From a virus (taxonomy: Duplodnaviria; Caudoviricetes), in the IMG/VR virus record IMGVR_UViG_3300030433_003509, positions 1 to 35,988 of that record: 35,988 nt of DNA; one strand, written 5' to 3'. A model generated the notes under the pieces. The model ran no database searches. It was given only the letters and a program-made list of their open reading frames with translations, and was not told the DNA's origin. Position numbers and translations under genes: made by a program. Shown here piece by piece: positions 1-35,988 of the stretch. The stretch's first letter is position 1, and each line of letters opens with the position of its first letter.

Positions 1-143
1 TTCGCGACCTCTGCGGGCGCGGTTTCGGGCACGTGGCGGATGACCGCTTCGGCGCCGCCTTCGCGCACGCCTTCGGCGACCGCTTCGGCCATCGCCGATG
101 TGTGGCCGTAGGAGGAATAGTAGAGGACGAGGATCTTGGTCAT
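1..143 (-). CDS. wrbA: NAD(P)H:quinone oxidoreductase WrbA, 5' part (host gene, runs off the window)
   Basis: Manual translation from ATG at 143 gives [47 protein letters not shown], the flavodoxin-like WrbA N-terminus. Not in the ORF track because it is truncated. Confidence 0.9.
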
Positions 144-358
144 GGGCTTCCCTTTGCTGGATTGTCCGGTGTCTGACCAATCAATGCGCGGGGCGCGCAG
201 GTGTTTCGCAAAGCTTGCGGCCCGATTTTCCTACTCGCTCACGACCCGTTAGGCCGATGGCGCTCTTTCCCAGCGTCGATCACCCGCGCGAAGGCAACGC
301 GTTTGCGTTTCCGCCTGAGGCGGTCCGCACCGGGTAGATCTGTTAAAGAGAGGGGGCG

Positions 359-374
359 TGGTGCCCAGGGGCGG
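359..374 (-). repeat. Prophage att core: duplicated tRNA 3' end (tRNA-Phe-like)
   Basis: Minus strand reads CCGCCCCTGGGCACCA: T-stem 3' strand, acceptor strand and CCA, without the rest of a tRNA. It lies between the host gene and alpA. The Phe assignment is from recollection of alphaproteobacterial tRNA-Phe. Confidence 0.75.
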
Positions 375-475
375 CATCAATAGGCATTTTTAAAGTCCTG
401 AAAAAAATAAATAAGATGTCGTCTGCGGGGGGCGATGCCCCCAGCCGTGCCCCTGCCGTGGGCAAAAAAAGAGGA

Positions 476-670
476 TCAGCTGACCAGCTGATCCTCGAGC
501 CAGGCTTCGATGCGCGAGCGGCGCCAGCGGTTGTGCCGGGGCGACTTGAAGTTCTCCGGTTGGGGGAACTTACCGGCGCGGCGCAGATCATCGATCCGCG
601 AGCGCTTCAGGCCGACCATGCGCTCGACATCCTTGCGGCTGAGCAATGGATCAATCAGTTCGCTCATCAC
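476..670 (-). CDS. AlpA-family HTH regulator / excisionase
   Basis: LLSRKDVERMVGLKRSRIDDLRRAGKFPQP...RWRRSRIEAWL is the AlpA pattern; adjacent to att. Confidence 0.88.
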   Translation of the reverse strand: MMSELIDPLLSRKDVERMVGLKRSRIDDLRRAGKFPQPENFKSPRHNRWRRSRIEAWLEDQLVS

Positions 671-900
671 CGCTTCCCTTTGTCTCTGGCGGGGTTGAGG
701 CGGACCAATGTGTCTTCGCTTCCCTCCGCGCAGTCGGCATGCTCATCTCTCTCGAACTGGGGCACGGCGCCCGCGTAGATCGCGTCGGGATGATGACAGA
801 TGGTCTGCTTGCACGCGGCGCAGGTGGCGTCGGGGGCGTTCGCGGCACGGTAGGCGCCGGGTGGGCTTTCGGTATCGATCTCGACCGTGGCGCGCATCAT
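667..900 (-). CDS. Small early hypothetical protein (CxxC..C/HH)
   Basis: 4-bp start/stop overlaps with both neighbours in the early operon. Confidence 0.6.
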   Translation of the reverse strand: MMRATVEIDTESPPGAYRAANAPDATCAACKQTICHHPDAIYAGAVPQFERDEHADCAEGSEDTLVRLNPARDKGKR

Positions 901-1115
901 GCGAGCCCCCGTGCAGCGATCAGCGCGACTATCATGAGCGACACCAGTACCGCGCCCACGAGCGCTCCGGCGATCCGGCGGCGGAATTCACGCTGTCTTG
1001 GGCAGGAGCGGCGGGCGGCGCGCAGGCGGGCGCGGTCGAACGCGGCTTCGCTGCCCATCGGCAGGATGGATGGCGCGCGGCGTTGGGCAAGACGCGAGAG
1101 AATCGGGCGAGCCAT
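897..1115 (-). CDS. Small early protein with a C-terminal TM helix
   Basis: Coupled to gapR-like stop (TGATG); hydrophobic IAGALVGAVLVSLMIVALIAA. Confidence 0.6.
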   Translation of the reverse strand: MARPILSRLAQRRAPSILPMGSEAAFDRARLRAARRSCPRQREFRRRIAGALVGAVLVSLMIVALIAARGLA

Positions 1116-1351
1116 CAGCCGATCCCCAGCGCGGCTTTGTAGGTGTCGAGGATGATTTCTTGCTCGCTGCGATCGTCGGGCTTCATCTTCCGAAGCTTGA
1201 CGATCTGGCGCATGATCTTGGGATCGTAGCCGACCGCCTTGGCCTCGGCGTAGACATCGCGAATATCGTCGGCGATGCCCTTCTTCTCTTCCTCGAGGCG
1301 TCCGATGCGTTCGATGAGCAGGCGAAGGCGGTCGTCGGTTGTTTCAGCCAT
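1115..1351 (-). CDS. gapR: DUF2312 / GapR-like nucleoid-associated protein
   Basis: [47 protein letters not shown] is the canonical DUF2312 sequence; GGAG RBS. Confidence 0.92.
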
Positions 1352-1403
1352 CAGGCGGCTCCCTGTTCGATTTTGAAATTGGAACTGGATTGGTGGTTGC
1401 CCA

Positions 1404-1553
1404 TCAGATCGCTCCGTTGACGGAGAGGCCGAAAGCGATGCGGTCGGCCATGTGCAGGATCAGCCAGAGGCCGACGAAGGCGGCACCAAAGGCCAGGGCG
1501 TCTTCGGGATGAGTTCGCAGGTCGTGGGCGAGGGCGTGGAGGCGGGCGATCAT
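1404..1553 (-). CDS. Small membrane protein ([11 protein letters not shown]..., 49 aa)
   Basis: ATG overlaps the upstream stop (ATGA); one TM segment; track ORF 1404..1763 is over-extended. Confidence 0.5.
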
Positions 1554-1738
1554 TGTGCGATCACCGCGTGGCGCGGCAGGACCGGAGCGGTTGGCGTCAC
1601 CGGCGCGGGCGGGGTGTCTGCGCATGGGTCGCACAACTCGCGCCAGCCGATGCCGTTGGTGAAGGTGTTGCGGGTACGGGCGGTGCGGTGACAGCCGTCG
1701 CAGCGGCGGCGGCCGATCAGGTGGACGCGCAGTCTCAT
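1550..1738 (-). CDS. Small zinc-finger protein (CDGC...CDPC)
   Basis: MRLRVHLIGRRRCDGC...LCDPC; AGGAG RBS; coupled to the next gene. Confidence 0.5.
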   Translation of the reverse strand: MRLRVHLIGRRRCDGCHRTARTRNTFTNGIGWRELCDPCADTPPAPVTPTAPVLPRHAVIAQ

Positions 1739-1790
1739 TCGGCAATCTCCTGCGGGTGGACATGGCGGCGGGGATCGGCGGAAGCGGACT

Positions 1791-2174
1791 TCAGCCGGTG
1801 GCGGATTTCTTGTCGAAGAAGGTCGGTTCGTCTTCGTTTGCGTCGCGGCCGGGAGGGCGTACGTGCGTAACCTGGTCGCGCGGGCAGACGGGGAGATCGA
1901 GGTCGGGACGCGAGAAGTTGCCTGCGCAAATGGAGTGCACAAAGACGATGTCCGCCCGGTAGGTATGGCCGCAGGCAGTATCGGTGCAGTGACATTCCAT
2001 CTGCGTGACCTGCTCGGTCTTGCGTTCCGACCGGCGGATGAATGCTGGCGCATCGCAACGCGGGCAGAGCAGAAAGCAAGTCGAGCCAGCGCTGCGCCCA
2101 CCCGGGGCGAGGCGAAACTGGAGCGGTGCATGGACCATTGGCCCGCTGATCAGGCCGCCTCCCGCGCCGCTCAT
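1791..2174 (-). CDS. ogr: Ogr/Delta-like zinc-finger late activator
   Basis: CPRCDAPAFIRRS...CTDTACGHTY is the Ogr C4 zinc-finger pattern. Confidence 0.88.
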   Translation of the reverse strand: MSGAGGGLISGPMVHAPLQFRLAPGGRSAGSTCFLLCPRCDAPAFIRRSERKTEQVTQMECHCTDTACGHTYRADIVFVHSICAGNFSRPDLDLPVCPRDQVTHVRPPGRDANEDEPTFFDKKSATG

Positions 2175-2614
2175 GCTGATTCATCCTGCAGGCTGGCGAG
2201 ACAGTCGGTCATGCGTTCGATCGCTTCACCGATTTCCTTGCGTGCACGCCGCCGGGTGTCGGGGCAGTCGATCCTACCGCTTGCGTCGAGCAGGGCGGCA
2301 ATCGCTTCGCCGGATTCCTTCGCTGCGTCAGACGCAAGATGAACAAGGTCGGCGTCATGAGCGCGCGCAGCGATTTCGAGACGGAGCGCGAATAGGCGGT
2401 GGAATGGCGCGTAGGCGCCACCTGCCGCGATGAAGGCCCGATCAAGCCGCTCGGCGTCGAGCAGGCGGATTTCGGTTTCACAATCGGGATCGGACCAGAG
2501 GCGCACGGTACGATCGGTGACGCCGCACAGCGCCCCGCAATGATCCCACCCGATACGAGCGGCGATGGTGGTCAGCGCGGCATGATAGGTGAGAGGTTCG
2601 CGCCGCTTGGTCAT
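2171..2614 (-). CDS. CII-like phage regulatory protein
   Basis: Directly after cro; N-terminal HTH-like segment and C-terminal 'AAKESGEAIAALL...ARKEIGEAI' helices typical of P2/186 CII-like proteins. Confidence 0.6.
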   Translation of the reverse strand: MTKRREPLTYHAALTTIAARIGWDHCGALCGVTDRTVRLWSDPDCETEIRLLDAERLDRAFIAAGGAYAPFHRLFALRLEIAARAHDADLVHLASDAAKESGEAIAALLDASGRIDCPDTRRRARKEIGEAIERMTDCLASLQDESA

Positions 2615-2976
2615 GGCGCGGCCTTCATTTGTGCGGGTCGATTGAAGTCGACCCCGGCGGGCGGGCGACTATCCTTTGCCCCATGAAGGGAGAACCGACC
2701 TGCGCAGGCATCGACGCCTTGAAAGCGCTGCCCGATGTGGCGGTCGGTCATCGTCTCGCGAGGGTATACGTCGGGGCGGAGATCGTGGCGGGAGACGCCG
2801 TAAAGGCGCTCCGCAGTGAGTACCTGCCCCTGCTCAGCGGGGAGCTGTTTACTGGAATTGACGATCCGCGACATCGTGGCTTGGGGGATGCCGAGGTCGC
2901 GGCCAAGCTGGCTGATCGAGCCTGCTCTCTCGACGCAGAGCATGAGGGCTTCAAAACGAGTGAGTGAGCTATCCAT
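2611..2976 (-). CDS. Cro/YdaS-like HTH antirepressor
   Basis: AGSISQLGRDLGIPQATMSRI HTH and GVSRHDLRPDVY motif; divergent from cI; ATG at 2976 preferred. Confidence 0.85.
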   Translation of the reverse strand: MDSSLTRFEALMLCVERAGSISQLGRDLGIPQATMSRIVNSSKQLPAEQGQVLTAERLYGVSRHDLRPDVYPRETMTDRHIGQRFQGVDACAGRFSLHGAKDSRPPAGVDFNRPAQMKAAP

Positions 2977-3051
2977 ATCCGAATGGATATTCACTAACGA
3001 ATATTCAGTCAATCGGAATTTTATAGCGATGCCTTATCCAATTTTGGGTAA
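2970..3051. promoter_or_regulatory. cI/cro switch region: three operator-like sites and a cro promoter
   Basis: TATYC-N6-GRRTR at 2970-2985, 2988-3003 and 3035-3050. Minus strand TTGACT(3012)-17 bp-TATCCA lies 7 nt before the cro ATG. Confidence 0.6.
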
Positions 3052-3060
3052 AGTCCGCTG

Positions 3061-3735
3061 ATGGGAGATTTCCGGCCTGATCGAATGATCGCGTTGCGCA
3101 CCGACAAAGGGTGGTCGCAGTCGGATTTGGCGCGGGAATCGAAGACAGCTCAGCCGTCGATCAATCGATTGGAGGCAGGAGGAACTCGCTCGCCTCGTAG
3201 TCTCCTCAGTATTGCGAGGGCATTGGGTACTTCTCCAGATTACCTGATGGGAGAAACAGACGATCCAAGCCCGGCAGCAGGCGCGACCGGTATCTCGCCT
3301 GGACAGGAGCAGAAGCGCGACGATCGCACCCTAGAAATTCCGGTGCTCGACCTCGCCTATGGGATGGGTGGCACGTATCTCGACGATTTCGATCCGACCG
3401 CAAACCTTGAGCCGTTTCCGGCATCCTTCATCCGCACCTATTCGAAGGCCAAGGCGGAAAACCTAGTGATGGCGAGGGGGATTGGCGACAGTATGTCGCC
3501 GACCATTGGATCGAACGATCAGATTTTGATCGACCGCAGCGTCAATAGCCTGCGAATCGCCGATAAGGTCTGGGCGTTCAGTTTCGGGGGGCTGGGTATG
3601 GTGAAGCGCTTGCGAGCGCGAGGCGATGGCAGCATCGCAATCCTTTCAGACAACCCCCTGGTGCCGGAAGATCGGGCGGTCGACGACGAACTTTTCATTA
3701 TCGGGCAAGTGGTGGGAGTGATGAAAAAGCTATGA
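3061..3735 (+). CDS. cI: CI-type repressor (XRE HTH + S24 peptidase)
   Basis: N-terminal XRE HTH; GDSMSPTI and MVKRL S24 catalytic motifs. Confidence 0.93.
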   Translation: MGDFRPDRMIALRTDKGWSQSDLARESKTAQPSINRLEAGGTRSPRSLLSIARALGTSPDYLMGETDDPSPAAGATGISPGQEQKRDDRTLEIPVLDLAYGMGGTYLDDFDPTANLEPFPASFIRTYSKAKAENLVMARGIGDSMSPTIGSNDQILIDRSVNSLRIADKVWAFSFGGLGMVKRLRARGDGSIAILSDNPLVPEDRAVDDELFIIGQVVGVMKKL

Positions 3736-4223
3736 GTTTCAAACGATATGCCATCGCCGGTGCCTTGGTCCTCGTGCTTGCAGGGTGCGGCCAGTCGAAG
3801 GAGACGGTCAGCGATATCCCCGAGGATGAACCGACCAAGGTTTCGGTCGCCGCGCGTGATGCCGAAGGCGTGGTTACTGCCCTGACTGAAGCGGGCCTGC
3901 CGATTGGCGGTATCGTCGTCCTGACCGAAGAGACCGATGACAATAACATGATGGGTCGCCCGGGGGGCTACACCAGCAAGGTCTTCTTCTTCGATAACCG
4001 CTATGAGGGCGAGGGTATGGAGCCTTCGGAACAGAACACCATCGAAGTTTTCCCATCCGAGGAGGATGCAACCCGGCGGCGCGAATATATCGAGGGGGTG
4101 ACCGAAGGCATGCCGATGTTCACCCAATACATGATCCAGTCGGGGCCTGTGCTGATGCGGCTCGACAAGGTCATGAAGCCGGGTGAAGCGAAGGAATACG
4201 AAGCCGCGCTCGGGGAGCTCTAA
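3732..4223 (+). CDS. Lipoprotein, cargo 1 (unknown function)
   Basis: Signal peptide with lipobox LAGC; ATGA-coupled to cI. Confidence 0.85.
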   Translation: MSFKRYAIAGALVLVLAGCGQSKETVSDIPEDEPTKVSVAARDAEGVVTALTEAGLPIGGIVVLTEETDDNNMMGRPGGYTSKVFFFDNRYEGEGMEPSEQNTIEVFPSEEDATRRREYIEGVTEGMPMFTQYMIQSGPVLMRLDKVMKPGEAKEYEAALGEL

Positions 4224-4261
4224 GCGCTCTCGAGTTCGATCGACTGGCGCAGGCCGATGGC
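4220..4261 (-). repeat. Remnant of gpD 3' end (copy 1)
   Basis: Encodes AIGLRQSIELESA* versus gpD ATGLRQSIELESG*; 35/42 nt identical to 5427-5468. Confidence 0.9.
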
Positions 4262-4265
4262 GCGG

Positions 4266-4343
4266 GAAGATCCGGCGGTCGACGACGAGCTGTTCGTAAT
4301 CGGCCAAGTGATTGCTGTATCGAAAGGTACGAGCAATCAGTGA
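4266..4343 (+). repeat. Remnant of cI 3' end (copy 1)
   Basis: Encodes EDPAVDDELFVIGQVIAVSKGTSNQ* versus cI EDRAVDDELFIIGQVVGVMKKL*; first 45 nt are 39/45 identical to 3667-3711. Confidence 0.9.
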
Positions 4344-4357
4344 ATGGGGGGAGTGCA

Positions 4358-4819
4358 ATGCGACTTATTATGATGGCTGGTGTGGTCTTCAGCTTGGCAG
4401 CGTGCGGCGACTTACCAGACGAGCCAGCGGCGGACGATGGCGAATATGAAGCCAATATGGCCTCGGTTGGGGGCGAAGGCAATGCCGTGACCGATGCGGC
4501 TTCGTCCCTGACCGGGCCGCAAGCTAATGCTCGCCGAAGTGCGGAATCCTATCTTCAAATGCAGGGGTTTTCTCGTGCGGGCCTGATCGAGCAATTGTCG
4601 TCGGCCGCCGGGGACGGTTATGACTTGGCCGATGCAACTGCGGCCGTCGACAGCATGACAGTCGACTGGAACGAGCAAGCCGCGCGGTCCGCCAAGTCCT
4701 ATCTCGACATGATGGGGTTTTCCTGCTCCGGCCTCGTCGATCAGCTTTCGTCTTCAGCCGGCGACAAATACTCAGAGAGCGAAGCTCGATATGGCGCCCA
4801 GATGGCCGGTGCCTGTTAG
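4358..4819 (+). CDS. Ltp-family lipoprotein (superinfection-exclusion type), cargo 2
   Basis: Lipobox LAAC; two tandem Ltp-like repeats (ARRSAESYLQMQGFSRAGLIEQLSS..GDGY and AARSAKSYLDMMGFSCSGLVDQLSS..GDKY). Confidence 0.85.
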   Translation: MRLIMMAGVVFSLAACGDLPDEPAADDGEYEANMASVGGEGNAVTDAASSLTGPQANARRSAESYLQMQGFSRAGLIEQLSSAAGDGYDLADATAAVDSMTVDWNEQAARSAKSYLDMMGFSCSGLVDQLSSSAGDKYSESEARYGAQMAGAC

Positions 4820-4899
4820 GCGCTCTCAAGCTTGATCGACTGACGCAGGCCGGCCGCCGACAATTCTGTGCGCACGCTCTCGACCAGCCAGCTGATGCC
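4816..4899 (-). repeat. Remnant of gpD 3' end (copy 2)
   Basis: Encodes GISWLVESVRTELSAAGLRQSIKLESA*; 72/84 nt identical to 5427-5510. Confidence 0.93.
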
Positions 4900-4958
4900 A
4901 CAAAGCTAACGGCTTTTAATTAATAAAGTGTACAGGGGTTGGGCCGTTATAGGCGTAT

Positions 4959-5000
4959 TTAGTTTTCGGGCAGGTGATAAGAGTGATGGAAAACTTATGA
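4959..5000 (+). repeat. Degenerate remnant of cI 3' end (copy 2)
   Basis: Encodes LVFGQVIRVMENL* versus FIIGQVVGVMKKL*; 32/42 nt identical to 3694-3735. Confidence 0.75.
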
Positions 5001-5052
5001 GAGTTCTTCAATGACCTGCGTGACGGCAATGATGAGAAAAGCCTGACGCGGC

Positions 5053-5430
5053 ATGTTGGGATACTTTATCATCGCTTGCTGGTTCTTGGGGCTGGGCACG
5101 CTCTTCTATCTCGAAACGAAGCGCGGCGGAGTCGAGGCCGCTGGACGGGTTTCAATACTGGTGGTGGGGGTGACTGCATTGGCAGCCTTTTGGCTGGCGG
5201 ATTGGGTTGTCATCCCCGTGGCGGTGTTTGCGCTGGCATTGTGTTTCGTCCCCAAGTCGCCCGACTCCGAGAAAGATGACCGAGCGGAGTGGGAGCGGGC
5301 AGAGCTTCAGGCAGAATGTGTATCGCGGCGCGAAGAGCTGCGGCAGGCCAAGGAAGATTGCGAACTCGGACTAATCTCCGAGAGGGAATACGACGAACTC
5401 GTCGCGCAGATCACCGCGCCACTACGCTAG
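5053..5430 (+). CDS. Membrane protein with a SHOCT-like C-terminus, cargo 3
   Basis: 2-3 hydrophobic helices; C-terminal LRQAKEDCELGLISEREYDELVAQI resembles SHOCT; stop overlaps the gpD stop. Confidence 0.7.
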   Translation: MLGYFIIACWFLGLGTLFYLETKRGGVEAAGRVSILVVGVTALAAFWLADWVVIPVAVFALALCFVPKSPDSEKDDRAEWERAELQAECVSRREELRQAKEDCELGLISEREYDELVAQITAPLR

Positions 5431-6422
5431 CCGCTCTCCAACTCGATCGACTGGCGCAGGCCCGTGGCCGAAAATTCGGTGCGCACGCTCTCGACCAGCC
5501 AGCTGATACCGTCGATCCTCTCGCCCCAACCGACCAGCGCGACCTTCGCCTCGGGCTGCAGCGCGAGATCTGCGACGGCGAGATCATAGGTGAAACGGTA
5601 AGGCGATCGCGCAGCACGGCCAGTAGCGGCCTCGGCAGCCTGCCGGGCCTCAGCTTCGCTGGTGTAAACCCGCTTCAGCTTGCGCCGGTTGTCGCCGCCG
5701 ACTTTCACAGTGCGTCGGCGGGCAGCGTCCTGATCCTGCCATTGGGCCTCGGCACCATCATAGTTCTCGCGATCGGCCTGGTTGAAGGTCCAGCGCCAGC
5801 CATCGCGCCGGGTCAGGCGGACTTGCGCTAGCGGTTCGCCCCCGGCGGTTGCGGCCTTACCGATCGGGAGGAAGAGCAGCTTGCCATCCTTCCACGTGGC
5901 GACGGCATCGTACCGTCGCCCGAGATCCGCGACGAAGGCGACATCGCTTTTTCCCTCCTGCTCGATCGTCGCGATCTCCCGACCGGAAAGATCGCCGCCG
6001 ATCTGTGCAGTGATCCCGTGCCGCCCCGCTATCGCCTGCAGGATCGCGCCGAGGGTGGTCTTGTTCCAACTGGTGGTGCGGCGCTGGCGCAGCTTGCCGG
6101 TAAGGTCTGCGGAGCGCGCCCTGAAGGTGACGATGTCGGGCGGGCCTTCCTGACCCACCTCGTCAACGGTGAAGGTGCCCTTTGCGACCAGGCCGAGTGG
6201 CACGCCGTCGCCGGACGTCCAGCCAAGGGAGAGGGATAGAACCGCGCCCGTGTGGGGGATTTGCAGCAGGCCGTCGGCGTTCTGTAGGCGCACGTCGAGT
6301 TCGTCGGCCTTCGCCTCGCGCCGTTCGGTCAGCGAGAGCGAAACGAGACGGGGGTTGATCTTGTCAGCCAGATCGGTGCCGTCGGCGAGCGAGAGCGCGA
6401 TGCCTGCCTTGCGGGCCGTCAT
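5427..6422 (-). CDS. D: Late control D / baseplate hub protein (P2 gpD)
   Basis: RLVSLSLTERREAKADEL, GTFTVDEV...GPPD, SDVAFV..LGRRYDA are gpD motifs; follows gpU. Confidence 0.92.
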   Translation of the reverse strand: MTARKAGIALSLADGTDLADKINPRLVSLSLTERREAKADELDVRLQNADGLLQIPHTGAVLSLSLGWTSGDGVPLGLVAKGTFTVDEVGQEGPPDIVTFRARSADLTGKLRQRRTTSWNKTTLGAILQAIAGRHGITAQIGGDLSGREIATIEQEGKSDVAFVADLGRRYDAVATWKDGKLLFLPIGKAATAGGEPLAQVRLTRRDGWRWTFNQADRENYDGAEAQWQDQDAARRRTVKVGGDNRRKLKRVYTSEAEARQAAEAATGRAARSPYRFTYDLAVADLALQPEAKVALVGWGERIDGISWLVESVRTEFSATGLRQSIELESG

Positions 6423-6844
6423 GGGGTGGTCTCTTTGCCTGCTTGGTCGTCACCTCGTTCGAGTTCGATCCGGAAACCGATATGGCGCGGTGTACCACCG
6501 GCCATCACCGTGAGGTGCTCTTCCTCCATCCTGACGATCCGGTAGTTGCCGAGGATCCGGCCCTGACCATTGATGAGAGGGAAAGTGTCGCCTGTGTCTG
6601 CCATCGCGGCCAAGGTATCGATCGAGGCGAAGTCCGCGCCCAGTTCGGGCACCAGCAGACCGGAGAGGCCGATATTGTCAGCACCCGGGCCGATGAACTG
6701 GGCCGCGTCGCGCGCGTCGTGTCGCTCGCTGGTCGCATGCCGCCATTCTCGCGAGCGCAGCAGCGACTGGTAGGCGGCGGTTTCCATGCCGAAGATGAAC
6801 ATGCCGAGCGTCATCAGCTCGCGCGGGGTGGGCCGGCTCGCCAT
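6419..6844 (-). CDS. U: Tail protein (P2 gpU)
   Basis: LMTLGMFIF...WRHAT..R....AAQFIGPGADNIGLSG. Confidence 0.92.
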   Translation of the reverse strand: MASRPTPRELMTLGMFIFGMETAAYQSLLRSREWRHATSERHDARDAAQFIGPGADNIGLSGLLVPELGADFASIDTLAAMADTGDTFPLINGQGRILGNYRIVRMEEEHLTVMAGGTPRHIGFRIELERGDDQAGKETTP

Positions 6845-8982
6845 CAGTCGTGATCCTCGTAATCGCTGCGCCGCCCCTTTTTCATCAGCTCTTCCAGCTT
6901 GCGCATGATGCGCTCAGCGAATTCGTCGTCGGTTTCGCCGTTCTTCTGGGTCAGGTTAAAGGTGGCGTTGATGGTGAGGGGCTGGGCAGGCGAGGCGGGC
7001 GACCGGGCGGCAACTGGTGTAGGCGAGAGCGTCAAGGCACCAGATGTTGCCGCAGCAGTGGATGCGGGTGAACGCGCCCCATCGTTCGCAGCTGCGCCAA
7101 CCGGATTAAGTGACATCGCGCCGGCCGCGACAACGCCCGCAGCCAGTTTGCGCATTGCCCCTACCGGCCTGTCCCCTCCGCGCCCGATACCCTTTGCCAA
7201 GCCTTCGGTCGTATGCTGACCGAGCGCCATGAAGACACGCGAGGGCGACTTGATTCCGAGATATTTCTTGAAGGCGGTGATGCCGCCCTTGGCCACCTGA
7301 ATGAGCCGCGCGGCGAGAGCGAGTGGATTGATCGAACTGAGCAAGCCCGCCATCATCGCCTTGCCGGTGTTTTTCAACCAGGCGGGGGCTTCGGAGAGCA
7401 GGCCCTTGGCAGCGTCCCACCCTGATTTGAACGCAGCCTTGATGTCGTCCCAGTAAGCCCAGACCAAAACCGCAACCGCCGCGATCGCGATCGGGATGCC
7501 GAACACCAGCCCGGCCAGTGCGCCTACGCCGATGCCGAGCACCGCTGCAGCACTGGTGAGAGCACCGAATACAGTCACCATCGCTCCGATGCCGATCACC
7601 AGCGGGCCGATCACCGCAAGGATCGCAAGTGCGCCCAAGATGAACTTCTGGCTACCGGGGCCCAGCTGGGCAAAGGCGGTGGCGACACGGGCCACACCGC
7701 CCATGATCTTGGTCATCACCGGCAGAATGGCATTGCCAGCTTCAATCGCCGCGGCGCGAAACTGGTTCAAGTTCCTGATCTGCTCGGCAGCGTCGGTTGC
7801 CGATTGCTTCGCGAACGCGGGATCGATCGCATTGGCACCCTCGCGCATGTCCAGAAGCGTTTTATTGAACGCCTCGGCTTGATTGCCGGTTAGACCAAGC
7901 ACCGCGTTGAGCGCTTCCGTCGAGCCGAACAGATTGAGCATTTCGGCATCATTTCCGGCTAGCTCTTGCTTGATGCGGTTGAGCGCAGGGATGAGACCGC
8001 CGGATTTGGCGATCAGGTCTTTCATGTCCTTCGCAGCCAGGGCCTTGAAGACGGCACGGCTTTTGGTGGTGTCCCGTGTCAGCCCTGCGATGACGGCGCG
8101 CAGTTGAGTATGTGCCTGCGCAGCGGGAAGACCTGTTGTGGTGAGCGCGGCGACTGACGCGAGGTACTCGTCCACCTCGACACCGGCGTTCGCGATCGTT
8201 CCGGCTACACCGCCAAAGCCTTGGGCGAGCCCAGAGATGGTGGTCTTGCCATTCTTCACTGTCTTGAAAAGCAGATCGTAGATGCGCTGCTGCGCGGCTC
8301 CCTCGAGACCGAACGCGTTGATCGCGCTGGTGACAATTCCCGCCGATTCCTGGGTAGTTGCCAAACCTGCCGTCGCCAGCTTGGCAGAGCCTTCGAGCAC
8401 GGCCATCGCTTCGCTGGCGTCTATGCCGGCGGAACGGATGTCGTAGAGTGCTGGCGGGAGTTGCTCCAACGCGACGGGCACACGGCTCGAAAGATCGAGG
8501 ACACGCTTGCCCATCTGGTCGATGGATTCAGTGGAGCTATCGACCAAGGTTGCGACGTCACCCATCGAGGCGCTGAAGTCCATCGCCATCTGGGTGGAGG
8601 CGAAGCCGGCGGCCGCCAACGGAGCGGTAAGGTAAAGGCTCGCGCTCTGGCCGACACCGGAAATTCGGCCGCCCAATTCACGAAGCCCACGTCCTTTGCT
8701 TAGCTGCGCCAGCTTGCCTTTCTGCTGCTCGATTTCGTGATTGGTTCGCTCGATCTGCCGCTCAAGTTCCCGTTCACGATCGACCAGATGGGTAACGTTG
8801 CCGCTAGCCTTCGAGAATTCGGCCCGGACCTTCCGCAGCTCGGCGTCGAGCTTACGGCTTTCGCCGCGAAGCTCGCCCAGGGAGCGCGACCCTTTCCTGC
8901 CAAGGCCGATGATATTCTTCAGCGCGCCAGACATCCTGTCTACGCCGACGAAGTTCACCATCAGAGATAACTTCTTGCTCAT
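6844..8982 (-). CDS. T: Tail tape measure protein (TP901-type core)
   Basis: Long Ala/Gly-rich helical protein; LGIKSPSRVF motif; lies between E' and U. Confidence 0.93.
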   Translation of the reverse strand: MSKKLSLMVNFVGVDRMSGALKNIIGLGRKGSRSLGELRGESRKLDAELRKVRAEFSKASGNVTHLVDRERELERQIERTNHEIEQQKGKLAQLSKGRGLRELGGRISGVGQSASLYLTAPLAAAGFASTQMAMDFSASMGDVATLVDSSTESIDQMGKRVLDLSSRVPVALEQLPPALYDIRSAGIDASEAMAVLEGSAKLATAGLATTQESAGIVTSAINAFGLEGAAQQRIYDLLFKTVKNGKTTISGLAQGFGGVAGTIANAGVEVDEYLASVAALTTTGLPAAQAHTQLRAVIAGLTRDTTKSRAVFKALAAKDMKDLIAKSGGLIPALNRIKQELAGNDAEMLNLFGSTEALNAVLGLTGNQAEAFNKTLLDMREGANAIDPAFAKQSATDAAEQIRNLNQFRAAAIEAGNAILPVMTKIMGGVARVATAFAQLGPGSQKFILGALAILAVIGPLVIGIGAMVTVFGALTSAAAVLGIGVGALAGLVFGIPIAIAAVAVLVWAYWDDIKAAFKSGWDAAKGLLSEAPAWLKNTGKAMMAGLLSSINPLALAARLIQVAKGGITAFKKYLGIKSPSRVFMALGQHTTEGLAKGIGRGGDRPVGAMRKLAAGVVAAGAMSLNPVGAAANDGARSPASTAAATSGALTLSPTPVAARSPASPAQPLTINATFNLTQKNGETDDEFAERIMRKLEELMKKGRRSDYEDHD

Positions 8983-9119
8983 CACGCCTTACCTTTCGGC
9001 GGTGCGTTGGCAGCATTCCACCAGCGGATTGCCCGCTCTCGCCAGAAGATGAGTTCCTCGATCTCAAGGGCCTGAAGATCGTGCAGCGACCAATGGAAGA
9101 TAGCCGCCAGATCGGCCAT
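8982..9119 (-). CDS. Tail assembly chaperone E' (-1 frameshift extension)
   Basis: MADLAAIFHWSLHDLQALEIEELIFWRERAIRWW is the P2 E' pattern; the -1 frame is open back to the T7 run. Confidence 0.85.
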   Translation of the reverse strand: MADLAAIFHWSLHDLQALEIEELIFWRERAIRWWNAANAPPKGKA

Positions 9120-9493
9120 CAGATCTTCCGCAGTTGGTCCGCGATGATCGCTTCCATCGCTGCCCGCTCCGCAGATGTCATAAAAAAACCGCGTATCGTG
9201 CCTCCGATCTCCGCGAGATCAGCTGGCGCAAGGTTGAGGCATTCGTCGGACGTCAGCGGCGGTTCGCTGATACGCGGGAGCACTTTCAGAATGGCTCCGA
9301 TATCCGTGTTGATCAGCTCCTGCAGGCTCAGTCCCCGCAGTTCGCCAGACCGGGGTGCGCGAATGGTAAGCTCTTCCACCGTGGTCGTACCGCGCACGAT
9401 CGGTTCGTTGAGCTTTACGATTTCGAACTTGCGTTGAGTTTCGGTCGGTACGGTCGGCGCGGCTGCGGCGGTATCCTGGGTGGTGTCGGTCAT
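9119..9493 (-). CDS. E: Tail assembly chaperone (P2 gpE)
   Basis: LNEPIVRG...P.SGELRGLSLQEL...LPRISEPPLT...PADL. Confidence 0.9.
   Translation of the reverse strand: MTDTTQDTAAAAPTVPTETQRKFEIVKLNEPIVRGTTTVEELTIRAPRSGELRGLSLQELINTDIGAILKVLPRISEPPLTSDECLNLAPADLAEIGGTIRGFFMTSAERAAMEAIIADQLRKI
9180..9190 (-). other. Programmed -1 frameshift slippery site
   Basis: GGT TTT TTT AT (T7) near the end of E; -1 frame reads FYDICGAGSDGSDHRGPTAEDLMADLA into E', as in P2 E+E'. Confidence 0.8.
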
Positions 9494-9659
9494 GCGGGGC
9501 GTTCCTCGGCTTGCCCGCTATGCAGCGCGGGCGGATGGTGCAGGGCGGTTGGGGGTGGGCTGGCCGGCAACTCAAGGGGGAGAGGAAAGGCCGACCAGCC
9601 CGATTCCGACGACCGGCTGCCCCGCAAAAGGTCCGGTCGCCGAAGCTGGGGGAGGCGGG

Positions 9660-10169
9660 TCAGTTGGCGATGATCGCCATGATCTCCGCGTAGCGATCGA
9701 TCCCGTCGACGATGAAGCGGCCCGCGATCATGTCGATCTCGACCTCGGTTCGCCCGTCGACCACGCGGCGGTAGTAGGCGACGGCGCATTTGAACTCGTG
9801 CTCGGTATCGTCGCCCGGCTTGGCGGTGCCAGGGCTGATCTCGTTGAAGCGACCGCCGATGTAGATCTCGACCGCCTGCGCCGCGGTGCCGTCGTCGGCC
9901 TGGTAGGCGCCGGTCAGCCGCACGCGCACGCCGTCGATGCGGGTGGTGCCGAACTTGCGGATCAGCGAGGCTTCATGGCCGCCGGTCTTCAGCGTGGCTT
10001 CCATCGGCTCCAGACCGAGGTCGATCTTGACCGATCCGATCATGCCGCCGCCGCGATAATCCTCGGTCGCGAGGGCTAGCGCGGGTTCCTCGTATTGCGA
10101 TGCGCGGCCCAGATAGCCTTCGCCATCGACATGAATGTTCATGTTCTTGAGTTTCTTGGGGATGCCCAT
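9660..10169 (-). CDS. FII: Major tail tube protein (FII)
   Basis: MGIPKKLKNMN...EDYRGGGMIGSVKIDLGLE. Confidence 0.95.
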   Translation of the reverse strand: MGIPKKLKNMNIHVDGEGYLGRASQYEEPALALATEDYRGGGMIGSVKIDLGLEPMEATLKTGGHEASLIRKFGTTRIDGVRVRLTGAYQADDGTAAQAVEIYIGGRFNEISPGTAKPGDDTEHEFKCAVAYYRRVVDGRTEVEIDMIAGRFIVDGIDRYAEIMAIIAN

Positions 10170-10232
10170 CGGGAGTGTCCTTGTACGAAAATGGCAGGGT
10201 CAGGCGGCGCGCAGGGCTGGATGCGCGGCGGG

Positions 10233-11420
10233 TCAGGTCAGCTGGTCGGCGAAGCCAGCGTAGTAGAAATCGGTGATCACCAGATCGACGTTCGGGTTCT
10301 CGAGCGGGGCGACCGGGGTGAACTGGATGCGGAAGCGCGGGCGGCCCTGGGCAAGCTCCTGCGCGCTGTTCTGCAGAGGATCGAAGAACATCTCCGCGCC
10401 CATGATGCGGCCTTCCACGGTCAGCTGGCGGAAGCGCGCGTTGCCGGTCTCGATCAGATCCTTGATCAGCCCGTTGGTCATCGGCTGATCGAGGAACGGG
10501 GCGACGATCAGTTCGATGGTTTCCTGCAGCGCGTGGCTGGTGCGCACTGCGCTTTCGAACGAGAAATTCGGCTGCTGGTCGTCCGCGCAGGTGCGGTTGC
10601 CCCACAGGCGGAAGCCGTTCTGCCTGATGACGGTGGTGACCTGCGCGGCGTTGAGCACGCCGGCGGCGGTCGAAGGGTCGGTAAGGTCGAAGTGCACGTC
10701 GTGCTCGAGCCCGGTGATACCGCCCAGCGGCACGTTGGAGATCGTCTTGTGCCACCCGACCGATTCATCGATCGCGGCGCGCAGGCCCAGCGCGCGGGCG
10801 ATGATGTCGCCCCCGCCGTCGTTGGTGTCCGGCCAGATGACCATGAGTTCGCGATAGGCGAAGTTTTCGCGGTAGGTGATCGCCTCGGCTTCGTCGGCGG
10901 CGGGGGTGAAGCCATCGGCAGCCTTGGCCCCGGCATAGACGAAACCGCGCAGCTTCTTGGCGATGTCGACCATCTCCTGGACCACGGGCTGGGTATCGAG
11001 GCCCGGCGCGCCGAGGATGGTCGGCTTGACGCCAAGCTTGGTCTGCGCGGCGAGCAGCGCCTGCAGGCCGGTGTAGGTGTTGCCGTCGGTCGACCCGATG
11101 ACGTTGAGATCGGTTTCGTCCTGGTCGGCACCTTCGGCCACTCGGACCACGATCACGATCGGGCTGGCCTGGTCGCCGATCGCGGTCAGCGTGGGGGCAA
11201 GCGTTCCACCGTCGCCCGCATTGCCCGCCGCGATGTCGACCCCGCCGGTGATCAGAACCGGTTCGTTGAGCGGAAAGGCAGCGTCGAGCGCGTCCTGCGC
11301 CGATGCGTCGCCGGTGGTGGTCGCGGTCGCGATGATCCCGATCACCGCGGACGAGAGCGCGGCGAGCGCGCGGGGGCCGGTCGCGGATTCGGTCAGGGTC
11401 AGGCCGTGGTGGAAAGGCAT
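10233..11420 (-). CDS. FI: Tail sheath protein (FI)
   Basis: YTGLQALLAAQ..LGVKPTILGAPGLD, GWHKTISNV, GFRLWGNRTC. Confidence 0.95.
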   Translation of the reverse strand: MPFHHGLTLTESATGPRALAALSSAVIGIIATATTTGDASAQDALDAAFPLNEPVLITGGVDIAAGNAGDGGTLAPTLTAIGDQASPIVIVVRVAEGADQDETDLNVIGSTDGNTYTGLQALLAAQTKLGVKPTILGAPGLDTQPVVQEMVDIAKKLRGFVYAGAKAADGFTPAADEAEAITYRENFAYRELMVIWPDTNDGGGDIIARALGLRAAIDESVGWHKTISNVPLGGITGLEHDVHFDLTDPSTAAGVLNAAQVTTVIRQNGFRLWGNRTCADDQQPNFSFESAVRTSHALQETIELIVAPFLDQPMTNGLIKDLIETGNARFRQLTVEGRIMGAEMFFDPLQNSAQELAQGRPRFRIQFTPVAPLENPNVDLVITDFYYAGFADQLT

Positions 11421-11431
11421 GGCGGTTTCCT

Positions 11432-11815
11432 TCAGCTGGCGGGCAGGCGCTGGGTGCGGCCCGGTTTCAGATCAATCGGGATGGTGAGGGTCTGCAGACG
11501 GTTGGCTTCGGGCAGGTCGGTGCGCCGCCCTTCGATGCGGATGGTCAGCTGTCCGTCCTGCGGCTCACCCAGCAGGGTGACGCGGGTCAGCTTCAGGCGC
11601 GGCTCCCACCGGGCGAGGGCGATTGCGACTGCGGCGTGCATCAGCATGCGGATCGCGCCGTTGAGCGGGCGATCGATCAGCTCGAAAAGCAGCGAGCCGT
11701 AATCGCGCCGCATCACGCGGCTGCCGAGCGGAGTGGACAGGATGTCGCCGATCGACTGCGCAAGATGCGCGTCGCCCGAAATGGCCGTGCCGGTGTGCTT
11801 GTCCATGCCCAACAT
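11432..11815 (-). CDS. W: Baseplate wedge protein (gpW/gp25)
   Basis: HLAQSIGDILSTPLGSRVMRRDYGS...ALARWEPRL. Confidence 0.95.
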   Translation of the reverse strand: MLGMDKHTGTAISGDAHLAQSIGDILSTPLGSRVMRRDYGSLLFELIDRPLNGAIRMLMHAAVAIALARWEPRLKLTRVTLLGEPQDGQLTIRIEGRRTDLPEANRLQTLTIPIDLKPGRTQRLPAS

Positions 11816-11862
11816 GGTGCACAGCCATCGCTTCTCACGCGCGGAATGCCAGCGGGGCGCGG

Positions 11863-11881
11863 GGTGAAGCGCGGCTTCACC
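11863..11881. promoter_or_regulatory. Late-promoter palindrome, copy A
   Basis: GGTGAAGC-GCG-GCTTCACC, 48 bp upstream of the W ATG. Confidence 0.75.
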
Positions 11882-11899
11882 GGACCAGCTGTTCGGACG

Positions 11900-12511
11900 C
11901 TATTGCGGTTCTGCGGAGGTGGACGATCCGGCTGCCACGCCGCCATGGCGGTGCCCGGCAAGGCTGATGCCGTCAGCCATGACATCGCCGTTCGCCTCGA
12001 GCGTCTGGCTGATGCTGGCACTACCGTCGATCGCGACGTCACCCTCGATCGACACATCGCCTTCGATCGTGACCGGCCCGCGCAAGGTGATGCCGCCGGG
12101 GGCCTCAATCTCTGCAGTGGCGCCATCGGGCAGGATCGCGGTCAGCGCGCCGGCCTCGGGATCGTAGGCGATGCGCGCGCCGTCAGAGAATTCGATCACT
12201 TCCTCGATGCTGTCGCCCGGCGCTGTGAAGGCGTCCTGATAAATCCCGGGGAGGGCGACCGCATTGCCGATCTGCCCATCGGGCGCGAGCAGGATCACCT
12301 GCTCCCCAACGGTTGGCGGAGACCAGGTGCGCGTGTCCCCCGCGCGCATCGTCAGCCAACGGACCGGAATAGTCTCGCCGGGTTCGTCATCGTCCGGATC
12401 GCCGTAGCGCACGGTGCAGCGCGCCTGGGCAAAGTCGACCGAGGTCACGGTGCCGAACCGGATCAGCGTAGCGATGTCGGCCGGAATATCTTCGGGCGGG
12501 GGCTGGTTCAT
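11900..12511 (-). CDS. V: Baseplate spike protein (gpV)
   Basis: LIRFGTV..VD...RAGDTRTWSPPTVGEQV; C-terminal HRH metal site. Confidence 0.95.
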   Translation of the reverse strand: MNQPPPEDIPADIATLIRFGTVTSVDFAQARCTVRYGDPDDDEPGETIPVRWLTMRAGDTRTWSPPTVGEQVILLAPDGQIGNAVALPGIYQDAFTAPGDSIEEVIEFSDGARIAYDPEAGALTAILPDGATAEIEAPGGITLRGPVTIEGDVSIEGDVAIDGSASISQTLEANGDVMADGISLAGHRHGGVAAGSSTSAEPQ

Positions 12512-12792
12512 GGTGTCCGTTCGGAATCGTCAGGGCATGCGGCGCGATAACGCTCGTTGTGTTCCTGAATGGCTGTCACGGTCGCGTCGCTATCGAGGCG
12601 GTTGCCGGGGTCGTCCTGGTCTGCGCGGTCGGCCTGCCGGTAGCGAATGGGCGCGTCGCCTTGGCACCAGCTGCTATTCTCGCGCGAGGGGCTTGTATCG
12701 CTCGCACGCGGCACGTCGGTCACTGTCGCGCAGGCAGCCGTCATAGCGCCGCTGGCTACGGTCGCCAGAAGTGCGAAGATCCTGTTCAGCAT
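12508..12792 (-). CDS. Outer-membrane spanin-like lipoprotein
   Basis: Lipobox-like TAAC; overlaps the 3' end of the i-spanin; Cys-containing. Confidence 0.65.
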   Translation of the reverse strand: MLNRIFALLATVASGAMTAACATVTDVPRASDTSPSRENSSWCQGDAPIRYRQADRADQDDPGNRLDSDATVTAIQEHNERYRAACPDDSERTP

Positions 12793-13006
12793 GGTTGGCG
12801 TCTCCCAATTGGTCGAGGGTCTGGTTCTGTCCGGCGATCACTGCGTCCGCCTCGCCCGCGTTGCGGCCCAGCTCGGTCGCGTCGTCCAGCGTGCCCCGAA
12901 CGGTGCCGACGATGGCCCACGCGATCAGCCCGAGCCCGATGATGGCGATTGTGACCCACGCGCCCCTGACGAGCCCGAGAGCGCCTTTGGCGAGCAACCA
13001 GGTCAT
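12674..13006 (-). CDS. Inner-membrane spanin-like protein
   Basis: MTWLLAKG... with N-terminal TM and periplasmic helix with C-terminal Cys pair; ATGA-coupled. Confidence 0.65.
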   Translation of the reverse strand: MTWLLAKGALGLVRGAWVTIAIIGLGLIAWAIVGTVRGTLDDATELGRNAGEADAVIAGQNQTLDQLGDANHAEQDLRTSGDRSQRRYDGCLRDSDRRAACERYKPLARE

Positions 13007-13248
13007 GCCTCGCCTCCCGGTGTCTTGGTACCAGCGAGGTAGGCGGTCTTCTCTTGGCTGGATTGCGAGGTGCCGAAGAAAAAGCCGAGGGCATCCTTGC
13101 TGTTGGTGATGATCGCGCCGAGCAGCACCAGCAGGATGTCGCGGTCGGCGTGCTGAACGTTGCCGAGCGCAATCAGCAGCAGCGCGCCGAACAGCATCGC
13201 GAGGGTCGCGAAGGCGAGCAGCGCGCGGACGAAGCGGGGGTCTGTCAT
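13003..13248 (-). CDS. Two-TM holin-like protein
   Basis: MTDPRFVRALLAF...; two TM helices, FFFGTSQSSQEK tail; coupled to endolysin. Confidence 0.55.
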   Translation of the reverse strand: MTDPRFVRALLAFATLAMLFGALLLIALGNVQHADRDILLVLLGAIITNSKDALGFFFGTSQSSQEKTAYLAGTKTPGGEA

Positions 13249-13838
13249 CGTGCCCAGTCTCCGGTCTTGTGGTGTAGCCACACGAGGAAGTCGCGGACCG
13301 TCTTGCCCTTGAGGATCGACGGGTTGGCGCGCGTGGCCGCGGCGCCCGCGAGAAGATCCGCCCGTTCGCCAATGTCGGCGGCGATCACCCGTGCGGCGGT
13401 GACGGGGCCGAAGAAGTGGGCGGCGTAGAGCGAGGCGCGGTTTATCGGCAGGCCATTACCCGCGAGGTAGCGGGCGTTCTTCGCGGTGAAGGTCTTCGCG
13501 CGGGCGAGCTGCTCTTCGACGTCGGGGCGCAAGCCGCCGAACGCCTGCGATGGATCGTCGCCCCACGCGCCGCCTTCGCCGATCCACGTCGACCGGATGA
13601 ACTGATAAAGCCCGGAAGCACTGGACGTGCGCGCCTTGACGTAGGGGCGATCCCCGCTCTCGATCTTCGAGAGCATGGGCCAGTAATCTTCGGGAATCAT
13701 GCCGGCGTCCGGCTGCGCAGGCGGGGGGAGAAGTTCGTCGAGCTTGGCGATCGTGTCGCGGCCGGCCCAGCCGTCGACTGCCAGACCGGCCCGCGCCTGA
13801 AACAGGCGCACGAACTCGTCATCGCTGATCAGCGTCAT
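13245..13838 (-). CDS. Endolysin (PG-binding N-terminus + lysozyme-like/transglycosylase domain)
   Basis: FQARAGLAVDGWAGRDT PG-binding motif; IESG...SSASGLYQFIRSTW; true start ATG 13838. Confidence 0.88.
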   Translation of the reverse strand: MTLISDDEFVRLFQARAGLAVDGWAGRDTIAKLDELLPPPAQPDAGMIPEDYWPMLSKIESGDRPYVKARTSSASGLYQFIRSTWIGEGGAWGDDPSQAFGGLRPDVEEQLARAKTFTAKNARYLAGNGLPINRASLYAAHFFGPVTAARVIAADIGERADLLAGAAATRANPSILKGKTVRDFLVWLHHKTGDWAR

Positions 13839-14278
13839 TGGTCTTCGTCCTTCTTGCTGGCGAGCCGTGCGGCGGCGATCTGCTTGGCCGCGTCCTGCCG
13901 CCGCTCGCCCATGATCTGATCGACCGGCGTGAACTTGCGGCGCAGCCATTCGGTCGCTTCGGAGTGGACCGCGGAGAGCAGCTTTACGCCGCCCATCGCC
14001 ATGATGAAGGACAGGACCGCCGCGCCGAGCGCGTCGAGGTTTGCGTATTGAACCCCCAGCAGCACGAAGAGCAGGCACCCGCCGGAGATGAGGAAGCTGA
14101 CGAGCAGCTCGCGCCAGATCAGCGCGGTGCTTTCCCTCTTGCTGACCTGCACCGCCGCACGCGCGGCCCAGCCCGCAGCGAAGCCGAAGCCGATCGCGCC
14201 AGCCAGCACCCAGTCCACGGCAGCGATCGCCACGAGGAAGGGCGGGGTGTATTTCGCCGCGGCGGTCGGGGCGATCAC
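13835..14278 (-). CDS. Holin-like membrane protein (3 TM)
   Basis: GTG start overlapping the upstream stop; three TM helices and a charged C-tail; directly before endolysin. Confidence 0.6.
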   Translation of the reverse strand: MIAPTAAAKYTPPFLVAIAAVDWVLAGAIGFGFAAGWAARAAVQVSKRESTALIWRELLVSFLISGGCLLFVLLGVQYANLDALGAAVLSFIMAMGGVKLLSAVHSEATEWLRRKFTPVDQIMGERRQDAAKQIAAARLASKKDEDQ

Positions 14279-14694
14279 AGCTGCGCTCCCACGGTTTCCT
14301 GCAGCGCAAACCAGACGGCCCACCACCAGATCACGCACGACAGCATCATCGGGCCGCGCCGCCGCGCGAAGCCGATTGCCGTGATCCACGCACAGCCGCC
14401 CCAGAACAGCCACGCGGTGGCCATTGCCTGGCGAAACAGCAGGCTATCCCGATCGAACCCGGCAATGCGCCCATCGCCCGCCCACGGGATGACCGCGCCG
14501 GCGATCAGGATGGCGAGCAGCGCCAACAGCAGACCCAGCCCGAGGAACCAGCGCACGGTGTCGCTGAGATAGGGCGTGGTGTGCGGGTCGAAGGTGTAGA
14601 GCCACTTGCCGACCGGCCAGACGGCCAGCAGCGCGCCCATCGCCGCCCACCAGCGCCACGTGTCGGCCAGCATGTCGACGTTGAGCCCGATCAT
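14275..14694 (-). CDS. Multi-TM membrane protein at the head of the lysis cassette
   Basis: About 4 Trp-rich TM helices; ATGA-coupled to the tailspike. Confidence 0.65.
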   Translation of the reverse strand: MIGLNVDMLADTWRWWAAMGALLAVWPVGKWLYTFDPHTTPYLSDTVRWFLGLGLLLALLAILIAGAVIPWAGDGRIAGFDRDSLLFRQAMATAWLFWGGCAWITAIGFARRRGPMMLSCVIWWWAVWFALQETVGAQL

Positions 14695-16877
14695 AGCGCA
14701 CCCAGGAAATCGAGAATTTCGAAGGGGAAGTGGAAGGCGTTTTTCCGAAGATCGACCGGAGTGGGATTAACGCGGGTCAGCTCGTGCAGGTTGTCGGCTC
14801 CGAGCAGGGGAACATTGCCGGTGATGCCGTACTCGGTCGGATTGTTCGGGTCGCCGAAGGCGTCCTGCATGTTCAGGAACGCGATCCGCTCCCGCGCGGC
14901 CAGCTCCGCCAAGGCGCGCTGGTAGGCGACCATCTTCACGATCTCACGCTTGGCGTTTTCGGGCGCGGCGACGATCATCCGATCCATGCCGGGGCAAGCC
15001 GCGGCGTAGCGCGCCATCATGGTTGCATTGGACTGCGCGAACAGCGCGGCGGTGCGCTGGTTCGCCTGATCGTTCGGGCCCGGTGCCCAGATCACGCCGT
15101 CGAAATCCATGGCAGCGATCTGGTTTTGCCAGTTCGTGCCTTCCGCCACATCGGACCACTGCGCCGCCTGGGTGCCGGTGCCTGCCGTCTTGCTGATCAG
15201 CACACCGGGCTCGGCGGATCGCAAGAACAGCCCTTGCGGACGACAATTGCCCGCAACCCGCTCCATTTCCCACAGCCAGGCATCTCCGCCCGGCAGGTTT
15301 TCCAGTAGTATGCTCTGGCCACCCGCACCCTGCAGATCAAGGACCACCCAAGGCCCGCCGTTCCAGCGATACCGAACCACGCCGTCGGCGGTCCCTTCCC
15401 AGAACAGCCGCGCGCTTTCGAGAACTGGTAGAGCCGGCCCGGTGACGGTGATTTTCGCGCCGTCTTCCGAAGTGTCTGCCCGCCCGATGTCGGGCGAGGG
15501 TGAGGTGTAATAGTTGGTGGAGTCCGCTTCGCCCCAATCGCCCTCGCGGGTGACCGGGTAGAGGCCGGGGCGGACATTGCCGTTCACAGGCTCGTTGCCG
15601 AGCTTGGCGAAGCCGATCCATCCAGCACCGGCGTCGCCATATTTGTGGGCGAGGTATTCGGCGAAGAAGCCCGACCAACGATGGGTTTCGAAGGTCCGGC
15701 TGTCGTGACCGAGCGCGAAATGGAATTGGACCGGGTAGCCAAGAGCACGCTGCGCCTTGAACATGCGCCACTTGCGCATCCATCGCTCGCCGAAGCTGTC
15801 TCCGCCCACGATCAAATAGGGCGCGATCTTTTCGTCGAAGCCTGCGTAATCCGTTTCCGCGACACCCGGTTCGAATTGAGCCTGGTGCCATTCGAAATTG
15901 AAAGTGCGGGCGCAGCCGCGGTGATAGCGCGCATGCGCGGGTGCGGTCAGGGTGTCCGGATCGGCGGGCGAATAGCCCGAAATGTAATTCCTCGCGCCGT
16001 CGAACCACGCACCGTAGAGGAAGAACTTGCGAGTGTATTGCTCGCCACCCTCGACCGGCATGAACCCGCTCGAGTGGTACTGGTCGTTCTCGTAGAGCGC
16101 GCCGGTCGCTTCGTTGACAGCGTGGCCGATCACCACGTCTTGAGCTGCCGGGTCGAAGAGATTGCGCGACTTTACCACGAAGCCGGTCTGATCGATCCGC
16201 GGTTTCGCTGGCGCGAGATGATCGCTGTTCAGGCGCAGCCATTCGTCGATGTCGGCAAGGCGGGCTGCACCGGACGTTGGTTGCGGACGAATGCGAGTTG
16301 GCGAGAGAAACACCCCGGCGACTTCGAATGCGCCGCCGCCCGTAACGAAGGCGAGAGCCACGTTGGCCCCTTCGGTGTATTCGAAGCGCAGGGTAACGAT
16401 GTGCAGACCGGCCTCGGCAAGGATGTCCCCAGTGCCACCGCCAAGATTTTCGCCATCCGGGTTGGCGCGCGGGTAGAACGAGCATTGGCCACCAGGCTCG
16501 GCGAACCAGACGAGGAAGTCCGCGGTAACGGTCTGGCCATCTTGCAGACCAAGGCGGCTGATGTCGTGCAAGCGACGGTACTGCGTCCCGGATGGGATGG
16601 TCGCGACCGGGGTCGTTACCGGGATATTCTGCGACTGGGTGGTGAAGGTGGGCGTAACGAGCGGCCAGTGGCTGAAACCCCCGAAACGGGGAAAGTCTGC
16701 GATCACCTCGTGGGTGCTGTCGAACAGCAGGTTTGCGCCGGCGGTCTGACCGTTGATACCGGCAGCCAGCGCCTCAAGCGGCGCGCGATACAGCCCGCCG
16801 TCCTTCAATACCGGGGTGAACTCGGTGCCTTCGATGTCCTCGGGCGAGAGGGGCGGTAGCAGGCTGACGCGCGACAT
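14691..16877 (-). CDS. Tailspike / receptor-binding protein with SGNH-hydrolase-like C-terminal domain
   Basis: Follows fibre and chaperone (TGATG coupled); SGNH blocks HDSRT, GTGT, GPND, DNLH; aromatic beta-rich middle. Confidence 0.7.
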   Translation of the reverse strand: MSRVSLLPPLSPEDIEGTEFTPVLKDGGLYRAPLEALAAGINGQTAGANLLFDSTHEVIADFPRFGGFSHWPLVTPTFTTQSQNIPVTTPVATIPSGTQYRRLHDISRLGLQDGQTVTADFLVWFAEPGGQCSFYPRANPDGENLGGGTGDILAEAGLHIVTLRFEYTEGANVALAFVTGGGAFEVAGVFLSPTRIRPQPTSGAARLADIDEWLRLNSDHLAPAKPRIDQTGFVVKSRNLFDPAAQDVVIGHAVNEATGALYENDQYHSSGFMPVEGGEQYTRKFFLYGAWFDGARNYISGYSPADPDTLTAPAHARYHRGCARTFNFEWHQAQFEPGVAETDYAGFDEKIAPYLIVGGDSFGERWMRKWRMFKAQRALGYPVQFHFALGHDSRTFETHRWSGFFAEYLAHKYGDAGAGWIGFAKLGNEPVNGNVRPGLYPVTREGDWGEADSTNYYTSPSPDIGRADTSEDGAKITVTGPALPVLESARLFWEGTADGVVRYRWNGGPWVVLDLQGAGGQSILLENLPGGDAWLWEMERVAGNCRPQGLFLRSAEPGVLISKTAGTGTQAAQWSDVAEGTNWQNQIAAMDFDGVIWAPGPNDQANQRTAALFAQSNATMMARYAAACPGMDRMIVAAPENAKREIVKMVAYQRALAELAARERIAFLNMQDAFGDPNNPTEYGITGNVPLLGADNLHELTRVNPTPVDLRKNAFHFPFEILDFLGAL

Positions 16878-17320
16878 CAGTTTGCCTCCCAAAGCGTGGG
16901 CTCGATGACCGAGAACCCGGTAAGTGCGCCCGCGGGCGCGGCATCGATCGCGGTTGCAATGCTGGCGGCCTGGGCAACCACATCGTCGATTGCGGCAAGG
17001 CGCGCGGTCGCCTCGGCACCGCCGAGACGGGCGTCGAGGATCTGCTGCTGCCGATCGGCGATCTGGCCGATACGCCTGTTCTGTTCGCGCTGAAGCGCCC
17101 GCTGCAACAGCTCACGCTGCTCGCTTTCGCTCCACGTGCGCGACCGTGACATGATCGGGGTGCCGGTTTCGCTCGGCACAATTTCGACCGGGGCTTCACT
17201 CGCCTGCGCGTCGATCAGTTCGGCGTGGCGCGCTGGGGTCACTTCCGTCGCATCGTCGGGGATCGCGGTGTGAATGTCGCTGTCGAAGAAGGCGCGGGCG
17301 GTGGCGCTGTAGAAGATCAT
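16877..17320 (-). CDS. Tail fibre assembly chaperone-like protein
   Basis: MIFYSATARAFFDSDIHTAIPDDATEVT...HAELIDAQ is a typical Tfa-like N-terminus; ATGA-coupled to gpH. Confidence 0.8.
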   Translation of the reverse strand: MIFYSATARAFFDSDIHTAIPDDATEVTPARHAELIDAQASEAPVEIVPSETGTPIMSRSRTWSESEQRELLQRALQREQNRRIGQIADRQQQILDARLGGAEATARLAAIDDVVAQAASIATAIDAAPAGALTGFSVIEPTLWEAN

Positions 17321-18438
17321 CGGGCGATCTCCCCGATGGCGAAATACATGCAGGGCGTGCCGTCGGAATCGTTGCTGACCTGAAAATTGCCAGCGCCCAC
17401 CGAGGAGGTGAGCACGCGAGCAAAGTGATCGCCATCGCCGGTGATGCTCGCGCCGTTGCCGCCGTCGACAAAGACGCCGTAGCAGGTGGTGAAAGCGAGC
17501 GGGAAGGTGACCGTGCTGGTGCCCTGCGCGGTGGGCGTGAACCGGCCCCACTGCACCATGATCTGGTGCGATGCGCTTGCGGAAATGATCGACGCGCGAC
17601 CGTTTAGCGCGTGGACCGACCGGATCGGACCAAGCGCTGCCGGGGTCAGCGCACGGTCTGCGTCTGTCCCCGCCCATGCCGAGGCCGCATTTGCGGCAAG
17701 CACGGTCAACACCCGGCTTGCGGACAGATCGCCGCCACCGGTCACCAGTCCGCTGCCGGTGATCGTGCGCCCGGTCAGTGCAGCGATCAGATTCCCCAGC
17801 GCTATATCGGCGTCAGCGCGGGTTGTTGCTTCGTCCGCGTCCGCATCGGTGCGCGCGGCAACTTCATCCGCGATCGCCTGGAACAAGGGGGCAAGCGCCG
17901 CGGCGAGACGAACGCCCAGCTTCAGCGGGGTGACGATCCGCTGGTCGTCTTCTTCGGCGTCGGTTTCCGCCTGGGTCGCCAGCTCGGCAACGCCCTTGGT
18001 GCTCTCGGTCGCGGGTGGATAGAGGAAGGTCGCATCGCCGAAGACGATCGATTCCGCGACCGTGTCAGCAAAGGCGACATCGATCGAGAACAGGAAGGTC
18101 GCGATATCGACCTTGCGGAAGATCGGGCCGACCTCGCGCGAGTAGGCAGCGAACAGGGTGCCGTCTGCGAGATAGAGGCCGAGACTGCGCACTTCGTAGA
18201 CATCGGTGCTGGCGTCGAAGGCCGTCATGTGAATGATCGTTTCGGAAACGGATTCGCCCGAAAGCGTGTCGATCCGCTTGATCTCGTTTGGCAGGGCGAG
18301 CAGCGTCGGCGCGATGTCTACCTCGCTCGCCGAAATGCCGAGCTGGGTGATGACGATCGCGTTCGTGTTGCCATTCTGCGCGTCGACCAGCGCGTCGAGC
18401 CCAGCGCTGGTGATGGTGAAGAGGAACCCGGAACTCAT
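17317..18438 (-). CDS. H: Tail fibre (gpH-like)
   Basis: Baseplate-attachment N-terminus (GLYLADGTLFA), ATESTKGVAELATQAET repeat, C-terminal MVQWG...VTFPLAF domain. Confidence 0.88.
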   Translation of the reverse strand: MSSGFLFTITSAGLDALVDAQNGNTNAIVITQLGISASEVDIAPTLLALPNEIKRIDTLSGESVSETIIHMTAFDASTDVYEVRSLGLYLADGTLFAAYSREVGPIFRKVDIATFLFSIDVAFADTVAESIVFGDATFLYPPATESTKGVAELATQAETDAEEDDQRIVTPLKLGVRLAAALAPLFQAIADEVAARTDADADEATTRADADIALGNLIAALTGRTITGSGLVTGGGDLSASRVLTVLAANAASAWAGTDADRALTPAALGPIRSVHALNGRASIISASASHQIMVQWGRFTPTAQGTSTVTFPLAFTTCYGVFVDGGNGASITGDGDHFARVLTSSVGAGNFQVSNDSDGTPCMYFAIGEIAR

Positions 18439-19076
18439 GACGCCACCAAAAATTCGTCGGAGGTTTCGGCCCTGATCGGTTCGCCGTCTTCGGTCTGCAG
18501 GTAGGTCGCCCAGACTGGATCGAGAGCTGTGGTGGTGTCGGCCTCGGTATCGAGGCGGACGAAGCCAGCATCGTGGCCCGCGCCGAGCAGCCCGGCATGC
18601 GCCTGCGCACGCATTCGGTGGACCGCGAACATGTGCGAGCGCAGCGGTTTGACCGCAGCGATGTCGCGCAACAGCTCGCGCACGAGCGCGGCGTCATACT
18701 CGACGCCGCTGACCGTCTTCAGCGGCAGTTCGAGACGGAAGGTGTGCGGGTCGAGATATTGACGGTCTTCGAACCATTCGACGATTTCGATCAGCGGGTC
18801 GAAGCGATCGAGCACGGTGCGCAGCGAAGATCGCGTGCCCTTGCGCCGCTGGGCCTCGATCGCGCCCGCGACTGCATCGCGCTTGACCTGCTCGCTCCAG
18901 TTCGTGTCCCACACGTCGATAGAGATCCCCCAGGCCAGCCAGGGCAGGAGCTGGGCGGGGCAGGTCTGCGGATTCCAGACCGATCGGATCGGGATGGGCA
19001 GCTCGCCCAGCCCGTCCAGTTCGACCTGGTCGAGCGCGCGATCGAGCGGGGTGGCATTGGGCGGCAGGATGCTCAC
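18435..19076 (-). CDS. I: Baseplate/tail protein I
   Basis: LPPNATPL...WNPQTCPAQLLPWLAWGISIDVWD...RRKGT. Confidence 0.95.
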   Translation of the reverse strand: MSILPPNATPLDRALDQVELDGLGELPIPIRSVWNPQTCPAQLLPWLAWGISIDVWDTNWSEQVKRDAVAGAIEAQRRKGTRSSLRTVLDRFDPLIEIVEWFEDRQYLDPHTFRLELPLKTVSGVEYDAALVRELLRDIAAVKPLRSHMFAVHRMRAQAHAGLLGAGHDAGFVRLDTEADTTTALDPVWATYLQTEDGEPIRAETSDEFLVAS

Positions 19077-19966
19077 GTCGCCACCCCCGAGACTGCCACC
19101 GAACGCGCCCCGAGGTTCGCGGCCTGGGTGAGGTCCACCACGACATCGGCCGCAGGCGAGCCAATCACGACATTCTGCACGCCGGCCACGTGGAGCGCCG
19201 CGCCGATTGCCGATCGGGTGATGTCGCGACCCAGATGGCGGCTGCTGGCGATCAGCTGATCGAGCGCGGCGTTGGCGGTCGCCAGCACCAGCTGCTGATC
19301 GGGGCCGGGATAAAGCACGAGTTGCGCGTCGATGTCGAAGGTGACGATCTGCGCGCTCTGCACGGTGACCTGATCGGTCAGCGGGCGCACCTCGTCATCA
19401 TTCAGGACGGTGGCGACCTTGTCGATCAGGGCCGCCGGGGCGGTGCCGTCGCCCTGCCGGGAAAGGACGGACACGACGACCTCGCCCGGCTCGGGGCTGA
19501 CGGCGCTTGCGTCGAGCACGTCGGCATCGGCGGATAGTGCGTGATAGACGTAGGCGCTGGCGGGACCGGCCACGCTGAAGCTGTCCGGCGCAAGCAACAC
19601 GCGGCGGCGCAGCGCGGTGTCATCCTCGAGAACTGCGGGTGTGTTGGTCTGCGAATTGGCGGGGGCGATTTCCTGCCGGGTCACGCCGAGCAGTGCGGCC
19701 AGATTGTCGAGATCGGGGCCGCCCGCGTATGCGATCAGCACGCCGCGCACCGCGTCATTGATCCGGGCGCGCAATACGAGCTCGCGATAGGCGCCCGCCT
19801 CGAGCGCCTTGATTACGGGATCGCTTTCGACATCGGCGCTGAAGGCAGGAAAGCGCCCGAGGAAATCCGCCTTGCGCGCAGCGTAGATCGTTTCGAAGTC
19901 CAGTTCTTCGATGACGTCGGGCGGCGGCAGGCGCGACAGGTCCACGGAAGTTGCGGCGGCGGTCAT
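19073..19966 (-). CDS. J: Baseplate wedge protein J
   Basis: VDLSRLPPPDVIEELDFE...SVAGPASAYVYHA...VRPLTDQV; start at MTAAA. Confidence 0.95.
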   Translation of the reverse strand: MTAAATSVDLSRLPPPDVIEELDFETIYAARKADFLGRFPAFSADVESDPVIKALEAGAYRELVLRARINDAVRGVLIAYAGGPDLDNLAALLGVTRQEIAPANSQTNTPAVLEDDTALRRRVLLAPDSFSVAGPASAYVYHALSADADVLDASAVSPEPGEVVVSVLSRQGDGTAPAALIDKVATVLNDDEVRPLTDQVTVQSAQIVTFDIDAQLVLYPGPDQQLVLATANAALDQLIASSRHLGRDITRSAIGAALHVAGVQNVVIGSPAADVVVDLTQAANLGARSVAVSGVAT

Positions 19967-20013
19967 GCCGCTCGAGATGCCCGACCGCTCCAGCGCGCGT
20001 AAGGATGGGGGCG

Positions 20014-20032
20014 GGTAAAGCGGGGCTTCACC
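20014..20032. promoter_or_regulatory. Late-promoter palindrome, copy B
   Basis: GGTAAAGC-GGG-GCTTCACC, 48 bp upstream of the J ATG. Confidence 0.75.
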
Positions 20033-20092
20033 CCGCCACGCCCCGCCAAGGGAAGGCTGGTGTGGTGCGGGATGGTCTGGCATCGAAGGCCG

Positions 20093-20530
20093 ATGCTGAC
20101 CGCGTTGCTACTCCTGACTGTCCCGATCGTGCCCGCTGGCGAGAGCTTCGCGTGCACTCCGGTGGCGGTGTGGGACGGTGATGGTCCGGTGTGGTGCGAG
20201 GAAGGCCCTCGCATCAGGCTGGCAGGTATCGCGGCCCGGGAAATCGATGGCACATGCAGGCGAGGGCACCCCTGTCCCGATGCATCGGGAGAGGCCGCGC
20301 GTGACGCGCTCGCGCGGCTGCTGGGCGAACCCGGAGGGATCGGGCGTTATGGTCATCGTTTGGTTGACGGGCCGACGATGCGGTGCCGGTCGACGGGATC
20401 GGCGGAAGGCACGCGCACGGGGGCATGGTGCCTATCGCCAGTCGGCGGCGACATTAGCTGCGCGATGGTGCGATCGGGCATGGCGAAACGCTGGCGCAGG
20501 TTCTGGGGAGGGCACCGGTGTGGTCACTGA
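20093..20530 (+). CDS. Secreted thermonuclease (SNase)-like protein
   Basis: VWDGDG and IRLAGIAARE are variants of SNase VxDGDT and IRLxGIDAPE; ISCAMVRSGMA; hydrophobic N-terminus. Confidence 0.8.
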   Translation: MLTALLLLTVPIVPAGESFACTPVAVWDGDGPVWCEEGPRIRLAGIAAREIDGTCRRGHPCPDASGEAARDALARLLGEPGGIGRYGHRLVDGPTMRCRSTGSAEGTRTGAWCLSPVGGDISCAMVRSGMAKRWRRFWGGHRCGH

Positions 20531-20742
20531 CATGCTCTGGCTTAGACAGCGCGGGCAAATTCTCCGCATGGTCTCCCAGCACGCTACCGCCCAGTTTGCT
20601 GCTGAAGTTGGTCCGCAATACACGCTTTCAAATTGGCATTTCGGCACCCCAGATAATTTTACTGACAGCGGACTCTCGAGAACACTCTTTCACGTTGAGA
20701 GCGGCTTCATTGGGACGAAGCTGCGCAACCGCCACGCCACGC

Positions 20743-21861
20743 TCAAGCAGTTGCGACGAAGTGTGATTGCCGCGGTCGCAGGAAGAAGCGTCTCGGCGGC
20801 GCGAAGTCTGAGCGGCTTTCGGAGTGGTCGGGCGAGTATTCGATCTCTTGCCGTGCGAACCGTAGCGCACATTCCGCTTCCAAGAGCGTATGGGGATCGG
20901 ACCGGTCGTGGTTGCGACGGGCATCGAAGACGACAAGATGACCTTTGAGCGCAGTGGCTCGGGAGAACCGCCGCTCGCGGTCGAGGTAGTCTGCTAACTG
21001 GTTCGCGCCTCTTACGGCTCGATTGGCGTCATAGCGGGTGTAGGTTTCCTCGTCACTTTCCTTTCGGGGCTTCGCGGTCGCACAACCCAGCCATTTGATT
21101 TCTATCAGGGACGAGGAGGACGATGCCGACCATTCGACGCGGATGTCGACTGGCTTGCTCTCGTCGGTATTTTGCTCCGGCCGTACGCTGGCGTTGCGCA
21201 GCACGATTGCGAGCATCTGGCTGAGCGACTTGCGCATGATTCGCTCCGGCTTGTTAACCAAGACGAGGCGCGGGCCGTCGACCCCTCCCTCCCAAACATC
21301 CTCAAGCAGGAAGCATCGGCTTTCCTCTGCGATACTCGCGTAATAGTCGAGCGCCTCATCGAGGTCATCGAAAGCTGGATTTGCGAAGTTGCTGGCGAAC
21401 TCCGGGACGACCTTCTCGACCGCCACGTCGTGGGTCCTCGCCAGTATACGATCCAGTCGATCATGGTATCGGTATACGATGGAACTCCGCGCGAGCGCGG
21501 CTGGATCAGGTTCTACATTCGAACTCGTCGTCCTCATGGAGCGATCCGGTCCGAGAAGGATGAGTGGGTATTTCCCATCTGGAAGGTCGCGGAGCCATTC
21601 CCCGATTTTGGTTGGGTTTGTGACCCTTTCGGCGCGGTTCCACATGCACTCGATTTCATCTTCTCCCGGATCGATCGGGCGCATGATGGTAAGCGCTTGC
21701 GTCAGGTTTTCGGGCGGGAATCCCTCAAAGACGAGCTTAATTGTGTCGAGAAGCTCCTCGAGCGCGGTTTCGCCCTCCTCTCCGAATGCGTCAACCACCC
21801 GATGGACATAGGCTCCGGAGACAAGCCGCTTGACGGAGTCTACATTGATCCTACCGAGCAT
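20743..21861 (-). CDS. Putative PD-(D/E)XK nuclease effector
   Basis: C-terminal EQ....KPVDIRVEW...LIEIKW...NQLADYL (E..D..ExK..QxxxY) restriction-fold pattern; N-terminal ~200 aa unknown. Confidence 0.7.
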   Translation of the reverse strand: MLGRINVDSVKRLVSGAYVHRVVDAFGEEGETALEELLDTIKLVFEGFPPENLTQALTIMRPIDPGEDEIECMWNRAERVTNPTKIGEWLRDLPDGKYPLILLGPDRSMRTTSSNVEPDPAALARSSIVYRYHDRLDRILARTHDVAVEKVVPEFASNFANPAFDDLDEALDYYASIAEESRCFLLEDVWEGGVDGPRLVLVNKPERIMRKSLSQMLAIVLRNASVRPEQNTDESKPVDIRVEWSASSSSSLIEIKWLGCATAKPRKESDEETYTRYDANRAVRGANQLADYLDRERRFSRATALKGHLVVFDARRNHDRSDPHTLLEAECALRFARQEIEYSPDHSESRSDFAPPRRFFLRPRQSHFVATA

Positions 21862-22459
21862 CTTCGCCCCTCAGTACTCGCGCAGACAGCCAGAGGACAG
21901 CTGGGGACAGCAGGGACCGCGTTTCTTCTTCGAGTGCCGCGCATACGGCCTCGTACTCGTCGTGTAGAACTGACACATCATTTTGCTGGAGCAACACCCT
22001 GTTTTGCCCAAGGGCAGCGGCAGCAGCTAGACCGGGCGAGGAACCGACAGCCTGGCGAACGGCCCCTATCGGCAGCGCGAGAGCGCACCGCGTGGCGATC
22101 TTCAGACATTCGCGCCTTCTGGAAGGACCCGAAAGCGAAGAAAGTTCGTCCAACTCGGCTGGGAGCGTGTCTGCATGGGGAGCGATGAAGCCTTCTTCGC
22201 TTTCGCTCACCAGACCGCGCGCTGTCAGGAGGCGACGAGCCGTTTCGAGTTCGGCACTGAAGGGCACGCCTTCGGACGTGACCGCGAACAGGTAGCCCCA
22301 AGACGCTGCCGGAAATCCACGAAACAGGCCGAGGACGCATGCAAGATAGGCATAAAGGTGCAGCTCGAATACCGTCATTGGCAGCACGGATCGCGGTGCA
22401 TCGCCCAGAAGGGCGATCACGTCAAAGTACGCGTCAGGAGAAACATCCACCCGCGTCAC
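21851..22459 (-). CDS. Small unknown protein (possible wHTH adaptor / middle component)
   Basis: GTGA-coupled to the ATPase, 11-nt overlap with the nuclease; GVPFSAELETA...L..RGLV is a wHTH-like pattern. Confidence 0.6.
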   Translation of the reverse strand: MTRVDVSPDAYFDVIALLGDAPRSVLPMTVFELHLYAYLACVLGLFRGFPAASWGYLFAVTSEGVPFSAELETARRLLTARGLVSESEEGFIAPHADTLPAELDELSSLSGPSRRRECLKIATRCALALPIGAVRQAVGSSPGLAAAAALGQNRVLLQQNDVSVLHDEYEAVCAALEEETRSLLSPAVLWLSARVLRGEDAR

Positions 22460-24414
22460 AGGAGAGCAGCTTCGATTTTTCGGTAGGCTTCGTCAAACAA
22501 ACCCTCTTCGGCTTGCTGAACCAGGCTAAGATCGGTCCATTCAGTCATGCGTACAATCTGCATGCCAGCTTCCGTTTGCTGCTGGGCCAGACGAAGGACA
22601 AGCTCCGAACTGCGCAGGTTGGCTGTCATCACGACACGGTTGCCCGCATTGGCGAAGCGCGAGAACATCGCGCCGGCGCGCGCTTCGTAGGCGATGTCGA
22701 GCGAACCCTCCGGAGTATCGATCATCAAGGACGCCGGCCCGTCTGTCATATACTCCGCGAGGGCCATGCGCAGGGCGATATCAATGAAGAATCTCTGGCT
22801 TTCGGAGACGTCGTTTGACTGGAGTCTGGACTGTCCGTTCATGAGCAGGCGCAGGCCAAACCCCGCAGCGCTACGCCCTTCGCGCGGATCGAGTTGGACG
22901 TTCACCGGCATGCCAATAAATTCTTCCGCCAGTTCGCGAAAACGCGGGACGAATTCTACTGCGGCCGACTCGTATTGGGAGTTAAGTTTCTTCTCGAACT
23001 GCCGGAGACGGTTCCTTAGCTCGTCACGCTTTTCATAGTGTTTCTTGCTCTGGTCGAGCAGTTCCTGCCTTTCCGCTTTCAGCTTCTCAAGTTCTGCCTT
23101 CACAGGGCTGTGGTCGATACGACCCTGGAGGCGTGTGAGGCCGCCGGCCTCCTTTTCTTCGAACTCCCGCAGGGCAGCACGCTCTGCTTCCTCTTGGGCT
23201 TCGGCGTTCTCTAGCCGATCGGCCGCGGTCTGCCGGTTGTCGAGCGCCCTCTCCAACGCTTGGGTGAGTTCGCCGATGCGGGCGTCAAGCGCGCGCAGCT
23301 CGTCCATTTCCCCGCTCGGTTCCGTAACGGATGACAGCACTGAATCGCAAAGAGGGCATTTGCCGTCGTCTAGCTTGGCCTCGATTGCTGGTGCGACGTC
23401 GTCAGTCCCGCACAAACCGCACCGGTTCTCGCTAAGTGTTCCACGCAGCACGGGATGGTGCTGGACCGTCGCGGGCCCTTGGATTCTGCGCGCGAAGACC
23501 TTACGGTATTCCAGTTGCAGTTCGGTTAGGGAAGAACTGGTCTCAGTCCATAGCTCGTCCGCCTCGCGCAATTCTATCCTGTGCCGTCTTGACCGATCCG
23601 CTGCAACGTCGAGGCGGGCCTTGAGGGACTCCTGTTCGGCTCGCAGCTCCTCATCCTTGCGGAAATCGGTGGAAGGGTCGGGCTCAAGGACGTCGACGAG
23701 TTGCTCGATACGTTTGGTTACGTTTCGCGCGGCGAAGCGGACGTTTCTAGCCCGGCTATCTTCGCGATCGACCTCCCGCTGCAGATTGTCTGCGTCTCGG
23801 GCCTGCGATGGATCTGCGCCGAACGCAAGATAGAGGGCATTAGTCAAGGCCGCGTCATCCCACATGAGCAGGTGTCGTCCCTCGTCGAACGTCTGCACGA
23901 AATGAGATAGGAAGACGAACTGCGCGAAGTCCTTGAGACCTGTCTCTCTCAGAACAAGTTCCTTGTAGGCTCCGTCTAGATCGCTCCCGTCCTCTCGCTG
24001 GATCTCCTCACCATCGATCGAGAGCCTCGAAACGCCGAGCGCGCCGGAGAGCTCGCGCGTCACTGCGACTTCCCGCATGCCGAAAGCGAGGGTGACAGTG
24101 GCCTCCGCCCTGTTCAGGGAGGTCGCGCTTATGCGGCCCCGGTAGTAGTCATCGGTACGGTCCGCTCGGACGGCGTTCTTGAGATAATCTGACGCCGACT
24201 GGAATCGGCGTGTGGGATCCGGCACGGCGCCCGTCACCACGTAACTCACGGTGTTTAGGAAGGTGGATTTGCCGAGGCCGTTGGCTCCGATGAGACAGAA
24301 GACGGGTTTTTCAACGACGATCTCCTGACTCGGCTTTCGCGTGTAGAGATCAAAGCCTTCGAGCGCGACCTTCTCGATTGTCGGCAGCCTGATCCACGCG
24401 CCATCCTTACTCAT
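22456..24414 (-). CDS. SMC/Rad50-like coiled-coil ABC ATPase
   Basis: Walker A GANGLGKST; long coiled coil with CGLC and CPLC at the apex; signature VSESQR; Walker B/D-loop LMIDTPEGSLD; start MSKDG with GAGG RBS. Confidence 0.9.
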   Translation of the reverse strand: MSKDGAWIRLPTIEKVALEGFDLYTRKPSQEIVVEKPVFCLIGANGLGKSTFLNTVSYVVTGAVPDPTRRFQSASDYLKNAVRADRTDDYYRGRISATSLNRAEATVTLAFGMREVAVTRELSGALGVSRLSIDGEEIQREDGSDLDGAYKELVLRETGLKDFAQFVFLSHFVQTFDEGRHLLMWDDAALTNALYLAFGADPSQARDADNLQREVDREDSRARNVRFAARNVTKRIEQLVDVLEPDPSTDFRKDEELRAEQESLKARLDVAADRSRRHRIELREADELWTETSSSLTELQLEYRKVFARRIQGPATVQHHPVLRGTLSENRCGLCGTDDVAPAIEAKLDDGKCPLCDSVLSSVTEPSGEMDELRALDARIGELTQALERALDNRQTAADRLENAEAQEEAERAALREFEEKEAGGLTRLQGRIDHSPVKAELEKLKAERQELLDQSKKHYEKRDELRNRLRQFEKKLNSQYESAAVEFVPRFRELAEEFIGMPVNVQLDPREGRSAAGFGLRLLMNGQSRLQSNDVSESQRFFIDIALRMALAEYMTDGPASLMIDTPEGSLDIAYEARAGAMFSRFANAGNRVVMTANLRSSELVLRLAQQQTEAGMQIVRMTEWTDLSLVQQAEEGLFDEAYRKIEAALL

Positions 24415-24418
24415 CGCC

Positions 24419-25762
24419 TCATTCCTTTTCGCGCCTTTCGAAGACGAGGCAATGCTCGGCGAGATGCATACCGCCGCCATGCTGAGAGCTGTTCCGCATC
24501 GAACGCATAACCCCCTGTTCAACGAGACTGAAGCCTAGTTCATTCACGCATTGCTCGAGTATTCCCGCCACGTCGACGATGATACCGGCATATTGGCTAT
24601 TGCCGATCGCTACAACGGCCTTGCCACCCACTGGCAATATGCGTCGCAATTCGCTGAAGATTGCGGCGAGATCGGCGAAGTACTGACCTATCATTCCCGG
24701 GATGTTCACGTTCCAAAGATCGGCGCGGGCCTCTTCGAGTCTGGCGAGTGTCTCCGAAAGGATCGCACTGTGGGGCACCGAGGACGAAGCGGCCCATTTG
24801 ACTTGAACATGCGAGCGTAGGGTGTTCTGCCTCAGTGTGCGGTTGTCCTCGCCCGATGATAGATAATCGAGCATCCAGAGTTCAAGATTGTACACATCGG
24901 TGTAGTCGAAGCTGTTGGGATAGGGCGGCGAGAAGATGGCAAGATCCGCAGTCTTCACCTTGCGCAGCATAGTCCGGCAGTCCCCGCGCAGTACCTTCTG
25001 CTCTCCACATTTTGGAGACGAGAACAAGGAAATATCCTCGATGGCGGTGTCCACCGCCGCGTCAAGCGCTTGGATTAGTTGGGCGGCGGTTCTCTCACGT
25101 TCCTGCCAGTTCCGACGATAGCGCCTGCCCTTCCCATTCACAACGACGTTGCTGTTGCTCACCAAGGTCGACCCGAGGAGAACCTTCAGCAGCCTTCCGT
25201 GCGCCGGAGCCATTCGCGGGATTTCTCTGACGATTGCCCGGACCGTACCGAATACTTCAGTGCTGAAAACGTGACGACCGTTCACCCCTGGGGGTGCGAA
25301 TGTGGCCGGCATGCCTGGCCCCAAGACGGTGTCCTCCTCCCGTACCTCGAGGGTACGCAGCAGGTCTTCGTAGTCGCCGAGGAAGGCTGAGCTCGAGACG
25401 GGTTCGATCTTTGCTTCGATCAGGTCGGCGAGGAACGGATTAACCTCAATGCTGGTCGACGAGAGGCCGAGCATGCGACACGTCAGCGCGGTCGTTCCGC
25501 TCCCTCCAAACGGGTCGAGGCAATGCTCCACGGGGCCGTCCAGCGACGCTAGGGTGTCGATGACAAATTTTGGGGAGAACGCCTCCTTGAAGCGGAACCA
25601 CCGTTGGAAAGGCACCTCGGTTGTTCCCTGGTTCGACGAGGTGGGCACGCCTTCCCGGTAGCGCGACAGCCAGTTCGCCGGATCGAGAACCGCGGTGCGT
25701 TTTCCGACTGTTCGGCTCGTTGCCACTGTTTCGGCGAGTGAGGCCGCCCAGAACGCATTCAT
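24419..25762 (-). CDS. Site-specific amino DNA methyltransferase (SPPY, probable m4C)
   Basis: Motif I LDPFGGSGTT precedes motif IV FSPPYPN, with a long intervening region (alpha-type order). Confidence 0.9.
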   Translation of the reverse strand: MNAFWAASLAETVATSRTVGKRTAVLDPANWLSRYREGVPTSSNQGTTEVPFQRWFRFKEAFSPKFVIDTLASLDGPVEHCLDPFGGSGTTALTCRMLGLSSTSIEVNPFLADLIEAKIEPVSSSAFLGDYEDLLRTLEVREEDTVLGPGMPATFAPPGVNGRHVFSTEVFGTVRAIVREIPRMAPAHGRLLKVLLGSTLVSNSNVVVNGKGRRYRRNWQERERTAAQLIQALDAAVDTAIEDISLFSSPKCGEQKVLRGDCRTMLRKVKTADLAIFSPPYPNSFDYTDVYNLELWMLDYLSSGEDNRTLRQNTLRSHVQVKWAASSSVPHSAILSETLARLEEARADLWNVNIPGMIGQYFADLAAIFSELRRILPVGGKAVVAIGNSQYAGIIVDVAGILEQCVNELGFSLVEQGVMRSMRNSSQHGGGMHLAEHCLVFERREKE

Positions 25763-26472
25763 CCTGCATTCTCCCTGCGCGAGTTCGCAATACGATCCAT
25801 TAGTGAGCGGTCGATTTCTTCCATCTCTAAGAGGGCGGCCATGATCGCATTACGTTCGAGGTGCGGCATGCTCGCAAGGCGATCGCGCCAGCGCGTGATT
25901 TTGCGCCTAATCCGTTCCCTCTCGCGATAAGTTGCTCCCACGTTTTTGTAGTCGTGGAGCGCAGCCCCGAACACGAAGTTCGCCCAGACCCGCTCCTCTC
26001 TGACTCCACCGTGGGTGACGTTGGGGAAATCGCGGTGATTCCATCGACCGAGATACGCCTCATAGAGGCTCGACGGATAGCCCGAAATCATAATGTAGCA
26101 GGGCAGTTCGCAGATTGTCTCGAGGAGCTCCCCGTGATCCTCGTCGGTATATTCGTGGCGGTAGTATCGGCGACCCTTCTTTGTGGAGGATAAGTAGGGG
26201 GGGTCTACATAGACCAGTTCCCCGCCTTGGAAGTTGAAAGAGTTGAGGAAACGCACTGCGTCCTGCTCGACAAGCTGGAGGTCCGACATTCCCCAGCCTC
26301 GTGCGGCCTCGATGACCAGTGGGTCCACGTCGACGCCAATGTTCCTAGTCGCGGGGCGTTTGTTGCGCATAATCGCGCCGCCGCCGAGGTGGGTCTCGAT
26401 GTAGACGCTGTGTGGGGGCATCAATGCGGTGATGTTTTGCCACATTCTGCCCTTTCCCCCCGGATATCCCAT
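25759..26472 (-). CDS. Compact Dam/D12-class DNA adenine methyltransferase
   Basis: GYPGGKG, YIETHLGGGA, YVDPPY; helical C-terminal extension; ATGA-coupled to the next MTase; start 26472 or 26484. Confidence 0.88.
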   Translation of the reverse strand: MGYPGGKGRMWQNITALMPPHSVYIETHLGGGAIMRNKRPATRNIGVDVDPLVIEAARGWGMSDLQLVEQDAVRFLNSFNFQGGELVYVDPPYLSSTKKGRRYYRHEYTDEDHGELLETICELPCYIMISGYPSSLYEAYLGRWNHRDFPNVTHGGVREERVWANFVFGAALHDYKNVGATYRERERIRRKITRWRDRLASMPHLERNAIMAALLEMEEIDRSLMDRIANSRRENAG

Positions 26473-26481
26473 GACACCAAC

Positions 26482-26508
26482 CATCGTCAAAAATGACGAT
26501 GCAGTCAA
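26482..26508 (-). promoter_or_regulatory. Putative promoter with a perfect 8-4-8 operator palindrome upstream of the MTase operon
   Basis: TTGACT (26508-26503) followed by CATCGTCA-TTTT-TGACGATG filling the -35/-10 spacer, about 10 bp before the ATG. Confidence 0.5.
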
Positions 26509-26673
26509 GACGAACCTTCGCAAGTCTCGCACGACTGGCGGCTTTCCCTCATCATTGATTCAAACCGGACAGGCGAAGAGACGGCCCAATAGGGTACGAG
26601 GCAAACGCTCCAATCGTACTCGTGCGTCCCGGTGCCCGAGTTCATTTGATTGGTGGTTAGCGCTGTAAGTTGA

Positions 26674-27159
26674 TCATCGTTGCTTAGCGAAGAGGTCCGC
26701 TGCGGCATCCAGCGCAAGCTGGTCGTCGCCCTCGCCGAAGCCCAGTAACCGCCGTTGCGGGTAGCGGGTGTAGATCTTCTTTCCATCGGGTCCGCGCCCG
26801 ACAAAGCCGCGCTTGCCGAAATGATGGACCAGCGCAACGCCGTCGCCCTTCTTGAGCGTGATTTCCACGCTGTCAGACCGCGCGCGGATCGCCCACTGCC
26901 GGGCGTAGCGCAGCTTGCGGAACATCTTGCCGCCTGCCTTCTTCCTCACCCGACCTCGCCGGTCGAGCCGGGCCTTCCGCTCTTCCATCTTGCCGCCGTC
27001 GGGTTCGACATTGGCGGTGATGCGCGCGAGGTTCGAACGGCGCAGGGCCTGACCGAGCTTGGTCGCTGCACGCTTTCGCTTGGCGGGTGAGAGCCCGGCG
27101 AGGATGTCGCCCAGCCACGGATCGAGCCCGGCGAGCGCGTCGGAATCGTAGTCAGACAT
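26674..27159 (-). CDS. S: Tail completion / virion morphogenesis protein (gpS)
   Basis: LRRSNLARITANVEPDG, MFRKL, ALVHHFG, YPQRRLLGF. Confidence 0.92.
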   Translation of the reverse strand: MSDYDSDALAGLDPWLGDILAGLSPAKRKRAATKLGQALRRSNLARITANVEPDGGKMEERKARLDRRGRVRKKAGGKMFRKLRYARQWAIRARSDSVEITLKKGDGVALVHHFGKRGFVGRGPDGKKIYTRYPQRRLLGFGEGDDQLALDAAADLFAKQR

Positions 27160-27634
27160 CGTCCGCGATGATCGCATCGATCCCTTTCAGGGGAGGTGTC
27201 CCGGCATTCCCGCCGACCGGGCCATCGTCGACGAAAAGCGGGTCGGGTTCCTCCAGATATTCGACCGCCCAGCTTTCATCGTCGTTCTGCGCGATCGACA
27301 CGCCTTCGGTCAGCTCGACGGTGAAAAGGATGTCGGCGGTGCCGTTGTCGAGAATCTCGGTCTCAAACTTGTAGGTCTCGTCCGCGCCGCCCGCCAGCAG
27401 ATCGGGTTGGTGCCGGCGCAGCCAGCGATTGATGGCATGGCTGACGATCGCGATGTCGGTCGAGACTTCGCGCAGCAGGATCGACAGCGGATATTTGAAC
27501 GCGAAGGAATGGGTCGCGGTCTGGCGCGCGCGCACCGCGCCATCTTCGATCCAGATAGCGAGCCGAGTGGGATCGTTCCGGATTTCGGGCAGGGCGGCGG
27601 TGAGTGCGGTGCGGAGGCTGGTGGGCTTCTTCAT
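27152..27634 (-). CDS. R: Tail terminator (gpR)
   Basis: MKKPTSLRTAL...WLRRHQPDLL...DILFTVELTE. Confidence 0.92.
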   Translation of the reverse strand: MKKPTSLRTALTAALPEIRNDPTRLAIWIEDGAVRARQTATHSFAFKYPLSILLREVSTDIAIVSHAINRWLRRHQPDLLAGGADETYKFETEILDNGTADILFTVELTEGVSIAQNDDESWAVEYLEEPDPLFVDDGPVGGNAGTPPLKGIDAIIADDV

Positions 27635-27641
27635 GGCGCGC

Positions 27642-27857
27642 TCAATCCCACAGGCTCACGACCGCCCGGCGGGGGGGCGTCGCGGCGAGCTGCACCGCAC
27701 CGGTCAAATCGACCTGCGTTCCGCCCGGCAGCTGCGGGCCGAGATCGGCAAGGTCGGGGTTGTCGTCATAGGCGCGCTCGGTCAGTGCGGCGGTGCGCCC
27801 GAGCACGCGCCAGACCAGCGCGTCGAGCGTCTCCCCGTCCTGGGCGGTCACGATCAC
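27642..27857 (-). CDS. X: Tail protein X (LysM-like)
   Basis: AQDGETLDALVWR...NPDLADLGPQLPGGTQV...VSLWD; GTG start. Confidence 0.92.
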   Translation of the reverse strand: MIVTAQDGETLDALVWRVLGRTAALTERAYDDNPDLADLGPQLPGGTQVDLTGAVQLAATPPRRAVVSLWD

Positions 27858-28360
27858 AGCAGGTCCACCCGGTTGCGTCCGAGGTCGACCGCACCATCGG
27901 GGCGTGGGCCGATCGCGAGCAGGTCGGCGACCGCTTCGTAGGCCTTGCGGCGATAGACGTCCGCGGTGTTGCGCTTCTCGTCTTCTCGATCGAGCGCGTC
28001 GTCGGTTGCGGCGACATCTGTATGCCCGTCGAGCAGTTCCGCTGCCGCATAGAACATCACGATGCGGCCCCACAGCAGCTCGGCAAGGTTCAGCCCGGCG
28101 ATGGTTTCTGCGGTGACGGCCGCCAGTGTGGCATTGCCGGCCGCCAGATGGCCTGCGCGCCACTGCGAAAGCGCATCCCGCCCGGCGAGAATGCCCGCGA
28201 TGGTCGCCTCGCGAAGCCGGGCTGGGGTCACCGACCCGTCGCCGATGCGGATCTTCGCCGCGATGGCTGCCGTATCGACCGGCGGGAACCACCCCCCGGC
28301 ATCGATCATCTCGCCGGCCTGCGGCTCGGCATTATCGGGGGGCGCAGTCAGCCCTGCCAT
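27854..28360 (-). CDS. L: Head completion protein (gpL)
   Basis: WFPPVD....IRIGDGSVTPARLREA...C-terminal VDLL; start MAGLTA. Confidence 0.88.
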   Translation of the reverse strand: MAGLTAPPDNAEPQAGEMIDAGGWFPPVDTAAIAAKIRIGDGSVTPARLREATIAGILAGRDALSQWRAGHLAAGNATLAAVTAETIAGLNLAELLWGRIVMFYAAAELLDGHTDVAATDDALDREDEKRNTADVYRRKAYEAVADLLAIGPRPDGAVDLGRNRVDLL

Positions 28361-28475
28361 GCTCGCCTCTCTATCGGCCCGAGGCACGAAATGGGGGGTG
28401 AGACCGGATGCGATCGGGCGAGGCAGGTGCCGTCCTGATCGAACCGATCGCCCCCCCAGCGCCGTGGGGCGTTCG

Positions 28476-29228
28476 TTAATTCTGTCCGCCGCCGGTATCT
28501 TCGGCGGGCTTCTGAAGCTTGGCGAAGCGACGGTCGAGCTGGTCGATATCTTTCTTCACCCCAACGTTCTCATCCAGCTCAAGGGCACGTCGAAGCTGTG
28601 CCAAGGCTTCATGCAGATAGGCGACTTCGCCACCGGCGGGCGCGCTCTCGGCAGTCGCGTCGAAGGCTTCGGCCTTGGCGCGCCATGCACGCCCGATCGC
28701 CTTGTGCAGCTTCGCCTTGGCGGGATCGGGCATGTCCGCATCGTCGGTGAGTGCCTCGATCCTGGTCAGCAGGGGCAGCTCGACCGTGCCGGGCGTCTTG
28801 TTTTCGATCTCGGCGATGTCTTCGCGCAGGAAGCACGCGACGCTGCGCTTGTAGCGATCCGGCATGGACATGCCGTGGCGCAGCGCGAATTCGCCGATGC
28901 GCACGGCCTGCTGGAAATCGCCGGTGTCGATCGCCCAGACGAGCGAGGTCATCACGATCTCGTCTTCGACCGGCTGATCGGCCTCGATCACGCCATCGAC
29001 CCACCCGGCGTAGTCCTTCGCGAACTGCGCCTTCATCGGCACGCGCTTTTCGTGGCTTTCGACGTCCTGCAGCTGGCGCAGCTGATCGTGCAGCCGGACC
29101 TTGAGCCCCGCGTATTCCTGCCCGGCCTCGCTCTTTTCGTCGATCGGTGTGGGCTTGCGCGCGGTGTTCGCCTGCCCGGCTTGGGCGGCCAGCTTGCGCT
29201 GGCGGTTGCGGAGAAAGGGGCTGGTCAT
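28476..29228 (-). CDS. M: Terminase endonuclease (small) subunit (gpM)
   Basis: MTSPF, VWAIDTGD, DMPDPAKAKLHKAIG, GVKKDI. Confidence 0.93.
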   Translation of the reverse strand: MTSPFLRNRQRKLAAQAGQANTARKPTPIDEKSEAGQEYAGLKVRLHDQLRQLQDVESHEKRVPMKAQFAKDYAGWVDGVIEADQPVEDEIVMTSLVWAIDTGDFQQAVRIGEFALRHGMSMPDRYKRSVACFLREDIAEIENKTPGTVELPLLTRIEALTDDADMPDPAKAKLHKAIGRAWRAKAEAFDATAESAPAGGEVAYLHEALAQLRRALELDENVGVKKDIDQLDRRFAKLQKPAEDTGGGQN

Positions 29229-29275
29229 GTGCGGGGCTCCGGATTGCGGGTTACGGGCGCGGGGCGGATGGAGTG

Positions 29276-29300
29276 GGGAGCGCGGCGGGCGCGCTCCCCC
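29276..29300 (-). terminator. GC hairpin after the major capsid gene
   Basis: GGGGAGCGCG-N5-CGCGCTCCCC stem just downstream of the N stop; no U-tract, so possibly an attenuator or stabiliser. Confidence 0.45.
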
Positions 29301-29307
29301 TCATCGG

Positions 29308-30444
29308 TCAGGCAGGATCGGGCCGGGCGGGAGCCGCGCCGATCACGATGTTCTCGACCAGCACGGCGAGCTGGTATTCCTCGACCACGTAGGCCTCGTT
29401 GACCGATTCATAGTTGGCGACCCGGTCGTATTCCGGTTCGTCGACCAGGCGACGGCGGCGGCTGCCCTCCTGCCAGTAGATCGACAGGTTGGAGAGCTTG
29501 GTGATCAGGACCGCGTTTGCGGGGAAGCCGCTGACACGGTAGGCCTGCAGGCCGCCCAGCATCTTGGTCGAGGCGAGGATGCGATCGGTCGCTTCCTGCT
29601 CGGTCGCGGTCGCGCCGGTCTTCTGGGCGATGTTGAAATATTTGTCGTCGAGCAGGTCGTGCCCGACGATCACCACCAGATCGGTATCGCCGCGATGCCG
29701 TTCGTGGATGCCGCGCTTGGCGTCCAGCACCAGCGCGTCGAGCGAGGCGTAATCGGCCCCGGCATCGGTCGCGTTGTCGAGCGATTCGTCGACCAGATCG
29801 ACGTCCGCCTTGACGTAGATCGCTTCGAGCGCCTCGTTATCCGTGCCATCGCTCAGCACGGTCAGTGCGCCGTCCACCATCACCTGCGCGGGCGCATCGG
29901 TGCGGATCTTGTGCAGCCACCCGAGGTTGACGTCCTGCAGCAGCGGGTTGGCATCGCGGTCGGTGTTCGCGGCGGCGCTGGTGCCGTGAAAGCCGATGAT
30001 GATCCGGTCCAGCGCCTGCTGCGCAAGGATGTCGTCACGAACCAGTGTCTGGAAGTTCGGGCGGTGTGCCCAGGCGTCGAGCAGCGCGTAGCGCATCGAC
30101 CAGTCGAAATTGGTCTTCTTGCACAGGTAGCGGTGCTTTTCGTCGGCATTGCCCACGGCCTGCGGATCGCGGCGGGTGCCGTCGCTGGTGTCGGTGCGCC
30201 CGGCGAGCGACTTGGATACGCCGACGCCCAGCACCGCGCCTTCCTGCTCGGTCACCGGGATCACGTTGACCATCTGCAGGAATTCGCTCGAGGCGCGCAG
30301 GCGATCCTCGAGCTTCTGTTCAACGTTCGGGGCGACGTTGAACTTCGACGTGCCGTTGCCGGGGTCGGCGGGGGCGGAGAGGCCGTTGACCAGGGCGATC
30401 TGCGAAACGAAGGCCGCGAACTTCAGGCGGGTGGCGGTTTTCAT
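29308..30444 (-). CDS. N: Major capsid protein (gpN)
   Basis: SSEFLQMVN, LDAWA, ALDRIIIGFHG, NPLLQDVNLGWL, NLSIYWQEG, YESVNEAYVVE. Confidence 0.97.
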   Translation of the reverse strand: MKTATRLKFAAFVSQIALVNGLSAPADPGNGTSKFNVAPNVEQKLEDRLRASSEFLQMVNVIPVTEQEGAVLGVGVSKSLAGRTDTSDGTRRDPQAVGNADEKHRYLCKKTNFDWSMRYALLDAWAHRPNFQTLVRDDILAQQALDRIIIGFHGTSAAANTDRDANPLLQDVNLGWLHKIRTDAPAQVMVDGALTVLSDGTDNEALEAIYVKADVDLVDESLDNATDAGADYASLDALVLDAKRGIHERHRGDTDLVVIVGHDLLDDKYFNIAQKTGATATEQEATDRILASTKMLGGLQAYRVSGFPANAVLITKLSNLSIYWQEGSRRRRLVDEPEYDRVANYESVNEAYVVEEYQLAVLVENIVIGAAPARPDPA

Positions 30445-30509
30445 CGGGAGAGTTCCTTAAGCGAAGCGGATGCGGGGCTTTGCTAGGGATGGTGGCGGGT
30501 TCGGGCGGA

Positions 30510-31349
30510 TCAGCAGTCGGTCAGTTCGTCCGCCTTGCCGGTGGCGGCGGGGCGGGCCTTGAATTCGTGTGCGGGCGTGGTCTCGATCGTCTTGTCGATC
30601 TTGGTCAGCTTGACCGAAAGCTGGTCGATTTCCTCGCGGTAGCGCGCGTCGAGCTTGCCGATCTCGTCGGCACACAGCTGGCCGAGTTCGGTCAGCATCG
30701 GCTTGAGATCGGCGATGGTGAAGGCGGCGGATTCATCCTCGCCCTTCTTCGCGGCAGGCTTTTCGTCGGGCTTGCCCCCGCCGAACTTGCTGAACTTGTC
30801 GTCGAGCATCGCGCCGAAGCGCCGGATGAAGCTTTCGCCCGACTTGCCCGGTTCGGTGCTGGCGTCGGCGAATTCGAGCAGCGCCGCTTCGTCGCGCGAC
30901 AGCGTCATCGCATCGGGCAGGCTGCGGTTGAACTTCAACCGCTCGGTCGCGATCGCCGCCGGGCTGTCGGTCAGCGCGACGCCCATCAGGTAGCAGAAGC
31001 CCTTGCCGCCGAAGTTCGGGTGAATCTCGATCGACGGGTAGAGCTTCTGCCCCGCATCGTTGAGCTTCTTCGCATCGTCGGTGACATCGAACGCGCCGAA
31101 CAGCGCCTTGCGTTTCTCGGTCTTGCCATTGAAGTTGACGTCGACCTCGCCGGTCGAAAGCTCGAGCACGTCGCCATAGGCGCGGAACGGCCCTTCGGTG
31201 CCAAGGCCCCGGATATGCTCGATATTGAGCCGCGCGCCGTAGGTCTTCGGATCGTAGCTCGACGCCATCTGGTCGATGTCGTTTTCGTCGATCGTGCGCC
31301 CGTCGACGGTGGAACCGGCGGTGGCGAGCAGGAAAGGCTTGGTCTTCAT
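30510..31349 (-). CDS. O: Capsid scaffolding protein/protease (gpO)
   Basis: GSTVDGRTI...MASSYDPKTYGARLNIEH...YLMGVALTDSPA; ends LTDC. Confidence 0.95.
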   Translation of the reverse strand: MKTKPFLLATAGSTVDGRTIDENDIDQMASSYDPKTYGARLNIEHIRGLGTEGPFRAYGDVLELSTGEVDVNFNGKTEKRKALFGAFDVTDDAKKLNDAGQKLYPSIEIHPNFGGKGFCYLMGVALTDSPAAIATERLKFNRSLPDAMTLSRDEAALLEFADASTEPGKSGESFIRRFGAMLDDKFSKFGGGKPDEKPAAKKGEDESAAFTIADLKPMLTELGQLCADEIGKLDARYREEIDQLSVKLTKIDKTIETTPAHEFKARPAATGKADELTDC

Positions 31350-31446
31350 GGCGTGTCGGGCTCCAGGGTCGCTTGCGCCGGGTCGGGCGCGTCTATCCGT
31401 TCGCACTAAGGGCCCCGAAGCCCGCCATCTGGCAACGCCGTGCGTC

Positions 31447-31465
31447 GGTGAAGCCGCGCTTCACC
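31447..31465. promoter_or_regulatory. Late-promoter palindrome, copy C (O/P divergent region)
   Basis: GGTGAAGC-CGC-GCTTCACC, 49 bp upstream of the P ATG. Confidence 0.75.
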
Positions 31466-31513
31466 CGCCGATGCGATAGACCGGAGCAAAGGGGCGGGGT
31501 GCATGGCAGGGCC

Positions 31514-33400
31514 ATGCACTTGCTACCCGCCCATAATGGACAGACCGAGCTGACTGCCGCGTACCTGCAGCGGCAGGCGCGCTCGCTTTACTGGCGCGGG
31601 TGGCCGCTGGCGGAGATCCAGCGCGAGCTCGGCATCGAGAAATACCAGACGCTCGCCAGCTGGAAACGGCGCGGCAAGTGGGACGATGCGAACCCGCGCC
31701 AGATCATCGAAGACCGGATCGAGGCGAAGATCGCCAGCTATCTGGATCGCGACGACTTCAACGAAGGGCACATGAAGCGCGTCGATTTCCTGATGCGCAT
31801 GATGGAGCGATCGGCGCGGATCGGGAAATATGAAACCAGCGGGAAGGAAGGCGACCTCAACCCCAAGATCGCCCGGCGGAACGACGATGCGGCGAACGCC
31901 AAGCGCGAGGAGAAGCGCAAGAACGCGCTGACCCGCCAGCACTGGCAGGCGCTGCTCGACGACTTCCACGAGAAGAACTTCGACTATCAGGAGGGATGGT
32001 GGGACCAGCGAACCCAGCGCACCCGCAAGATCCTGAAGAGCCGCCAGATCGGGGCGACCTGGTACTTCGCGCGCGAGGCTGTCGCCAAGATCGCCGAAGC
32101 CGTGCTGGCGGGCGAGCAGCCGCGCAACCAGATTTTCCTGTCCGCGTCCGAACGTCAGGCGCTGAAGTTCCGGCGCGAGATCGTAGGCTGGGTGCGGCGG
32201 GTGACCGGCGTCGACCTGACCGGCAAGATCATCCTGTTCGACTTCGGCAACCTGATCGATGATGCGGGCGAACCGCTCGCTCTGGATCAGGTCGGCCTCT
32301 ACCCGATCTCGACCAACAGCAACACCGCCCAGGGCGAGAGCGGCGACTTCTATTTCGACGAATTCTTCTGGGTCCACGGCTTCGCCCAGCTGCGCAAGGT
32401 CGCCGCCGCGATGGCGACGCACAAGATCTACAAGCGCACCTATTTCTCGACGCCATCGACCAAGACGCACGAAGCCTACGCCTTCTGGTCGGGCGAGGAA
32501 TGGAACGCGGGCAAGTCGAAGGCGAGGCAGCGCGCCTTCGACACCAGCCACAAGCACCTGAAGACCGGCGCGATCATGCCCGATGGCAGCTGGTGCCAGG
32601 TCGTCACGCTGGAAGACGCGATCGCGGGCGGGCTCGGCGCGCTGGTCGATATCGAAGAGCTGCGCGCGGAAGCGAGCGAAGATGAGTTCCGCAACCTCTA
32701 CGAATGCGAATTCGTCGACGATACGGCCAGCAGCTTCCCTTGGGCGCGGCTCGCCCCGGCTCGGGTCGATACGTTCTTCAAGTGGCGCGATTTCCAGCCA
32801 GCGCTGCTCGACATTCCGGGCGGGCGCCCCTTCGGCGATTCACCGGTGTGGATCGGCTACGATCCGAACAAGCAGGGCCGCGACGATGCCGCGCTGGCGG
32901 TGGTCGCGCCGCCGCTGCAGCCGGGAGTGGGCAAGCTGCGCGTGCTCGACAAGTATCGGCTCAACGACCGCGATTTTCAGGGGCAGGCCGACTTCATTCG
33001 CGAGATCTACGATCGCTACAACGTGACCGACATCGCGATCGATACCACCGGCCACGGGCGCGCGGTGTACGAGTTGGTCAAGCGCTGGTTCCCCACCGTC
33101 CGCTCGATCGAATATTCGGTCGCGACGAAGACTGCGCTGGTGATCAAGGGGCAGACCCTGTTCCGTTCCGGCCGGGTCGAGTTCGACCAGGGTTGGACCG
33201 ACGTCATGCAGGCCTTCATGGCCATCCGCCCGACGACCACCGGCAGTGGGCGCGGTGTGACCTACACCGCAGGCCGCAACGGCCAGATCGGCCATGCCGA
33301 TATCGCCTGGGCGATCCTGCACGCTTTTTCGAACGAACCGCTCGACATCGCCGCCGACGCCGAAGGCATCGGCACGGCGCAGGTGGTGTTTTCCGATTGA
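31514..33400 (+). CDS. P: Terminase ATPase (large) subunit (gpP)
   Basis: LYWRGW HTH, LKSRQIGATWYFARE, YFDEFFW, TYFSTPS, GHADIAWA. Confidence 0.97.
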   Translation: MHLLPAHNGQTELTAAYLQRQARSLYWRGWPLAEIQRELGIEKYQTLASWKRRGKWDDANPRQIIEDRIEAKIASYLDRDDFNEGHMKRVDFLMRMMERSARIGKYETSGKEGDLNPKIARRNDDAANAKREEKRKNALTRQHWQALLDDFHEKNFDYQEGWWDQRTQRTRKILKSRQIGATWYFAREAVAKIAEAVLAGEQPRNQIFLSASERQALKFRREIVGWVRRVTGVDLTGKIILFDFGNLIDDAGEPLALDQVGLYPISTNSNTAQGESGDFYFDEFFWVHGFAQLRKVAAAMATHKIYKRTYFSTPSTKTHEAYAFWSGEEWNAGKSKARQRAFDTSHKHLKTGAIMPDGSWCQVVTLEDAIAGGLGALVDIEELRAEASEDEFRNLYECEFVDDTASSFPWARLAPARVDTFFKWRDFQPALLDIPGGRPFGDSPVWIGYDPNKQGRDDAALAVVAPPLQPGVGKLRVLDKYRLNDRDFQGQADFIREIYDRYNVTDIAIDTTGHGRAVYELVKRWFPTVRSIEYSVATKTALVIKGQTLFRSGRVEFDQGWTDVMQAFMAIRPTTTGSGRGVTYTAGRNGQIGHADIAWAILHAFSNEPLDIAADAEGIGTAQVVFSD

Positions 33401-33423
33401 TCCCGATGGAAGGAACCGACCCG

Positions 33424-34542
33424 ATGAACCAGCTTGCCACCCAGGGCGAGACCGATGCCGGCGATGCGAAGGAGCCCGGACAGGCAATGGCCTTCAGCTT
33501 CGGCGATCCCGAAAGCGTGATCGATCGGCGCGAGCTGACCGAATATTTCGAGATCTGGCACAACGGGCGCTGGTACGAACCGCCGCTGCCGATGGATCGG
33601 CTGTGCCAGACGTTCAACATGGCCCCGCACCACCGCAGCGCGATCGCGCTGAAGATCAATCTGCTCACTAGCCTGCAGGAGCCGACCGATCAGCTGGCCA
33701 CCAACGATTTCGAGCGGTTCGCGCTCGACTTCCTGCAGATGGGCAACGGCTACCTCGAGCATGTGCCAAACATCCGGGGCGGGTTGGCCAGGGCGCGGCA
33801 TGCGCCAGCGCGCCATGTGCGGGCGCCGCGCGAGGCCGGCGGCTATTTCTTCGTCGGCGTGATCGGCGCGGGCGCGCCGCACCTGGGCGCGGACCTTATG
33901 GGCGAGCACCGTTTTGCAGAGGGCGCGATCTTCCACCTCCAGCAACCGGACGTGGCGCAGGAAATCTACGGCCTGCCCGAATGGTTATCTGCGCTGCAGT
34001 CCGGCTTGCTCAACGAAAACGCAACGCTGTTCCGCCGTCGCTACTACGTCAACGGCGCGCACGCGGGCTTCATCCTTTACGTGAGCGACCCCTTCGCGGA
34101 CCAGGAGACCGCCAACAAAATCGCCGAGAAAATGAAGTCGGCCAAGGGTGTGGGGAACTTCAAGAACATGTTCCTCTACATTCCGAACGGCAAGAAGGAC
34201 GGGGTGCAGGTGCTGCCGATCGCCGATGTCGCGGCGAAGGACGAATTCAGCGGGGTGAAGAACATCACCCGCGACGACATGCTGGCCGCGCATCGCGTGC
34301 CGCCTCAGCTGATCGGCATCGTCCCGACCAATTCGGGCGGCTTCGGCAAGGTGGGCGAGGCGCTCGACACGTTTTTCCAGATCGAGATCGTGCCGATCAT
34401 GCGCCGTATGCGGGCGATGAACACCTTCTTCGGCGGGGAGGTGCTGCGCTTTGGGAATTACAGCGCGAGCGATGGTTCTGAGATCACTCCGGATGGACGG
34501 CGGATCAGGGGTGGAGATAGCCCGGCAACCCCGGCCAGTTGA
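33424..34542 (+). CDS. Q: Portal protein (gpQ, PBSX family)
   Basis: AFSFGDPE, WYEPP, QEIYGLPEW, LNENATLFRRRYY.NGAHAG, HRVPPQL. Confidence 0.96.
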   Translation: MNQLATQGETDAGDAKEPGQAMAFSFGDPESVIDRRELTEYFEIWHNGRWYEPPLPMDRLCQTFNMAPHHRSAIALKINLLTSLQEPTDQLATNDFERFALDFLQMGNGYLEHVPNIRGGLARARHAPARHVRAPREAGGYFFVGVIGAGAPHLGADLMGEHRFAEGAIFHLQQPDVAQEIYGLPEWLSALQSGLLNENATLFRRRYYVNGAHAGFILYVSDPFADQETANKIAEKMKSAKGVGNFKNMFLYIPNGKKDGVQVLPIADVAAKDEFSGVKNITRDDMLAAHRVPPQLIGIVPTNSGGFGKVGEALDTFFQIEIVPIMRRMRAMNTFFGGEVLRFGNYSASDGSEITPDGRRIRGGDSPATPAS

Positions 34543-34619
34543 CGATCAACCACCACCAGAAGGCGAGAGCGAATAGCCAGGCCAGAACGTCGCTCGGTCG
34601 GGGGCGGCGGACCATCCTT

Positions 34620-34805
34620 CTAGGACAGCCGTTTCAGTGAGCCGTCAGGCAGTAGTTCGCGCAGGAAAGTGCCCGGACCCATCATCGCGCGTAGTTCATC
34701 GGCCATTGCAGCAATTGCCTTTGCTGTCTGGGTCGCGCGGATAGGTCGGCGCGTGCCCGGGATCTCGCGCTCGTCTTCGTCGACCAGGAATAGCGCTTGC
34801 TTCAT
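34620..34805 (-). CDS. Small hypothetical protein
   Basis: 61 aa, starts 3 nt after the SRAP stop. Confidence 0.55.
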   Translation of the reverse strand: MKQALFLVDEDEREIPGTRRPIRATQTAKAIAAMADELRAMMGPGTFLRELLPDGSLKRLS

Positions 34806-34808
34806 CCG

Positions 34809-35411
34809 TCAGCGCCTCACCCAAGGCTGGTCGGTGCGGTCGATCTGCAGTGGTCCCTGCCACGGCAGGCAGATCGAATGCGCCTGCTCGGGCGAGCCTC
34901 GCTCCCACACGTCGAACTGATCGGGCGTCAGGACGACGGGCATTCGATCATGCACGCTGGCCGCGTCGCCAGCGGCATCGACCATCACCATCGAGTAGCA
35001 ATCCCCCCATTCATCGCTGGTCCGCCAGATTGCGGCGACGGCGAAAGCTTCCACGTCCGGTAGCGACAGCCATGTTCGTGTCATCGCGCCGCGTGCCCCC
35101 TCGGCTTCGGCCCAAGCGGTAAGCGGGATAAGGCCGCGCCGGTGGCGAAAGCTGTCGCGCCACATGAAGCTGTCGAGCTTGTCGGAGCGGGCATTGTTCA
35201 CCGGGCGCGGCTTCAGCGGCTCGCCTGTGCGCTTGCTTTTCTGCGAGAGGGGAAACCCCCACACCATGGACCGGAGCTGGCCGTCGACGATCACCGCGCC
35301 GTTGTAGCCCGGGTAGACCTCATCCGCGAAGTTCGCGCCGGATGCCGCACCCGCATTGAACAGGCGCGCAATCTCGGCCTGCGCCTTCGTCATTCGATAG
35401 AGGTTGCACAT
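34809..35411 (-). CDS. SOS response-associated peptidase (SRAP/HMCES family)
   Basis: MCNLY (catalytic Cys2), NARSDKL, WAE, VHDRMPVVL; true start ATG 35411. Confidence 0.93.
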   Translation of the reverse strand: MCNLYRMTKAQAEIARLFNAGAASGANFADEVYPGYNGAVIVDGQLRSMVWGFPLSQKSKRTGEPLKPRPVNNARSDKLDSFMWRDSFRHRRGLIPLTAWAEAEGARGAMTRTWLSLPDVEAFAVAAIWRTSDEWGDCYSMVMVDAAGDAASVHDRMPVVLTPDQFDVWERGSPEQAHSICLPWQGPLQIDRTDQPWVRR

Positions 35412-35427
35412 AGGCGGCTTGCGATTT

Positions 35428-35442
35428 GTTCCATTTTCGTTC
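35428..35442. promoter_or_regulatory. Alphaproteobacterial LexA box
   Basis: Exact GTTC-CATTTTC-GTTC (GTTC-N7-GTTC) in the 42-bp gap between divergent SRAP and Zn-ribbon genes. Confidence 0.85.
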
Positions 35443-35453
35443 CAACCGCAAGC

Positions 35454-35684
35454 ATGGTCCGTCACAAGCTCGATTCGGTCAATGAGTTCGCGCGGCAAGG
35501 GTATCTCCTGCTGATCACGTGCGATCGCTGCCATCGGTCGATCACGCGCCACCCAACGCGAATGATGCTGGAGCTTCACCGGCTAGGATGCGGCTACCTG
35601 ATCGATCCTCTCGAACGCCGACTGCGCTGTAAGGTGTGCCGGTCGCGCGGTGCGACCATCATGCCAACCTACCCCGACGCCTGA
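35454..35684 (+). CDS. Small zinc-ribbon protein (76 aa)
   Basis: ITCDRCHR...LERRLRCKVCRSRG, two CxxC pairs; start MVRHKL. Confidence 0.7.
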   Translation: MVRHKLDSVNEFARQGYLLLITCDRCHRSITRHPTRMMLELHRLGCGYLIDPLERRLRCKVCRSRGATIMPTYPDA

Positions 35685-35732
35685 AGCCCCAGCTCCCTAG
35701 GGGGAGGCCAGTGCGCCAGACCCAGCGCGCCG

Positions 35733-35753
35733 CGCTCGCCCCCACGCCACGCC
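35733..35753 (-). other. cos-like packaging site
   Basis: Minus strand GGCGTGGCGTGGGGGCGAGCG resembles P2/186/phiCTX cos (GGCG(A/T)GGCGGGG..., from recollection) and lies downstream of portal, the P2 position. Confidence 0.65.
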
Positions 35754-35988
35754 TTCGGCTTATCCGAAGCGAATGATGCAATGCGACGGGCTGGGTGAAG
35801 AAGCTGGCGGGGCCACCAGATCGTGGACTGGCTGGCGGAATCGTGAGGCATTGAACTGCGCACGGGCTGCCTGTGTGGAGCCGTAACGAGCAGAACTGGG
35901 CCGATGCGGAATTATGCGCTCGAGAGCGCTTGGGTGGGAGCAAAAGCCCGCGTCGAGAAGCGACGGCTTAGACTGGCACGAACCTCGC

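Follow-up and report, generated by a model that had tools for sequence, protein, structure and literature searches.

A conserved methyltransferase, ABC ATPase, middle protein and nuclease cassette in a P2-like phage, a candidate ATP-gated restriction-modification system

P2-like phage IMGVR_UViG_3300030433_003509 carries five intact minus-strand open reading frames (20743..26472) between its gpS and gpJ genes. The core of this cassette is four genes, not five: an SPPY methyltransferase (M2), a coiled-coil ABC ATPase, a middle protein and a nuclease. Judging from their sequences, we consider the cassette a candidate ATP-gated restriction-modification (RM) defence system, with a probability of roughly 0.55.

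The cassette and its insertion site

The window analyzed here is the whole phage record of 35,988 nucleotides, and its relevant features are listed in Table 1. The five genes are tightly coupled by an ATGA overlap, a 4-nt gap, a GTGA overlap and an 11-nt overlap, and they are less GC3-biased (0.62-0.71) than ten correctly framed structural genes (0.73-0.88), both as claimed in a preliminary description of this DNA. Pfam matches identify the flanks and place the insertion between gpS and gpJ, as also claimed. The motifs named in that description (DPPY, SPPY, Walker A, CxxC and C-terminal restriction-fold residues) were all found and are conserved. Terminal repeats, a clear promoter and a terminator were looked for at the cassette borders, and none was found. 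No empty-site form of the locus was present in four DNA sequencing runs.

Table 1 Cassette genes and flanking features in the window.
Feature	Position	Strand	Length	Evidence
M1, Dam-like alpha-order DPPY adenine methyltransferase	25759..26472	-	237 aa	PF02086 4e-9
M2, alpha-order SPPY amino-methyltransferase	24419..25762	-	447 aa	PADLOC MTase_II 3e-48
Coiled-coil ABC ATPase, short-LmuB/DndD/Rad50 type	22456..24414	-	652 aa	PADLOC LmuB 1.1e-19
Middle protein, predicted wHTH	21851..22459	-	202 aa	Structure model, fold matches
Two-domain nuclease, C-terminal PD-(D/E)XK	20743..21861	-	372 aa	Model and invariant catalytic residues
Cargo gene, PHROG 18798, outside cassette	20060..20530	+		PHROG 1e-40
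gpS tail completion gene, upstream hotspot flank	26674..27159	-		PF05069 8e-19
gpJ baseplate gene, downstream hotspot flank	19073..19966	-		PF04865 2e-28

The gpS-gpJ site is empty in 15/17 related phages, and in one (L194) it holds a CBASS system (cyclase, 9e-179; 2TM effector, 2e-71), which supports the earlier view that this P2 hotspot receives defence-type cargo. The plus-strand open reading frame between the nuclease gene and gpJ has no Pfam or PADLOC match, and we place it outside the cassette because it is the sole cargo at the same site in phage L191. The cassette is mobile, and here it would help its prophage carrier against rival phages.

Contigs from four metatranscriptomes extend over the cassette. 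Transcription of the cassette is not established by these contigs, since they also cover structural genes, patchily, and this stretch was itself the basis for selecting the runs. Separately, several palindromes are under-represented, including GGCC, CCWGG and several GC-rich 6-mers, and these cannot be tied to M2.

Linkage of the core genes and exchange of M2

The ATPase, the middle protein and the nuclease form a trio in 73/80 genome loci, and M2 adjoins it in 69 of these 73. Among trio loci with full flanks the count is 53/55, so the survey of trio neighbourhoods proposed in the preliminary description finds the methyltransferase linkage conserved. M2 is placed downstream and co-directional (44 loci), upstream and co-directional (14), divergent (7) or convergent (4), and the link between M2 and the trio therefore outlasts rearrangement. 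No further gene family is conserved in the trio loci beyond the four core genes. The claim that the trio is coupled to dedicated methyltransferases holds for M2 and fails for the DPPY enzyme (M1), which is found in only 7/80 loci; a core containing both methylases is rejected on this count.

Linkage of the four core genes spans at least nine bacterial phyla. The nuclease family contains 319 clusters at 50% identity (E<=1e-30). In a reciprocal test on 400 Pseudomonadota genomes, 4/4 non-seed M2 matches with E<=6e-119 adjoin a distant trio-type ATPase (carriage of ~1%, 4/400 genomes besides the seed), and 0/8 weaker M2 matches in the same genomes do so. Among the five neighbours tested for the weaker matches, four belong to the type II restriction enzymes, one example being BsoBI (3e-128). 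Both M2 matches in the plasmid collection (2/2) adjoin distant trios. Neither the phage nor the plasmid collection yielded a nuclease match, and a scan of viral contigs with M2 gave generic motif matches only.

M2 is an alpha-order amino-methyltransferase with motif I at residues 83-91 and SPPY at 278-281. SPPY is conserved in 65/65 members, motif I is conserved too, and the target is likely N4-cytosine. The three trio proteins co-evolve (r 0.91-0.95), and M2 co-evolves with them weakly (r 0.38-0.45). One M2 clade (100% support) is common to three ATPase lineages, down to ~25% ATPase identity, and a distant sister trio group has a methylase from the same clade. These sequence comparisons show that M2 is exchanged between trio lineages, and the service of one M2 clade to three ATPase lineages points to selection for retaining a methylase next to the trio. 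At locus L046 the trio and its motifs are intact although the genome yields no M2 match; therefore the trio need not be lethal alone, in this one case, where another host methylase may cover. At locus L234, two divergent trios flank a single M2.

The encoded proteins and known systems

The conserved ATPase motifs are Walker A GANGLGKS, signature VSESQ, Walker B LMIDTP and CxxC at 332-335 and 353-356, which agrees with the earlier description of a coiled-coil ABC ATPase of ~650 aa with CxxC motifs. Its best PADLOC match, LmuB, is weak (69 bits) and is followed by DndD (1e-10) and PbeC (2e-8). In a PDB sequence search, the ATPase profile matches SMC and Rad50 heads and matches no Lamassu chain at E<=0.001. 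The model of the middle protein (pLDDT 84.8) contains a winged-helix fold and a helical C-terminal part. Its VIA matches include 7yk3_D (Z 10.2), the Lamassu chains 9ny5_C (Z 8.2) and 9hqx_d (Z 7.4), and numerous proteins of the wHTH type; the middle protein is predicted from the model to be LmuC-like by fold, the Lamassu match being one among many wHTH matches. No Pfam middle-component match was found in 64 members of the family, and the assignment to the Atlas MC2 cluster is 0.84 only.

The nuclease model (pLDDT 89.5) contains two domains. Residues E229, D239, E254 and K256 are invariant in 63/63 members, which confirms the C-terminal PD-(D/E)XK motif reported earlier. The fold matches of the model all have Z<8 (McrC, Z 7.6, rmsd 3.9, 129 residues aligned; 2fb5, Z 6.7). 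The N-terminal domain is weakly similar to the diadenylate-cyclase (DAC) fold (DisA, Foldseek E 4.5e-4). Diadenylate cyclases carry the catalytic motifs DGA and RHR. In an unaligned scan of the N-terminal regions, DGA was found in 8/63 members and RH[RA] in 2/63, both being absent from the window protein, and an active diadenylate cyclase is rejected because the catalytic motifs are not conserved.

PADLOC matches neither the middle protein nor the nuclease (0/63 nuclease members), in keeping with the earlier remark that the cassette was not recognised as a named system, and NCBIfam and Pfam searches gave no named-system match of weight. Lamassu is an A1B2C1 complex that senses DNA ends. Like short Lamassu (ABC-3C, DdmABC), the trio consists of three coupled genes with a small HTH-fold middle protein and a nuclease partner. 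Short LmuB proteins are ~600 aa long, with Walker A Gx4GK[ST], Walker B hhhhD[QSTE] and 0-2 CxxC (PMC12663957), and the cassette ATPase shows these traits (652 aa, GANGLGKS, LMIDT, two CxxC). However, the gene order in short Lamassu is effector-middle-ATPase (LmuA-LmuC-LmuB), whereas the window and the trio loci have ATPase-middle-nuclease, the reversal that had been noted before. LmuA has an N-terminal effector and a C-terminal docking domain, whereas the cassette nuclease domain is C-terminal, behind the DAC-like domain. The cassette also has no PADLOC LmuA or LmuC match and has a near-obligate SPPY methylase.

Other systems share part of this composition. PbeABCD/CxC (PMC10853773) combines a Zn-hook ABC ATPase scanner, a small DNA-binding partner and a nuclease, in some cases with C5/N4 cytosine methylases; but DndE, a ribbon-helix-helix protein, is the partner there, an HKD-SF2 helicase fusion serves as the nuclease, and its N4 methylase is circularly permuted and optional. 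The corresponding partner, nuclease and methylase of the cassette are wHTH, PD-(D/E)XK and alpha-order, respectively. MADS (eight genes, m6A, OLD-like ATPase with Toprim nuclease; PMC13662399) has methylation-based self/non-self discrimination and ATPase-nuclease modules as proposed for the cassette, with weak mad2 and mad3 matches, but the cassette has four conserved genes and no HsdS-like, kinase or phosphoesterase genes. As in type II RM, M2 has the features of a stand-alone amino-methyltransferase, type II endonucleases (BsoBI-type) are the partners of its weaker relatives, and a small divergent HTH gene, control-protein-like, precedes M2 in several sister loci; type II RM has, however, a single ATP-independent endonuclease in place of the co-evolving trio.

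M1 is an accessory of one subtype, probably gained once. It occurs in 7/13 loci of one proteobacterial subtype, as a single clade (99% support); it is absent from the other six and was not found genome-wide in three of those genomes searched. A resident phage gene is rejected for M1, as related phage loci have no M1 match and the inheritance of M1 follows that of the cassette (r 0.98-0.99). Dam-type alpha adenine methyltransferases have a target-recognition domain (TRD) between motifs III and IV. M1 is without one: ~90 residues are absent compared with DpnM and PF02086, and the DpnM match is weak (E 0.007). DPPY is present in 100/101 family members, and the motif I-to-IV spacing is 62-73 aa in 89 measured. 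The prophage Dam-related DPPY enzymes Hia5 and Hin1523, which have relaxed specificity, and PD-lambda-5 B are like M1 (PD-Lambda-5_B match 6e-13), but Hia5 (281 aa) retains a divergent target-recognition region (PMC3299994), whereas M1 lacks it and has a conserved basic helical extension at its C-terminus. M1 family members, likewise TRD-less, also head unrelated cassettes and transposases.

No description of the cassette, or of the M1 family, was found in the accessible parts of the literature, which include PMC13586616, PMC9519451, PMC12839542, PMC12707154, bioRxiv 2025.01.08.631966 and work on transposon passengers. An earlier bioinformatic description of the cassette may exist.

Proposed function and alternatives

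In the proposed RM system, M2 would mark the DNA of both host and prophage by methylating a short motif, with cytosine N4 as the probable position. An ATPase dimer and the winged-helix protein would bind and scan double-stranded DNA with the nuclease held off, as LmuB2C does LmuA, probably via the nuclease N-terminal domain. Unmethylated sites on incoming DNA, perhaps plus DNA ends, would lead to ATP-dependent release, and the PD-(D/E)XK domain would then cut. M1 is likely either a low-specificity enzyme or a controller that binds SAM or DNA during establishment, given that its place in sister loci is taken by a small HTH gene. The RM/Lamassu hybrid of the preliminary description is retained in its Lamassu-like trio, C-terminal nuclease and conserved methyltransferase linkage, and is revised in that M1 does not belong to the core. 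We note that a freely exchanged M2 beside nucleases of ~25% identity is hard to fit to strict site-for-site RM, unless the family reads one site, that no site-reading domain was identified on the restriction side of the cassette, and that a linked methylase need not be protective, as Ambrosia shows (bioRxiv 2025.09.30.679545).

An unlikely but serious alternative is abortive infection of the Lamassu type, in which the ATPase and wHTH protein respond to DNA ends or replication intermediates by freeing a non-specific nuclease that kills the cell, and the methylase serves as a decoy or guarded partner instead of a self mark. The short-LmuB traits of the ATPase, including Walker B hhhhDT, and the LmuC-like fold agree with it, as do the M2-less trio of L046 and the exchangeability of M2. 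The linkage in 53/55 loci and in four arrangements is nevertheless more than expected of a passenger, the nuclease domain lies at the opposite end from that of LmuA effectors, and "methyl" was not found in the accessible text of PMC10586767 or PMC12663957.

Type I enzymes and BREX PglX use a methylase as a site-recognising subunit. M2 could likewise be the site-recognising subunit of a restriction complex, so that swapping M2 re-targets the trio and the trio alone is inert, which we consider rather doubtful. M2 being swapped while the trio co-evolves, a harmless orphan trio in L046 and the two trios around one M2 in L234 are consistent with this arrangement. A physical interface, however, should hinder exchange between trios of ~25% identity, M2 relatives act as stand-alone type II methylases, and M2 is on the opposite strand in 11/69 loci.

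Modification-dependent suicide, in which the nuclease attacks the mark of M2 or M1 once infection activates the complex, is improbable. Ambrosia is a precedent (bioRxiv 2025.09.30.679545), and McrC is the top nuclease-domain fold match, tied with others; but this is a generic PD-(D/E)XK match, no known methyl-reading domain was found in the cassette, and the type II methylases related to M2 are protective. A module for DNA repair or chromosome maintenance, of the SbcCD/Rad50 type and with no defence role, would account for the SMC and Rad50 matches of the ATPase, but is very improbable for a patchy and mobile cassette of such low carriage in Pseudomonadota, with a restriction-fold nuclease and an RM-type methylase, at a site occupied by CBASS in another phage.

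We tentatively suggest that the candidate RM system may represent a new RM class, in which a Rad50/Lamassu-type SMC machine, and not a helicase or GTPase motor, reads methylation and licenses the nuclease. The exchangeable SPPY methylase would then confer specificity as a plug-in module common to distant trio lineages. The TRD-less Dam-like protein, which would also head other defence cassettes and transposons, would be a control subunit with catalytic activity. Wadjet discriminates by DNA shape and Lamassu by DNA ends. The cassette family is widespread, yet two of its proteins have no PADLOC 2.0 model. If the proposal is true, the family would connect Lamassu with Dnd/CxC scanners and with classical RM, and would add an epigenetic mark to the ways in which SMC-type immune complexes separate self from foreign DNA.

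The cassette and its site in a P2-like phage

The gene content of the 36-kb record is that of a P2-like phage. ORF reading confirmed the five intact minus-strand genes between gpS and gpJ reported in the preliminary description, together with their junctions (an ATGA overlap, a 4-nt gap, a GTGA overlap and an 11-nt overlap) and their weaker GC3 bias (0.62-0.71 versus 0.73-0.88 in structural genes; n=10, correctly framed). Among 17 distinct related phage contigs with a direct gpS-gpJ layout, a count that omits more distant phages with gpV/gpW between gpS and gpJ and loci missing one flank, the site is unoccupied in 15, holds a small plus-strand gene alone in one (L191), and holds a two-gene CBASS in another (cyclase, 9e-179; 2TM effector, 2e-71). 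These empty, small-gene and CBASS forms therefore mark the site as one that receives cargo, defence genes included. The gpV/gpW-like spike and wedge baseplate genes of the window lie away from this site, after tail-fibre and transglycosylase genes, and enterobacterial P2-like phages differ in this respect. A superinfection-exclusion-like lipoprotein gene (PHROG 15667, 2e-41) adjoining the repressor is a putative second protective cargo gene.

Locations of the cassette genes and of features in the window and related loci
Feature	Location	Strand	Remark
M1, Dam-like methyltransferase	window 25759-26472	-	237 aa
M2, SPPY methyltransferase	window 24419-25762	-	447 aa
ABC ATPase	window 22456-24414	-	652 aa
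Middle protein	window 21851-22459	-	202 aa
Nuclease	window 20743-21861	-	372 aa
Small cargo gene, PHROG 18798	window 20060-20530	+	same gene in L191; product possibly thermonuclease-like
Lipoprotein gene	window 4340-4819		superinfection-exclusion-like
gpV/gpW-like genes	window 11432-12511 and 13245-14309
Two-gene CBASS	L194:6961-8873		related P2-like phage
Four-gene form	L314:7956-12927		second viral contig; order ATPase-middle-nuclease-M2
Intact trio	L046:5127-9050
Two distant trios	L234:2430-12547		Burkholderia
Distant trio	L235:5512-12766		Azospirillum
Glycosylase/QueC cassette	L109:7001-11401		also in L138, L126, L147, L152

A conserved trio and an exchangeable methylase

The ATPase contains Walker A (GANGLGKS), signature (xSESQ) and Walker B (hhhDTP) motifs and CxxC pairs at 332-335 and 353-356, in agreement with the ~650-residue ABC ATPase with Zn-hook-like motifs described earlier. 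Its best PADLOC match is LmuB (1.1e-19), followed by mad3, DndD and PbeC, and its traits agree with short LmuB as characterised in PMC12663957. The middle protein is predicted to fold as a winged helix whose tail is helical (pLDDT 84.8). Its model resembles 7yk3_D (Z 10.2, rmsd 4.7, 148 aligned) and numerous wHTH regulators, as well as two chains from Lamassu structures, 9ny5_C (Z 8.2, rmsd 4.4, 118 aligned) and 9hqx_d (Z 7.4), which we take to be LmuC judging by chain length. The C-terminal restriction-fold motif proposed for the nuclease is upheld by the predicted fold of that domain (model pLDDT 89.5) and by E229, D239, E254 and K256, invariant in 63/63 members; the domain compares with McrC at Z 7.6 (rmsd 3.9, 129 aligned), where other structures tie. 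The N-terminal domain is weakly similar to diadenylate cyclases (Foldseek E 4.5e-4; Z 6.7) and contains no conserved cyclase motifs.

A nuclease-profile search gave 80 genome loci, from at least nine host phyla. Seven are truncated, fragmentary or without a detectable middle gene; the others contain the complete trio. M2 adjoins 69 of these 73 trios (44 downstream co-directional, 14 upstream co-directional, 7 divergent, 4 convergent), and SPPY is retained in all 65 complete loci. The window's M2 is the SPPY enzyme previously proposed: motif I (83-91) precedes SPPY (278-281), as in the alpha order, and we take SPPY as a sign of N4-cytosine methylation. The coupling to dedicated methyltransferases thus holds for M2, with conserved linkage in 53/55 trios with complete flanks, and fails for M1, found in 7/80 loci. 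The cassette core is four genes, the trio and M2. The two full-flank loci lacking M2 are L069, which is broken, and L046, whose catalytic motifs are intact and whose genome gave no match to the M2 query used.

In the reciprocal search, M2-profile matches were found in 12 of 400 sampled Pseudomonadota genomes (seed excluded). All four strong matches adjoin a distant trio-type ATPase with VSESQ and two CxxC, and none of the eight weak ones does (two on short contigs); type II endonucleases neighbour 4/5 weak matches tested. Both matches in a plasmid collection adjoin distant trios; in one of the two, the Burkholderia locus, a single M2 and a small HTH gene are enclosed by two divergent distant trios. 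Similarity of the distant middle and nuclease proteins to those of the window is weak (hhalign probability 91 and 84). In the Azospirillum locus, a 524-residue P-loop protein that looks KAP-like on inspection comes after M2, and the two are convergent with a distant trio in which the ATPase is split between two ORFs.

Tree-distance correlations are 0.91-0.95 among trio genes and 0.38-0.45 between M2 and each of them. The M2 clade containing the window (100% support) occurs with the window's trio lineage, with a second lineage whose other members bear a different M2 clade (L018, L026, L074), and with a distant sister group. The trees, built quickly or with FastTree and rooted at the midpoint, reveal incongruence, not direction. 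M2 is an exchangeable member of the core.

M1 and its family

The Dam-like assignment of M1 stands as to DPPY and family likeness, but M1 has no target-recognition domain. Its offset to DpnM (weak match, E 0.007) rises from ~15 at the motif X/I region to ~105 at motif IV, so ~90 residues corresponding to this domain are missing; Pfam offsets are consistent. Among 101 family members, DPPY occurs in 100, and motif I-to-IV spacing is 62-73 residues in the 89 measured. All seven M1-bearing loci belong to the window's clade, among its 13 proteobacterial loci. Since cassette-linked copies (11/11) form a single clade (99% support) and M1 distances follow those of the other four genes (r 0.98-0.99, 9 loci), M1 is stably inherited yet dispensable in this subtype. 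The M1-M2 ATGA overlap is retained in 8/9 relatives. Several sister loci carry a small divergent HTH gene upstream of M2 in place of M1, which hints at a possible control role for this position.

Elsewhere, M1-family genes precede IetAS, PDC-M30, a type IIG enzyme, P2 hotspot genes and transposase-like ORFs of several families. An Ogg-type glycosylase gene lies downstream in 23/80 metagenome loci. In a recurring cassette, a TRD-less methylase and an Ogg-HhH glycosylase face QueC and PfkB-nucleoside deoxyribosyltransferase genes, often next to defence genes (SAVED-HNH, SIR2, AAA_15); PADLOC matched only QueC within it, and it looks like a base-modification defence module. In a 34-member TRD-less clade (99%; metagenome loci L105-L177, and L182, L184, L186, L187), 31 genes are directly upstream of transposase-like ORFs, six representatives of which match IS66, DDE_Tnp_1, DDE_5 or UPF0236 models, the others being assigned from similarity or on visual inspection. 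Genome G011 carries the methylase together with its downstream ORF in four copies that share 99.6-100% identity across at least 2.2 kb, a pattern that a transposon passenger would be expected to show.

Relation to known systems and proposed mode of action

The cassette would act as a Lamassu-type machine coupled with restriction-modification. As anticipated, it departs from Lamassu in gene order (ATPase-middle-nuclease in 73/80 loci) and effector architecture (C-terminal nuclease domain), and its ATPase and adaptor separate it from type II restriction-modification. In concept, the nearest precedent is found in CxC-ABC systems that include cytosine methylases, although their partners are different (PMC10853773); MADS differs in size and nuclease (PMC13662399). 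The earlier failure to recognise a named system agrees with our searches: PADLOC matched neither the middle protein nor the nuclease, and no description was found in the literature searched, taken without supplementary material.

We favour ATP-gated restriction-modification (probability roughly 0.55), mainly because a type II RM-family methylase persists and is re-acquired. M2 methylation would mark self DNA; the ATPase and wHTH protein would bind DNA and hold the nuclease back, as LmuB2C does LmuA; and unmarked DNA would license cutting. L046 and the easy exchange of M2 argue against this reading, as does the fact that no site-reading domain was identified in the cassette proteins. Lamassu-type abortive infection with the methylase as a guarded partner is a possible but unlikely alternative, and a methylase acting as specificity subunit of a complex is slightly less probable still. 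A suicide system cutting its own methyl mark is improbable, and a repair function very much so. We conclude that the cassette is a real, unnamed system, for which the intact L046 trio provides a natural test case of methylase dependence.
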